Source of the DNA: an uncultured Verrucomicrobiae bacterium
GTDB taxonomy: Bacteria > Verrucomicrobiota > Verrucomicrobiia > Chthoniobacterales > Chthoniobacteraceae
Direction: 5' to 3'
NCBI GenBank assembly: GCA_963769025.1
Contig: CAVYKI010000003.1
Span: 992,001 to 1,056,000 of the forward strand
DNA length: 64,000 bases
Below are positions 1 through 64,000 of the stretch, in pieces. Numbering within the stretch: the first letter of the stretch is position 1; the number at the start of each line of letters is the position of its first letter. Position numbers and translations under genes: made by a program. The notes under the pieces were generated by a model. That model was not told the DNA's origin. It made no database searches and saw only the letters and a list, made by a program, of their open reading frames with translations.

Positions 1-410
1 CCCAGCCAGCGCCCGATGTCGAACCGCCCCGCATCCGCGCGCAGCTCGAACGTCCGAAATGCCGCGCCGCTGATCACATCAATGCCGGTGAGCCGCAGGT
101 ATTCGCCCGGCCATTCCGGCAGCGCGGCGACCGCCTCGATCACGCCCGTCACCGCCGCCACGCCGGGCGTGCGCTCGACCTGCGGCCACAGCGTTTCATC
201 CACATCGCCGCGGATCTCGAGATGCGCCTTTCCCGCGACGAGATCCACCGCGCCGGTGAACGCCCGCGTCGCACTTTCATTGGCGATGCGGATGGCCAGA
301 TACACCGCGATGCCGAGCGCGATGCTCAGCACATTGAACAGCGCAAGCAGCCGGTGCCGCCGCACGTAGCGGGCGACATTCCACCAGAAGATGCGCAGGA
401 AGGGCGGCAT
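1..410 (-). CDS. ABC transporter permease, FtsX/MacB-like (5' part; runs off window edge)
   Basis: Manual translation of the minus strand from ATG at 410: MPPFLRIFWWNVARYVRRHRLLALFNVLSIALGIAVYLAIRIANESATRAFTGAVDLVAGKAHLEIRG, a typical MacB/FtsX permease N-terminus. Not in the ORF track because it is open at the edge. Confidence 0.8.
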   Translation of the reverse strand, partial: MPPFLRIFWWNVARYVRRHRLLALFNVLSIALGIAVYLAIRIANESATRAFTGAVDLVAGKAHLEIRGDVDETLWPQVERTPGVAAVTGVIEAVAALPEWPGEYLRLTGIDVISGAAFRTFELRADAGRFDIGRWL

Positions 411-457
411 TGGCTGCGGACGATACGCGAGCGGGCGGAGAAATGGCGCGCTATTTT

Positions 458-541
458 GTAGCCGACGACGGCAGGAGGCGGGCACTTTGATGTTTCGTCC
501 ACACGGAAAAGATCAGCCCGCCTCCTGCCGTCGGCGGCTAC
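458..541. repeat. REP doublet (REPIN-like), GTAG family type A
   Basis: GTAGCCGACGACGGCAGGAGGCGG ... CCGCCTCCTGCCGTCGGCGGCTAC inverted pair in the intergenic gap; near-identical arms recur at 11653-11791. Confidence 0.8.
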
Positions 542-585
542 GAATGTTGCCAATTCCGCCCGCTTCCCGCATCGTCCGCCATTCC

Positions 586-2388
586 ATGCCGAAGCCTTTC
601 TTCATCACCACCGCGATTGATTACACCAACGGCGCGCCGCACATCGGGCATGCGTACGAAAAGGTGCTCGCCGACGTGCTCGCGCGCTATCACCGGCTGA
701 AGGGCGACGAAGTCTTCTACCTCACCGGCGTGGATCAGCACGGGCAGAAGGTGCAGCAGAGCGCGGAGAAGGCGGGCGTCGAGCCGCAGGAATTTGTGGA
801 CGGCATCACCGGGAAATTCACCGCGCTGTGGGAAAAGCTCGACGTGAAATACGACGCGTGGGCCGCGACGACGGACCCGCTTCACAAGGATTGCGTGCGC
901 GCGAATCTGCAAAAGCTGTGGGACGACAAGGATCCCGCGACCGGGCAGAGCCGGTGGATTTACAAGAAGACGCAGCGCGGCTTTTACAGCGTGCGCCAGG
1001 AGCAATTCCTCACGGACAAGGAGCGCGGGCCGGACGGGCAGTTCGGCCCCGAGTGGGGGCAGGTCGAGGAGCGCGACGAGGAGAACTTCTACTTCCGCCT
1101 CACTCAGGCGCCAGCCGCGCCGGGGCAGGACCCCGCGACCGGCCTGCCCGGCTGCGACCCGAAGCAGTGGCTGCTCGATTTCATCGACAAACGAAGCGCG
1201 GACGGAAAGCCGTTCGTCGTCCCCGATTTCCGCGTCGCCGAGTTGCGCAACGCGGTGGAAAAACTCGAAGGCGACCTGTGCATCTCGCGCCCCGCGTCGC
1301 GGCTGAAGTGGGGCATCCCCTTTCCTGAGAGCTTCGGCGAGGGCTTCGTCACCTACGTGTGGTTCGACGCGCTGGTGAACTACATCAGCTTCGCCCCCGG
1401 CCACGATACGGATTTCACCGCCAAGACGCCAAGGCGCCAGGAAGACGAAAATTCTTCCCCGCTTGGCGTCTTGGCGCCTTGGCGGTTCAACGATTTCTGG
1501 CCGCCGCTCCACGTCATCGGCAAGGACATCCTCATCCCCGCGCACGGCGTCTATTGGCCCATCATGCTCAAGGCGATGGGCTTTGCGGATGAGGAAATGC
1601 CGACGCTGCTCGTGCATGGCTGGTGGAACATCGCCGGCGCGAAAATGAGCAAGAGCCTCGGCAACATCGTGGACCCCGACCTCCTCGCCGACAAATACGG
1701 CCCCGAAGCACTGCGCTACTACCTCATGAGCGACATCGCCACCGGGCGCGATGCGGACTTCAGCGAGGAAAGGCTCGTCAGCTCTTACAATGCGGCCCTC
1801 GCAAATTCTCTCGGAAACTTGCTCAACCGCTCGCTGAGCATGGCGGGGAAGTATCGGGAGGGGCGCGTAGTGGATGCGAAAGTGAGCATCCCCAGCCAAA
1901 GATTAATTGTAGGGCAGCAACCGGACCCGGTAGAAATCTCGGTGCCTCCGGCTGGGCAAGACATCATAGATTTTCGCCGAGAGATTCGATCACAATGCAA
2001 CATCTACCCGACGGCGATGGACCATTTTCAAGTTCAGCAAGGGATCGCAGACGCGCTCGATATTGCGCAGCGGTGTAATCGGCTCATTGATGATGAAGCT
2101 CCTTGGAAACTGGCCAAAGACCCGAAGCAAGCTGACCACCTCGACACAGTCCTCTACTCGCTCGCCGAATCCCTCCGCATCATCGCCATCCTGATCTGGC
2201 CGGTGCTGCCGGATGCGGCGCACGGGATTTTTGACCAGCTCGCCTGGAAGCTGGACGAGGCCGGCAAGGACACGCGGTTCCGTCTCGCGGATGCGGTCTG
2301 GGGCGGTCTGCCGGACGGGCATGTGCTCGGCAAACCCGTCCCGCTTTTCCCGCGCATCGAGGCTCCGGCTCCGGCGGCGGAGAAGTAA
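586..2388 (+). CDS. metG: methionyl-tRNA synthetase
   Basis: FITTAIDYTNGAPHIGH (HIGH), YVWFDAL, IGKDI and KMSKS motifs, plus an anticodon-binding domain ending PLFPRIE. Start taken at ATG 586. Confidence 0.97.
   Translation: MPKPFFITTAIDYTNGAPHIGHAYEKVLADVLARYHRLKGDEVFYLTGVDQHGQKVQQSAEKAGVEPQEFVDGITGKFTALWEKLDVKYDAWAATTDPLHKDCVRANLQKLWDDKDPATGQSRWIYKKTQRGFYSVRQEQFLTDKERGPDGQFGPEWGQVEERDEENFYFRLTQAPAAPGQDPATGLPGCDPKQWLLDFIDKRSADGKPFVVPDFRVAELRNAVEKLEGDLCISRPASRLKWGIPFPESFGEGFVTYVWFDALVNYISFAPGHDTDFTAKTPRRQEDENSSPLGVLAPWRFNDFWPPLHVIGKDILIPAHGVYWPIMLKAMGFADEEMPTLLVHGWWNIAGAKMSKSLGNIVDPDLLADKYGPEALRYYLMSDIATGRDADFSEERLVSSYNAALANSLGNLLNRSLSMAGKYREGRVVDAKVSIPSQRLIVGQQPDPVEISVPPAGQDIIDFRREIRSQCNIYPTAMDHFQVQQGIADALDIAQRCNRLIDDEAPWKLAKDPKQADHLDTVLYSLAESLRIIAILIWPVLPDAAHGIFDQLAWKLDEAGKDTRFRLADAVWGGLPDGHVLGKPVPLFPRIEAPAPAAEK
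1417..1486. repeat. Palindromic octamer-unit element inserted in frame in metG
   Basis: ACCGCCAAGACGCCAAGGCGCCAGGAAGA ... TCTTCCCCGCTTGGCGTCTTGGCGCCTTGGCGGT, flanked by GATTTC at 1411-1416 and 1492-1497. Confidence 0.85.
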
Positions 2389-2471
2389 ACGCGTAGACGC
2401 AGAGACGCAGAGAAACATGTCAGGCTGACACGTTTTCTGTCCGCACCTCCGCGTCTCTGCGTCTCCGCGTT
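2388..2471. repeat. Palindromic octamer-unit element (ACGCAGAG)n ... (CTCTGCGT)n
   Basis: AACGCGTAGACGCAGAGACGCAGAG ... CTCCGCGTCTCTGCGTCTCCGCGTT directly after the metG stop; same architecture as the element inside metG. Confidence 0.8.
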
Positions 2472-2546
2472 TCGACCATTTTCACCAGCGGGGACTGGCG
2501 CTTCCGCTCGCGGATGATGGCCGGGAGGGCGGCGGGGCTCCGCAAG

Positions 2547-2652
2547 GTAGGGACGGCTCGCCGAGCCGTCCCGCGCATCCGGCGAACCCGGCGAATGAAC
2601 CCGCGGATCCGGCCGCACATGAGACAGGGCGCGTTCGGCGAACGCGCCCTAC
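2547..2652. repeat. REP doublet (REPIN-like), GTAG family type B
   Basis: GTAGGGACGGCTCGCCGAGCCGTCC ... GGCGCGTTCGGCGAACGCGCCCTAC; each arm is a small hairpin with a GTAG foot. Confidence 0.8.
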
Positions 2653-2713
2653 CCTGTTCAGGAGTTCCGCCTTGTGTCGGCGGGAGACGCGGTGATGCTC
2701 ACCTGTGCCCCGG

Positions 2714-4660
2714 ATGAACAACGCGACGAAAGTCCTCCTGCCCCTCGCCTTCCTGCTCGCGGGGTGGAGTGCCGGGTTTTTCATGGGCGGCGGGGCGGGC
2801 GGGGAAATGGGCGCGGGGCGATCCGCATCGGACGCGGCGGGTGCCGCGGGCGGGCAGCGCGGGAGTTCGCACACGGAGGCGGACGGAATGCCCGGAGGCA
2901 GCGGCTACACCCGCGACGCAAACCTGACCCCCGAGGAACGGCGCGGGCGCATGCTCTCGGGCCTGCTCGCGGCGATGCAGCAGCCGAATGATCTGCGGAA
3001 ATTCCGGAGCATGTTTTCCGCAGTGGAAAAGATCGGGCCGGAGGACATCCAGGCGGCGCTCGAATTCGCGAAGAAGCGGCCGGGCAACGAATGGGGCGGC
3101 GTGGTGTCGATGATCGTGGCGCGCTGGGCGGAGTTCGACCCGCAGTCGGCGGCGGCGTACGCGCTCACGATGAAGGGGAGCAACCGGTGGGAGCGCGACT
3201 TCGCACTTTCCACCGCCGCCAGCGAGTGGGCGCGAAAGGACGGAGCGGCGGCAAAGGCATGGGCGCTGGGGCTGCCGACGGGCAAGGAGCAGCAGACGGC
3301 CGTCGCGGGCGTGGCATCCGGCATGGTGCAGGTGGATGCGAGCGCGGCGCTCGCGTGGGTGAAGTCGCTGCCGCCGGAAATGCGTTCGATGGATGTGTAT
3401 CAGAAGATTTTTTCCGACTGGGGCGGGCGCGATCCGCAGCTCGCCTCGGCACAGGCGCTCTCGCTGCCGATGGGCGAAGGCCGCCAGCAGGCGCTGCTCG
3501 CGGTGGCGAGCCGCTGGGCGGAAAAGGATCCGCAGGCGGCGATGGACTGGCTGGAGCGAATCCCGGAAATCGGCACGCGCAGCCGCGCCATGGCCACGGC
3601 GCTCGGCCGTTGGGCGGAGACGGACCCGGAGGCGGCGATGAGCGCCGCGGAAAAAATGCCGGCGGGCGAATCGCGCAAGCAGGCCTTTGCGAACATCCTC
3701 CAGCAGGCGGCGCAGAAGGATCAGGAGCAGGCGATGCGGCTGATCGAGAAACTCCCCGAGGGCCAGGCCCGGGCGGACGCCGTGCAGCAGGTGGCGAATC
3801 AGCTCGCTTGGCAGAACCCGAAGGCCGCCGCCGAACTCGCCGCGACGCTGCCCGCCGGAAGCAACCGCGACGAGACGCTGCGCAATTCGCTGCGCAACTG
3901 GTCGCGCGAGGCGCCGGTGGAAGCGCTCGCATTCATCGAGAAAAACATGCCGGCCGGCGACGCGCGGCGGCAGGCTTCCAGCGAGGCGGTTGCGACGTGG
4001 GTGCTCAGCGACCCGCACGCGGCGCTGGAATGGGTCATCAAATCGCCGGAACTGAAGTCGGGCGACTACGGCCACGCCGTCTCGAGCTGGGCCGTGCAGG
4101 ATCCGCAGGGCGCGCTGGCGTGGGCGAAGAGCCAGCCGGAAGGCGCGCAGAAGCAGGCGTTCCTCGCCGGCGCGGTCGGCGGGATCTCGAACAATGACCC
4201 CGTGCAGGCCGCGCAGCTCTTTGCCACGCTCGCGCCGAGCGATGCGCAGAAGGCCACGGCGGGCCGAATCGCCGGCACGTGGGCGCGGCAGGATCCCGTG
4301 GCCGCCGCGCAGTGGGTCGTGCAGATCGCCGACCCGTCTGCGCGCGAGGCGGCATTCCCGCAGGTCGTCAATGCGATGGCGCAAAGTGATGTCGCGCGCG
4401 CCGCCGCGTGGCTGGAGAAACTCCCCGCCAGCCCGGAGCGCGACGCCGCCGTCACCGCGTACGCCGGGACGGTGACCGCGCGCGATCCCGAGGGCGCGGC
4501 GAGCTGGGCCGCGACCGTGGGCGACGACAACAAGCGCGAAAACGCCGTGCGGGGCGTGTACCAGCAGTGGAAGCGCTCCGACGAAACCGCCGCAAGCCGC
4601 TGGCTCGCGACAACGCCCGCACTTTCCGACGACGCGAAAAAGCGCATCTCCGGGAAGTAA
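2714..4660 (+). CDS. Exported or membrane-anchored alpha-helical repeat protein (about 16 x ~32-aa WxxxDPxAAxxW repeats)
   Basis: Hydrophobic N-terminus followed by repeats such as RWAEFDPQSAAAY, RWAEKDPQAAMDW, SWAVQDPQGALAW and TWARQDPVAAAQW. Confidence 0.8.
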   Translation: MNNATKVLLPLAFLLAGWSAGFFMGGGAGGEMGAGRSASDAAGAAGGQRGSSHTEADGMPGGSGYTRDANLTPEERRGRMLSGLLAAMQQPNDLRKFRSMFSAVEKIGPEDIQAALEFAKKRPGNEWGGVVSMIVARWAEFDPQSAAAYALTMKGSNRWERDFALSTAASEWARKDGAAAKAWALGLPTGKEQQTAVAGVASGMVQVDASAALAWVKSLPPEMRSMDVYQKIFSDWGGRDPQLASAQALSLPMGEGRQQALLAVASRWAEKDPQAAMDWLERIPEIGTRSRAMATALGRWAETDPEAAMSAAEKMPAGESRKQAFANILQQAAQKDQEQAMRLIEKLPEGQARADAVQQVANQLAWQNPKAAAELAATLPAGSNRDETLRNSLRNWSREAPVEALAFIEKNMPAGDARRQASSEAVATWVLSDPHAALEWVIKSPELKSGDYGHAVSSWAVQDPQGALAWAKSQPEGAQKQAFLAGAVGGISNNDPVQAAQLFATLAPSDAQKATAGRIAGTWARQDPVAAAQWVVQIADPSAREAAFPQVVNAMAQSDVARAAAWLEKLPASPERDAAVTAYAGTVTARDPEGAASWAATVGDDNKRENAVRGVYQQWKRSDETAASRWLATTPALSDDAKKRISGK

Positions 4661-4714
4661 ACGCCGCGGCGAACTCAACGACACCAGCGCAGTCAACGTT
4701 GCGCTCAAAGCGGG

Positions 4715-4850
4715 CTGATTTTTCCGAATGTGCTCATCACCGCGCTCCAGGCATTCCTCACAGCCGAGGCGCTGACGGAGATCGCGCGGGTCAGCTCGGA
4801 GAATGTCGTGCGCTTCGGCGAAGGGCAGCCCTTCCTCGACGACTTTCAGC
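4715..4850 (+). pseudogene. C-terminal remnant of a D-lactate / D-2-hydroxyacid dehydrogenase gene
   Basis: LIFPNVLITALQAFLTAEALTEIARVSSENVVRF matches the LdhA C-terminus pattern (NVLxTxHQAFLTxEAL); there is no upstream body and the catalytic His position reads Leu. Confidence 0.7.
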
Positions 4851-4858
4851 TCCGGAGG

Positions 4859-5365
4859 CTACAGGCCGGCCGGATGGCGGACGACGGCGCCGTTGAGGGG
4901 ACGGCCCTTCGTGGTCCACTTCGGCCCCTCGGCGCCAGTGCCCCAGCCGGTGTCGAATCGCAGGCCGGCGACGACGAGAAAGACGTGGCCGTTGCGCGCA
5001 TAGACATTGATCCACCGGCCGTGCCCGCGTGAGCCGTAGCGGCGGAATGCGCTGGAGGTCGTCGGCTGGTCGAGCAGCCCGGCTTCGCAGAGCACGTAGG
5101 AGGCTGCGCCGGAGCAATCGTACGCATTCGAGAGTCCGCGCGTGTGTCCCGCGCCGTAGCGGTAGGGCAGCCCGGCGATGCGGTTGCCGGCCTCGATCGC
5201 CGCGTGGACGGCGCGCGGCGCAGAAGCCGGCGCGATGGCCTGGCCGCCGTAAAGGGTCGCCGTTTTTCCGGGAATGGGCTTGTAGGCGTAGCGCCTTGGG
5301 CTGGAGCCGGCGCAACCGGAGAGAAACGCAAGGGCGAAGAGAGATGGAAGCAGGAGGCGGAGCAT
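4859..5365 (-). CDS. NlpC/P60-like peptidoglycan endopeptidase lipoprotein
   Basis: Lipobox LSGC; PYRYGAGH, YDCSG (catalytic Cys) and GHVF (His) motifs. Confidence 0.8.
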   Translation of the reverse strand: MLRLLLPSLFALAFLSGCAGSSPRRYAYKPIPGKTATLYGGQAIAPASAPRAVHAAIEAGNRIAGLPYRYGAGHTRGLSNAYDCSGAASYVLCEAGLLDQPTTSSAFRRYGSRGHGRWINVYARNGHVFLVVAGLRFDTGWGTGAEGPKWTTKGRPLNGAVVRHPAGL

Positions 5366-5443
5366 GTGCGGGCGTATCAAATCAGTTAGCAAAAGTCATG
5401 CGCGGATTGCCATCCCCGCGGCAAAATTTCCAGCGCGCTCCGG

Positions 5444-7788
<2,345 letters not shown>

Positions 7789-7839
7789 GGGGGAGTCAAG
7801 CCCCGCCCCGCGCAAACTCTAGGCCATTTCCCGCCCGGC

Positions 7840-8964
7840 TCAGACCATCTCGAGCTGTCCGCGACAGAGCCACATCAGCGCCTTCACACCGAGTTCCGGA
7901 AGATTGAAGGGCTTGCCGACAAAGTCGTTCCCGCCGCTGAGGCTCGCCTTTGCCTTGTTTTGGAAAGTCGCCATGCCGGTCAAGAATACGATCGGCGTGC
8001 GCTTGTACTGATCGATGGCGCGCACCTTCGTGCAGAGCTCGAAGCCGTTCATTTCCGGCAGGCCCACGTCGAGGAAGATGAGATTCATCGGCGACTTGTT
8101 CAGCTTCTCGATCGCCCGCGCCGGGGATTCCGCGCATTCGTTTTTCAGCCCGGCGAGCTGGAGCGCGGAGGTGATGAATTGCCGCGCGCCGTCCTCGTCA
8201 TCCACCACGAGCAGCGAGGCCGCGCCCGGGTCGGTGAGGCGCGAGAGACACTCCGGCTTGGAGATCGACGCGAGGAAATCGAGCGCCTGTCCCACGGTGC
8301 GAATCGTGGAGGGATTCAGTTGCTCGGGCGTCTCGTTCAAGCCGTGCAGCAGCATGTCGAACGAACCCGCGATCTGCGCGAAAGGCTTGTACGGGAGCAG
8401 CGCGGTCTTTTGGGCAAAGGCGTGCGCGAGGTTCCACAGCTCGTGCAGTGCGGGCAGTTCGGGCGGCGTCTCGGCGATGCCCGGCAGGCAGTGGCGCATC
8501 CGGTTGATGCTGTCCACCGCGTTCGCAAAAATGGCATCGACCCAGAATTCGTCGGCCTTGAAGAGCTGCTTGTCGGCGGCCGCGCCGAGGCCCGGCATGC
8601 CGAAGCTGCTGCGGATGGCGTCGATGATGCACGCGATCGGACTCGGCCCGGGGGCGATGGCCTGCGTGGCACCGGCCTCCGTCGCCTCGTGGGCGACCTG
8701 GCCGAGGAGGTTCGGGAGGATCAGGATGGGCAGTTTCGCATTCTCCGGTTCTGCACGGAGGGCGTGGATGAACTCCAGCGGGTTGCCTTCCTGAAAAACG
8801 ACATCGAGCAGCACGAGGTCCGGCTTCTTTTCCACGAGGATCTGCGCGGCCTTGCCCATGTCCCGGGCGGCGAACACGGCAAAGCCGTTCTCCTCGATTT
8901 TCTCCTGATAGAGTTTCAGCAGGAGCTTGTCATCGACGACGAGTAGGATGCGCTTGGAAGTCAT
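7840..8964 (-). CDS. Response regulator, REC - HPt-like - REC
   Basis: N-terminal REC (ILLVVDD, DLVLLDV), helical middle with AHAF, C-terminal REC (LLVVDDE, LIFLDVGLPEMNGFELC, FVGKPF). Confidence 0.85.
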   Translation of the reverse strand: MTSKRILLVVDDKLLLKLYQEKIEENGFAVFAARDMGKAAQILVEKKPDLVLLDVVFQEGNPLEFIHALRAEPENAKLPILILPNLLGQVAHEATEAGATQAIAPGPSPIACIIDAIRSSFGMPGLGAAADKQLFKADEFWVDAIFANAVDSINRMRHCLPGIAETPPELPALHELWNLAHAFAQKTALLPYKPFAQIAGSFDMLLHGLNETPEQLNPSTIRTVGQALDFLASISKPECLSRLTDPGAASLLVVDDEDGARQFITSALQLAGLKNECAESPARAIEKLNKSPMNLIFLDVGLPEMNGFELCTKVRAIDQYKRTPIVFLTGMATFQNKAKASLSGGNDFVGKPFNLPELGVKALMWLCRGQLEMV

Positions 8965-9118
8965 ACCGGTAGGGCTGTGTGTTTCTGGATTTGGCAAGGG
9001 TGCGAGATGCAAGGATCGTGCCGTCCGGCGAACGAATCCTAACTGCGGACGGCCGTGCGCAAATCCGCCAAGGCCACCGGACCTTCAGCCCGGGGGGCCG
9101 CCCCTGCGGCACCGAGAC

Positions 9119-10003
9119 CTACCGCTCGCGCATCAACACCGCCTTCGCCGCGGCCAGCTCCTTCAGCTTGGCCTTGCTGACCCTCGGGAAATGCAGGTCG
9201 AGCGATTGCAGCGTCTCGATGATCGCCGACGCCACGGCCAGGCGCGTGAACCACTTGTTGTCCGCCGGGACGACGTGCCATGGCGCGTCCTTCGTCGCGG
9301 TGTGGCGGATCATGTCCTCGTACGCCTCCATGTATTCGTCCCAATGCGCCCGCTCCTTCACGTCGCCCGTGGAGAATTTCCAATTCTTCTTCGGCTCATT
9401 CAGCCGGGCGAGGAACCGCTCGCGTTGCTCGCCCTTTGAAACGTGGAGGAAAAACTTCCGGACGATCACCCCGTTCCGCCCGAGGTAGCTTTCAAACGCG
9501 CGCACGTCCTTGAACCGCTCCTTCCAGATGTCCTCGGTGACCAGCTTCGGCGGCAGCTTTTGCGCTGCGAGAAATTCCGGATGCACGCGCACCACGAGCA
9601 TCTCCTCGTAGTACGAGCGGTTGAAAATGCCGATCCGGCCGCGCTCCGGCAGCGCCTTCGTCGTTCGCCACAGGAAGTCGTGATCGAGTTCCTGATCGCT
9701 CGGCGCCTTGAAGCTCGTGACCTCGCAGCCCTGCGGATTCACGCCCGACATCACGTGCTTGATCGTGCCGTCCTTCCCCGCCGCATCCATCGCCTGGAAA
9801 ATCAGCAGCAACGCCCACCGATCCTGCGCGTAGAGCTTTTCCTGCAAATCGCTGAGCAGCTGCACGCTCTCCTGGAGCAACTCCGCCGCCTTGTCCGGCG
9901 ACTTCAGTTTCCCGGTGTCCGCCGGATCCACATCCTTGAGCCGGAATTTCTTCCCCTTGGTGACGCGATACGGTTTGGCGAGGTCTGGCAGGGATGCATG
10001 CAT
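9119..10003 (-). CDS. ppk2: Polyphosphate kinase 2 family (class III-like)
   Basis: QAMDAAGKDG Walker A, FNRSYYE Walker B, WKFSxxD lid. Confidence 0.92.
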   Translation of the reverse strand: MHASLPDLAKPYRVTKGKKFRLKDVDPADTGKLKSPDKAAELLQESVQLLSDLQEKLYAQDRWALLLIFQAMDAAGKDGTIKHVMSGVNPQGCEVTSFKAPSDQELDHDFLWRTTKALPERGRIGIFNRSYYEEMLVVRVHPEFLAAQKLPPKLVTEDIWKERFKDVRAFESYLGRNGVIVRKFFLHVSKGEQRERFLARLNEPKKNWKFSTGDVKERAHWDEYMEAYEDMIRHTATKDAPWHVVPADNKWFTRLAVASAIIETLQSLDLHFPRVSKAKLKELAAAKAVLMRER

Positions 10004-10069
10004 GGCGTTCGGGAGTTCCTGCAAAAGGCTACCCGCTTCAGCCGATGCAGCCGATGGAAATCTTCCCCG

Positions 10070-10139
10070 GTAGGGCGGCTTCGCTGAAGCCGCCCCGTTC
10101 TCCCGGCAAAAGCGGGCGCGCTCGGCGAGCACGCCCTAC
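10070..10139. repeat. REP doublet (REPIN-like), GTAG family type B
   Basis: GTAGGGCGGCTTCGCTGAAGCCGCCC ... GGGCGCGCTCGGCGAGCACGCCCTAC; resembles 2547-2652. Confidence 0.8.
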
Positions 10140-10143
10140 CGAA

Positions 10144-11580
10144 TCACCAAGCCCGCTCGATCGAGCGGCGCTTCCACAGGAACTCGAACATGTTCCCCTC
10201 GTGCGGCTGATCCCACGAGATGGCCATCGTCGAGATCGGGCCGATGTTCAGGCGATCGATTTCCCCGAACGCCTCCAGTTCGCCGATGAATTTCGCGTCC
10301 TTCGTGATCGCCGACACCGCAAGCGAGTAGCCGATTTTGCCGAGCATCTCGGACTGCGGGCACTGCACGACGCTGGCGTACGGGCAGAGGAATTCCTTGT
10401 TCGACAGCGGGTGCGCGAAGCTCTCGCAATGCACGATCGTCGGGCGCAGATACACGCCGCCCTCGAACTCCACCCTGCGCGGGCCGCCGCGGTACTTCGC
10501 CGTCGCGTCGGTCGCGCCAGGCGTCTTCAGCCCGTCCTCGATTTGCGCGTCAATGAAGTCGGCCATCTTCACATTCGCGAAGCCGGAGAGCCGCGCGTTC
10601 GGGTCGTCGTTCCTCGTCGGCTGGATCGGGCCGAGCTTCTGCGCGAGCGCGTCGGCGATTTCGGCGGCGTATTTCGGCACGACGACGGCGCTCGCATTGA
10701 TGCACGAGCGGCCGCCGTTGTCGCTGATCGCCCCGGCGATCACGTCGATGTAGTCGCGCCAGTTCTCGATGCAGTCGTCGCCGATGATGAATTTGCTCCA
10801 GCCCGGCCCGTGGAGCTGGATCGCCGGGTTGTTCGCGTACTGCGCCATCGTGTTTTTGTCGCCGAAGATGAGCGCGCGCCCGCAGCTCTTCAAAATTTCG
10901 CCCGCACCCTCGTGGTCCGTCGGGTAAAAGCCGAATGCCTCCGCCGGCACGCCCGCCGCGATGAATGCCTGGATGAGCCGGAACGGCGTCCACGGCTCGT
11001 CGCGTCCGGGCTTGATGACCACCGGCGTCTTCAGCGCGATGGCCGGGAGCCAGAGCGAATTCACCGCGGGCGAATTGCTCGGCATCACGAGCCCGAGCGC
11101 CTCGCACGACGGGAAAAAGGAGAGCTTCGTGCCGAACTGCTCGCCGAATCCCTTGTCGATGATCGTCATGTCGAGCCCGCGCGAGAGGCCGTTCAGGATC
11201 ACGTCGAGATGCGTGAGCGCGTAGTGAATCTTGGTCATGTTGCGCCGCACCATCACGTGCGGCAGCCCGCTCGTGCCGCTGAGCGTCGCGACGTATTCAT
11301 CCGCCGACTGCGTGTGCCCCTTGTCGCCGAGCGGCAGCGTGCCGTTCAGGAAAAACTCGCCCGCCTTCGCCGACATCGCGATGAGTTCCGCGACGGTGAA
11401 TTTCTTCAGCGCCGCCCGCGCGTCGCCGAGCTTGCGGAAGTCCTTCCGCAGAATGCCCGCGTTGATCGAGGACACGACCGCCTTCACCTCGCCGGTGCGG
11501 TGATCCTTGATTTCGAGCTTGTCGAGGCTCTCGTAGCTGCGGCCGAGACGGAGGACGGGAAGATGCGGGACGGTGCTCAT
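10144..11580 (-). CDS. Aldehyde dehydrogenase superfamily protein (acyl-CoA reductase/LuxC-like)
   Basis: VMPSNSP, VIKPG, NGGRSCINAS (catalytic Cys) and EFLCP motifs; the usual ELGG is replaced by HGPG. Confidence 0.8.
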   Translation of the reverse strand: MSTVPHLPVLRLGRSYESLDKLEIKDHRTGEVKAVVSSINAGILRKDFRKLGDARAALKKFTVAELIAMSAKAGEFFLNGTLPLGDKGHTQSADEYVATLSGTSGLPHVMVRRNMTKIHYALTHLDVILNGLSRGLDMTIIDKGFGEQFGTKLSFFPSCEALGLVMPSNSPAVNSLWLPAIALKTPVVIKPGRDEPWTPFRLIQAFIAAGVPAEAFGFYPTDHEGAGEILKSCGRALIFGDKNTMAQYANNPAIQLHGPGWSKFIIGDDCIENWRDYIDVIAGAISDNGGRSCINASAVVVPKYAAEIADALAQKLGPIQPTRNDDPNARLSGFANVKMADFIDAQIEDGLKTPGATDATAKYRGGPRRVEFEGGVYLRPTIVHCESFAHPLSNKEFLCPYASVVQCPQSEMLGKIGYSLAVSAITKDAKFIGELEAFGEIDRLNIGPISTMAISWDQPHEGNMFEFLWKRRSIERAW

Positions 11581-11652
11581 AGCGGGTAGGGTTGTTGGAA
11601 AGGGACGCGATTGATACGTGAGCGTAATACCTGTGGCAATGGCTTTTTCTCC

Positions 11653-11791
11653 GTAGCCGCCGACGGAAGGAGGCGGGCTGTCCGAATGGCGAGCAACGAA
11701 TGGCCGATGGGGCGCTAAATGCCGCAGGCCGCAGGCCACCTTCGTCATTCACCATTTTTTGATCAGCCCGCCTCCTTCCGTCGGCAGCTAC
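11653..11791. repeat. REP doublet (REPIN-like), GTAG family type A
   Basis: GTAGCCGCCGACGGAAGGAGGCGGGCTG ... CAGCCCGCCTCCTTCCGTCGGCAGCTAC, a long near-perfect inverted repeat. Confidence 0.85.
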
Positions 11792-11841
11792 GGATCAACG
11801 TGCTTGGATTCCAGCCGCTCCGCCGATCATCCTGCCCCGTG

Positions 11842-12330
11842 ATGGAAATCCGCCCCGCGACCGAAGCCGACATCCCGCTGCTGCGCGATCTCGCGCAGCG
11901 CATCTGGCGCGAGTGCTACCCCGGCATCATCACCTCCGAACAGATCGAATTCATGCTCGGCTGGATGTACAGCGAGGAGGAAATCCGCAGGCAGCTCGCT
12001 GCGGGGATCCCGTGGGCGGTCGCCGAGCAGGACGGCAAGGCCATCGGCTACCTTTCTTACCAGCCCGAGCCGGACGGGCGGGTGAAGATCAGCAAACTTT
12101 ACGTGCTCCCCGCCCGGCAGCGGCAAGGTCACGGGCAGCGCCTGCTCGCACACATCTGCGAGCAGGCGCGTGCGCTCGGAGCGCGGGAAGTGTGGATGCA
12201 GGTGAACAAGCGCAACGAGCCCGCCATCGCCGCGTATCTCAAGGCGGGTTTCCGCATCGAAAGGGAGGCGGTGTTCGACATCGGCGGCGGCTTCGTGATG
12301 GACGACTTCCTGATGGCCAGGGCGCTGTGA
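11842..12330 (+). CDS. GNAT family N-acetyltransferase
   Basis: KLYVLPARQRQGHG acetyl-CoA motif A; VNKRNEPAIAAYLKAGF motif B. Confidence 0.9.
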   Translation: MEIRPATEADIPLLRDLAQRIWRECYPGIITSEQIEFMLGWMYSEEEIRRQLAAGIPWAVAEQDGKAIGYLSYQPEPDGRVKISKLYVLPARQRQGHGQRLLAHICEQARALGAREVWMQVNKRNEPAIAAYLKAGFRIEREAVFDIGGGFVMDDFLMARAL

Positions 12331-12394
12331 GCATTCGCGCGGCCGTCCTGATCGCGGTTGGCTTTCTCACATCGCCGCCTATCGTGCGCGGCTC

Positions 12395-13192
12395 ATGAAT
12401 GTTCTCTGCATCGCCGCGCTCTGGATGTGCTGTTGCATCCCGGTGTTTGCAGAGGGGACCCCGCTCGCGCAGGCGGTGGGGGAGGGAAAGTTGGTCGCGA
12501 CGATCTCAGGAAACGGCCGCGACTCCGCGATGCTGAAGCTTTCCAACGCAGGCTCCGATCCCCTCACGGTCACCCTCCCGGCCGGCTCGGTGCTCGATGC
12601 AAAAACCGGCGAGCGGCAGGTGACGCTCCGCACCTTTACGACAAAGCTCGACGCGGGCACATCAGCGGAAGCCGTCGTTCCGACTGCGGCGCTCGCGCTG
12701 AAAAATGCACCGGCGCAACATTCGCTGACGCTCGGCGGCACCCCCGAACCGCGGCTGGCACCCCTGGTGAAGCTTTTCGCGGATCAGAACGACCTGCCGC
12801 GCGGGACGGCGCAGCTCGCAGTCTTCATCCTGCTCGAAAACATCCAGTGGCCGGCCTGGCGCGCATGGGCCGCTGCGGCGACCGGCAAACTCCCGCCGGA
12901 AGCCCCGACGCCCGCCGAGGTCGCGCAGGCCGTGGATGCACTCGCGCTCGTCCGCCTCGCAGCGCCGGAAAGCAAACCCGCAATGCTCGCGAGCGAAGAC
13001 TTGAAGCGGCTCGCACTGCGCAATCCCTGGGCGCGCGCGAAGGCGATGGGGCTGTACAGCCTCACCGTGGAGGACGCGCTGACGGGCGACCCGGGGCTGC
13101 CGCCCGATCTCAAGCAACTGCTCCACACCTCGCCGAACGACAATTGCCCCACCTGCCGCCTGCGGCAGCGGATGGAAGCGGACATCCCGTGA
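12395..13192 (+). CDS. Hypothetical secreted protein
   Basis: Signal-peptide-like N-terminus (..PVFA-E), 265 aa, C-terminal CPTC; fills the gap between co-oriented genes. Confidence 0.6.
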   Translation: MNVLCIAALWMCCCIPVFAEGTPLAQAVGEGKLVATISGNGRDSAMLKLSNAGSDPLTVTLPAGSVLDAKTGERQVTLRTFTTKLDAGTSAEAVVPTAALALKNAPAQHSLTLGGTPEPRLAPLVKLFADQNDLPRGTAQLAVFILLENIQWPAWRAWAAAATGKLPPEAPTPAEVAQAVDALALVRLAAPESKPAMLASEDLKRLALRNPWARAKAMGLYSLTVEDALTGDPGLPPDLKQLLHTSPNDNCPTCRLRQRMEADIP

Positions 13193-13272
13193 GGGCGGGC
13201 GGGCGTTCGCCCTTGTAGCGCGACGGGCTAGTTGATAGCAGGGCGCTCGCTTTACCCGCCACGCACCCACCC

Positions 13273-15234
<1,962 letters not shown>

Positions 15235-15419
15235 GGGGCCGGCTGGCTGCCAGGATTGCAATTCGCCCTGGCGGCTGCGGCCCATTAACGATCGCAATGC
15301 AGATCGACGCCCGGGAATTGCGGGATTTTGTTCTTCCTCCCGGACGACGGGCTTCGAGCCAGAGACAAACGCCCGGTCGGTGAGCGGTTGGCCGGCAAAG
15401 TGACTCCCTGACCCTCCCC

Positions 15420-16229
15420 ATGCACGCCATCAAAAACATCGGCTATCTGACCGACACGATCTTCCACGATCGCGATGGTTTTGTGGAGGAGCACGCGGAC
15501 TTTTTTTCGATGCGAACTCCCACCAACCCCACGTTCTGGTTCGGGAATTTCATCCTGTTCAAGCGGGCGCCCATCGCGGGCGATTTCGACGGATGGATGG
15601 AGATTCACCGGCAGGTGTTTGGCGGCACGCTGAATCATGCGACGTTTGGTTGGGATGAACCTGCGCCGGGCTTCATCGACGAGTTCATCGCCGCAGGCTT
15701 CCGGACCTCGAACGGGTTGGCGCTCTCGATGTCCGCCTACGACGGAGGCGCGGCGATCAACCCGGATTTGACGGTGCGACAGTTGAGGGGCGCATCCGAT
15801 TGGGAGGCGATGGTCGGACAGCAGATTCAAATCGATCGCGAAGACTTTCGTTACCCCGAAGACAGCGGCTTTTTTCGGCGGACACAGATGGCGTCGCTGA
15901 GAGCCATGGCTGAGGAGGGACACGGCAATTGGTGGGGTGCCTTCGCCGGAGGCGAATTGATCGGCGGAATGGGGCTCTACTTCGATGCGGCGCGAACCGT
16001 GGGTCGTTTTCAATACGTGACCACGCGTGCGAGTCATCGTCGCCAAGGTGTATGCACGACGCTGCTCGACCGCGTGGTGAGGCATGCCTTCGAGACCGTG
16101 AAGGTGAAGCACGTGGTCATCTGCACCGGCGCGGGCGACGCGAATCCGGCCATCCCCACCTATCGAAACTTCGGCTTCTGCGAAGCGGTGCGCAGCTATG
16201 CGCTGACTCGGCGCGATGAAGTGCCTTGA
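15420..16229 (+). CDS. GNAT family N-acetyltransferase
   Basis: TPTNPTFWFGNF N-terminal domain; VTTRASHRRQGVC motif A; YRNFGF. Confidence 0.8.
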   Translation: MHAIKNIGYLTDTIFHDRDGFVEEHADFFSMRTPTNPTFWFGNFILFKRAPIAGDFDGWMEIHRQVFGGTLNHATFGWDEPAPGFIDEFIAAGFRTSNGLALSMSAYDGGAAINPDLTVRQLRGASDWEAMVGQQIQIDREDFRYPEDSGFFRRTQMASLRAMAEEGHGNWWGAFAGGELIGGMGLYFDAARTVGRFQYVTTRASHRRQGVCTTLLDRVVRHAFETVKVKHVVICTGAGDANPAIPTYRNFGFCEAVRSYALTRRDEVP

Positions 16230-16352
16230 GCGCGTGAGCCCGCTCATATGCCCGCGAAATGGGCACCTGTTTCCCAAAAACCTAAGCAACCAACTTGGAT
16301 TGCAAATTGCGAACCACCAGGGACCCCGAAGCCCCGCAATTGCAAGGCTCGT

Positions 16353-16995
16353 TCAGCGCTTCCGCAACAGGCAGCGCGAAGGCGCGCCGTCGCCTTTGTC
16401 GAATTTGATCGGCAGGCAGAGCAGGTCGTAGTTGCCCGGCTTCACCTTCGACAGGTCGAGGCCCTCGATGATCCACACCTCCGCGCCGAGCAGGATGTGG
16501 TGCGTCTCGATGCCGTCTTTGTAGAAGCCGCCGACGCTGAGGTAATCAATGCCCACCGTCTGCACGCCCGCAGTCCACGAGCACCTGCGCCGCCTCCTTC
16601 GAGATATAGACGAAGTCCTTGTCGAACTCAGGCTTCTTCCAGCTCACCGCCGAGTTGCGCGTCTTGAAGATGAGCCGCTCGCCCTTGCGCGGCTTCAGCT
16701 TCTTCAGCTCGGCGGGCTTGATGGCCTCCTTGTCCTTGATCTCGACGACGCGCGCCGGGCCGATGACGGCGTCCCACGGCAGATCGTCCATCGTCTTTGC
16801 GCCGTGGAGAAAATGCAGCGGCGCATCCATGTGCGTGCCGGTGTGCGAGCTGAAATTGACGGCCGTCACGTTGCACACGTCGCCCTTCGCCGTGCCGACG
16901 TGCATCGAGGTGAATGTCGGCGGATTTCCCGGCCAGCCGTGCATGGCATTGGAGATGGGAACGGAAACGTCGAGCCAGGGATTTTGCTTTGCCAT
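16353..16995 (-). CDS. Cyclase family protein (kynurenine formamidase-like), one frameshift near 16570
   Basis: HTGTHMDAPLH metal motif; VGIDYLSV, IIEGLDL and GDGAPSR continue in the next frame. Confidence 0.88.
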
Positions 16996-17059
16996 AGGAC
17001 GGAAGCTCAAAGCGCGTGGCTCGAAATTCAAAGCTCAAATTTCGGGCGAAGGCCGTCCC

Positions 17060-18187
17060 TTAGAACTGGATCACGTTCTTGATCCCCTGCGCCTTGCCGG
17101 TGAGCAGTTCCCGGTGCGCGCCGATGTCGTGGCGACCGGTGATCAGCGCGTTGAGGGCCGCAGGCCAGCGCTTCTTGAATTCCCCGAGGTCGCGGACCGC
17201 CTCCGCGAAATCCTCGCGGCTCGCGTTCACCGTGCCGATGATCGCCTGGTTCTTCAGCGTGATGTTCCGCATGATGTTGTCCGCGTACACCGGGATGGCG
17301 GGCTTCTGCGACGGGATGCCGGTGAAAATGAACACGCCGTTGATGCCGAGCACGCGCATGAGGTCGAAGGAGACATCCCCCTCGCCGACCGCCTCGTAAA
17401 CGAGGTCGATGCTGCCGATGTGCTGCGCGAGATCGTCCACGCCCATCTTCACCGAGGAAATGTACTCCACGCCGATCTGCTCGGCGATGTCGGCCTTGAA
17501 ATTCGGCTTCGGCGAGCGCGAGTAGGTGAACACGCGAAAGCCCTCGACGAGCAGCTTCATCGCGCCGAGCAGGCCGATCGGACCCGCGCCGAGGACGACC
17601 GCGTTGCGCCCGTGGCCGCGGCCCTTGCCGTCGCGGTTGTGATGCTCCCAGCCGGGCACGCGCTTCTGCACCAGCCACGCCTGCGAGAGACCTTTCTCCG
17701 CGATGGTGAGCGGCTCGGCCATCACCGCCACGTCGCGCAGATCCGGCGGCACCAAGGTGAGATACGGTTCCTCCTCGACGAAGAACTCCGTCATGAATCC
17801 GTGGAGCTGGTTGATCCCGCGCTCCGTGAACTGCCACGTCGCGCAGTAATCCTGCCGGCCATCGCGGCACGGCCCGCAATTCGGATCCGGGCAGGGCCGG
17901 CGCACGCTCGGCACCACGAGATCGCCGACCTTGAATTGCTTCACCGCCGACCCGACCTCGACGACTTCGCCGAGGCATTCATGGCCGAGCAGCAGGTAGT
18001 CCGTTCCCGCCGGTCCCTGGCCGTAGGCAAACGTGCAAATTTCGCGATCCGTGCCGCAGATGCCCACCTCGATTGTGCGGATTTTCACATCGCGCGGGGA
18101 GGAAATCACCGGCTCGGGATGCTCGATCATCCGCAGCTCCCGCTGCTTGGGAATGACACCGACGCCTTTCATCAGTTTGGGTTTCAT
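17060..18187 (-). CDS. Zinc-dependent glucose 1-dehydrogenase-like MDR oxidoreductase
   Basis: [12 protein letters not shown], structural Zn CxxxxCxxC-x7-C, ERGIxxxHGF, GAGPIG and GTVNA motifs. Confidence 0.85.
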
Positions 18188-18477
18188 CGTGAATATTTTG
18201 GAAGGTGGAGCCCGGTTGCGACAGTGCCATGGGGACCGGCTGCAAAGGAACATATCACCCGAGAATGTCGCGAGCACAATTTTTGCGATCTTGCCCGTCC
18301 TGCGGCGACATTCGCACGCTTCGGCGGGACGCCGCCCGGGCTTTGCAGTTGACTCGCCGCAGCCCGGCAATTTTCCTCGCGGACCGCTGCTCCAACTGCC
18401 CCGGAGGGCACGGCCTGCGTTCCCGTGCGGTGACTCGCGCGCAGCCGTCCGCCGGGGCGCATCGAAACCCATCCCAC

Positions 18478-19521
18478 GTGCAAATCGAACCCTTTGGAAA
18501 AACCGCCGCCGGCGAGCCGGTGGACGCATTCATCCTCACCAACCGCCACCACAACCTCCGCGTGAAGCTGACCAACTGGGGCGCGTGCCTCGTCGAGATG
18601 CACACGCCGGATCGCGACGGCGCGATGGCGGACATCACGCTCGGCTTCGACACGCTCGATCGCTACCTCGTGAAGCATCCGCATTTCGGCGTGACCACCG
18701 GGCGCTTCGCAAACCGCATCGCGCGCGGAAAATTCACGCTCGATGGCGTCGCACACCAGCTCGCGACGAACAACGGGCCGAACCATCTCCATGGCGGTCC
18801 GACGGGATTCCACGCGCGCGTGTGGAGGGCCGAGCCGCTCGCGGAAGGACACGGCGTGCGATTTTCGTACACGAGCGCCGATGGCGAGGAAGGCTTCCCC
18901 GGCACGCTCACGGTCGCCGTGACCTACACGCTCACGGATGACAACGATCTGCGGCTCGATTACGAGGCCACGACTGACAAGCCGACGATCCTGAACCTCA
19001 CGAACCACGCCTACTGGAATCTCGCCGGTGCATGCGAAGGCGACATCCTCGGGCACGAGGTGACGTTGAATGCGACCCGGTTCATCCCCGTGGACGCCAC
19101 GGGCATCCCGACCGGCGAAATCTCCGCGGTCGCCGGCGGGCCGATGGATTTTACCACGTCAAAGACGCTCGCGAAGGACTTCGCGCAAATGACCGGCACG
19201 CCCGGCGGATACGACCACTGCTACGTAATCGAGCACGCCAGACCCGGCGCGTTGACGTTCGCTGGCGAAGCGTATGAGCCGCGCAGCGGACGCGTGCTGA
19301 AAGTCTCGACGACCGAGCCGGGCATCCAGCTTTACACGGGGAATTTCCTCGATGGCTCCGTGATCGGCAAAGGTGGGAAGGCGTGCAAAAAGAACTATGG
19401 CTTCTGCCTGGAGACGCAGCACTTCCCCGATTCGCCAAACCAGCCGTCCTTCCCGAGCACGGTGCTGCGGCCCGGCGAGACTTTCCGAAGCACGACGGTG
19501 CATCACTTTTCCACGCGCTAG
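18478..19521 (+). CDS. galM: Aldose 1-epimerase (mutarotase)
   Basis: GRFANRIA, NHLHGG, NLTNHAYWNL, QLYTGNFL and FCLETQHFPDSPN motifs; GTG start inferred. Confidence 0.95.
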   Translation: MQIEPFGKTAAGEPVDAFILTNRHHNLRVKLTNWGACLVEMHTPDRDGAMADITLGFDTLDRYLVKHPHFGVTTGRFANRIARGKFTLDGVAHQLATNNGPNHLHGGPTGFHARVWRAEPLAEGHGVRFSYTSADGEEGFPGTLTVAVTYTLTDDNDLRLDYEATTDKPTILNLTNHAYWNLAGACEGDILGHEVTLNATRFIPVDATGIPTGEISAVAGGPMDFTTSKTLAKDFAQMTGTPGGYDHCYVIEHARPGALTFAGEAYEPRSGRVLKVSTTEPGIQLYTGNFLDGSVIGKGGKACKKNYGFCLETQHFPDSPNQPSFPSTVLRPGETFRSTTVHHFSTR

Positions 19522-19528
19522 CCGGCGA

Positions 19529-20734
19529 CTACACGAGCACGCGCTCCGGGGCGACGACTTCGCGGCGCTGCGTGAGCCTCGCGATGAGGCGGTCCCAGTG
19601 TTCCTGCCCGGCGATGATCTCGATCTCCACACGGAGAAAGTAGATCGGCACCTCGGGCTTGTCCGCGCCGCCGATGCACGCGGGAAAACGGACACCGTCC
19701 TTTTCCGTCGTCACGATGAAGTCCGCGTCGCGTCGCGCGCAGCGGGCGACGAAGTCCGTCAGTTCCTGCCCGCGGAAGCGGTGATGATCCGCGAAGCGCG
19801 TCGTGATTTCGAGGTTTGCGCCCAGTTCGCGCAGCGTGCGCTCGAAGCTCTCGGGCCGCGCGATGCCGCTGAGCACGCCGAGGTATTTGTCGCGCAGGTC
19901 GGTGAGCGGGCGCCGGTCGGCGGCGTCGTAGATGTTCTGCAGATACACCGGCTTGTGGACGCATTCGACGATGTCCGCGGTGCGGTTGTATTCGCGGATG
20001 CGCTTGATGAGCGCGCGGCTCTCGCCGGGCACGGCCTTGGTGATGAGGATGCAGTTTGCGCGGCGGAGATTTGCGGGCGGTTCGCGCAGGGTGCCTCGCG
20101 GGAGGAGGAATTCGTTTCCAAACGGGGCCTGGCGGTCGATGAGGCAGATGTCGAGCCGGTGCTCGATGTCGAGATACTGCATCCCGTCGTCGAGGATGAG
20201 GATGTCCGCCTTGTGCTCCGAGACGGCGATCGCGCCGGCGCGGGCGCGGTTCTTGTGAACGAGCACCGGCACGTCGCCGAGGCTGCGCGCGAGCATGAAC
20301 GGCTCGTCGCCGGCCCACGCGGAATCGAGCAGCAGCTTTTTCCCGTCATGCACGACGCGCGGCTTGAACTTGCCGAAAAATTTCCGCCTCAGCCGGCGCA
20401 ACACCGGGAGCTTCCGGTTCTTGTAGCCGCGGCTGAGGATCGCGACGTTGCGTCCGCCGTCCTTCAGTTCGCGCGCGATGCGCTCGACGACGGGCGTCTT
20501 GCCCGTGCCGCCGACGGTGAGATTCCCGACGCTGACGACCATGACGCCGAGCTGCCGGCCTTTCCGGATGCGCATGCGGCAGAGCCAGAGCCGGAACTGC
20601 ACGCCACCGCGGAAAAGCCACGAAAGCGCGTAAAGAAACCAGCGCAGGAGCATCGCGCGCTTCCCGAACCGGCGCTCGAGGATGACGTCGGTCGCGAACT
20701 GCTCGAAGCGATCGAGATTGTCACGAAACGACAT
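19529..20734 (-). CDS. lpxK: Tetraacyldisaccharide 4'-kinase
   Basis: [43 protein letters not shown] and TTEKD motifs. Confidence 0.95.
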
Positions 20735-21587
20735 CTTCGTCCCCGGCGTCGCGGGTGCCTTCGTTGTCCGCCGTCGCGATGATGATGTGCGAGCCCGGCG
20801 GCGCCATGTCGAGCATCGCCGTGGCGATGGCGTCCGGATCGACGTTTGCCACGCAGCAGATCGTGGAGCCGCTGCCGCTGAGGAATCCGCCGAGTGCGCC
20901 CGCCCTTTCGCCGGCGGCGATGGCCTTGGTAAGGAAAGGGATCAGCGGCTCGCGATACGGCTGGTGAAGGCCGTCGGCGAAGCAGCCGCGGAGCAGATCG
21001 TAGCGCCGGTTCAGGAATGCGGCCGTGATCCGGCAGGCATTTGCCACGCTCGTCACCGCGCCTTTCCGGGGGATCGATTTTGGGAGAACCTCGCGCGCCT
21101 CCGGGGTGGAGATTTCGAAATCGGGAATCAGCAGGATGAATTTCAGCGTGTCATCCACATCGCAGCGCAGCGTCTCCGCGCCGGAGCGCGCGACGGTGAA
21201 ACCGCCGAAGGCCGCGGGCGCCGCGTTGTCGGGATGGCCCTCGAGTTCGGCGCACAGTTCGTAGAGCCGCTTCGGCCCGAGCTCCGAGCCGCTGAGCGCG
21301 TCCAGGCCGTGAAGCACGCCGAGCCGCACCGTCACACTGCTGCCGAGTCCCCGCGCGCGCGGGACTTCGCCCTCGATGCTCCACTGAAAGTCAAAGGGGT
21401 CGAGCCCGTTCGTTTTGAAAAAAAGATCCGCCGCCTCGGCGACGATCTTCGGGTGCGCTCCTCCCTCCGCGCGCCGCACGGTGACACGGTTGGAAATGCT
21501 CAGCGCGACGCCGAGGCAGTCGAAGCCGGGGCCGAGATTGGCCGTCGTCGCAGGCACGCGGGTGGTGACGCTTTTCATCGCCGCCAT
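20721..21587 (-). CDS. thrB: Homoserine kinase
   Basis: VPATTANLGPGFD, PRARGLGSS, EGHPDNAAPA and LSGSGST motifs. Confidence 0.95.
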   Translation of the reverse strand: MAAMKSVTTRVPATTANLGPGFDCLGVALSISNRVTVRRAEGGAHPKIVAEAADLFFKTNGLDPFDFQWSIEGEVPRARGLGSSVTVRLGVLHGLDALSGSELGPKRLYELCAELEGHPDNAAPAAFGGFTVARSGAETLRCDVDDTLKFILLIPDFEISTPEAREVLPKSIPRKGAVTSVANACRITAAFLNRRYDLLRGCFADGLHQPYREPLIPFLTKAIAAGERAGALGGFLSGSGSTICCVANVDPDAIATAMLDMAPPGSHIIIATADNEGTRDAGDEDVVS

Positions 21588-21753
21588 GAAACCGCCGCAA
21601 GCGCCATGCGGTCAAACGTCGAATGCGGCGCCCCACATCTTAAAATGGCACCGCGTTTTGAATCCCAGCCGCCGCATCGCATGCTCCGCAGAGGCAGACA
21701 GGGCGCTGCGCCGGGGTTTGACCCGTCGTCGGCCATCCGCTAAATGTCAGCCC

Positions 21754-22992
21754 ATGCACGCCAAGTCCCTCGGAACCACCGTCGCCGAGATTGTCGAAAA
21801 AACGCCCGTCTTCGACATCCACACGCATCTTTACGACCCGGCGTTTGGCGACCTGCTGCTGTGGGGCATCGACGAGCTGCTCATCTACCACTACCTCGTC
21901 GCGGAGTCGTTCCGCTGGATGGATGTGCCGTATGAGAAATTCTGGGCCGCACCGAAGCAGCAGCAGACGGAGTGGATCTGGAATGAGCTTTTCCTGAAAC
22001 ACTCGCCCGTGAGCGAATCGTGCCGCGGCGTGCTCACGGTGCTGAACAAGCTCGGGCTCGACGCGAACAAGCGCGACCTTCCCGCGCTGCGAAAATGGTT
22101 CGCGGGCTGGAAGCCGGAGGACTACGTCACGCGCTGCTGCGAGCTGGCGAATGTGCGCAAAATCGCGATGACGAACTCGCCCTTCGACGACACGGAGACG
22201 CCGGTTTGGGAGCGTGGGTTCACCCGTGATCCGCGCTTCGTCGCCGCGCTGCGCATCGACCCGCTGCTCGTGGACTGGCCGAATGCCGCGAAGCGGCTGC
22301 ACGGCTGGGGCTACAAGGTGAACGCGGACTTCTCCGGCCAGACCTTTGCCGAGGTGCGCCGCTTCCTCGCCGACTGGACGAAGAAAATCGACGCGCAGTA
22401 CTGCATGGTCTCGCTGCCTCCGGAGTTTGCCTTCCCGGCAAAGACGGATGCCGCGCAGATCATCGAGCACGCGATCATGCCGCACGGGCGCGAGCACAAC
22501 CAGGCGTTCGCGCTCATGATCGGCGTGCGACGCGCCGTGAATCCGCAGCTCCAGCTCGCGGGGGACAGCGTCGGCACGGCGGATGTCACGGCCGTGGAGC
22601 GGCTGTGCGCGGCGTTTCCGGAGAACAAATTCCTCTGCACGATGCTCGCGCGGGAAAACCAGCATGCGCTCTGCATCGCGGCGCGGAAATTCCGCAACCT
22701 GCACGTCTTCGGCTGCTGGTGGTTCATGAACGTGCCGAGCATCATCGAGGAAATTACGCGCATGCGGCTGGAGCTCATCGGCCTCAGCGTGACACCGCAG
22801 CACAGCGACTGCCGCGTGCTCGACCAGCTCACCTACAAGTGGGCGCACAGCCGCCCCATCATCGCAAAGGTGCTCGCGGAAAAATACGACGACCTCGCGG
22901 CGACCGGCTGGCAGCCGACACGCGAGGAGATCCAGCGCGACGTCCACGGCCTGCTCGGCGGGGCGTTCGAGGAATTCCTCGCCCGCAAGTAA
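21754..22992 (+). CDS. uxaC: Glucuronate (uronate) isomerase, amidohydrolase family
   Basis: DIHTHL, YHYLVAE, FGCWWF and QHSDCRVLDQLTYKW motifs of the Bacillus halodurans-type uronate isomerase. Confidence 0.85.
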   Translation: MHAKSLGTTVAEIVEKTPVFDIHTHLYDPAFGDLLLWGIDELLIYHYLVAESFRWMDVPYEKFWAAPKQQQTEWIWNELFLKHSPVSESCRGVLTVLNKLGLDANKRDLPALRKWFAGWKPEDYVTRCCELANVRKIAMTNSPFDDTETPVWERGFTRDPRFVAALRIDPLLVDWPNAAKRLHGWGYKVNADFSGQTFAEVRRFLADWTKKIDAQYCMVSLPPEFAFPAKTDAAQIIEHAIMPHGREHNQAFALMIGVRRAVNPQLQLAGDSVGTADVTAVERLCAAFPENKFLCTMLARENQHALCIAARKFRNLHVFGCWWFMNVPSIIEEITRMRLELIGLSVTPQHSDCRVLDQLTYKWAHSRPIIAKVLAEKYDDLAATGWQPTREEIQRDVHGLLGGAFEEFLARK

Positions 22993-23019
22993 GCCGGCGC
23001 ACACGCGTCGGACGCAGGC

Positions 23020-24510
23020 CTATTGCGGGTTCACCTGCACGCCATTCGCCGGAAACACGCGAAAGATTCGCAGCGGATGCCCCTGCGGCTCGCCGTCGCG
23101 GATGATGGGGTTCTCAAAGACCGGCCAGAAGCTCCGGATGTTGCCTTCGATGACCCTGACCGCCTGATCGTGGTATCCCGCGCGGCTCGTGCTGGGAACC
23201 GAGCTGTCGAGCACGATGTAGCGGATGTTCCCCGCGGTGAGGTGCGCGAGAAGCTGCTCGTCCTCGAGGAAGCGCTCCAACGGCTTCCCTGCCGGCGTCG
23301 CGCTTGCAGATTCCACAAGGGTCTCGCTGCCGCGCTCAACACTGATCTGCCGCGCAGCGTCGCCCATCGCGATTTCCGAGATCAGCATCCCTTCCCCGCG
23401 CGGGTCCGAAACCACGAGCACCCGCGCCGGGCCGTGCGCTTCGTCGATGAGCGTATGCGCTATGGGGGCGAAGCCGTGCCACTCCTTCCTCGGCCAGTCG
23501 AGCAGGCTTGGCGGGAGCGCGAGCAGAAGAAGAAGCACGAGCCAGAGCGCCCTGCGCCGGGAACGGTCCGCTTCGGGCATCGTCCCCGACTCCACTATCC
23601 GGGCCAGCGACACCGCACCGCGCGTGGCGAGCATCGCCAGGGCCGGGGTTGCGACGACGAGGAGGCGCACGTCCGGGACGCCCACTTTCATCCACCGCGC
23701 AAGCAGCACGCCCGCGACGAGCGCTCCCATCGCAATCCAGAGCGTGGTCGCCTGCGTGCCCGGGCCGCGCGGGATCACCAGGCCTGCGACCGCAAAAGCC
23801 GCGGCTGCGATGCCGAGGACAAACGCACACTCGGTCAAAAAATGCATGGCGGACTGCGGGTCGCCGGGGCGGAGCTTGAAGGCCACCGCGAGGGCGAGCG
23901 CCAGCACGCATCCACCACCGAGGATGACCGCCACCCCCAACCATCGGCCAACCCGGGCAAGGCGCGGTCCAGGTGCGTCGATCAGACGCGCCCAGAGCAC
24001 CAAGGCCCCGGTAAAAACAAACGCCCCGAGCACCCCGGGCAAGAGCGTTTCGTACGATTGCCTGACCACCGGCGCGGCGAGCCACAGCACCGAGGCCACC
24101 ACCCCGGCCCAGTCCCCGAGCTCGCGACGCACGGTGCCGAAAATCAGCGTGGCCGTGGCCGCGGCGAGCATGGCCATGAAGAGCAATGCGGCGACGCGCG
24201 AGGTGCCGAAGACGAGCATCCATGCGCCTTGCGCGACATCGAATGCCGACGTCCGCCTGAGCGCCGAGATCGGCTCGCCCACTGAAATCCCGCCTCCCGC
24301 GCGTGCGCGTTCCCACGTGCGCAGGGCCGAATCATGCACGCGGATGCCGCTCACATAGTGCGCGGCAGCGTCGGGATGTCCGCCAAACTCACTGTGGAAT
24401 GCGCCATCCGCCCATTGGAAGAATGCTGCCACGTCGAATGCGACGACGAACGCGATCAGGAGGCGCACCCACGGGCGGATTTTCTGGGGAGGAGCAGGGT
24501 CGGTGGACAT
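23020..24510 (-). CDS. Multi-pass membrane protein, GT-C glycosyltransferase-like
   Basis: About 10 hydrophobic segments; first loop FGGHPDAAAHYVSG; periplasmic C-terminal domain. Confidence 0.6.
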   Translation of the reverse strand: MSTDPAPPQKIRPWVRLLIAFVVAFDVAAFFQWADGAFHSEFGGHPDAAAHYVSGIRVHDSALRTWERARAGGGISVGEPISALRRTSAFDVAQGAWMLVFGTSRVAALLFMAMLAAATATLIFGTVRRELGDWAGVVASVLWLAAPVVRQSYETLLPGVLGAFVFTGALVLWARLIDAPGPRLARVGRWLGVAVILGGGCVLALALAVAFKLRPGDPQSAMHFLTECAFVLGIAAAAFAVAGLVIPRGPGTQATTLWIAMGALVAGVLLARWMKVGVPDVRLLVVATPALAMLATRGAVSLARIVESGTMPEADRSRRRALWLVLLLLLALPPSLLDWPRKEWHGFAPIAHTLIDEAHGPARVLVVSDPRGEGMLISEIAMGDAARQISVERGSETLVESASATPAGKPLERFLEDEQLLAHLTAGNIRYIVLDSSVPSTSRAGYHDQAVRVIEGNIRSFWPVFENPIIRDGEPQGHPLRIFRVFPANGVQVNPQ

Positions 24511-24725
24511 GGAGTGATGGGAGGGAAATGCGCGGCTGCCGCGAGCGTCCGCCGCGACCGGCACATTTTCAATTCACTTCAAGTCGCCGCCCGGCGCGCC
24601 CGTGTCCAAGGGTTTCTCCCGACCCTAATCGCGGCAACCGTGGCGCCCCGCAGCGTCCGGGGACGGCGGGACGGGATCCCGACGACCGGAAACGATGGGA
24701 CAAATATGGGGCCGCGGGCCCCGCG

Positions 24726-26133
24726 CTAGATGCTGGCGGCCGAGTATTCGTAGCCCTTCCGATACGCCTTGCGCTTGATGTAGTTGTTCGCCTCGGGGTG
24801 GTTGCCGACCTTGAGGGCCGCCGAGTCCCATTCGAGGCGCTTGCCGGGGAAGCGCATGGCGAGGCCGCCGATGAGCGTGAGCTCGGTGAGCGGGCTGGAG
24901 TAGTCGAAGTGGCCGGCCCAGGCGTCTTCCTTCCCGGCTTTGATGCACTCGGTCCATTCCTGTTGCGGATTGCCGGGAGTGCGGCTGCGGGGTTCGGTCT
25001 TCGGCGTCGGCTTGGCGAGGAATTCCTCGCGGCGCTTCAGCGGCCAGATCTGCGGATCCTTCGCCTGATCGTTCTTGTTAAAGATGATGCCCTCGCTGCC
25101 GACGATGAACCAGCCGCCGGGGGAAACGTTGCCGCTCTTCTCCGGGTTCTTCTCGTTTTTGAAGGCTTCCTTCAGATCGATGATCTCGGGGAAGTCCGGC
25201 AGGTAGGGCGTGCCGTCGGGCTTCTTGCCCTCGTACCATGTGAGCGTCACGTTGCCGTGCGAATTGCCGGGGAATTCCATTTTCACGACCGAACCGGTCG
25301 GCCATGCGATGTCGGTGAGGTCGTCCACCTGCGTCGCGGTGACGAAGCTCGGCACGCCGAGGCCGAGGGCCATCGAGGGCGCATCAATGAGATGGCAGCC
25401 CATGTCGCCGAACGCTCCCGCGCCGTATTCGAGGAAGCCGCGCCATTTGAAAGGATGGATGGTCGGGGAGTACGGGGCGTCCGGCGCCTGCGCCGAGCCA
25501 GCGCTCCCAGTCGAGCGTCTCGGGCACGGGCGACGGGGTGATGATGGCGCTCTTGCCCTGCGGCCAGATGGGGCGGTTCGTCCACACGTGGACTTCCTTC
25601 ACCTTGCCGATGGCGCCGGCGGCGATCCATTCCTTCACCACGCGGTTGTCCTCGTAGGTGTGGCCCTGGTTGCCCATCTGCGTGATGACTTTTTTCTTCC
25701 GCGCGCCGAGATGGAGCTGGCGGTTTTCCCAGAGCGTGTTCGTGAGCGGCTTCTGGATGAAGATGTGCTTGCCGTGGCTGAGCGCGTGCATCGCCGCGGG
25801 ATAATGCGCGTGGTCCGGCGTGCTGATGGTGACGGCGTCGATGCCCTTCACCTCGTCGAGCATCTTGCGGAAATCGGTGAACGCCTTCGCGTCCGGATAC
25901 TTTGCCTGCGCTTTTGCGAGGCGGGTCCTGTCCACGTCGCAGATGGCGACGATCTCGTTGTTCTCGGCGGCGCTGGAGGTGTCCGACGCGCCCTTGCCAT
26001 CGATGCCGATGCAGGCGATGGCGAGTTTCTTCGACGCGCCCTGCGCGAGGAGGAGGTTGGGGAACATGCTGGTCGCCGTGATGGCGCCGATGCCTTTGAT
26101 GAATGAACGACGGGGGATGCGTGGATGGATCAT
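24726..26133 (-). CDS. Tat-exported Gfo/Idh/MocA oxidoreductase, one frameshift near 25480
   Basis: PRRSFIK Tat motif, ISTPDHAH, QKPLT, TQMGNQGH; GDMGCHLID follows in the next frame. Confidence 0.88.
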
Positions 26134-26217
26134 GATGGGAGTGGTATGGAGGTGAGTGGGTAGAGCATCATCTCCAGCGTGTGGGAAGCTTAGAACGCGG
26201 GGCGGACGGAGGGAGAA

Positions 26218-27553
26218 TCAGAGTTTGATGCCGAGTTTCTTGAAGCCGTTCTTGATATCCGCCTCCAACGCCGCAGGGTCGCGTCCGTCGAAAAGGATGC
26301 CCAGCTTTTCGATTCCGGTGTCCTCGGAATGCTTCGCCTTCGGCTTGGGAAGGTCGCTCGGGAAAGTGTAGCTGCCGTCGCCATTCATCTTCACCCTTGG
26401 GTCCTTGAAGAAGCGATCCCACTCGTCGCGCGCCTCGGCCATGGCGTCGAAATATTTCAGGAAGCGCGTCCCTTTCCCATCCCCGTCGAGGTGGCAGAAG
26501 TAATAGACGAGGATGTAGGACTGGTAATAGAGCAGGTGCTGCGAGTGCTGCGCCGAGGAAAGGCTCTCCCAGTTGTCGCGCTTCATCGCGATGTGCTCGC
26601 CGAACGGGCGGAACTCCGAGGTCAGTGCGCGCTGGCCCGCCGCTTTCGCGATGTACTCCTTCAGCCCGCGCGCATGGGAACCCGCGAGGAAGCGCCCGGC
26701 GTTGTACGGGAGGCTCTCGGTGTATTCGGCCGTGCCCTCGATGATCCACTTCGGCAGGAAAGGCAGGAAGTCGTGCATCATCTGGTGCGTGACTTCGTGC
26801 ACGATCGTGTCGCCGCGATAGTCCGGTTTCTTGAACCACGTCTTGCCCTGCAGCTGGAGGCCGAGGCTGGGAAACGGGATGCGGAAGATGCGGTCCTTGG
26901 AAAAATAGACGCCGCCGGAATTCACCGGGCCGCCGTCGGCAAAGTAGTCCTCGCGCGTGACGTAGAGCCTCGCCTGATAGTAGCCGAGGTCCGCAGGCGG
27001 CTTCGGATCGATGGCCCACGGGAGCGCGGAGACCAGCGAGCGGGTCGCCTCGAAGGTCCGCGCGACTTCCTTCATCACACTGCCCGCGAGCTTGTCCTGC
27101 GAGACGAACTCGAACGACTGCGACTTGTACACGTAGCGGCGCTTCGCGGCGTCCTGCTCGCCGAGTGTTATCTCGATGGTGTTCGGCGGCACCTCGACGA
27201 TCGCCGGCCACGCGCGCGGCTTTGCGGCGGAAGGTGCGCCCGGTTTGCCGTTGGTCGCTGCCGCTGGCGCGGCGGGAGAGGTTGGCACCGGGGGATTCGG
27301 CGGCGCAGCCGCCCGGATCGCCGCCTGATCAGCAGCCGAGAGGAGATTCACCGCAAACTTCGACGTCTGTCCGTTCGCCAGAAGCAACGTCACGTTCCCG
27401 CCATCCATGCTGACGAACTTCGCCTGGAATTTTTGCCCGTTTGCCGCGGTCCAAACGCGCATCGCCTGCGCGTGGCTGCTGCGCGTCCGCGCAGAGTGGG
27501 AGGAACGAAAATGCGGCGACGGCGACGGCACGGAGCACTATCTGGGGAACCAT
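26218..27553 (-). CDS. Secreted SHD1-like domain + zincin-like (HExxH) protein, frameshift near 27470
   Basis: Signal peptide MVPQIVLRAVAVAAFSFLPLCADA in one frame; RVWTAANG..LSAADQA (SHD1-like) and IVHEVTHQ..PKWIIEGTAEY in the next. Confidence 0.7.
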
Positions 27554-27680
27554 GAGGCGCGAGGTAACAGGCGCGTGGAGTCGGGTCAATCGCGCGCACT
27601 GCCGTCGGCGCGTCGGAAAGGAGGCATTCAACGCTGAATGCAGTGCACGCCCGCGTCCTGCCGTCGGCGGCCGCAAAAGA

Positions 27681-29069
27681 TCACACGTGGATCGCGTGTC
27701 CGGCGGCGACTTCGGCGGCTTCCTTCACGCCCTCGCTCAGCGTCGGGTGCGCGTGGATGGTCGCCTCGATCTCCTCCCACGTCGCCTCGAGCGTGATGGC
27801 GAGGCCCAGCTCGGCGATCATCTCGGTCGCTTCCGATCCGATGATGTGCGCGCCGAGGATTTCGCCGTGCGGCTCGCCGACGATCAGCTTCACAAAGCCC
27901 TCGCTCTCGCCGATGGCGCGCGCCTTGCCGCTGGCCATGAACGGGAACTTGCCGATCTTGAATTTCTTGCCCGCCTCCTTCGCCGCGCGCTCCGTGAGGC
28001 CGATGCTCGCGACCTGCGGCTGGCAGTAGGTGCAGCCGGGGAAAATGGTGACCTTCTTCGGCTTGAACTTCGCATCGAACATCCCCTCCACCGCCTGCAC
28101 CGCCTCGAAGCTCGCGACGTGCGCGAGCCACGGCGGCCCGATGATGTCGCCCGCGGCGAACACGCCCTTCACGCTCGTCTCGTAGCGGTCGTTCGTCTTC
28201 ACGTAGCCCTTCACGAGTTCGAGCTTCAGCGCGCCGCCGGGCAGCACGGGCTGGATGCCGATGGCCACGAGCACCATCTCGGCCTCGATTGTCTTTTCCG
28301 CGCCCGCCGCGTCGGCCACGGTGATTTTCACGCCGCTGTCGCCCACCTCCGTCTTCGTCGTCTTGTGGCCGAGCAGCGACGTGATGCCCTGCTTCGCGAA
28401 CGACTTCTCCAGCGCCTGCGACACCTCGGTGTCCTCGATCGGCAGCAGATTCGGCAGCATCTCGACGATGGTGACCTTCGTCCCGAACGCGTTGAAAAAA
28501 TACGCGAACTCCACGCCGATCGCTCCCGCGCCGATGATGACGATGCTCTTCGGCTGCGCCGGAAGTGCGAGCGCCTCCTTGCTCCCGATCACCGTCTTGC
28601 CGTTGAACTCCAGTCCCGGCAGCGGCCGCGATACGCAGCCCGTGCCAATGAGGATTTTCGCCGCCGTGTGCACCTCCTCCTTGCCGTCCGCCCCTTTCAC
28701 CTTCACCTCGCCTGCCTTGTCGAGCGACGCCTCGCCTTTGATGGAATCAATCTTGTTCTTCTTGAACAGGAAATCCACGCCCGCCGCGCCCTTGTCGGAC
28801 ACGACTCGCGAGCGCTTGATGATCGCGCCCCAGTCGTAGCTGAGCCCGTCGATCTTGAAGCCAAACTCCGTCGCGCGGTGCTTCATCGTGTGGAAGAGCT
28901 CGGCGTTTTTCAGCAGCGCCTTGGTCGGGATGCAGCCCCAGTTGTTGCAGGTGCCGCCGCCGCGTTCCTTTTCCACACAGGCGACTTTCTTGCCGAGTTG
29001 CGCCGCTTTGATCGCAGCGACGTAGCCTGCGGGTCCTGCTCCGATGACGATGAGGTCGTAGTTGGCCAT
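27681..29069 (-). CDS. lpdA: Dihydrolipoyl dehydrogenase
   Basis: GAGPAGY, GGTCNNWGCIP redox disulfide, GAGAIGVE and HAHPTLSE motifs. Confidence 0.95.
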   Translation of the reverse strand: MANYDLIVIGAGPAGYVAAIKAAQLGKKVACVEKERGGGTCNNWGCIPTKALLKNAELFHTMKHRATEFGFKIDGLSYDWGAIIKRSRVVSDKGAAGVDFLFKKNKIDSIKGEASLDKAGEVKVKGADGKEEVHTAAKILIGTGCVSRPLPGLEFNGKTVIGSKEALALPAQPKSIVIIGAGAIGVEFAYFFNAFGTKVTIVEMLPNLLPIEDTEVSQALEKSFAKQGITSLLGHKTTKTEVGDSGVKITVADAAGAEKTIEAEMVLVAIGIQPVLPGGALKLELVKGYVKTNDRYETSVKGVFAAGDIIGPPWLAHVASFEAVQAVEGMFDAKFKPKKVTIFPGCTYCQPQVASIGLTERAAKEAGKKFKIGKFPFMASGKARAIGESEGFVKLIVGEPHGEILGAHIIGSEATEMIAELGLAITLEATWEEIEATIHAHPTLSEGVKEAAEVAAGHAIHV

Positions 29070-29253
29070 AGAAAAAATGAGAGCCGCGACCATGCGGGCG
29101 AGGGCGCGCAGGCGTCAAACGGCTTTTTGCCAGCGCTGCCCTCGCACGCCGTCGGCGGCGTGGTCGGGCTTCCGAGTTCGAGGTTCTTCGCACGATCGCT
29201 AAAACTCATCCAACGGATAGAAACGATCCGGAGACGGCATAGGTGATGCTTTT

Positions 29254-29677
29254 ATGGCGGCTATGAAACGCGCACCTCGCTCCCCCGGTTTTACCCTGAT
29301 CGAAATCATGATTGTCGTCGCGATCATTGCGTTGCTCGCGACCATCGCCATCCCGAACTTCCTGCGCGCCCGCAAGCGCGCGCAAGCAACCCGGATGATG
29401 GATGACCTCCGCCTGATCGACAACGCCATCGACCGGTACGCCGCGGACAACTCGAAAGCCGGCGGGGCACCCGCGTCGTGGGAGGATCTCCAGCCGTACC
29501 TGAAAAAGAACATCGTCCTCTATCATTCGATGGGCATCGACCTCCTCGGCAACCCCATCAACGACGGCCCGCTCTTTCACCGTCGATCTCATCCCGAAGG
29601 TGAACACCAGTTCCTTCTCGACACTCTCAGACGTGGCGCCTCGCGACTTTTGGGTGCCCTTCGATCCCCAGCCGTAA
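29254..29677 (+). CDS. Prepilin-type N-terminal cleavage/methylation protein (pseudopilin), one frameshift near 29575
   Basis: G|FTLIEIMIVVAIIALLATIAIPNF; removing one base gives the ending ..FTVDLIPKVNTSSFSTLSDVAPRDFWVPFDPQP* at 29677. Confidence 0.85.
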
Positions 29678-29688
29678 CCGCGGCGCAC

Positions 29689-32600
29689 TCAGCCGAGCAC
29701 GCCCCGGATCGCGGTGCGCAGCGAATCGCTGGAAAAGGGCTTCTGGATGAAACTGGCGAGTCCCTTTCCCGCGAAGCGCACGAGCGCCTCCTGCTCGTTA
29801 AAGCCGCTCATGAGAACCACCGGCACATCGCCGCGCAGGCTCCTCATCCCGGCGAAAGTCTCCGCGCCATCCATGTGCGGCATCGTCAGGTCGAGCAGCA
29901 CGAGCACAAACCGGCCGGGGTCCGCGCGGAACACCTCCAATCCTTCCCGGCCGTCGGCCGCGAGCACGGACTCCATGCCCATGTGGGTCAGCATCTGCGC
30001 GACCGTGGAGCGGATGGACGGCTCATCATCCACGACCAGGACCGTGCCATGGCCGCGCCAGTGGCTGGAAACGGCGGGCTCTTCCGGCGCGGCCTCCACC
30101 GGCCCGCTTGCAGCGGGAAAGAGGAGCCTGAACGTGCTTCCACGGCCCCGCTCGGAACTCACCTTCATCGCGCCGCCGTGCCCGCGGACAATGCCCAGCA
30201 CGGCCGCGAGACCGAGTCCGCGCCCGGCGAACTTCGTGGTGAAAAACGGATCGAAAATCTTCGCCTGCACTTCCTCGTCCATGCCGCAGCCGTCGTCGGA
30301 GACCTCCAGCGAGACGTATTCTCCCTCCGGCAAGCCGTACGGCATCATCGCTGCGGCCAGATACGCGCGGTCAACGCGGACCACGCCCGTGGTCACGTCG
30401 ATCACCCCGCCTTTGTCGCCGATCGCATCGGACGCGTTGATCACGAGATTCATGATCACCTGCCGGAGCTGCGTGGCGTCCGCCTCCATGGGCGGCACGT
30501 CCTTCCCGGCGGAGAGCCGGAGCACGGCCTTTTTGCTGATGGAGATTTGCAGCATCGGGGCGATTTCACCGATGAGCTCGCCCAGATCGATGCGGCGCAC
30601 CACGAACCGTCCCCGCCCGGAATACGCGAGCATCTGCTTGCAAAGATCCGCCGCGCGCAGGGCGGCCTGGCTGACCTGATCCAGGCACTCATGCACCGAC
30701 GAGCCCGGCGCGACCTCATAAAGCGCGAGGCTCGCGTTGCCGAGGATGGCGGTGAGGATGTTGTTAAAATCATGCGCAATGCCTCCGGCGAGCACGCCGA
30801 GGCTCTCGAGCTTTTGCGTTTCCTGCATCTTGCGGGCGAGCTGCTCGCGTTCGGTCTTCGCGCGCCGCCGTTCCGTGACGTCGTGGGCCAGCACCACCTC
30901 GGCGCGCCGTCCGTCGAAATCCATCCCGTGCGAGGTGATCTCGACATCGATGAGCGAACCATCGCGTTTGCGGTGGCGCCAAACGCCCGCCTCTTCCAGC
31001 CCGCCGGTCACCGCCGCGACATTCGCCAGCAGTGACGGGACATCCCCGGGCGGGCGGATGTCCTTGATCGTCATCGCGAGGAATTCCTCCTCGCTGTAGC
31101 CGTAGTGCGTGACGGCTGCGGCGTTCACCGCGAGGAAACGCAGCGTTTCGAGATCGTAGGCCCACATCGGATGCGGGTTCGCTTGAAAGAGCGTGCGATA
31201 CCGCGCCTCGCTGTCCCGCAGCCGGCGTTCCGCCAGCTTGCGCGCGGAGATGTCCGTGACGCTGCCACGCACCACCGCATGGCCCCCGATTTCCATCCGC
31301 AGCAGCCGCACTTCGCACGGGATGTCGCATCCTTCGGCGTCGCGGTGCATCCACTCGAAGACAGGCTTTTCGCCCGCCATCGCCTGTTTGAGGAACTCCA
31401 TCCCTTTTTCGGCCGAAGGCCGGCCATCCGGCTGCATCGGCGGGCTCAACTCCATCGGCCCCGAGCGCAAAAGTTCGTCGATCGACCGCTTGAACAGCCG
31501 TTCGGATGCGTCGCTGACCAGCAGGAAGCGTCCCGTGGTCATGTCCAAAAGCTGGATGGCCTCCGGCGCGTGCTCGATGATCTTGCGGAAGCGCTCCTCG
31601 CTTTCGCGCAAGGCCGCCTCGCCCAGCTTGCGCCCGGTGATGTCGGTCACGATGCCATCCATCCGGAGCGGCTTGCCGCCGGCGTCGTTCACGATCCGAC
31701 CACGATCGTGGACCCAGCGCACCGCGCCGTCGTCGCGGACGATCCGGTATTCCGCATCGAATTCCCCCATCTCGGGCACTCGTTGGAATGCGCGCACCAC
31801 CGCCTCCCGATCCTCCGGGTGGATCATCGCTACCCATTTCAGCGGATCGGCGATGAACTCGGACGCCGGCCGTCCATACATGGCTTCGACCGCGACGCTC
31901 AAGAAGTTCAGGGCCTGCCCGTCCGGCGTGCTCGACCAGACCACGTCCTCCATGGAGTTCAGGATGCTGTCGAGTCGGCTGCGGCTGTCGGTGAGGGCCA
32001 TCTCGGCCATTTTGCGCTCGGTGATGTCGCGCTGGATGCCGAGGAAGCCGGTCATCACTCCGTCGTCATCGCGCACCGGCGAGACGAGCAGCGCGTTCCA
32101 GAAAATCGTGCCGTCCTTGCGATAGTTCAGGATCTCGCCGTCGAAATAGCCGTCGCCGTGCAGCGCGGTTTTCAGCCGTTCCACCGTTGCCGGGTCCGTC
32201 TCCGGGCCTTGGAGAATGGCGCAGCTTTTCCCGAGCAGTTCCGCCTCGGTGTAGCCGGTGAGCCGGGTGAAGCCGGCATTGGCAAAAGTGATCCGCCGAT
32301 CATGTCCCGCGAGCAGCATTCCGAGCGAGGCATCGCTAAGCGCGCGCTCGAACAGGGTCTGGATCCCGACCGCGCGGAGCCGCGCGAAGTGAAGCGCCGT
32401 GATCACCCAGCCGAGCAAGGCGCTCGTCGCCATGAAAATCCACAATACGACGACCTGCTCGATGGGCTCGGCCCGGTGGAAGGGACCGCGACCAGTGGCC
32501 GTTCCATAGGCTGCGATGGCCGGTAGCAAGATCAGCGTGAGCGATGTGCCGATCGACCCAAAGCGCAGCGCCGCCCACGCGACCGTCGACAACGGCACAA

Positions 32601-33261
32601 ACGCCAGCGCCCAAGGCTGGCCGTTCGGCCCACGGTTCAGGACGAATACGCCCCAGGCCGTGAGAAAAGTCACCCCCAGCCAGCTCAGAAACTCCCATCG
32701 CCGGACAACGATCCCGCGCCATTGCCTGCGGGCGAAGGCGAGCAGGAGCGGCGCAGCGGCGATGACGCCCATCGTGTCCCCGGCCCACCACGTCAGCCAC
32801 GCGGCGAGGCGGTCATCCGGCAGCATGCCGGAAAGCGAAAGGTTTGCCACACCGATGCTCGCGGAAAGCAGCATGCCCAGCGCGCCGCCTGCCGCGAGGA
32901 GCAGGATGTCGCGCTTGCGATCGAACGCGGGGTGGATGCCCATCCGCCTCAGCGCCCAAGCGGCCAGTAACGGTCCCAGCGTGCTCCCCACCGTGATGCC
33001 AGCCGCAACCCGCCACGGGATGCCGGTGGCGAAATTTACCAGGAACGCCCCGAGCGCGACGCCCGGCCAGCATCCGTTACCACAACGCAAAAGCCCCGCC
33101 ACCGCGATGCCGGTGGGCAGCCAGAGGAGCGTGACATGCGAACCGACCGCCGGCAACTGGAGCCCGAACCAGCCGGTGACAAAATAGGCCGCCGCCAGCG
33201 AAAGAGCGCGCAGCGCGGTTCTCAAATGGTTATTTTTGGGAAGAGTGCCACCGAGGTTCAT
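29689..33261 (-). CDS. Hybrid sensor histidine kinase: MASE1 - LOV/PAS - 3 PAS - HisKA - HATPase - REC
   Basis: LWLPTGIA and WWAGD (MASE1); four PAS domains ending DITE/DITG/DISA/DVTE; AGGIAHDFNNIL H-box; FTTKFAGRGLGL; C-terminal REC. Confidence 0.93.
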   Translation of the reverse strand: MNLGGTLPKNNHLRTALRALSLAAAYFVTGWFGLQLPAVGSHVTLLWLPTGIAVAGLLRCGNGCWPGVALGAFLVNFATGIPWRVAAGITVGSTLGPLLAAWALRRMGIHPAFDRKRDILLLAAGGALGMLLSASIGVANLSLSGMLPDDRLAAWLTWWAGDTMGVIAAAPLLLAFARRQWRGIVVRRWEFLSWLGVTFLTAWGVFVLNRGPNGQPWALAFVPLSTVAWAALRFGSIGTSLTLILLPAIAAYGTATGRGPFHRAEPIEQVVVLWIFMATSALLGWVITALHFARLRAVGIQTLFERALSDASLGMLLAGHDRRITFANAGFTRLTGYTEAELLGKSCAILQGPETDPATVERLKTALHGDGYFDGEILNYRKDGTIFWNALLVSPVRDDDGVMTGFLGIQRDITERKMAEMALTDSRSRLDSILNSMEDVVWSSTPDGQALNFLSVAVEAMYGRPASEFIADPLKWVAMIHPEDREAVVRAFQRVPEMGEFDAEYRIVRDDGAVRWVHDRGRIVNDAGGKPLRMDGIVTDITGRKLGEAALRESEERFRKIIEHAPEAIQLLDMTTGRFLLVSDASERLFKRSIDELLRSGPMELSPPMQPDGRPSAEKGMEFLKQAMAGEKPVFEWMHRDAEGCDIPCEVRLLRMEIGGHAVVRGSVTDISARKLAERRLRDSEARYRTLFQANPHPMWAYDLETLRFLAVNAAAVTHYGYSEEEFLAMTIKDIRPPGDVPSLLANVAAVTGGLEEAGVWRHRKRDGSLIDVEITSHGMDFDGRRAEVVLAHDVTERRRAKTEREQLARKMQETQKLESLGVLAGGIAHDFNNILTAILGNASLALYEVAPGSSVHECLDQVSQAALRAADLCKQMLAYSGRGRFVVRRIDLGELIGEIAPMLQISISKKAVLRLSAGKDVPPMEADATQLRQVIMNLVINASDAIGDKGGVIDVTTGVVRVDRAYLAAAMMPYGLPEGEYVSLEVSDDGCGMDEEVQAKIFDPFFTTKFAGRGLGLAAVLGIVRGHGGAMKVSSERGRGSTFRLLFPAASGPVEAAPEEPAVSSHWRGHGTVLVVDDEPSIRSTVAQMLTHMGMESVLAADGREGLEVFRADPGRFVLVLLDLTMPHMDGAETFAGMRSLRGDVPVVLMSGFNEQEALVRFAGKGLASFIQKPFSSDSLRTAIRGVLG

Positions 33262-33406
33262 GCCGTAGGGGTCAGAGCCATGCCGAGGTGCATCCTCTAG
33301 GAACCGACCGGGGGATGTAAACGATCGTTTCGTTACAGTCGTGCAACGAGCTGGCGGGCGTCACATCGGCACCCACAGCTGGAAATCTCGCGCGCCTTTG
33401 CTCCAC

Positions 33407-33441
33407 AAAAAAACAGGCCGGTTGGGACACAACCGGCCTGT
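33407..33441 (-). terminator. Intrinsic terminator
   Basis: ACAGGCCGGTTG-GGACA-CAACCGGCCTGT perfect stem preceded by an A-run on + (a U-tract on -), just downstream of the minus-strand gene ending at 33475. Confidence 0.85.
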
Positions 33442-33474
33442 CTGAGAATTGGGATGAAATGGAAATCCCGGGGA

Positions 33475-34291
33475 CTACCTCGGCGGTGGCGGCGGATTTC
33501 CCTGCGGCTCGCGATCGCCGCGCGGCGACGGGCGGTCGCCGGGAGGATGCGGACGCGACTTCTCATGCGGTCCGCCGTCGCGGTGCATGCGATTTTCGCT
33601 CCGGTCGGAATCCCTCCTCGGGGGCGTCGGCGGGCGCGCGTCGCGCGAATCGGGACCGGGACCGCCACGCATGTGCTGCGAACGGTCACCGGATGTCGTG
33701 CGATTGACGAGACGCTGCATGCCGTCGCGCAACTCCTGCACCTGGCGGGTGAGCACCATCACTTGATGGCGAAGTTCTTCCATTCCCGGAGGGCCGCTCC
33801 GCGGTCCGTGGGGCATCGGGCCGGACCCGGGGGAGCGGTGGGACGCCTCCGGACGGTCACTGATCGACGGGCGGCGCGTTTCCGGGCGCGCGGCTGCGCT
33901 CCCCGTCGCGGGGACCGCCTTCGCGCATTTCAGGACGGCGGTTCCAAGGTGCCAGGGCGCCCGGTTGCGGGCGGCGGCCTTCTTCACGGCGGACATCGGG
34001 CTTCGGCGGCTCAGGCCGGCGGCTTTCCTCGCGGCGGGCGTCGGGCTTGGGTGGCTCGGGCCGCCGACCTTCTTCGCGGCGGGCATCGGGCCCGGGGGCC
34101 TCGGGGGGGCGGCCTTCTTCGCGGCGGATCTCAAGCCGGGGTGGTTCGGGCCGGCGGCTCTCGGTCGGGCGGCCCTCGGGGTTTTCACGGGGACGATCAG
34201 CTTCGCGGCGCGGCTGGTCTGGCGATTGGGAATTCGCGGCACCCGTGAAACACAGGGCGGCGAGCATGGGTAGGAGGAGTTGAGCTTTCAT
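33475..34291 (-). CDS. Secreted Pro/Arg/Glu-rich repeat protein with short coiled coil, frameshift near 33895
   Basis: Signal peptide MKAQLLLPMLAALCF, RREEGRRPEPPKPD repeats, then MEELRHQVMVLTRQVQELRDGMQRL in the adjacent frame; followed by a terminator. Confidence 0.65.
33965..34165 (-). repeat. 45-bp coding tandem repeat (about 4 copies)
   Basis: RREE-encoding units recur with a 45-nt period (about 34120, 34075, 34030, 33985). Confidence 0.8.
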
Positions 34292-34506
34292 CAGGTTGTT
34301 GCGAACACCGGACGTCGCAGCGAGTTGCAACGAAACTCCGGCTCCTGCCAGCACCCGCCATTCTCGCGCGCCGCTAGCGCGGGAAAATTTGGGCGTTCGG
34401 CAAGTGTCCGAAACCTACGCGCAGTCGCACCGCACACACGATTTCAAGCTGTCCCCGCCGGTCAACTTCCGCTATCAGTTACACCGTAACCTCTACCTTT
34501 ACTCCC

Positions 34507-35037
34507 ATGAAACCTCCCACTCCGGTCCACAAGGCGATCAACGAACAGATCAAGAACGAGCTGCAGGCGCACTACAACTACCTCGGCATGTCCGCGCATT
34601 TCGAGGACTCGCCCTATCTGGGTTTTGCAAAATGGATGCGCATGCAATCCGCGGAGGAGCACGGGCACGCGATGCGCCTTTTCGATTTTCTGCGCGAGCG
34701 GAACGTGGCGATCGAGTTGAGCGCCATCGATGCGCCCAAGACCACATACGGCCCGCAGCCGCTGGAAGTGTTTGAGATCGCACTGGCCCAGGAACAGGGC
34801 GTCACGCGGCAGATCAATCACCTCTACGATCTGGCGCTCAAGGAGAAGGACTATTCCACCCTCCCGTTCCTCCAGTGGTTCCTGCAGGAGCAGGTCGAGG
34901 AGGAAAACACCGTCTCCGACATCATCGACCGGCTCCGCCTCGCCGGCGACAATTCTGCGGCGTTGCTTCGCCTCGATGGTGAGGCGCCCCGGCTTGCCGC
35001 GGCCCGCGCTGCGGCCGGGGCCAAACCGGGGGCCTGA
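34507..35037 (+). CDS. ftnA: Non-haem ferritin
   Basis: EEHGHAMRL, EQGVT, FLQWFLQEQVEEE ferroxidase motifs. Confidence 0.92.
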   Translation: MKPPTPVHKAINEQIKNELQAHYNYLGMSAHFEDSPYLGFAKWMRMQSAEEHGHAMRLFDFLRERNVAIELSAIDAPKTTYGPQPLEVFEIALAQEQGVTRQINHLYDLALKEKDYSTLPFLQWFLQEQVEEENTVSDIIDRLRLAGDNSAALLRLDGEAPRLAAARAAAGAKPGA

Positions 35038-35097
35038 AGTGCGTGGACGTCGCGAAATGTCCGTTCGTCAACATGTCGAAACTGAACGCCGAAAAAT

Positions 35098-35307
35098 ATG
35101 AGTGACCACATCTACAAGAAAATCGAACTGATCGGCTCGTCCCCCACTGGCATTGAGGACGCCGTGAACAACGCCGTCTCCCGCGCGGCGAAAACAGTCC
35201 GCAACATGCGTTGGTTCGAAGTCAGCGAAATCCGCGGCCACATCGAAGACAACAAGATCGGCCACTGGCAGGTGACCGTGAAGATCGGATTCACGCTCGA
35301 CGCGTGA
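35098..35307 (+). CDS. Dodecin (flavin-binding)
   Basis: [24 protein letters not shown]; 69 aa. Confidence 0.93.
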
Positions 35308-35356
35308 AACGGTGACGCCGCGGTAAAGGCCGGCCGCACGGTCGGCCTATCGCCAA

Positions 35357-36520
35357 TCAGGCCGCCGCAGCCACGCGGCGGACCTTCTCCGCGACCTCGG
35401 GAACGATTTCCAGCGCACGCGCGACATCCGCGGCCGTGTTGAAGCGCCCGAATGAAAACCGCAGGCTGCTGCGGGCACGCGTGTCGTCGTAGCCCATCGC
35501 GCGGAGGACGTGCGACGGCTCGTGCTGGCCCGTGGTGCAGGCCGAGCCCGCGGAGCAGCAGATGCCGCGCTGGTCGAGCAGCATGAGCATCGCCTCGCTC
35601 TCCACGCCGCTGAACGCGAGGCTCGTCGTGTTCGGCAGCCGGTTCACGGTGTCGCCATTCACCTGCACTCCCTCGATTCGCGAGAGAATGCCGGACTCGA
35701 AATCATCGCGGAACTTTTTCACCACCGTCGCCTCGTGATCGAGATGCTGCGCGGCAAGTTCGCACGCCTTGCCGAGCGCGATGATGCTCGCCGTGTTCTG
35801 CGTGCCCGCGCGGCGTCCGCCCTCCTGGCCGCCGCCGGTCATCGACGGGATGAATTTCGTCCGGCGATTCACATAGAGGACGCCGACGCCCTTCGGCGCA
35901 TGCAGCTTGTGGCCGCTGAGCGAGAGGAAGTTCACCTTCAGGTCGCTGACCTTGAACGGCACCTTGCCCACGGCCTGCACGGCATCCGTGTGAAAGACGG
36001 CGCCTTTCTCGCGCACGATGTCGGCGATTTTGCCGGTCGGGAACATCACGCCGGTCTCGTTGTTCGCCCACATGATCGAGACGAGTGCCGTCTCGTCCGT
36101 GATGGCGCGCTCCAGCTCGCCGAGATCGATCTGCCCGTCGGAATTCACGCCCAGCCACGTCACGGGATGCCCACGCTTGGCGAGCAGCTCGCACGTCTTC
36201 ATCGTCGCGCTGTGCTCGACGCGCGTGGTGACGATGTGCCGCCGGTCGCGATCCATCGCGAGCGCGGAGGAAATCGCCGCATTCGTGCTCTCCGTCCCGC
36301 AGCTCGTGAAAAGCACCTCACCCGGTTCGCAGCCGAGCAGCGCGGCGACCCGCTCCCGCGCGGTCTCCAGCGCGTCGTTCACCTTCTGGCCGAAACGGTA
36401 GCCGCTCGACGGATTGCCGTAGAATTCGGAGAGCCATGGCAGCATCTCGGCGACGACGGCAGGGTCCACCTGCGTGGTCGCGTTATTGTCGAGGTAGATC
36501 AGATCGCTGGCGGTGCTCAT
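35357..36520 (-). CDS. Cysteine desulfurase (NifS/IscS family)
   Basis: YLDNNATT, FTSCGTES, HTDAVQ, SGHKLHAPKG (PLP Lys) and SAGSAC motifs. Confidence 0.93.
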   Translation of the reverse strand: MSTASDLIYLDNNATTQVDPAVVAEMLPWLSEFYGNPSSGYRFGQKVNDALETARERVAALLGCEPGEVLFTSCGTESTNAAISSALAMDRDRRHIVTTRVEHSATMKTCELLAKRGHPVTWLGVNSDGQIDLGELERAITDETALVSIMWANNETGVMFPTGKIADIVREKGAVFHTDAVQAVGKVPFKVSDLKVNFLSLSGHKLHAPKGVGVLYVNRRTKFIPSMTGGGQEGGRRAGTQNTASIIALGKACELAAQHLDHEATVVKKFRDDFESGILSRIEGVQVNGDTVNRLPNTTSLAFSGVESEAMLMLLDQRGICCSAGSACTTGQHEPSHVLRAMGYDDTRARSSLRFSFGRFNTAADVARALEIVPEVAEKVRRVAAAA

Positions 36521-36583
36521 GGCAAAGGACGCGTAACGTAAAACGCAATCCGGCGAGAGCCAAGGCAACTTTGCTCGGCCGCC

Positions 36584-37045
36584 CTACCCCTTCGCGACCG
36601 GGAACGCCCACTTGTGGTACACGATGAATTTCAGCCAGCTCAGGCAGAGCTGCGTGGCCACCACATCCAGATCGAGCGGGAACCGGCCGAGGTTGAGCGC
36701 GAGATGCGCGTTGATGTGTTTGAAAAGCGTGAGCAACGCCGTGGACATCACGTAAAGCATCCCGACCGCCGTGAGGTAACGCGCGAGCGCGTCGCGTTTC
36801 CGCGAGTCGGTGCGAAAATTCACGAAGTAATTCCAGCAGAAGAAAAACACGGTGCCGACGCCGATGCTGCACGCGGAGATCTGCCAGACCGGCATGTCCG
36901 TGTGCATGCGCAGGTATTTGAAAGGCGTCGCGATCAGCAGGTAGTTCACCCCCGAGCCGGCGAGGAACCAGAACATGCGCCAGCGCAGCGTGCGGCTGGG
37001 CTTTGCGGGTTCGGTGGCGTTTTCCATCGGTGCGACATAGGGCAT
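36584..37045 (-). CDS. GtrA family membrane protein
   Basis: Four TM segments; WNYFVNFR and KFIVYHKWAF pattern. Confidence 0.7.
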   Translation of the reverse strand: MPYVAPMENATEPAKPSRTLRWRMFWFLAGSGVNYLLIATPFKYLRMHTDMPVWQISACSIGVGTVFFFCWNYFVNFRTDSRKRDALARYLTAVGMLYVMSTALLTLFKHINAHLALNLGRFPLDLDVVATQLCLSWLKFIVYHKWAFPVAKG

Positions 37046-37303
37046 CGCGCCCCGCTTGCCAACCGCGTTGCCGTCCCGTCCGCAGCGCAGGAAATGGACA
37101 CAGGCTGCCGGCTGCGGCACTGGCCTCCGTTTCCACCCTGATCGGATCGCGGCCTGACGCACGAAGAACAAACCGCTTCACTTTTGCCACCCCACTGCCA
37201 TGGTCAGCACTGACTTGAAATGACGGCGCAAAAGCCAATTTCTAGCGACGCCATCGCAGCGAGTTTCAACAAGGCAGACCAATCCTCATCCACCCGACCA
37301 ACC

Positions 37304-37861
37304 ATGGAAACCCACACAAAAACGAATTCGAACCGCAGCCTCATGAGCAGCCTCCTGCTGGCGATCGCCATTTGCTTCACCGGATGCGCGGCGCAGGAAC
37401 AGGTGAGCCGTGAAGCCCATGCGGCACTCGCCCAACTCGTGAGGCAATCACCGGGCGCAGCGGTGCTGGCGTCCAAGGCCAAGGGAATCCTCGTGTTCCC
37501 GGACGTGTTCAAAGGAGGCTTCGTCTTTTCAGGACACGAGGGCGACGGAGCCTTGATCCAAGGGGGCGAGACCACTGGTTACTACAATCTGGCGGGCGCG
37601 TCGTTCGGATTTCTCGCGGGCGTCCAGGTGTACTCCTACGCTCTGTTTTTCATGACCGACGAGGATCTGGAATATCTGAACCAGACCGGCGGATTTGAAG
37701 TGGGCGCCGGCCCGAGCGTCGTGGTGGCGAATGCAGGACTGTCCGGTTCGCTGAGCACGAGCACGGTGCGGAAGGGCATCTACTCCTTCTTCTACAACGA
37801 GCAGGGCCTCATGGGTGCCCTCGACGTGCAGGGCTCGAAAATCACCCGGCTCCGCCGCTAA
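37304..37861 (+). CDS. SYLF/YSC84-like lipid-binding lipoprotein
   Basis: Lipobox FTGC; AKGILVFP, GASFGFLAGVQ and GLMGALDVQGSKIT motifs. Confidence 0.85.
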   Translation: METHTKTNSNRSLMSSLLLAIAICFTGCAAQEQVSREAHAALAQLVRQSPGAAVLASKAKGILVFPDVFKGGFVFSGHEGDGALIQGGETTGYYNLAGASFGFLAGVQVYSYALFFMTDEDLEYLNQTGGFEVGAGPSVVVANAGLSGSLSTSTVRKGIYSFFYNEQGLMGALDVQGSKITRLRR

Positions 37862-37869
37862 CGAGCGAA

Positions 37870-37890
37870 GGCGAAGCGCCCGGTTTTTTT
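37870..37890 (+). terminator. Possible weak intrinsic terminator
   Basis: GGCG-AAG-CGCC short stem followed by CGG and a 7-T run after the stop at 37861. Confidence 0.35.
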
Positions 37891-37927
37891 CTTGCCACCT
37901 TTGCGCGTTCGCAACCACGTTCCCAAC

Positions 37928-38074
37928 GTGAAATCTTGCCTCTCGTATCGTTGCCTTGCCTCCGCCGTCCTCGCCCTGTTGGTCGCGGTCGTCTTCAGTT
38001 CCTGCGGAACGATCTCTGGAATGGGCCGGGATTTGAGATACCTCGGGAACGCTGTCGATACCGCGGCACGCTGA
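37928..38074 (+). CDS. Entericidin EcnA/B-like small lipoprotein
   Basis: ..VVFSSC-GTISGMGRDLRYLGNAVDTAAR matches the C-xT-xxG-xGxD entericidin pattern. Confidence 0.7.
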   Translation: MKSCLSYRCLASAVLALLVAVVFSSCGTISGMGRDLRYLGNAVDTAAR

Positions 38075-38171
38075 CCCTTCATTTCAGGCAATCACCGCCG
38101 GCCGGACTGACTGGCTTCGGCGCACCGCAGGGTCCGTTTTCGGAAAAGGCGGGCCATCCTACGCCCTCGGC

Positions 38172-39182
38172 TCACGGGCGCGCGAGCGATCCCAACCGCC
38201 CGGCACGGGCGCTCACTGCCGTGGCTGCCCACACCACTGCCAGCAACGCGGCACCGACGACCGCCATCGCGGCGGCGATCGAAACATCCAGCCACAGGCC
38301 GATGTGCATCCCTATCACCGCGCTCAGCGCGGCGTGGAGCGCGGAAAGCGCGAGCATCGCGGGCAGGCGGCGCGCGATCAGATACGCCGTGGCGCCGGGA
38401 AGGATGAGCATCGCGACGACGAGGATCGCGCCGACTGCGCGGAATGCGCTCACGACGACGACCGACAGTGCCGCCATCAGCGCGTAGTGGACGAGCGCGG
38501 GGCGCATGCCGAGCGTGGCGGCGAGCGCGGGATCGAATGTCGTGACGAGCAGCTCCTTGTAGAAAACGGCGATCAGCGCGAGGACGAGCAGGCACACGAC
38601 GGCCATGATCACCACGGACGACGGCGCGGCGGCGAACAGGGTCGCGGCAGCGGGGTTGCCTTCCATGCTCACGAGCGCGAGTTCGCCGAAAAGCACGCAG
38701 TCGGCGTCGAGGTCCACATGCCCGGCAAATCCGCTGATGAGCACGACGCCGAGCGCGAACATCGTCGAAAACACGATGCCCATCGCGGCGTCCTGCTTGA
38801 TGCGCGAGTTGCGCTGGATGATTTCCATGAGCGCCGCAGTCACCAGCCCCGCGCCGAGCGCGCCTGCGAACATCACGAGCGGGCTGCGCGAGTCTGTGAG
38901 CAGAAACGCAATCGCGATCCCAGGCAGGATGCTGTGGCTGATCGCGTCGCCGACGAGTGACATGCGGCGGAGGACGAGGAAATTTCCCAGCACGCCGCAC
39001 GACAGCGCGACGAGGAATCCCATGAGCACGACCCAGCCCCAGATGGAGAAGTCTTCAGTCCACGGAGCGACGACGATGCGGTGCCAGTCGAAAGGCGGAA
39101 GCGTGAGAAGTGAGACGTGAGCGGTGAGACGTGAGAGGTGCTCCACACCCGGACCGCTTACGATTTCAGAAAGGCCAATCAT
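38172..39182 (-). CDS. Mn/Zn/Fe ABC transporter permease (MntD/TroD-like)
   Basis: LRRMSLVGDAISHSILPG, DLDADCVLFGE and VGAILVVAMLILP motifs. Confidence 0.92.
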   Translation of the reverse strand: MIGLSEIVSGPGVEHLSRLTAHVSLLTLPPFDWHRIVVAPWTEDFSIWGWVVLMGFLVALSCGVLGNFLVLRRMSLVGDAISHSILPGIAIAFLLTDSRSPLVMFAGALGAGLVTAALMEIIQRNSRIKQDAAMGIVFSTMFALGVVLISGFAGHVDLDADCVLFGELALVSMEGNPAAATLFAAAPSSVVIMAVVCLLVLALIAVFYKELLVTTFDPALAATLGMRPALVHYALMAALSVVVVSAFRAVGAILVVAMLILPGATAYLIARRLPAMLALSALHAALSAVIGMHIGLWLDVSIAAAMAVVGAALLAVVWAATAVSARAGRLGSLARP

Positions 39183-39205
39183 ACTTCTCACGTCTCACGT
39201 CTCAC
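39103..39205. repeat. Heptamer inverted repeat (GTGAGAC)x5 ... (GTCTCAC)x3 spanning a gene junction
   Basis: Five GTGAGNN units at 39103-39137 and three complementary units at 39185-39205. Confidence 0.85.
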
Positions 39206-40615
39206 GTCGCCGCCCACCCGCGGGATCTCCCGCCCGTGCGGATCGCGCTCCGGGAAATCGAGCCGCTGTTCGAGTTCGCGCACGGTTTCCTCACCGAGCA
39301 GGTGTTCGATTTCCTCCGCGTCGTCGTGGACGTGGTCAGTGCGGAAATTGGCTCGCTCGGTGAGGTACAGCTCCCACAGGCGGTGGTTGCGGATGACGGT
39401 GCGCGCGACACGCATACCCTCGGGCGTGAGGCGCACCTCGGGACCTGCAATCGCAAAGCCGTGGCGTGTGAGCGCCGAGGCTGCGCGACGCGCGTTTGCG
39501 GGCGAACTGCGGCTGCGCGCGGCGAGTTCGTCGCACGAAACTCCGTCGCGCTGGAAGCCGCCATGTTCGAGCACCTGGTAGATCGCCTTCAGTGTGTTTT
39601 CCCGTGCCACGCGACGGCGGCGTTCGCGTGTGCGCCACCAGCGCGCGAGCACGCCGTGGCGCGGGGCGAAAAGGAATGTGACTGCGAAAATCGCCGATGC
39701 TGCGAGCACCATGCACGGGCCGGTGGGAAGGTTGCTGCCGAGGAAGGACACGAACGCGCCCAGCCCGCCGGCGAGCATCCCGAGCAACGCAGAGAGAATG
39801 AGCATCCGGTGCATGCGGTCGGTGAGCAGATACGCGGCAGCGGCGGGAATGATGAGCATCGCCGACACGAGCACCGCACCCACGGCTTGCAGCGCGACGA
39901 CGACGGCGGCGGCGAGCAAAAGCATGAGCAGATTGTGCAGCAGCCGCACGGGCAGTCCGATGGTGCGGGCGAAGACGGCGTCGAAGCTCACGGCGAGGAA
40001 TTCCTTATAGAACAACGCAAGGATGAGCACCGTCGCGCCGGTCGTCGCGGCCATGAGCGCGACATCGCCGCCGCCGAGTGCCGCTGCCTGGCCGAAGAAC
40101 ACGCTGCCGATGCCGCTCTTGTCCGCGCCGGGCAGGCGCTGGATGACGCCCATGAGGCAGAGGCCGATGGCAAAAAACACCGAGAGCACGATGCCGAGCG
40201 CGGCGTCCTCCTTGAGCTTCGTCGTGCGTGTGAGCCAGCCGGTGACGAGTGTCCCGAGCAGCCCCGCGACCGTCGCGCCGATGAAAATGGCGGCGGGATC
40301 CTTGGTCATCTTCCACAAAAATCCGAGCGCAACGCCGGGCAGCACGGCGTGGGAAAGCGTGTCGCCCACGAGCGCCATCCGCCGCACGACGAGGAACGCG
40401 CCGAGCAGCCCGCAGCTCACGCCGAGCAGCAGCGAGCCCGCGAGCGCGAGCCGCAGCGACGGATCGCGGAAGGTGAAGAAGCGGAGCGCCTGTTCATAGG
40501 CATTGCTCCCGACGACATCGCCGATGCGGGCCGCTTCCGCCGGAACGGCGAGGAGGACGAGCAGCAGGAGCGTCGCGCCGAATCCGCGGGTTCCCGGAGC
40601 ACCTGCCCTTTTCAT
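39188..40615 (-). CDS. Metal ABC permease fused to C-terminal DtxR-family repressor domain
   Basis: VRRMALVGDTLSHAVLPG permease, then ENTLKAIY, LTPEG, RNHRLWELYL, HDDAEEIEH and DPHGREIP. Confidence 0.92.
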   Translation of the reverse strand: MKRAGAPGTRGFGATLLLLVLLAVPAEAARIGDVVGSNAYEQALRFFTFRDPSLRLALAGSLLLGVSCGLLGAFLVVRRMALVGDTLSHAVLPGVALGFLWKMTKDPAAIFIGATVAGLLGTLVTGWLTRTTKLKEDAALGIVLSVFFAIGLCLMGVIQRLPGADKSGIGSVFFGQAAALGGGDVALMAATTGATVLILALFYKEFLAVSFDAVFARTIGLPVRLLHNLLMLLLAAAVVVALQAVGAVLVSAMLIIPAAAAYLLTDRMHRMLILSALLGMLAGGLGAFVSFLGSNLPTGPCMVLAASAIFAVTFLFAPRHGVLARWWRTRERRRRVARENTLKAIYQVLEHGGFQRDGVSCDELAARSRSSPANARRAASALTRHGFAIAGPEVRLTPEGMRVARTVIRNHRLWELYLTERANFRTDHVHDDAEEIEHLLGEETVRELEQRLDFPERDPHGREIPRVGGDVRRET

Positions 40616-41367
40616 TCCCGGTTCTTCACCTCCTGCGCGACTTCCGAGAGGATCGTCAGCCGCCCGCCGTAGGTTTTTTGCAGGAGCGCGTCGGTGAAAA
40701 CATCCGCGGTCTCGCCGAATGCCACGACGTGCATGTTGATGAGCAGCAGCATGTCGAAATATTGCCGGGCGCTCGTGAGGTCGTGGTGGACGACGAGGAT
40801 CGTTTTCCCGCGCGCCTTCAGTTCGTGGAGCAGGGTGACGATGGCGGCCTCGGTCGTGGCGTCCACGCCGGCGAATGGCTCGTCCATCAGGTAGAGGTCG
40901 CTCTCCTGCGCGAGTGCGCGGGCGAGGAAGACGCGCTGCTGCTGGCCTCCGCTGAGGTTGGCGATCTGGCGATCCGCGAAGGGGAGCATGCCGAGTTTTT
41001 CCAGGCACTCGCGCGCGATCTCGCGGTCGCGCGCGTCGGGGCGGCGGCCGAGGCCGAGGCGTCCGTAGCGTCCCATCAGCACGACATCCATGACGTTGAC
41101 GGGAAAATCCCAATCCACCGACTCGCGCTGCGGCACGTAGCCGACGCGCCGCAGCGCGCGCGAAGCAGGTTCGCCAAAAATTTTCACCCATCCGCTCACG
41201 GGCGGGACGATGCCCATGACGGCCTTGATGAGCGTGGATTTTCCTGCGCCGTTCGGCCCCATGATGCCGACGATCCGGCCTGGCGGCACTGCGAGGTCCA
41301 CGCGGTAAATCACCGGCCGCTTGTGGTAGGCGACGGTGAGATCGTGTGTTTCGAGCGCTGGCGTCAT
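40612..41367 (-). CDS. Metal ABC transporter ATP-binding protein (MntB/TroB-like)
   Basis: GPNGAGKST, LSGGQQQR, MDEPFAGVD and VHHDL motifs. Confidence 0.95.
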   Translation of the reverse strand: MTPALETHDLTVAYHKRPVIYRVDLAVPPGRIVGIMGPNGAGKSTLIKAVMGIVPPVSGWVKIFGEPASRALRRVGYVPQRESVDWDFPVNVMDVVLMGRYGRLGLGRRPDARDREIARECLEKLGMLPFADRQIANLSGGQQQRVFLARALAQESDLYLMDEPFAGVDATTEAAIVTLLHELKARGKTILVVHHDLTSARQYFDMLLLINMHVVAFGETADVFTDALLQKTYGGRLTILSEVAQEVKNRE

Positions 41368-41368
41368 T

Positions 41369-42202
41369 TCAAAATCTCACACTCAGCGTGAGGAACGGAT
41401 TGATGTCCGTCGCCTGGCGCGTGACTCCAAAGTAAACGCCCCCATCCAGCAGGACATTGTCGGACAGCGCCCACTGCAGCCCTCCGCCGATGGAGACTGC
41501 CGGGTGCGATTCGTTTTCGCCGGCGTGATACGCGCCGACCAGTTCGACATAGCCCCAGAGCCGTTCAAGCAATGGCCGGGTGAACGAGGCCACCGTGATC
41601 CACTCCGCGTGATGGCCGCCGCCAGCGGCATGCTCGCGGGCGTTGAGTTCGAGCCGGGCATCGAACGACCAGTCCGCCGGCAGCGTAGCGGAGAAATAGG
41701 CGGTGAAGCCTCCCTCGACCGCACCGTTTCCAAGGCCATCGGACGCCGTGGGCAGCTTGAGCGACGGCATGATCGCACACGCAGTCGTGCCGCCGTCATT
41801 GCCCCAGAGGTTCGCCTTCACCCGCAGCGTGACATCGCCAAACCCCTCGGCAACTTCGCCCATGCCCGGCGCGCTCGTGCGGACGCGGTTGTGAAGCGGC
41901 GTGGTCAGCGCGAATTCGATCGAGTTGCTCAGCCCGACGCGCGTGTTGATCGAGGCGAACGACCACGCATTGACGTGGGTGGAGTCCCTGCCAGGCGTGT
42001 GGCGGTCCCGGCTGAAATTGAAGAGGTCCGCATCGAACTGGACATGGCCGGCGTCCACGGTGAAGGCGTTGTCCGTCGCGAGCGGGCGCATCTGTTCACG
42101 CGGGGTCGGCTTGAAAAGGTGGTAGCCGCTCTTGTCCTTCGCGGCGGGATCGCTCGCGAGCAATGAACCGCCGGCGGCGAAAAGGATGAGTGTGCGTTTC
42201 AT
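41369..42202 (-). CDS. Outer-membrane beta-barrel channel (MetA-pathway/COG4313-like)
   Basis: Signal peptide, MRPLATD..TVDAGH plug, GFGDVTLRVK, amphipathic strands, terminal LSVRF. Confidence 0.78.
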   Translation of the reverse strand: MKRTLILFAAGGSLLASDPAAKDKSGYHLFKPTPREQMRPLATDNAFTVDAGHVQFDADLFNFSRDRHTPGRDSTHVNAWSFASINTRVGLSNSIEFALTTPLHNRVRTSAPGMGEVAEGFGDVTLRVKANLWGNDGGTTACAIMPSLKLPTASDGLGNGAVEGGFTAYFSATLPADWSFDARLELNAREHAAGGGHHAEWITVASFTRPLLERLWGYVELVGAYHAGENESHPAVSIGGGLQWALSDNVLLDGGVYFGVTRQATDINPFLTLSVRF

Positions 42203-43113
42203 TTGAGAGCTTCGACGATGGTGTTGATGTTCTGTTTCAGCATCCCGACGACCGTACCCTCGTCGTACGTCTCGCCCGCGACGGTGTGGATCTTGCCCGG
42301 AGTGCCGAGGGCGTCGGAAAAAAGTTCGCCGCCGATTTTCGCGCCGCTGTCCTTGCTGATGCGCTCGATGGCCGCCTTCGGAACGCTGCTTTCGACGAAC
42401 ACCGCCTTGACCTTCTTCTGCCTGATGAAGTCGGTCACCTTCGCGATGTCGGCAAGGCCGGCCTCGGTGACGGTCGAGATGCCCTGCACCCCGATCACTT
42501 CGAGCCCGTACGCGCGGCCGAGGTAGTTGAACGCATCGTGGCTCGTGATCAACGTGCGTTGCGCGGCGGAGAGCACCTGCACGCGTTCCTTCGCCCAGCC
42601 GTGGAGCTTCAGCAGCTCGGCGCGGTGGTCCCCGGCGCGCTTCGTGTATTCGACGGCGCCGGCGGGGTCGGCCTCGGCGAGCGCCTTCGCGACGGTCGGA
42701 ACGCAGAAGGACCACAGTTCCGCATCGCCCCAGACATGCGGGTCCGGATGGCCGCCGGCGTTATCGGGATGCAGGAGCCTGTCGGCCGGGATGCCTGCCG
42801 TGACGGCGACGACCTTGCGCCCGCGCTCCGCGAGACGGTCAAAGAGTTCCGCCATCTGCCCTTCGAGCATCAGGCCGCTGTAAAAGACGAGCTTCGCCCG
42901 CTGCAGCTTCGCGACGTCAGAGGCCGTGGCCTTGTAAAGATGCGGGTCCACGCCGGCACCCATGAGCGCCTCGACCTGCACACGCTCGCCGCCGATCTGC
43001 CGGACGAGGTCGGCGACCATCCCGGTGGTGGCGGTGACGTTCAGTTTCGGCTGCGCCGCTGCGGGCAGCGCGTCGAGGACCGTGGCTGCGAAAAGGAGGA
43101 AGACGGCTTTCAT
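42199..43113 (-). CDS. Metal ABC substrate-binding protein (MntA/TroA-like)
   Basis: GVDPHLY, DPHVW, TSHDAFNY and LFSDALG metal ligands. Confidence 0.95.
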   Translation of the reverse strand: MKAVFLLFAATVLDALPAAAQPKLNVTATTGMVADLVRQIGGERVQVEALMGAGVDPHLYKATASDVAKLQRAKLVFYSGLMLEGQMAELFDRLAERGRKVVAVTAGIPADRLLHPDNAGGHPDPHVWGDAELWSFCVPTVAKALAEADPAGAVEYTKRAGDHRAELLKLHGWAKERVQVLSAAQRTLITSHDAFNYLGRAYGLEVIGVQGISTVTEAGLADIAKVTDFIRQKKVKAVFVESSVPKAAIERISKDSGAKIGGELFSDALGTPGKIHTVAGETYDEGTVVGMLKQNINTIVEALK

Positions 43114-43150
43114 GGCGCGTTCCGTAGCCCGCGGCAAACCCGCCGTCAAC

Positions 43151-43179
43151 AAAGGAATTAGGCGGGACTAACATTCTTT
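43151..43179. promoter_or_regulatory. Candidate DtxR/MntR-family operator
   Basis: AT-rich imperfect palindrome AAAGGAATTAG-GCGGGA-CTAACATTCTTT between the divergent metal operon and mntR. Confidence 0.55.
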
Positions 43180-43242
43180 GCCAAACCGCAGAAAGCTTGC
43201 CTCCCTTGACTTCCGGGGCGCCACGCGGCTACGGTCCCCGCC

Positions 43243-43674
43243 ATGCCCGCCAAGCCGAAGGCGAAAGCCACCCCCCGCAGTTCCGCCGCAGTGGAGGACT
43301 ACCTCGAGCGCATCCTGGAGCTCATCAATACGAAGGGTTACGCGCGCGTGGTGGACATCGCGCAGAGCCTGAAGATCTCCCAGGCGAGCGTGACGAACAT
43401 GATCCAACGGATGGACGCGGACGGGCTGCTCAAATACGAGCGCTACCGCGGCATGGCGCTGACGGCATCGGGCGAGGCGCTCGCAAAAAACATCACGCGG
43501 CGCCACCGCATCCTCACGGATTTCCTGCGGCTCTTCGGGCTCGATGAGGAGCTGATTTACCACGATGTCGAAGGCATGGAACATCACGTGAGCCCGCCGA
43601 CGCTGAACGCGATCGAGGCGCTGACCGCCCAGCTTCGCAAGCAGCCCGCGCTGGTCGCGAGGGTGACGAAATAG
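43243..43674 (+). CDS. mntR: Manganese-dependent DtxR-family regulator
   Basis: EDYLERI, ASVTNMIQRM, RRHRIL and DVEGMEHH, as in Bacillus-type MntR. Confidence 0.88.
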   Translation: MPAKPKAKATPRSSAAVEDYLERILELINTKGYARVVDIAQSLKISQASVTNMIQRMDADGLLKYERYRGMALTASGEALAKNITRRHRILTDFLRLFGLDEELIYHDVEGMEHHVSPPTLNAIEALTAQLRKQPALVARVTK

Positions 43675-43721
43675 CGGAGCGGGATTGCGCCGACGGGGGA
43701 GTTCCGATACAGGGCGGCCAC

Positions 43722-44204
43722 ATGAAATTGATCCGCTTGGCCGGGGCGCTGCTCCTGCTTCCGTATTTTGCCGGCTGCGTTTCCACCGTCGGGCCGACCC
43801 AGGCCCAGATCACAAAGGCGCGCGCGGGGATGCTGGAGGAAATCAAAAATGAACCGCCGGGCGCGTATTTCGTCGGGCGGCGCTACTACAAGACCGAATA
43901 CAAGTTCTGGGGCTTCGTACGCAAATCGGGCGAACCTTGGAAGGCGGCAAAGCTGGTGATGCTGAACGAAAACCAAAAGCTGGCGCCGGACCGCGCGGGC
44001 GGGAAGCTCGGCTCGGACAATAATTACGAGTACAAGCTCTCCGGCTATTTCTCGGGCGACACGGTCTATGAGCCTGCGAGCAACGGCTTCTACCCCGAGT
44101 TCGTGCTGAAGGGCTACGAGCTGAAAACGTCAACTCCCGCGCCCATCTACAAAGAAGCGGGCGCGACGGACCCCGAGCGCCGGATCATCGCGATCCCTTA
44201 TTGA
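43722..44204 (+). CDS. Hypothetical lipoprotein
   Basis: Lipobox FAGC; strongly biased codon usage. Confidence 0.75.
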   Translation: MKLIRLAGALLLLPYFAGCVSTVGPTQAQITKARAGMLEEIKNEPPGAYFVGRRYYKTEYKFWGFVRKSGEPWKAAKLVMLNENQKLAPDRAGGKLGSDNNYEYKLSGYFSGDTVYEPASNGFYPEFVLKGYELKTSTPAPIYKEAGATDPERRIIAIPY

Positions 44205-44211
44205 AGCCAGC

Positions 44212-45978
44212 CTACGGCGCGTTCGCTGGAGGCAGCGGCGGAACAACGACGGGCTCCGGAGGTACGCTGAGCGGGATTTTCTCGCTGAGCAAAACGTCGA
44301 AGACATGCGAGATGAGGCCGCGATAGTGCTGCTGCACGATGGCGTCCGGCGACTCCTTCTGGAGGGTGAGGAAGTCGGCGTAGTCTTCCTGAAGCTTCAG
44401 CGCGAGCAGCGTCCGGAGCTGCGTCGTCGCGTCGGGCGACGGGTCGGTCGTGCCGGCGGCCATCGCGAGAGCGCGAGCCTCGCTGTCCGAGGTGAGCTCC
44501 TCGACTCGGCCCTTCAGTTCCTCGACGCGGCCCTCGAGCTGGGCGACGAGGCGCTTCAGTTCGTCGGGGCTCAGGTTTGCCTCGTCGTGGGAAATGACGG
44601 GCCGATCCGCGTCGCGGCGTGATCGGCGGCCGTCGTCGTCGCCGCGGCGCAGGCGCGCCTGTGCGGCCGCGAGTTCGCTGCGAAGTCCGGAGACGTAGGA
44701 GTCGAGCTGCTTGATGGCCGCGCTGAAGTTGAAACCGGGCTGTCCCCTGGACTCCTGTTCGCGGGAAACGTAGGCGGGCCTTTCCTTGCGGTCGTTCCTT
44801 CCGCCGCGGCGGCGGCGTCCGCCCTCCTCCTCGGCCGCAGGCTGGTCCTCGTCATCGTCGTCGTCCTCTTCCTCCTCGTCCTCATCGTCGTCCTCCGCGT
44901 CGAGCGCTTCGAGTCGTGCGATTTTCTCGGCTTCGCGCCAGGCATTGATTTCCTGGTTCACTGCCTCGACCGCCGCCTGGTCGCCGCTCTCGGCGGCGAG
45001 GCGCGATTTCTCCTCCAGCTCCGGCGGCAGCGGCGTCTCGACCTCGGCGGCAGGCTGTGCGGCCGAATCGTCGCCTCGCCCGCGCGTGCGGGGTTCCGGG
45101 GCGGCATCCGCCTTCAGCGCGGAAAGGATGGCCTCGGGAAGTTCGGGGACTTCCTTGCGCAGCGCGGACTGCCATTTTCCGCCCCACCGCCCGACGGCGC
45201 GGGCGACCATGCCGATCAGGTTTTCGTGCAACTGCCCGAGCCTCGCGCCGCCGTAGCGCAGCACGCTGAGCTGGGTGATGGGCGCGTTGTTCACGTTGAA
45301 CGTCGAAAACACGACGGCGGAAAGGATGGCGGTGGCGTCCTCGGGAGGCAGATCGGCGAGCGCGAGCTGGAGCACCCACGGCTTGCCGCGACCGATGAAG
45401 ACGTTGCCGATGAGCTTCGAGTGCTCGGGCTTGAGCGCGCCGGTCTCGCTGTTCCACATGCTCCGGCACGTGGCCGCCGCGACGCGGACCGCCTCGGGCA
45501 GTTCGACCCTCGCGAGCGAGCGCGCCATGCTCAGGCGCAGGCGGTAGCCGTTGTCGGTGTCCATCTTTGCCAGGCCGTCGAGGACGGTGGCGCGGGCTTC
45601 TGCGGGCAGATCCTTCCACGCGTTTTCGATCGCGCGGACGCCGAGAATCCACGGCAGTTGCGGCATCGCGGCAAGCGCGGCGGCGATTCCGTCCCCGCCT
45701 TCGAGCAGGCAATTGTGCATCAGGCGCGTCGCCTTGTCCTCGTCGCCTGGCGAGAGGCGGTTCGTGTTTCCGGTCTGTGAAAGTGCGGCCAATTCCGCCT
45801 TCGGATCGCCCGGGGGCTGCTCGGGCGCGGCGGGATCGCCGGTTCCATGCTCAGGCAATCCCAACGCGGGCGGATTGTCGGTCAAGGCGAGGTTTGCCGG
45901 CTCCGGCACAGGGGAAGGTTGGGGAGCGGACGCCTCGGGCGTCGATGGTGGCGGCGGTGTGGGAAGGTCTTTTGCCAT
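44212..45978 (-). CDS. Hypothetical protein with acidic tract and coiled coils
   Basis: 588-aa ORF: Pro-rich N-terminus, helical core, [16 protein letters not shown] tract, heptad-rich C-terminus. Confidence 0.75.
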
Positions 45979-46136
45979 GGGTGAAGAAAGTTGGCCCTAT
46001 CAATGGCGGCGCGTTCCCCGGTGGCGAGTGCTTTTTTTGCCGCAGACCGATGGTGGGCCTCCTTTTGGCTTTCCCCGACGCGGGGCGCGTTCTACTTCCT
46101 GTCCTCCACTTTTTCAAAATCCCAACTCAAACAGCC

Positions 46137-47183
46137 ATGGCCAAGACGATCGCAGCACCCGCCGACGAAAACAAGGTAACCGCCGCACGGAACAAGAACC
46201 TGGAGATGGTCCTCCAGACCATCGTGAAGGAGTACGGCGACGGCGCGATCATGCGGCTCGGCGATTCCACGCACATGGACGTGGAGAGCATCCCCACGGG
46301 AAATATTCTCATCGATCGCGCGCTCGGCTGCGGCGGGCTGCCCCGCGGACGCATCGTGGAAATTTTCGGGCCGGAAAGCTCGGGCAAGACGACTCTCACG
46401 CTCACCGCAATCGCGCAGGCGCAAAAGCGCGGCGGGCTCGCGGCGTTCATCGACGTGGAGCACGCGCTCGACCCGCAGTATGCGAAGAAGCTCGGCGTGA
46501 ATCTCGACGACCTGCTCGTCTCGCAGCCGAGCAGCGGCGAGGAGGCGCTGCGCATCGTCGAGACCCTCGTGCGGTCGAACGCGCTCGACATCATCGTGCT
46601 CGATTCCGTCGCCGCACTGGTGACGAAGCAGGAACTCGAAGGCGAGATCGGCGACAGCACCGTCGGCGCGCAGGCACGCCTCATGAGCGCCGCGATGCGC
46701 AAGCTCACCGCGCTCATCTCGAAGGCGCGCACGATCTGCATTTTCACCAACCAGATCCGCGAGAAGATTGGCGTGATGTTCGGCAACCCCGAGACGACGC
46801 CGGGCGGCAAGGCGCTCAAGTTTTACGCGAGCGTGCGCATCGACATCCGCCGCATCGGCGCGATCAAGACGGCGGACGGCGTGGTCACCGGCAACCGCAC
46901 GAAGGTGAAAATCGTGAAGAACAAGGTCGCGCCGCCGTTTTGCGAGTGCGAGTTCGACATCATGTACAACGAGGGCATCAGCAACACCGGCTCGCTCCTC
47001 GACCTCGCGATCGAAAAGGGAATCATCGAAAAGCGCGGCTCATGGCTCAGCTACAACGGCAGCCAGCTCGCGCAGGGCCGCGACGCCGCGAAGGAAATCC
47101 TGAAGGCCGACTCCGCGCTCTACGATGGGCTCTACGCGGCCGTCAAAGTGAAGCTCGACGAGGACGCCGCCGCGGCGAAGTAG
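46137..47183 (+). CDS. recA: Recombinase A
   Basis: [27 protein letters not shown] and [12 protein letters not shown] motifs. Confidence 0.98.
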
Positions 47184-47901
47184 ATCCGCTCGGGGACGGC
47201 GCGCGGCATGCGCGCTGGAGAATCCGCCGCGCGACGATTGCGGCGCTTGCGTCGCGTGCGCCGCTCGCAATCAGACCGCGCTGCACCCAGGAGTCTCCGA
47301 GTTTCCGGCAGAGCGCGCGGACGAGTGCGCGTGAAACCACCGGCTCCGGCAAAGGCTGAAGGCCGGTCCGGAGTTCCCGCCCGCTCACTGCTGGCGAGAC
47401 TTCGGCCACCAGTATCCCTGCCGGCTCCGGCATTCCGACAGGTTCGGGTTGCGGCACGGGTTCGGCTGCGGTTTCCGCTTCGGACGGCGCCGCCGGAACG
47501 GGCCCGATGGAAGGCCACAGCGCATCCAGGAGCTGGTTCATCAGCGCGACGGTGAGATCGCGCAGCGAGTCCTCGGAAAGCAACGTGTCAGCAAGCGCCT
47601 TTGCGTCCGGCCCGGCGGTGTAACTCGCGGTGACGTGGATTTCAAAATCGCCCGCCATCCAACGCGGTGCGGGCTCGTCACCGGCAAGATGCCGTGCAAG
47701 CCGGGCGACAAAACCCGTCGCTGCCTGCTCGCTCCAATGCTTCCGGATTGCTGCGTCGCCCAGCATCGCGGGAAGCAGCGGGACGATGATTTCGCCGTGC
47801 AGCTCGTCGTCCGGAATCGCGATTCCCGCGCCCTCCGGCGCCGCCAGCAACGCCGAGGAGTCATCGAGCAACCGGCGGAAAAGTTCCTCGTGGCGGCTCA
47901 T
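47143..47901 (-). CDS. Hypothetical protein coupled to the upstream SNF2 ATPase gene
   Basis: ATG (47899-47901) overlaps the upstream TGA (47898-47900); the 3' end overlaps the recA stop, so the exact end is uncertain. Confidence 0.55.
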
Positions 47902-50900
47902 CTGCGCGGACGGGTCGCGAGGCCTGGATCCCAGTCCGGCTCAGGCCACCACGGCTTTTCGCCGAGCACGTAGGCGCCGAGAGTGTCGAGGTGGATCACC
48001 GGATTGGCGAGGATGCCGCCGACCAGTTCCTCGACGTCGGCGAGGTTCTTGGTCTCCGCCTTTGCCTGCGCGGCGGAATCGATGCCCGCCTGCTGCCTGG
48101 CCTTCAGCCGAGCGCGCGAGCAGGCCGAAGTGCGCCGCGGCGGCCTGCTGCGCCTTTTCGCGCGCGGTCTTCAGCATGCCGCCTCTCGTGACCGTGGCGA
48201 CGGCCTTCTTTCCCGAGCCTCTGACATGACTTCCGCCACTCCGTCTCGCCGAATTTTTCCCGGATCTGCTGCGGCGCGTTCCTTTCCGAGATTGCGGTCG
48301 ATCTTGTAGTGGTAGGGACGGTTGCAGAGCTCGACGAATTTTGCGTCCGCGGCGTCGCCGTGCTCGTCGAGCCACAGCTCGGCGATGAACTCCGGGAAAC
48401 CAGCCGCGCACGAGCCGGAGCAGCGAGCCGCGACGGATCGTGTCCCACTCGGACGCGACGAGCGCCTTTTCCACTGCGGCGAGATCCACGTTCACCTGCA
48501 CGAGCGCACGGAAGATGAGCGTCGGCTTTTTCACGCCGGGCGCGTGACGCCACATCGCCCATGCGCGGCCGCGGTCGTCCCACGAGAGCAGTTCGCGGCA
48601 GCCGTCCACGGCGGAGTGGCCGGGGCGGAGGAAAGTGCAGCGTGAGATCCTCGATGACGACGCCGCGATGCACGCTGAACTGCACCGCAAACATCGCGGC
48701 GAGCGAGTCGAGCTTGTCGGCGGGGATGAGCGGATTGCTGTCGCGCTTCATGCGGAACTTGAACGAATTCGTCTCCTCGTCCCAGCGTTCCTCGAGGCCG
48801 AGATTGCGCTGGAGATACGCGCTGAAGGCCTTGCCAAAATCCTCCGCGGCGGCATCCGCGGCGGCGAGGTCGCGCGAAAGCGGGCTCTCGGGCGAGAGGC
48901 TGTGCATGCCGTCAATCACGTCCTGCTCCTCGATGCTCGCGCGCTCCTTCACCACGGCTTCGGCGAGCGCGGGGATCGCATCGAGCAGCGCCTGCGCTCC
49001 GCCGAGAAATGCGCGCTCGCGCAGCTTCGGCAGCTCGGTGTCCACGAGGTGCTGGAGGTCGGAGATGCTCGCGGCGTAAAGGCCGAAGCCCTCGGCGAGC
49101 ACGCGCCGCCACGCCTCGTCGAGCGCGACCGCGTCGTCCTCGCCGGTGACGAAGACGATGCACGGAATCGCGCCCGTGCGATCGATCCGGTCGAGGCGTC
49201 CGAGACGTTGTTCGAGGCGCATCGGCGACCACGGCAGGTCGTGGAAAATCACGGCCTTCGCAAACTGGAGGTTGAAGCCCTCCTCGCCCGTCGCGTCGGT
49301 GATGAGCACGCGCGAGGCGCGGTCGCCGGCGAAGTCGGAGAAAAGTTCGCCCGCCGTGCTGCCGACGGTGCTCGTGCTCGCGACCTTCACGCCTTCGCGT
49401 GAAAACAGCGTGTGCAGGCGCTTCGCGAGGTCGGCGCAGAAGCGCGCGTTCGGACAGAAGACGACGTATTTTCCATTCGGTCCGTCCTTCGCAGCGCGCC
49501 GGCGGAGCGACTCGGCGATGAGATCGAGACGTGCCTCGGCGATCTGCCACGCGAGCTTGTCGTCGGCGAGACCGGCGAGGAGTTTCACCTCGGCGTCGGT
49601 GGCCTTCGTCGCCTTCGCGACATCCTTCACGAGCGTCGAAAGTTTTTCCGGTTCGGCGGAGATGGCCTCGGCGAGTCGCACGTATTCCTCGGCGGCGACG
49701 GTGCGGAGCTTGTCGTCCTTTTCCACACGCTTGCTCGCAGCGGCGCGCCACTTGTCGAGCGCTTCCCAGAGGATGACATGCGGCTCCTCGTCGAGTTCCA
49801 TCTCCACACTCTCGACGACATCGCGCACGAAGCGCTTGTGTGCGCCCGCGAGCCAGCGGCGTCGCGTGCGCAGCATGCGGCGATGGATGCGGTACGTCTC
49901 GCTGATGTGCAGATGCAGCTCGTGCTGGATCGCCTTCGCATCCGCACCGGGCTTTGCGAGCGCGGCGACGAATTCCTTCACGGTCGGATCATTCGGCAGC
50001 AGCGACGCGAGCTTGCCCGCGTGCAGTTTCACGAGCGCGGGCACGGTGGCGCTGCGCAGCGCGAGGAAAGCGCGGCCCAGCTCGACGCGGCGCGCGGTGC
50101 GTTCCTTGAACTCTGCGAGCTTTGCGACGGAATAATTTTCCGGGTCGAGCAATTCGAGCAGCGCGAGCAGGTCGTCGTCGTGATGCAGCACGGGCGTGGC
50201 CGAGAGCAGCAGCAGGTGCTTCGAGGCGTGCGCGAGCTTCAGCGCGTTGCGCGTGATCGGCGATGCAGGCAGTCCGTGGCGTGCGACGACACGGTGCGCC
50301 TCGTCGATCACGAGCACGTCCCACGGGCCCTCCAGCAGCTCCTTGTCCTTCGTAAAATCGGTGTGCGCGAATACTTCCACGTCATCGAGTTCGAAGCGCG
50401 AATCGAGTTCCTCGCGCCACTGCCGCACGAGCGCATCCGGCGCGACGACGGCGATGCGGGCATCCGGCGCGTCGAGCTGGATTTGCCGAAGAATGATGCC
50501 CGCCTCGATCGTCTTCCCGAGGCCGACTTCATCCGCGAGCAGGTAGCGGATGACGGGATCGTGCAGCACGCGGTCCGCGACCTCGGCCTGATGCTGGAGG
50601 ATTTCCACCTTCGATGAAATGAGCGCGGGCAGCCCGTGCGCGAGCTGGTTTTGCTTCAGCAGCTCGCGCAGCAAGTCGGCGCGCTGCTGGAAAAAGAACG
50701 GCGTCTCCTGCGCGAGTTCCGCGAGCACGACCGCCGGATCATCGCCTGGCAGATACGAGCGCACCTGGAACGCATCTTCGCGCATCTCGGTGAGCGTCGT
50801 CAGGCCGGGGAAGTGCACGAGGTAGCTGCGCATCGGTCCGAGCGTCTGCTTCGGCGCGACAATGCGACCGTAGCGCACGAGGCCTTTTTCCGAGTGAAAG

Positions 50901-51211
50901 ACGCGCGTCTGGCTCGGGAGAGGCGGGTGGACGATCTGATCTACGGGCGCGTCCCGTTCGACGAAATTCACGACGTCCGTGTGGAAGCGCAGCGTGACTT
51001 TCGGACCCGAAACCGCAGTGACTTCCGCGAAGCCCGCGTCGCGCCGCGCAGCCGCGAGCACCTTGCAGCCGACCTGCGGCTTGAAGCGAATGACCGGCGG
51101 CGGAGGCTCGGCTGCCTCGACCGGCTTCGGAGCGGCGGCCTTCTTCGCCGGCTTGGCCGCTTTCGGCGTTTTCTTGGCGGTCGGCTTGGCAGGTTTTTTC
51201 GCGGCGGGCAT
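47898..51211 (-). CDS. SNF2-family ATPase (DpdE/RapA-like); 3' part broken by several frameshifts
   Basis: YLLADEVGLGKTIEAG, VIDEAH, LLSATP, EEGFNLQ and EQRLGRLDR; the C-terminus continues over frameshifts (48100-48640) to ..PVIHLDTLGAYVLGEKPWW..PRR*. Confidence 0.85.
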
Positions 51212-51389
51212 GGGGAGAAGGTTTCTGAGTCGCGTTCTACTCCGGAAAATCGCGGATGCCAATGGCGCTCACGTCGCCTTCTCCTGACCGGCCGGGCTGG
51301 CTTCACGCATAGACGCGAGTGCGCAAAGGATACGACAGCCTGCTCGCTGCGGCGTGGCGCGACCCATCAACGACCGGGTTCGATCCCGA

Positions 51390-52304
51390 TCACGCGGCGC
51401 GCCATGCGAGTTCGGTGACCTTGCCGTGCCCGGCGTGCTGCGTGTCGTGGGCGTGGAGGCCGAGCGATGCACCATTTTCGCGGAGCTTCAGGTCCACCCA
51501 GCCGGTGGCCTCGGTGGTTGCGAACGGATACGCGACCGCCGGGAGATTCACGAGGTGGAGGCCGTCCTGCTCGGCGAAACGCCACGTGTGCGTGTGGCCG
51601 AAGAAGAGCGCCTTCACGTGGCGGCGCGGGAGAAGGACTGCGAGCAATTCCTCGGCGTCGATGAGGCCGGTCTTTTTATCCGGATTCGCGGAAATGGGGT
51701 TGTGGTGGACCATCACGAGAGCGGGTTTCGCACTATGCGCGTCGAGGGCCTTCGCGAGCCACGCGCGCTGCTCGTCGCCGAGCACGCCGGGCGTCTTGTT
51801 CACCACGTCGAGCGAATCGAGCAGGAACCAGTTTGCGCGCGCGCCCTCGACGACGGCGACGTGCCGGCTCGCGAGCGGCGGAGCGGCGGGGACCGCATCC
51901 TTGAGCGCGGTGCGGAAAATATCGCGGTCATCGTGGTTGCCGAGCGTGACGTGGATCGGCAGGCCGGCTTCGCGCAGCGGCGCGACGAGCGCGGAGAAAG
52001 TGGCGTAGTCCTCGGCGAGACCCGTGAGCACGGCGCAGTCGCCATTCACAAAGACACCCGCCGGCCGCGACGCGAGCGCGCGCACGCCTTTCACGGCGGC
52101 CTCGAGATGTTCGGTCATGTTCACATTGCGCAACACCGCGGCGCGGTCGCCGGCAATGTGCGTATCCGAAAGCAGCGCCCAGAGGTCGGGATCGGCGTTG
52201 CTTTCCGCCGCACGGAGGTCGGGAAAAGTCAGCAGCCCCGCGCCTGCGGCGATGGAACGGCGGAGAAATGCACGGCGGGAGATCGGGGGGAGATGCAGCG
52301 GCAT
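51390..52304 (-). CDS. Tat-exported calcineurin-like metallophosphoesterase
   Basis: SRRAFL Tat motif; SDTH, NGD, GNHD, HH and GHTH motifs. Confidence 0.9.
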   Translation of the reverse strand: MPLHLPPISRRAFLRRSIAAGAGLLTFPDLRAAESNADPDLWALLSDTHIAGDRAAVLRNVNMTEHLEAAVKGVRALASRPAGVFVNGDCAVLTGLAEDYATFSALVAPLREAGLPIHVTLGNHDDRDIFRTALKDAVPAAPPLASRHVAVVEGARANWFLLDSLDVVNKTPGVLGDEQRAWLAKALDAHSAKPALVMVHHNPISANPDKKTGLIDAEELLAVLLPRRHVKALFFGHTHTWRFAEQDGLHLVNLPAVAYPFATTEATGWVDLKLRENGASLGLHAHDTQHAGHGKVTELAWRAA

Positions 52305-52413
52305 GGAACGCCCATACCTGCCGGCGGGACTTCGTGCAATGGCGCGATGCGCGTGGGGAGCCGAAGGTCCGCGGCTGTCGTGGATCGAGCGACGCGCCCC
52401 GGAGCCGGCGCGC

Positions 52414-53880
52414 TTAACCCGGCTGCGAGGTGTAGCTGCCTTCCACCCGCTTCGCGACGTCGAGGTAGCCGTAATCCACCTCGTAGATTTGCTTCAGGCA
52501 ATCGATGTACTCGTCGCGCTTGCCCATTTTTTCCAGGACGATCGCGAGACGGTAGAGGACGTCCTTCTTGGTCGTATCCATCACCGTGGTCTCACCGGCG
52601 GCGTCCTTGAATTGCTTCACCGCGAGGTCGAGCATGCCTTTTTCGACGTAGCACTGGCCGAGCAGGTTCATGGCCTTCAGGCGCACGTTCGGATTTTGCT
52701 TGGAGCGCTGGAGCTCGGGGATGGCGTCGGTAAACTGTCCGGCCTTGATCAAGACCTCGCCGAGCTCGTAGCGGAGCATGAGATCCGTCGGGTTGTCACC
52801 GACGCGCTTCCTGGCGACTTCGAGCGCGGAGGATTCCCGCTGGCGGCGGAGGTCGCTGAGTTCATCCGCAAACGGGCGGGCGTCGGGATCGTTGGGATCC
52901 ACCTGCGCGAGCCAGTCCTCGAGCACCTTGATGCGGCGCGCGGTTTTCTTCGCCGCGAGGTCCGTGCACTTGCGTGCGATGTTCGGATCGCCACCGGCCA
53001 GAATCCCATTCGTGTGGGTGTAAAACCAGATCGCGTTGTCGAGGTATCCCTCGGTTTCGTCGTCGGGAGAGGAATTCGCCAGCGCGGCCTCGAACCACTG
53101 TTCGTAGAGCGACGCGATGCGCTTGGCGACGTCCACGTTGTTCTGGTTTTCCTCGAACTGCGGATAGAGCTCGGTGACCTGCTGCGAGATTTGGTCGGAC
53201 GTGCGGACAATGCGCGACTTGTTCTCGAGCGCAATGGCCTCCTCCTTCTTGTTGATCAGGTCGCGGAAATTCATCGAACCACTGCTCTCCGCCACTTCGG
53301 TCCAGCGCCCGGACTTCATCGTCGCGGAGGCCGAGGCGTCCTTCGCCTTCTTGTTCGCCTCCAAGTCGGAGGGGTTGATCTGCACGATGCGGTTATAGAC
53401 CGCGACGGCCTTGTCGTTTTCCCCCATCGAGATGTACTGGCTGCCGAGCTGGTGGAGCAGCTTCGTGTCCTTGGGATTCGCACCCACGAGGGTCTCCAGC
53501 GCAAACGCCGCTGTCTCCGGCAGGCCGGCCTTGTTGGCAGCCTCCCAGAGGAGCTGGTTGCCCTGGGCGCTCTTGGGATCCGTCGCAAGCGTCTTCTCCG
53601 CAAGTTCCATCGCGGCGAGCGGGTCTTTTTTCAGCGTGGAACCGGCGGTCATGCCGAGCGTGGTTCCTGCGAGGGAAAAGCCGGCTTTTTTTCCTTCCAC
53701 GCCCGCGAGTGCCGCGGCGCGGAGGAGTTTGCGCCCGTCGAGGAAGCCGGGGACCTGCTTCAGGACGGATTGCATGAGCTGGATGGCGTACCCGTGGTTG
53801 CGGATTTCGTTTGCGTGTCTTGCCTTCTGAAAAAGCGCGCGTTGCGCCTCAGTAAGTTCGTTCTCGTGGATCGTAGCCAT
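52414..53880 (-). CDS. Tetratricopeptide repeat protein
   Basis: Several TPR-like helical pairs (LLHQLGSQY..AVAVY, LRYELGEVL, AMNLLGQCY); ends DYGYLDV. Confidence 0.85.
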   Translation of the reverse strand: MATIHENELTEAQRALFQKARHANEIRNHGYAIQLMQSVLKQVPGFLDGRKLLRAAALAGVEGKKAGFSLAGTTLGMTAGSTLKKDPLAAMELAEKTLATDPKSAQGNQLLWEAANKAGLPETAAFALETLVGANPKDTKLLHQLGSQYISMGENDKAVAVYNRIVQINPSDLEANKKAKDASASATMKSGRWTEVAESSGSMNFRDLINKKEEAIALENKSRIVRTSDQISQQVTELYPQFEENQNNVDVAKRIASLYEQWFEAALANSSPDDETEGYLDNAIWFYTHTNGILAGGDPNIARKCTDLAAKKTARRIKVLEDWLAQVDPNDPDARPFADELSDLRRQRESSALEVARKRVGDNPTDLMLRYELGEVLIKAGQFTDAIPELQRSKQNPNVRLKAMNLLGQCYVEKGMLDLAVKQFKDAAGETTVMDTTKKDVLYRLAIVLEKMGKRDEYIDCLKQIYEVDYGYLDVAKRVEGSYTSQPG

Positions 53881-53979
53881 GGTCTGGGGCTGGAGAATCT
53901 AGCACCCAGGTCCGCAGATGCGCAAGAGTTCGCGCACAGCCATTTTTGAAAAATGAAGGCGCGTTTACCCGCGCCGAGG

Positions 53980-54156
53980 CTACTTCTCCGCGGGAGCCGA
54001 CTTTTTTGAAGCGAGGCCAAAGACCGTCTTCAGCGATTCCACTTCCTTCTGCGCGTTGCTTCCGAAATTTGAAAAGCCATGTTCAAACACGACGATGAAG
54101 CAAAACGTCGAAGCGACGAAAAGCGCGAACCAGAAGATGGAGCGTAAAAGGGCCAT
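53980..54156 (-). CDS. Small membrane protein
   Basis: Single hydrophobic helix followed by FEHG; 58 aa. Confidence 0.6.
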   Translation of the reverse strand: MALLRSIFWFALFVASTFCFIVVFEHGFSNFGSNAQKEVESLKTVFGLASKKSAPAEK

Positions 54157-54328
54157 GAAATTACGCAAACTTCTACCGCAGGTTGCGTGCTAGGACAATT
54201 GATTTTATTCTTATCACGCCAGCTCCTTCGCTCCGGAACCAACACCACATTTTCCTTGCGGGACCTCCGGTGGGTGGCATGGTTCGCGCATACCAAAGCC
54301 CAACGGAACCCCAACCCAGCACCGGACC

Positions 54329-54814
54329 ATGAACCTGAACCGAACCCTCTCCCTCCTCGCAACGACGCTTTGCGCATTTGCCTTCCTTTTCACGACCGCC
54401 ACGGCGTCTGCCGCGCCGGCCAAACCCGCGGGCACCGTCAAGGCTGAGGGCAGTGTGACCGTGAAGATTAACGGCAAGACGGCGGGGAATGGTGCCGAAG
54501 TGAAGATTGGCGATTACCTCGAGACGGGGAGCGAGAGCGTGAATGTGCTGCTCGTTTCAGGTCAGGAATATGTCATCGACCCCGGATCGAAGGTGCGCTT
54601 CGTGAAATCCGCCAACGGCGCGGTGGCCATCCTGGTGCTCTACGGTGGGATTCATCTAGTGGGCTCTGAGTCAGAGTACGTGGATCCGCTTCCTTGGCTT
54701 GCTGCATTCGCGAACGGGAATTCCTCGTTCCCGAGCATCGGCGGAGTCGGCGGGAGGACGATCAGCACCGTTCTCCCGGGCGGTCAGGTGATCTACACCA
54801 CCGTTTCGAACTAA
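54329..54814 (+). CDS. Secreted beta-rich protein (FecR-like fold possible)
   Basis: Signal peptide ending ASA; GSVTV..GDYLETG..IDPGSKV pattern. Confidence 0.65.
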   Translation: MNLNRTLSLLATTLCAFAFLFTTATASAAPAKPAGTVKAEGSVTVKINGKTAGNGAEVKIGDYLETGSESVNVLLVSGQEYVIDPGSKVRFVKSANGAVAILVLYGGIHLVGSESEYVDPLPWLAAFANGNSSFPSIGGVGGRTISTVLPGGQVIYTTVSN

Positions 54815-54994
54815 CCTGACGGCAGCGCCGGACACCGGGTGGCAAGCGTGGGTGGAACGGTCGGCGGCTTCGCGCGGTCATGGAACCCAGAGGGTAGTCG
54901 GCGCTGACCGGGATCACGGGCGGCCCGCCTCGGTTCCGCATCCGGGTGCATTCCTGAAAATCGGAACGCGAACATCGCTCCACCAACTCCGACG

Positions 54995-56890
54995 ATGAAC
55001 GCGCTCCACGCCACCCTTATCCTCGCGGCCATCGCCGTGGTGCAACTGCTCTTCGGCGGCGGCGACGGTACGCGGCTCATCTACACGCTGCCGGGATATC
55101 TCCTGCTCGGGCTCTCGGGATTGCTCACCGTGTTTTCGTTTTGGAAAGCGCCGGCACGGATGAATCGCGCATGCCTTGCGACCTCCGTTCTTCTTGCCCT
55201 CTACCTGTTTGGGCGGATCGCGCTTTCCCCGTCGCCCTGGCTTGCGAATTTCGACCTGTTCGCTGCGATGGCGGCACTGCTCGTTTATTTTGTCACCGCG
55301 CTCTTCGTCGTTCGGAACGGAGCCCGTCGCGTAATCGTGTACGGGCTGCTGTTCCTGGCGCTCGCGCAGGTGGCCGTCGGGATTTTCCAGTTCGCCCGGG
55401 ACGCCGGTTTCAATCCCATGGTCAGCGATGGCCGTGCGGACGCTAGTTTCCGGGCATCGGGCTTCTTCATTTCGCCCAATCACCTCGCCGGCTTTCTGGA
55501 GGTCACATTCCTGCTCGCGACGAGCTTCTGCTTCTGGGGCGGATTCAGGGCGCGCGGCAAAATATTGACGGGATACCTCGCGCTCGTCTGCCTCGGCGGG
55601 CTCGTCCTCACAGGCAGCCGGGGCGGCTATCTGAGCGCAGCCGTGGGGTTCGTGGTATTTGCCGGCCTCAGCGTGTGGACGATTCGCGCGCGGCTTTCGC
55701 AGGGGCTTCTGCCACGCCTGATCGGAATCATCGCCGCGATCGTGCTGATCGGCGGCAGCCTCGCCTGGGTCGCGGAACGCAGTTTCGCCATCCGTGCGCG
55801 GGCAAACACCGTGTTTGTCTCGTCGGACATCCGGTTCCAGCTCTGGGAAGCCGCGTGGAAGCAGTTCCAACTCGCGCCTGTATTTGGAACCGGCAGCCGC
55901 ACGTACATCTACTACGGCCGCATGTTCCGCACGCCTCAGGTGCGGGACGATCCCGTGTTCGCCCACAGCGACTGGCTGCAGACGCTCGCGGAGTACGGCA
56001 TCGCAGGCATCCTCCTCGTCATCGGCTTCGCGGCGGCGCATCTGCGGCACGGGGCGCAGCGTTGGTTGAAAATGGCCGATCGCCTTTGTCCCGTCTCCAG
56101 CAGTCCCGCCGACCGGCACGCGCTGGCGCTGCAAATCGGAACCCTGAGCGCCATCGCCGCGTCCCTTGTCCACGCGTTCGTGGATTTCAATCTCCACATC
56201 CCCGCCAACATGCTCGTCACGGCGTTTCTCTTCGGCATCCTCGCCACGCGCCGGACGCCCACCGAAGAGCGGACCGGCTGGACGGCCCGCGCGATGCACG
56301 CGATCCCCGCGGGCCTCGGCCTATGGATGCTCATCGCAGGCGGCTCCCGGTTCCCGGCGGAGCTGTTCGTGGAAAATGCCCGTGGAAAATTCGCGACCGG
56401 GCAGGTCGGACCAGCCCTGAAGGATGCCGGCAAAGCCCTCCGCTGGGGTGCGCAAAATCCGGAGCTGTATTTTCAAATCGGCGAGGTGCAGCGCATTCTC
56501 AACCACACGCTTGCATCCCAGGAAATGAAGGAGGCCACATTGGAGGAAGCGCACGACGCCTACGCCAAGGCCCTCGCGATTTATCCGCAGGATGTGAAAC
56601 TCGTGCTGCGGAATGCGTGGGCGCTGGGCCGCATGGGGCGCTTCGAGGAAGCGGAGCCCCTGCTCGCCCGGGCGAAGGAACTGGACCCGAATTCACCGGT
56701 GGTCTGGACGTACTCCGCCCTCCACTGGAAATTCCGCAACAAGCCCGCAGAGGCGCTCGCGGATTACCGCAAGGCAGAGCGGCTGGACTGGAGCGTCATC
56801 GCCCCCATCGCGTCCGAGCTCCACGAAAAGATCGATCCGGCGGAGCTGGAAAAGCTCATCAAGAGCAGCCCGCCCGCCGAACCAAACTGA
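54995..56890 (+). CDS. O-antigen ligase (Wzy_C) family protein with C-terminal TPRs
   Basis: PNHLAGFL, LTGSRGG, PVFGTG, AHSDWLQTLAEYG and DFNLHIPAN motifs, then TPRs. Confidence 0.9.
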   Translation: MNALHATLILAAIAVVQLLFGGGDGTRLIYTLPGYLLLGLSGLLTVFSFWKAPARMNRACLATSVLLALYLFGRIALSPSPWLANFDLFAAMAALLVYFVTALFVVRNGARRVIVYGLLFLALAQVAVGIFQFARDAGFNPMVSDGRADASFRASGFFISPNHLAGFLEVTFLLATSFCFWGGFRARGKILTGYLALVCLGGLVLTGSRGGYLSAAVGFVVFAGLSVWTIRARLSQGLLPRLIGIIAAIVLIGGSLAWVAERSFAIRARANTVFVSSDIRFQLWEAAWKQFQLAPVFGTGSRTYIYYGRMFRTPQVRDDPVFAHSDWLQTLAEYGIAGILLVIGFAAAHLRHGAQRWLKMADRLCPVSSSPADRHALALQIGTLSAIAASLVHAFVDFNLHIPANMLVTAFLFGILATRRTPTEERTGWTARAMHAIPAGLGLWMLIAGGSRFPAELFVENARGKFATGQVGPALKDAGKALRWGAQNPELYFQIGEVQRILNHTLASQEMKEATLEEAHDAYAKALAIYPQDVKLVLRNAWALGRMGRFEEAEPLLARAKELDPNSPVVWTYSALHWKFRNKPAEALADYRKAERLDWSVIAPIASELHEKIDPAELEKLIKSSPPAEPN

Positions 56891-56969
56891 CGCGCGGCCG
56901 GCGCCGCGTGTGAACATGGCTCGACGGCTCACGCGCGGCGCGCCATGAGTTCCCGCACCGCCCGTTTTC

Positions 56970-58817
56970 ATGGCCCGCAGCATCCTCGGAATCTCCGCCT
57001 ACTACCACGACAGCGCGGCTGCGCTCATCGTGGATGGCGAGGTCATCGCCGCAGCGCAGGAGGAGCGCTTCACGCGCATCAAGCACGACGCGGCGTTTCC
57101 TTCACGGGCCGTCGAATACTGCCTGCGCGAGGCCGGCATCGCGCCTGGGGCGGTGGACTACGTCGCATTTTACGAAAAGCCGCTGCTGAAATTCGACCGG
57201 CTGCTCGACACATTTGTCGCGCGCGCGCCCGCGGGGCTGCAATCGTTCATGATGGCGATGCCCGCGTGGCTGAAACAGAAGCTCCACCTTCCTCGCGAAA
57301 TCAAACGCTCGCTCCACGGCGCTTACCGGAAGCGCATCGTCTTCCCGTCCCACCACGAGAGCCACGCGGCGAGCGCGTTTTTTCCGTCGCCATTCGACGA
57401 GGCCGCGATCCTCACGCTCGACGGCGTCGGCGAATGGGACACGGCGACCATCGGCATCGGACGCGGCGGAAAAATCGAGATGCTGAAGGCGCTCCACTTT
57501 CCGCATTCGCTCGGCCTTCTCTATTCCGCGTTCACCTATTTCTGCGGGTTCCGCGTGAACTCCGGCGAGTACAAGCTCATGGGCCTCGCGCCATACGGGG
57601 AGCCGAAATACGCAGACCTCATCCGCACCGAGCTGCTCGATCTGAAGCCCGACGGATCGTTCCGGCTGAAGATGCGGCATTTCAATTTCGCAGGCGGGCT
57701 GACGATGACGGGCCGCTCGTTCGCCACGCTGTTCGGCGGTCCGCCCCGCGCATTCGAGAGCGCGATCACGCAGCGGGAAATGGACATCGCCGCGAGCATC
57801 CAGAGCGTCACAAACGACATCGTCCTGCGGATGGCGCGCTGCGCAAAGGCGCTGACCGGCGCGAGGAACCTCTGCCTCGCCGGGGGCGTGGCGCTCAACT
57901 GTGTCGCGAATGGCGAACTGCTGCGCGCCGGGATCTTCGGCGACATCTGGATCCCATCCGCCGCAGGCGACGCGGGCGGCGCGCTCGGTGCGGCGCTCTT
58001 CGTCTCGCATCAATTGCTCGGCACGCCGCGCACGACGACCCCCGGCGATTCGCTGAAAGGCGCGCTCCTCGGGCCGGCGTTCAGCGACGCGGAGGTGCGC
58101 GCTTTTCTCGATGCGAAGGGCGCGAGCTACCGCCACCTGCCGACCGAACCGGAACTGCTCACCTCAGTCGCGGCGGCGTTGGAGGAGGGAAAGGTCGTCG
58201 GCTGGTTTCACGGGCGGATGGAATTCGGCCCGCGCGCGCTCGGGGCGCGCAGCATCCTCGGCGACCCGCGGAACGCCGCGATGCAGACGCGGATGAACGT
58301 GAAGATCAAATTCCGCGAGAGCTTCCGCCCCTTTGCGCCGAGCTGCCTGGCCGAGGATGCCGCCGCGTGGTTCGACCTCGATCGCGAATCGCCGTACATG
58401 CTGCTCGTCGCGCCCGTGCGCGAGGAACACCGCCTGCCGCTGGACAACGCGCAGCGTGCCCTCATGCGCGACCCGGACCTCCGCAAGCGCGTGAATGTCC
58501 CGCGCAGCACGTTGCCGGCGATCACGCACGTGGACTGCTCGGCTCGCGTGCAGACGGTGAGCGAGGCCCGCAACGGCCGCTATTACCGGCTGATTCGCGA
58601 ATTCAAGCGGCGCACCGGCTGCGGTGTCCTCGTGAACACGAGCTTCAACGTCCGCGGCGAGCCGATCGTCTGCACGCCGGAGGACGCTTGGCGCTGTTTC
58701 ATGGCGTGCGACATGGACGTGCTCGTGCTGGAGAACTGCGTTCTGAAAAAGGAGGACCAGCCGCAGGCAGCCGCGGGCGAGCGGGAGCGGCACCTGAAGG
58801 AATTTGCACCCGACTGA
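56970..58817 (+). CDS. O-carbamoyltransferase (NodU/CmcH family)
   Basis: GISAYYHDSAA, HHESHAASAF, DGVGE, GEYKLMGLAPYG, EFGPRALGARS and NTSFNVRGEP motifs. Confidence 0.95.
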   Translation: MARSILGISAYYHDSAAALIVDGEVIAAAQEERFTRIKHDAAFPSRAVEYCLREAGIAPGAVDYVAFYEKPLLKFDRLLDTFVARAPAGLQSFMMAMPAWLKQKLHLPREIKRSLHGAYRKRIVFPSHHESHAASAFFPSPFDEAAILTLDGVGEWDTATIGIGRGGKIEMLKALHFPHSLGLLYSAFTYFCGFRVNSGEYKLMGLAPYGEPKYADLIRTELLDLKPDGSFRLKMRHFNFAGGLTMTGRSFATLFGGPPRAFESAITQREMDIAASIQSVTNDIVLRMARCAKALTGARNLCLAGGVALNCVANGELLRAGIFGDIWIPSAAGDAGGALGAALFVSHQLLGTPRTTTPGDSLKGALLGPAFSDAEVRAFLDAKGASYRHLPTEPELLTSVAAALEEGKVVGWFHGRMEFGPRALGARSILGDPRNAAMQTRMNVKIKFRESFRPFAPSCLAEDAAAWFDLDRESPYMLLVAPVREEHRLPLDNAQRALMRDPDLRKRVNVPRSTLPAITHVDCSARVQTVSEARNGRYYRLIREFKRRTGCGVLVNTSFNVRGEPIVCTPEDAWRCFMACDMDVLVLENCVLKKEDQPQAAAGERERHLKEFAPD

Positions 58818-58844
58818 TTCCTGCGCGACCAGTAGGTCTTCCCA

Positions 58845-59282
58845 ATGCTCAACCCGTTCCATGAAGTCGACTGGAACCCTGGCACCGCCGGGAGGAGGGC
58901 ATTTGCAAAAAGCCTTGTCATCGGGCTCCCGCTGGTCGCGCTCGTGCTCGGCACGCTCGGCTGGTTCCGCGCACACTCGTGGCCGGTGTGGACGTGGTGG
59001 CTCGCGGGGATCGGCCTAGCGGTCGGGGCCGTGCTGTGGCTCTTGCCGCAAATCGCGCGGCCATTTTACGTCGTGTGGAACGGGCTCGGGTGCTCCATCG
59101 GCTTTGTCGTGAGCAATGCCGCGGTCACCGCAGTCTATCTCCTCGTCATCACACCGATCGGCCTCGTCCTGCGGCTTTGCGGCCGCGATCCGCTGCGGCG
59201 CCGATTTGAGCGGGAGCGCGCGAGCTATTGGGAGGATGCAAAAAAGCCTGGCGACTCCGGGCGCTATTTCCGCCAGCATTGA
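58845..59282 (+). CDS. SxtJ-family membrane protein
   Basis: Three TM segments, ITPIG..GRDPL..SYW; follows the carbamoyltransferase. Confidence 0.8.
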   Translation: MLNPFHEVDWNPGTAGRRAFAKSLVIGLPLVALVLGTLGWFRAHSWPVWTWWLAGIGLAVGAVLWLLPQIARPFYVVWNGLGCSIGFVVSNAAVTAVYLLVITPIGLVLRLCGRDPLRRRFERERASYWEDAKKPGDSGRYFRQH

Positions 59283-59285
59283 TCC

Positions 59286-59486
59286 ATGAAGGACGATCCC
59301 GGCGATTTTGAAAAAGCTGCACACTCACGGCCGCCAGGGCTATGGCGCGAGCTGATCGATCTGCTGCGGGAGAACAAGAAGTGGTGGCTGGTGCCGATCC
59401 TCCTCGCGCTGGTGGTGCTCGGGGCGCTCATCGCGATCGCGGTGGTCTCGCCGGGAGCCGCGCCTTTCATCTACACCCTCTTTTAG
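59286..59486 (+). CDS. SxtK/DUF5989-like small membrane protein
   Basis: KKWWLVPI..APFIYTLF signature. Confidence 0.85.
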   Translation: MKDDPGDFEKAAHSRPPGLWRELIDLLRENKKWWLVPILLALVVLGALIAIAVVSPGAAPFIYTLF

Positions 59487-59615
59487 GCGGCAAAATCCCG
59501 GCGCTCCCGAGAAAGAAACTTTGACTAACCGGGGCGGACTTTCGTCAATGGCAGGGTTCACCGTCGGGATGCCCGCCGGGAAGATTCAACATAACAACCA
59601 AATCAGAAAACCCAG

Positions 59616-60035
59616 ATGAAACTCAAAAACCTGTTCACCCTGCTCGCCGCATGCGCCATCGCGTTTCCGGCATTCGCCGAGGAAGACACGCCGCTTACCA
59701 AGGAGATGGAGAAAATCAGCAAGGCGCTGAAGGCCATCAACCGCAACATCGCCGACGCCGGCCAGAAGGACGCGAACCTTGCGAAGCTCGCCGAGGCGAA
59801 GACCGCCTGCGCCGCATCGCTGAAACTCGAGCCTGCCAAGACCAAGGAAGTGCCGGCGGGCGAGAAGGAGAAATTCCTGAGCGGCTACAAGGCCGCGATG
59901 GAGGAAGTCGGCAAGAATCTCGACGCGCTGAAGGCCGCGATCGAAGGCGACAAGACCGAGGATGCGAAGGCGCTCATCGAAAAGCTCAACAACGACAAGA
60001 AGGAAGGCCACAAGAAGTACAAGTCCGAAGACTAG
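59616..60035 (+). CDS. Periplasmic cytochrome b562-like four-helix bundle
   Basis: Signal peptide AFA-E; N-terminal EME (Met ligand position) and C-terminal KKEGHKKYK (His ligand position). Confidence 0.7.
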   Translation: MKLKNLFTLLAACAIAFPAFAEEDTPLTKEMEKISKALKAINRNIADAGQKDANLAKLAEAKTACAASLKLEPAKTKEVPAGEKEKFLSGYKAAMEEVGKNLDALKAAIEGDKTEDAKALIEKLNNDKKEGHKKYKSED

Positions 60036-60132
60036 GATCTTCCGAAGCAACCGGTTTGATTTTCGGGGGGCGGCGCGCTTGACCGTGCCGCCCCTCTTGC
60101 TTGTACACCCAAATTGCCGCAGACTTTATGGC

Positions 60133-60402
60133 ATGACCCGCAACGAATTGCTGGACCTCTACTTCATGGACGCCAGGGCGAAGCTGATCGACATCGCCGC
60201 ATTCCTGGACCGCGTGGACCGCGGCGACGAGGATGCGGATTTCCGGCTGGCCGCGTTTCGCAAGGCGCTGGGTGAACTTGCCAACGACAAGCCGGAGCGG
60301 GCGCGTGGCGTCCTCGTTTCGCTGAGCGATCCGACGCAGGAGCCGATTGAAAAAGCGCCGGGCAAGGGCGCGGTCGGTGCGTGGGCGGGCAAATCGAACT
60401 GA
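60133..60402 (+). CDS. Hypothetical protein
   Basis: 89 aa, FMDARAKLIDIAAFLDR..SLSDP; 7 nt upstream of the next gene. Confidence 0.75.
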   Translation: MTRNELLDLYFMDARAKLIDIAAFLDRVDRGDEDADFRLAAFRKALGELANDKPERARGVLVSLSDPTQEPIEKAPGKGAVGAWAGKSN

Positions 60403-60409
60403 TAACGCC

Positions 60410-61210
60410 ATGCGCTACATCGAACCTCACGGCCACATGGTCTCGCGGACGACGGATGACTATCAGGCGATGGTCCTCTCGGGCTGCAAGGCGGTTTGCG
60501 AACCGGCGTTCTGGGCGGGCTTTGACCGCAGCGGCGTCCAGGGATTTTACGACTACTTTTGCCAGCTCACGGATTTCGAGCCGAAGCGCGCGGCGAAGTT
60601 CGGCCTGCCGCACTACTCGTGGCTGTGCATCAACCCGAAGGAATCCGAGGACATGAAGCTCGCCGAGGAGGTGATCTCGATCATCCCGGAATTTCTCAGC
60701 CGGCCCAATGTGCTCGGCATCGGCGAAATCGGCCTGAACAAGAACACGCGCAACGAGCTGAAAATCCTGGAGCAGCACATCGACCTCGCGGCGAAGTACG
60801 GGCAGCTCATCCTCGTCCACACGCCGCACCTGGAGGACAAGCTGAAGGGCACGCGGCTGATTCTCGATGTGTTGAAAAACAACAGCCGCATCCTTCCGAA
60901 GCATGTCATCATCGACCACGTCGAGGAACACACGGTGAAGATGGTGCTCGATACCGGGATGTGGGCGGGCATGACGCTTTATCCCGAGTCAAAGTGCACG
61001 CCGGCGCGGGCGATCGACATTCTGGACAACTACGGCGCGGAGCGCATCTGGATGAACTCGGCGTGCGACTGGGGCGTGAGCATCCCGCTGGCGGTCCCGC
61101 GGACGGCGCTGGAGATGCGGAAGCGCGGCTGGGCCGAGGAGCGCACGGATGCCGTGGTGTACGGAAACCCGCTGCGCTTCATGTCGCAAAACCCCCGCTT
61201 CCGCATTTGA
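60410..61210 (+). CDS. TatD-family metallohydrolase (EboB-like subgroup)
   Basis: PHGHMVSRTTDDY, EPAFW, IGEIG, VHTPH, IDH and NSACDW motifs. Confidence 0.85.
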   Translation: MRYIEPHGHMVSRTTDDYQAMVLSGCKAVCEPAFWAGFDRSGVQGFYDYFCQLTDFEPKRAAKFGLPHYSWLCINPKESEDMKLAEEVISIIPEFLSRPNVLGIGEIGLNKNTRNELKILEQHIDLAAKYGQLILVHTPHLEDKLKGTRLILDVLKNNSRILPKHVIIDHVEEHTVKMVLDTGMWAGMTLYPESKCTPARAIDILDNYGAERIWMNSACDWGVSIPLAVPRTALEMRKRGWAEERTDAVVYGNPLRFMSQNPRFRI

Positions 61211-61263
61211 CGAACGGCAGATTGCCCCTTGGCAGTCAGAGGCTCCGCGCTACCCTTCCGGCT

Positions 61264-63324
61264 GTGATTCGCCGACCCTTGCACCTTGCCCTTTGCGCGC
61301 TCATGGCCGCGGAGGCTTCGCACGCCCAGGAAGTACCCCCACGCCCAGTGGTGCGCGCTTACCCAAAAGCGGCGACCGTCCCGCCCGCCGCGCTCATCGG
61401 CGGCGGGGATGCTCCAAAGCCGGTAGCCGCGCCCGCGATCGCCGAGACACCGGTCGCACCGCCGCCGGTCGCACCGCCGGCTCCGGACCTCGGGCTTCAG
61501 CCGACTTGGGAGACGCAAAAACTGGCGCGCAATCTCATCTTTTCGATCCCGGCCCCGCGCGGCCAGATTACGGACCGCAACGGAGTCCCGCTCGCGCAGA
61601 CGCGCGTGGCGTACAATCTCGCGATCCAGTTTCCCACGCCTCCGCAATTCACCGACGCGGAGGCCGCGCGCTTCATCGCCGAGCAGGTGCGTCGCGCAGG
61701 GGAGCTCACCGGGCGTGCCATCACCGTCGATCCCGCGCGCTCGCTCAAACATTACAAGGACCGCGGCGTGATGCCGCTCGTGATCGCTCAGGACCTGAAG
61801 CCGACGGAGCTCGACCGCCTGAAGCGCGCCGATGCGCCGGGGCTGACGGCCTTGCCGACGTATCTGCGGACGTATCCGCACGGGACGCTGGCCGCGCACA
61901 TTCTCGGCTTCGTGGGCCGGTTCGGCGGTTTCCCGAGCGGTGAGATCGAAAACAACGAACTGCTCTGGCCCGACTTCGAAGGCCGCGACGGGATCGAGAA
62001 ATCCTTCAACACGCAACTGACGGGCAAGCTCGGAACGATGCACGTCTCGTACGACGCGAAAGGACAGAAGGCGGCGGAGAAGATCGTCGTCCCGCCGCGC
62101 CCAGGCCAGAACGTCGTGCTGGCGCTCGATCTGAAAATCCAGCAAGTCGTCGAACGCGTCCTGAGCACATCCCCGGGGAAACGACCCTGCGCGATGGTGG
62201 TGATGGACCCGAAGACGGGCGAGATCCTCGCCATGGCCTCGGCACCCACGTTTGATCCGAACATCTACGTCCCGAACGTCTCCACGGAGGTGATGGATAA
62301 GCTGACGAAGGATCCGTTCAATCCGCTCTTCCCCCGCGCATTCCGCGCCGCGTATCCGCCCGGCTCGATTTTCAAAGTCGTGACCGGTCTCGCCGCGCTG
62401 AACGACGGACACGTGGATCCGGAGGACGCGTTCGGCGGGGAAGCCTCGATCAAGATCGGCGGGAACACGTTCCGCAACTGGAAGAAAACCGACGTCGGCC
62501 CGCTGAATTTCGTCGAGGCGTTCATCCAGTCTTGCAACACGTACTTTTACAAGATGGGCCTGAAGTCCGGGCACGTACCCATCCTGGATTATTCGAGCCG
62601 CCTCGGCCTCGGCGCAAAGACGGGCATCCCGCTCTCCGCCGAGGAGCCGGGAAACCTGATGACCACCGAATACATGCTCAAGCAGCACAAGCGGCGCATC
62701 ATGCCGGGCGACATCGCGAACATGAGCATCGGCCAGGGCGACACCCTTGTGACTCCCATCCAGATGGCATCGATGATGTCCGCCATCGGAAATGGCGGGA
62801 CCGTTTTCCAACCACGCCTCGTCCTGCAGGTGCAGGATCTCGATGGGAAAGTCACCTTCGGCTACGACACGCGCGTCCGGAATCAGATCGATATCCACCG
62901 CGACACGATGAAGGCGCTGCGCGTGGGACTCGATGGCGTCGTGAGCAACCGCGGCGGCACCGCCGGACGCGCGGGAGTCCCCGGCTTCAAAGTCGCCGGC
63001 AAGACCGGCACCGCACAATGGGGCGCTGGAAAAAGCGAAAAGGTCGCGGCGTGGTTCGTCGGATTCGCGCCGCTCGAACGCCCGCAGTATGCTTTCGCCG
63101 TGCTCTACGAGGGGAAACCGCGCGACCACGACGTCCACGGCGGCACCTATGCAGCGCCGATCGCCGGCCGCGTGCTGAAGGAAATCCTGAAGCCCGAGCC
63201 GAAGGAGGAAAAAAAGAGCAGCGCCAAGAAGAAGCGCGTGGTCGAGGAAGCCGACGAGGAAATGGACGCCGCCGCTCCGCGCAAACGCAAACGCAGCGTG
63301 GACCCCGACAACGGGAATCAGTGA
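61264..63324 (+). CDS. mrdA: Penicillin-binding protein 2 (class B)
   Basis: APRGQITDRNG, RTYP, GRDGIE; active-site motifs SIFK, SCN and KTGT. Start uncertain (GTG 61264 or ATG 61303). Confidence 0.9.
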   Translation: MIRRPLHLALCALMAAEASHAQEVPPRPVVRAYPKAATVPPAALIGGGDAPKPVAAPAIAETPVAPPPVAPPAPDLGLQPTWETQKLARNLIFSIPAPRGQITDRNGVPLAQTRVAYNLAIQFPTPPQFTDAEAARFIAEQVRRAGELTGRAITVDPARSLKHYKDRGVMPLVIAQDLKPTELDRLKRADAPGLTALPTYLRTYPHGTLAAHILGFVGRFGGFPSGEIENNELLWPDFEGRDGIEKSFNTQLTGKLGTMHVSYDAKGQKAAEKIVVPPRPGQNVVLALDLKIQQVVERVLSTSPGKRPCAMVVMDPKTGEILAMASAPTFDPNIYVPNVSTEVMDKLTKDPFNPLFPRAFRAAYPPGSIFKVVTGLAALNDGHVDPEDAFGGEASIKIGGNTFRNWKKTDVGPLNFVEAFIQSCNTYFYKMGLKSGHVPILDYSSRLGLGAKTGIPLSAEEPGNLMTTEYMLKQHKRRIMPGDIANMSIGQGDTLVTPIQMASMMSAIGNGGTVFQPRLVLQVQDLDGKVTFGYDTRVRNQIDIHRDTMKALRVGLDGVVSNRGGTAGRAGVPGFKVAGKTGTAQWGAGKSEKVAAWFVGFAPLERPQYAFAVLYEGKPRDHDVHGGTYAAPIAGRVLKEILKPEPKEEKKSSAKKKRVVEEADEEMDAAAPRKRKRSVDPDNGNQ

Positions 63325-63391
63325 TCGCGGATCGCGAGTCCGCCTCGCGGGCGCTTGTGCGCAGGATTCATTCTGGCAGAAGTTGCGGACG

Positions 63392-64000
63392 ATGACGCGC
63401 AAAGTGACCATTCACCGTCTCGCGGAAGGCATCACGCCGGGACCGTGCGAGGATGAAGTGGTGATTGAGGAGCCGCTCGAAATCCGGATCGAGGGAGCGC
63501 CGGTCGCCATCGCCATGCGCACGCCGGGCCAGGACGAGGAACTCGCAGCGGGCTGGTTGCTGAGCGAAGGGCTCGCGGGTTCGCCGGCCGACATCGCGGC
63601 GATCGTCCCGAAACCCGGTGGCGATGGCCAGCGCGCGGCGATGGTGGACGTGATGTTGCGCGACCCTGCGGGCTTCGACGCCGCGCGGCACCGGCGCAGC
63701 CTCGTCACGAATGCAAGCTGCGGGCTTTGCGGGGCGGCGACCGTGGATCAGGTGCTTCGGGATTTTCCGAAAGTGACATCACCTTTTGAAATCGCATCCG
63801 GATTGATCCTCAAAATGCCCGCGCTCCTCTCCGCGGAGCAGAGCGCCTTCCGACGCACAGGCGGCGTCCACGCCTGCGGGCTTTTCGACGCCGCAGGCCG
63901 CATGCTCGCGCTGCGCGAAGACGTGGGCCGGCACAACGCCCTCGACAAACTGCTCGGCCGCGCGCTGCTCGACGGGTTGCTCCCGCTTTCACGACACGTC
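63392..64000 (+). CDS. fdhD: Formate dehydrogenase accessory sulfurtransferase (partial, runs off edge)
   Basis: Manual translation: EEPLEIR, MRTPGQDEELAAG, SCGLCG, TGGVHA, REDVGRHNALDK. Confidence 0.93.
   Translation, partial: MTRKVTIHRLAEGITPGPCEDEVVIEEPLEIRIEGAPVAIAMRTPGQDEELAAGWLLSEGLAGSPADIAAIVPKPGGDGQRAAMVDVMLRDPAGFDAARHRRSLVTNASCGLCGAATVDQVLRDFPKVTSPFEIASGLILKMPALLSAEQSAFRRTGGVHACGLFDAAGRMLALREDVGRHNALDKLLGRALLDGLLPLSRHV

Follow-up and report, generated by a model that had tools for sequence, protein, structure and literature searches.

Selfish repeats read in frame within essential proteins are a curiosity of the textbooks, and most of the known cases come from Rickettsia; cyanobacteria have heptamer repeats that go by the name STRR. 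Here I describe a small hairpin in metG, the methionyl-tRNA synthetase (MetRS) gene of a Chthoniobacteraceae-like bacterium, as found in a stretch of 64,000 nucleotides (the window) and followed through its host genome and genus. The Rickettsia palindromic elements (RPEs; Ogata et al. 2000, as reviewed in PMC10969869 and PMC3733652) are, in the parts of those reviews that describe them, about 100-150 bp long with a conserved peptide per family, and like the metG element they are palindromic repeats sitting in frame in housekeeping genes, where the added peptide is presumed compatible with the fold, with other copies between genes (PMC10969869, PMC3733652). Compared by description, the metG element is unlike them in its length of 70 nt, in arms built of tandem octamers, in a loop that is not conserved and in arms that it has in common with a gene cassette named for its GxxExxY protein; also, its host is free-living and not Rickettsia, and copies inside genes are rare there (three were found).

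A comparison within the phylum is offered by the intragenic REPs of the GTAG/CGTC kind, whose highest numbers were reported from Opitutus terrae (Verrucomicrobia) and R. conorii (Di Nocera et al. 2013, PMC3733652). As characterized in the relevant parts of that paper, the Opitutus REPs resemble the metG element in being small intragenic palindromes that add ~20-30 residues, sometimes with several to a gene, and they have a GTAG or CGTC tag and 5-13-bp stems, the GTAG type being associated with RAYT transposases (PMC3733652). The metG element differs in that its tips read (G)AACCGCC...GGCGGTT(C) in six copies, with no GTAG/CGTC tag, and its arms are 23-26 nt of reiterated octamers. Similarly, the Xanthomonas GGGAATC heptamers (Rehm et al. 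2015, PMC4692102, which also mentions cyanobacterial heptamer repeats) form arrays of about four units, often in convergent pairs able to form a stem-loop, are mostly intergenic and are of unexplained origin, all of which recalls the metG family; they are also G-rich, quadruplex-forming and under-represented in coding regions, with one unit per genome, and the sections of that paper on these arrays mention no gene partner and no in-frame copies, whereas the genome discussed here has many unit families and three in-frame copies. Finally, the intervening sequence (IVS) of the Coxiella 23S rRNA gene (Warrier et al. 2016, PMC4990558) is, like the metG element, a selfish hairpin insert in an essential gene whose product is kept. 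It occurs, by the portion of that account dealing with it, with or without a small S23p ORF (= PF05635), and the three PF05635 (four-helix-bundle) genes of the present host are all flanked by tandem-unit arms. However, the Coxiella IVS is cut from the rRNA by RNase III (PMC4990558), whereas the metG element lies in the coding region of an mRNA and not in an rRNA helix; excision there would be destructive, and the insert would therefore have to be read through by the ribosome.

The hairpin in metG

The metG product (P0001) matches the Pfam family tRNA-synt_1g (E 2.4e-78), has MetRS chains as its closest solved structures and was matched once in the host genome (G000), as the sole copy found and with an intact frame; close MetRS matches carry Chthoniobacteraceae source names. 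Between its motifs YVWFDAL and IGKDI the open frame runs through a hairpin of the CGCCAAG octamer family, called T1 here (Table 1), with inverted-repeat arms (1417-1439 and 1464-1486) of 23 nt each that are 91% complementary and spaced 24 nt apart, and with three tandem octamers per arm. The predicted RNA fold of 1405-1500 has an MFE of -54.2 kcal/mol, against -27.3 +/- 3.2 kcal/mol for 200 shuffles (z -8.4), and none of the shuffles folded as well (0/200). What an earlier, sequence-only reading had described at this place, a 70-nt inverted repeat of 8-nt units with an inner stem in frame in metG, was recovered in every part, and its parallel with RPEs holds insofar as the insertion lies in frame in a protein gene. 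The hairpin proper, though, spans 23 codons (T278-R300) and not the 27 given there, and the statement that it creates new protein sequence holds for the reading frame alone, where the codons would add this peptide. The same reading had also pointed to a similarly built element right after the gene; this was confirmed, the element being built alike from a different unit (ACGCAGAG), its arms (2387-2412 and 2447-2472) being 26 nt long and 92% complementary and its fold reaching -47.1 kcal/mol (z -6.1).

Table 1. Features in and around metG, numbered by position in the window
Feature	Position	Strand	Basis
GTAG-tagged REP-like hairpin (GTAGCCGACGACGGCAGGAGGCGGGC...), upstream of metG; separate repeat class, listed for context	455..544	+	
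metG, methionyl-tRNA synthetase (MetRS), 600 aa	586..2388	+	ORF and translation
Left GATTTC, putative duplication; aligns with ancestral codons CAC TAC / AAC TAC of same-hairpin relatives	1411..1416	+	
In-frame T1 hairpin, predicted to encode T278-R300 (TAKTPRRQEDENSSPLGVLAPWR)	1417..1486	+	inverted-repeat search, RNA fold, ORF
T1 left arm: A + CCGCCAAG, ACGCCAAG, GCGCCAGG	1417..1441	+	
T1 inner stem GGAAGA (1440-1445) / TCTTCC (1453-1458), 7-nt apical loop 1446-1452	1440..1458	+	
T1 right arm: CTTGGCGT, CTTGGCGC, CTTGGCGG + T	1462..1486	+	
Right GATTTC, codons D303-F304 of conserved F-N-D-F-W-P-P; also in relatives without the left copy	1492..1497	+	
ACGCAGAG-octamer hairpin, intergenic, immediately past the metG stop	2387..2472	+	inverted-repeat search, RNA fold

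At the protein level, the distance from WFDAL to IGKDI is 57 aa in the host MetRS versus 43-44 aa in the shortest congeners, and 38 residues separate Y266 from W305 versus a median of 16 (range 4-40) among 110 distant MetRS; aligned with the closest solved MetRS (9shc), the insert faces gaps, and comparison of MetRS proteins and loci found it absent, as had been anticipated, from several close relatives. Excising 27 codons would leave 11 residues between Y266 and W305, which is a normal length, as had been proposed, by the range of the distant MetRS, but is shorter than every loop examined in the clade. The AF2 model built on 124 sequences (a run with 23 close relatives was unusable, at pLDDT 43.6) has a mean pLDDT of 91 and a pTM of 0.92 and resembles the T. 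thermophilus MetRS 2d54 at a TM of 0.91; the residue blocks of 271-300 score 76, 71 and 65, with flanks of 96 and 95 and a core of 95-98, and on this predicted structure the insert maps to a low-confidence loop of a fold otherwise matching solved MetRS. The model thus suggests a permissive loop in which T278-R300 is tolerated, and the peptide itself appears weakly constrained, given that P0001 and six other T1 carriers have a core identity of 83-90% and a loop identity of 48-55%. In P0002, which has an 83-aa insert, no Pfam family beyond the MetRS domains was matched.

The copies of GATTTC on either side of the hairpin, 81 nt apart, are present as the sequence-only reading had them, and that reading took them for a target-site duplication, which is what a classical MITE would leave behind when mobilised by a DDE transposase. 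Such a model can also point to the terminal inverted repeats and to the mere presence of a 6-nt direct repeat near both ends (chance of one within 24-nt flanks ~0.09, by my own arithmetic). However, the repeats stand off from the hairpin by 1 and 6 nt, direct repeats abut both ends in 0/6 full T1 copies, the orthologous hairpin in two related genomes (G018 and G003) is accompanied by CACTAC/AACTAC and another 9 bases in place of the left GATTTC, and the empty ureC site of 14 relatives, discussed below, shows a plain insertion with no duplication. Considering also that the only longer unit seen with T1 arms is the GxxExxY cassette, the duplication is not supported and the DDE-transposase model is largely refuted, and I regard it as exceedingly improbable.

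Dispersed T1 copies and the GxxExxY cassettes

That metG would carry one member of a dispersed palindromic repeat family was borne out, since the two-unit T1 pattern has 18 matches at 7 loci in the host genome and occurs in 14/30 genus genomes (G000 included), compared with 0-1 matches per strand in the reversed control. The arms are conserved across copies (AACCGCCAAG RCGCCAAG RCGCCAAG ... GGCGGTT) and the loops between them are unrelated. Hairpins in frame number three in the host genome, namely those in metG, in ureC and in the gene for a DUF1549/DUF1553 protein. The ureC gene has a copy with T1 arms, ~91 nt in frame, that is absent from 14/14 relatives; host ureC also has a frameshift in the assembly, so its copy says less about what a functional protein can tolerate. 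The DUF1553-gene site holds different hairpins in different species (relatives were compared there by tblastn; two regex patterns gave no match). More broadly, periodic-arm hairpins are depleted inside genes: of 57 in the host genome, 29 fall between genes, 19 overlap with an ORF end and 9 are contained within ORFs, and only 4 of these 9 have coding-like flanks on both sides, including one (C3:290312) that is not of the tandem-unit kind by eye.

Two other patterns were looked for and set aside. Nested insertion of hairpin into hairpin was considered as a general habit of the host genome, and the hairpin loops holding a 7-9-nt tandem array (2/122, versus 0/244 controls) were too few for it; likewise, stem strand asymmetry (G-U versus A-C) across 6 T1 copies had no consistent bias.

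The host genome's only PF13366 (GxxExxY/PDDEXK_3) gene (C3:616455-616039, E 3.9e-41, also the sole tblastn match) encodes a protein that begins MNRQDAKTPR, which is one T1 arm, and a full T1 hairpin follows the gene. Genes of this family occur in 28/30 genus genomes, from each of which one or two cassette loci at most were sampled. Of the 30 GxxExxY loci examined, 22 have inverted arms on both sides at minima of 16 nt and 80% (versus 11/54 displaced controls), and 19 have tandem-unit inverted arms on both sides at minima of 21 nt and 85% (versus 0/54). These arms include the GCGAAG family, known also from metG of G010, G003 and G032, and the ACGCAGAG family, so that arms of the type seen in the hairpin after metG also bracket the GxxExxY gene of a congener (G015, L073). 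Within single genomes, the arms of the metG hairpin match those of the GxxExxY cassette in 2/8 hairpin-bearing genomes (G000 and G032), which is a weak comparison at 1-2 sampled cassettes per genome. T1 has inverted arms of 7-9-nt units, arms at a PDDEXK_3 gene and dispersed gene-less copies, the three marks of the cassette class, and this class of tandem-unit hairpins and GxxExxY cassettes has no published description as far as the literature search reached. The one PF01797 (Y1_Tnp) match in the host genome (C9:555357-555686, E 8.5e-12) has no tandem-unit hairpin, by eye, in the ~650-800 nt on each side.

It is likely, in my opinion, that the metG insert is a gene-less miniature of the GxxExxY hairpin cassette that landed without duplication and has been tolerated as neutral or slightly costly ballast. 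In its full form the cassette would enclose a small gene of the GxxExxY / PD-(D/E)XK fold between arms that are short arrays of a 7-9-nt unit, and the miniature would have arrived, as a mobile or copied element, in the MetRS loop between the WFDALxNY helix and the HVIGKDI strand, leaving no target-site duplication. The ribosome would read through it, giving 23 extra, poorly ordered residues from an mRNA that carries a -54 kcal/mol hairpin, and the copy would survive because its arms (24 nt = 8 codons) are stop-free, with no stop codon in any frame of the octamer arm, because its total length keeps the frame and because the loop is tolerant. T278-R300 would then be no adaptation of the enzyme, related lineages would many times have received a hairpin in the same loop or exchanged the one already there, and the GxxExxY protein may have a part in the spread of the hairpins. 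Against mobility, no gain or loss of the metG copy has been caught within a population, and the low copy number of T1 and its unrelated loops speak against a plain copy-and-paste MITE.

The MetRS loop in related genomes

Among 23 congeneric genomes, the MetRS loop holds inverted hairpins of four unit types in 8 and one-arm direct heptamer arrays in 4 (L005, L012, L081, L083), and no hairpin was found there in the other 11 or in 13/13 examined loci of other genera. Across 117 relatives, ~12 types of repeat-derived peptide occur at the loop, and at least 25/77 unique loops have palindrome-compatible arms of at least 7 aa, versus 1/77 shuffled loops. On a tree of the 117 MetRS cores the loop classes change 55 times, versus 73.7 (minimum 67) for shuffled labels; given that only 40/107 nodes have support of at least 0.9, that the classes are regex labels and that recombination would blur the tree, well-supported sister pairs were used instead of event counts, and sister MetRS alleles that differ by less than 5% elsewhere have different loop occupants. 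The loop thus appears, from these comparisons, to have been occupied repeatedly by hairpins of many different families.

One may ask whether these hairpins arise and change in place, through replication slippage and templated copying between arms, such that the families are products of in-situ concerted evolution. The arms are indeed microsatellite-like arrays, the one-arm arrays of four congeners occupy this very site, and in G003 and G032 hybrid arms (CCGCCAAG or CCGCGAAG, then CAGCGAAG and CGGCGAAG) connect CGCCAAG with GCGAAG in steps of one base and look like gradual conversion between families; that both the metG and DUF1553-gene sites hold different hairpins in different species would also follow. 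However, the same 25-nt arms, tips included, stand at 6 other host loci and flank GxxExxY genes in other species, the insertion in ureC is clean and recent, and the units found at the metG site (CGCCAAG, GGATGAA, CGAAGGA, CGCGGAA...) are mostly unrelated to each other, some of them matching families dispersed in the host genome. A purely local origin is therefore, to my mind, quite unlikely.

Selection is the other process that could keep filling one loop, if the hairpin were useful in making translation pause between one half of the catalytic fold and the other or in control of mRNA stability, or if a variable surface were of benefit, with each lineage keeping or renewing one. This would suit the repeat-derived inserts of 12/23 congeners, the excess of palindrome-compatible arms over shuffled loops and the comparison of G000 with G018, where the hairpin arms are still complementary and the loop peptide has diverged. 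Nevertheless, the congeners and other genera with no hairpin, the lack of conservation in sequence, length and exact junction, and the mostly intergenic position of the same families all tell against it, as do the Rfam search over 1415-1493, which returned sub-threshold generic hairpin matches only (best 20.7 bits, to a generic miRNA-precursor model, versus a gathering threshold of 58), and the count of zero terminator or promoter sites at window positions 300-2800. I consider a selected structure or peptide very unlikely.

Since the host genome is a long-read metagenome-assembled genome, 83% complete and frameshifted in at least one conserved gene (ureC), an assembly artefact also has to be weighed, and the host strain is absent from the indexed public sequencing runs (best share of words 0.32), the contigs from runs X1, X3, X6 and X15 being those of relatives only. 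On the other hand, the frame is open, such palindromes are regular in the host genome, and T1-family inserts occupy the same codons in an independent assembly (G018) and in 6 protein clusters (ena, jgi, ncbi, lgn), all of which leaves an artefact with next to no likelihood. A metatranscriptome contig of one relative (X15 record 10) spans the metG site with 70 other letters; its presence in an RNA library, where DNA may be carried along, is all that this shows for the relative's insert.

A bolder version of the cassette reading would make the MetRS loop and the DUF1553-protein loop landing pads for active exchange of hairpin cassettes, through a structure-specific step in which, plausibly, a GxxExxY PD-(D/E)XK nuclease cuts the extruded hairpin and repair from another hairpin copy then puts a new family in the place of the old one. 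This is speculative and rather unlikely, and if true, the essential enzyme would carry a fast-turning, lineage-specific surface segment, the system would be homing-like but aimed at DNA shape and not at sequence, and the near-identical MetRS alleles that differ only in the loop would be explained.

Possible junk in the loop of an essential enzyme

Returning to the more modest reading of a tolerated miniature, the metG case extends in-frame selfish repeats to a different class of element and to a free-living soil and freshwater lineage, and, in a controlled comparison inside a single genus, the element class is tied to a small uncharacterised gene with a nuclease fold. What would be new is the combination of an in-frame copy inside an essential enzyme with a single loop where many families gather: some six codons of an aminoacyl-tRNA synthetase seem to have accumulated roughly a dozen unrelated hairpin families, which goes unreported for RPEs in the parts of PMC10969869 and PMC3733652 that treat them. 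This provides a natural, countable system for following both how hairpins spread, whether by insertion, replacement or in-situ evolution, and how much junk a loop of a catalytic domain can bear. It also carries a warning for annotation, in that the hypervariable 'linkers' of conserved Verrucomicrobiota enzymes may be translated repeat DNA.

The hairpin inside methionyl-tRNA synthetase

A palindrome lying in frame within methionyl-tRNA synthetase (MetRS), and a hairpin of similar build after the gene, had been reported in a sequence-only reading of this DNA, and both hold up now that arms, fold and frame have been derived afresh. The assembly (5.34 Mb in 13 contigs, 64% G+C) returns metG as a single match in a genome search, and two close MetRS matches carry the source name Chthoniobacteraceae. 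The left arm of the metG hairpin is made of three octamers (CCGCCAAG, ACGCCAAG, GCGCCAGG), as is the right (CTTGGCGT, CTTGGCGC, CTTGGCGG), and inside them GGAAGA pairs with TCTTCC around a 7-nt loop. As RNA it folds at -54.2 kcal/mol against a shuffle mean of -27.3 (sd 3.2, n=200; z -8.4), with 0/200 shuffles folding as well, and it stays in the reading frame, coding for T278-R300. The hairpin at 2387-2472 is built in the same way from a different unit.

Hairpins, genes and MetRS sister pairs in the genome under study and its relatives (G, genomes of the genus; C, contigs of the genome under study; P, MetRS proteins; plain positions, window, which is C3:992001-1056000)
Feature	Position or carrier	Description
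metG	586-2388	encodes 600 aa
Inverted repeat in metG	1417-1486	arms 23 nt, 91% complementary, spaced 24 nt
Second hairpin, unit ACGCAGAG	2387-2472	directly 3' of metG stop; arms 26 nt, 92%; z -6.1
Urease-operon copy 1	between ureA and ureB	
Urease-operon copy 2	between ureB and ureC	lone arm forming N-terminus (MNRQDAKTPR) of 139-aa GxxExxY gene
Urease-operon copy 3	downstream of GxxExxY gene	full hairpin
Urease-operon copy 4	within ureC	in frame
CGCGGAA-heptamer hairpin	C2:21037-21200 (outside window)	164 nt, -125.8 kcal/mol; in frame in DUF1549/DUF1553 gene
DUF1549/DUF1553 (PSCyt2/PSD1) protein gene	C2:19749-21755	
MetRS-loop hairpin, unit CGCCAAG	G000 (under study), G018	
MetRS-loop hairpin, unit GCGAAG	G010, G003, G032	
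MetRS-loop hairpin, unit GGATGAA	G001, G015	
MetRS-loop hairpin, unit CGAAGGA	G004	
Sister pair	P0003/P0002	support 1.0, core tree distance 0.028; GCGAAG hairpin vs 83-aa non-palindromic insert
Sister pair	P0013/P0011	support 1.0, distance 0.047
Sister pair	P0027/P0017	support 1.0, distance 0.159
Sister pair	P0107/P0037	support 0.99, distance 0.124

The extra residues are indeed absent from several relatives: WFDAL and IGKDI stand 57 residues apart here, versus 43-44 in the shortest congeners and 39-47 in 13 readable loci of other genera, Y266-W305 spans 38 residues versus a median of 16 (range 4-40) in an alignment of 110 distant MetRS representatives, and the closest solved MetRS, 9shc, has alignment gaps facing both arms. 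An AF2 model from 124 sequences (mean pLDDT 91.0, pTM 0.92) superposes on T. thermophilus MetRS 2d54 with a target-normalised TM-score of 0.91, and its pLDDT falls to 76, 71 and 65 over the residue blocks of 271-300 between flanks at 96 and 95; because of this drop, and of the gaps against solved structures, the insert presumably forms a surface loop. The methionine pocket of E. coli MetRS is lined by the WxDAxxxY helix together with the HxIGKDI-strand histidine, and an insert between these two elements must therefore bulge outward.

Residues ~425-475 (window 1850-2150) are a second hypervariable patch in this essential enzyme, with a G+C of 0.54 versus 0.60-0.75 across the remaining gene, pLDDT of 54, 46 and 60, and a position coinciding with an anticodon-binding segment that is unalignable among relatives otherwise 70-80% identical (columns ~660-760 of the protein alignment A1); no hairpin was found in the patch. 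At residues ~175-190 (window 1100-1160; pLDDT 55-71) the seven residues QAPAAPG are present in some relatives and missing from others. The related MetRS P0019 has an insert (…QDSQDLQD…NPIHPANPENP…) at a second site (A1 columns 309-342), the halves of which, read at the peptide level, resemble the left and right arms of a palindrome of the CAGGATT type, and which is similar to arms around GxxExxY genes (PF13366/PDDEXK_3 nuclease fold) at three congener loci, L072, L074 and L075.

A dispersed family and its junctions

Judged by its sequence, the metG element is a member of a dispersed repeat family. This genome has 18 matches to the pattern CGCCAAGNCGCCAAG, spread over 7 loci, and the pattern is found in 14/30 genomes of the genus, this one included (reversed control, 0-1 matches per strand per genome), and the copies conserve arms and tips, (G)AACCGCC...GGCGGTT(C), around unrelated loops. 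The urease operon (C3:614114-617208, outside the window) has four of the copies, and the right arm of the one in ureC translates to LGVLAPWRF, the identical reading in MetRS. This ureC insert is absent in 14/14 relatives with a readable loop (36 or 40 residues versus 66 here), from 15 matched relatives of which one locus without an anchor match was left out. In this assembly ureC is broken by a frameshift at ...EGAGGG|HAPDII..., either an assembly error or a pseudogene, and a GxxExxY gene adjoins ureC also in G016, G007 and G034.

The GATTTC copies at 1411-1416 and 1492-1497, first taken for a target-site duplication, do not bear that interpretation. Gaps of 1 and 6 nt separate them from the ends of the stem, and a direct repeat abuts the element in 0/6 full family copies; G018 and G003, with the same hairpin, have CACTAC/AACTAC plus nine further bases in place of the left copy, and the right copy consists of conserved D-F codons. 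At the ureC empty site, ~91 nt lie between GAA and TCCAC with no duplicated bases, and, on a reading of the sequences, a single-base deletion shortly downstream brings the gene back into frame. Because the copies do not abut, the left one is absent from G018 and G003, and the ureC site is unduplicated, a DDE-type MITE, the origin that paired GATTTC copies had suggested, is unlikely, and in my estimate very much so.

A gapless scan of the genome, set to a minimum arm length of 18 nt and a minimum complementarity of 85%, gave 215 hairpins, 57 of them with a 7-9-nt period in the arms, which a home-made codon-usage gene finder places between genes (29), across ORF ends (19) or within ORFs (9). Coding-like flanks on both sides accompany 4/9 of the last: metG, ureC, the DUF1549/DUF1553 protein and C3:290312, the latter rejected by eye as a chance repeat rather than a tandem-unit hairpin. 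Such rarity of in-frame copies is as expected if selection removes most in-gene insertions. GTAG-tagged REP-like hairpins at 455-544 and 11650-11794 (GTAGCCGNCGACGG.AGGAGGCGGGC ... inverted, with unrelated loops) have many copies genome-wide and form a class distinct from the tandem-unit hairpins; a hairpin at 39114-39208 (26-nt arms, GAGACGT-like heptamer, 88% complementary) overlaps a predicted ORF start. The sole Y1_Tnp (PF01797) homologue of the genome, at C9:555357-555686 (outside the window), lies inside a 349-aa frame, and no hairpin repeats were seen in the flanks read around it.

Precedents, as far as the available portions of the accounts go, include the in-frame palindromic repeats of Rickettsia, or RPEs (PMC10969869), which the metG element resembles by description rather than by comparison of sequences; intragenic GTAG/CGTC REPs, with the highest GTAG count in the verrucomicrobium Opitutus terrae and intragenic inserts of 20-30 aa there (PMC3733652); heptamer arrays in convergent pairs in Xanthomonas (PMC4692102); and hairpin inserts with an S23p ORF in Coxiella 23S rRNA (PMC4990558). 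The metG element lacks the tag that defines REPs and the duplication of MITEs. The papers found that pair MetRS or Verrucomicrobia with palindromes, or with intragenic or in-frame repeats, mostly from outside subscription journals, mention neither a MetRS case nor a multi-family site in their titles and abstract openings.

One loop, many occupants

Among the 23 genomes of the genus with readable MetRS loop DNA, 8 hold a tandem-unit hairpin with inverted arms, the unit being one of four types, 4 a one-arm heptamer array (CAGTCAC in G002, G009 and G035; CTCAACY in G033) and 11 no such repeat. Loops extracted from 117/120 related MetRS proteins reduce to 77 unique ones in 15 classes, ~12 of them repeat-derived by my own regex labels; arms of at least 7 aa encodable by a DNA palindrome occur in at least 25/77 unique loops versus 1/77 when shuffled, and arms of at least 6 aa in 44/77 versus 9/77. 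Left junctions vary within about six codons (ER|TAK, ER|MKDEG, PH|KKDEG, PD|WKCEGG, PN|AERG), and well-supported sister pairs in the tree hold different occupants; the 83-aa segment of P0002, from a metagenome relative, looks helical by eye and has no Pfam match. Since the codons beside the loop differ in such pairs too (FNDFW versus FAAWW), patch exchange by homologous recombination fits these differences as well as element replacement does.

Relatives' contigs from four public runs, one a metatranscriptome contig, match both flanks with other letters between (91 letters skipped, 70 in their place). The DUF1553 site behaves alike, with other, shorter palindrome-like or one-arm segments in the orthologues of G001, G012, G014 and G004; the ureC site, unlike these two, has no such variety. 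Some change does occur in situ, as the hybrid arms of G003 and G032 show. A purely local origin of the hairpin by slippage is unlikely.

GxxExxY cassettes and the probable origin of the insert

Within the genome, PF13366 matches only the urease-operon GxxExxY gene (E 3.9e-41), which has itself as its sole tblastn match there, and 28/30 genomes of the genus have PF13366 genes. In the 30 returned loci, this genome's included, inverted repeats no shorter than 16 nt and no less than 80% matched join the start region to the post-stop region in 22/30, versus 11/54 displaced windows of equal size at the same loci; at no less than 21 nt and 85% the figures are 19/30 versus 0/54. These arms consist of 8-9-nt units in arrays, and their families recur elsewhere: AACCGCGAAGGAGCGAAG arms (G032, G018) are of the family of the metG-loop hairpin of G010, G003 and G032, ACGCAGAG arms (G015) of that of the hairpin downstream of metG here, and a regex for the CGCAGATT arms (G017) matches at 17 loci here. 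Tandem-unit arms also flank all three PF05635 four-helix-bundle genes of the genome, and the one at C3:901 has the arm-ORF-arm-loop-arm layout of this genome's GxxExxY gene. The PF05635 gene in C13:20330-20981 (outside the window) has ~200 nt of GGAGAC-rich tandem repeats upstream, and six GAGACGGG octamers and a hairpin downstream.

The metG element shows every feature of this GxxExxY-hairpin class, and I consider it probable that the insert is a gene-less miniature of such a cassette that entered without duplication; that cassettes are exchanged at fixed landing pads under the direction of their structure is a more speculative and rather doubtful proposal. No arm inspected contains a stop codon in any frame, and three octamers make 24 nt, or 8 codons. 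A selected structure or peptide seems quite improbable, and an artefact of assembly very improbable. A miniature of this kind would persist because the frame is preserved, stop codons are absent and the loop is tolerant, and it would be read through in an essential enzyme as 23 weakly constrained residues, loop identity to other carriers being 48-55% versus 83-90% for the core.
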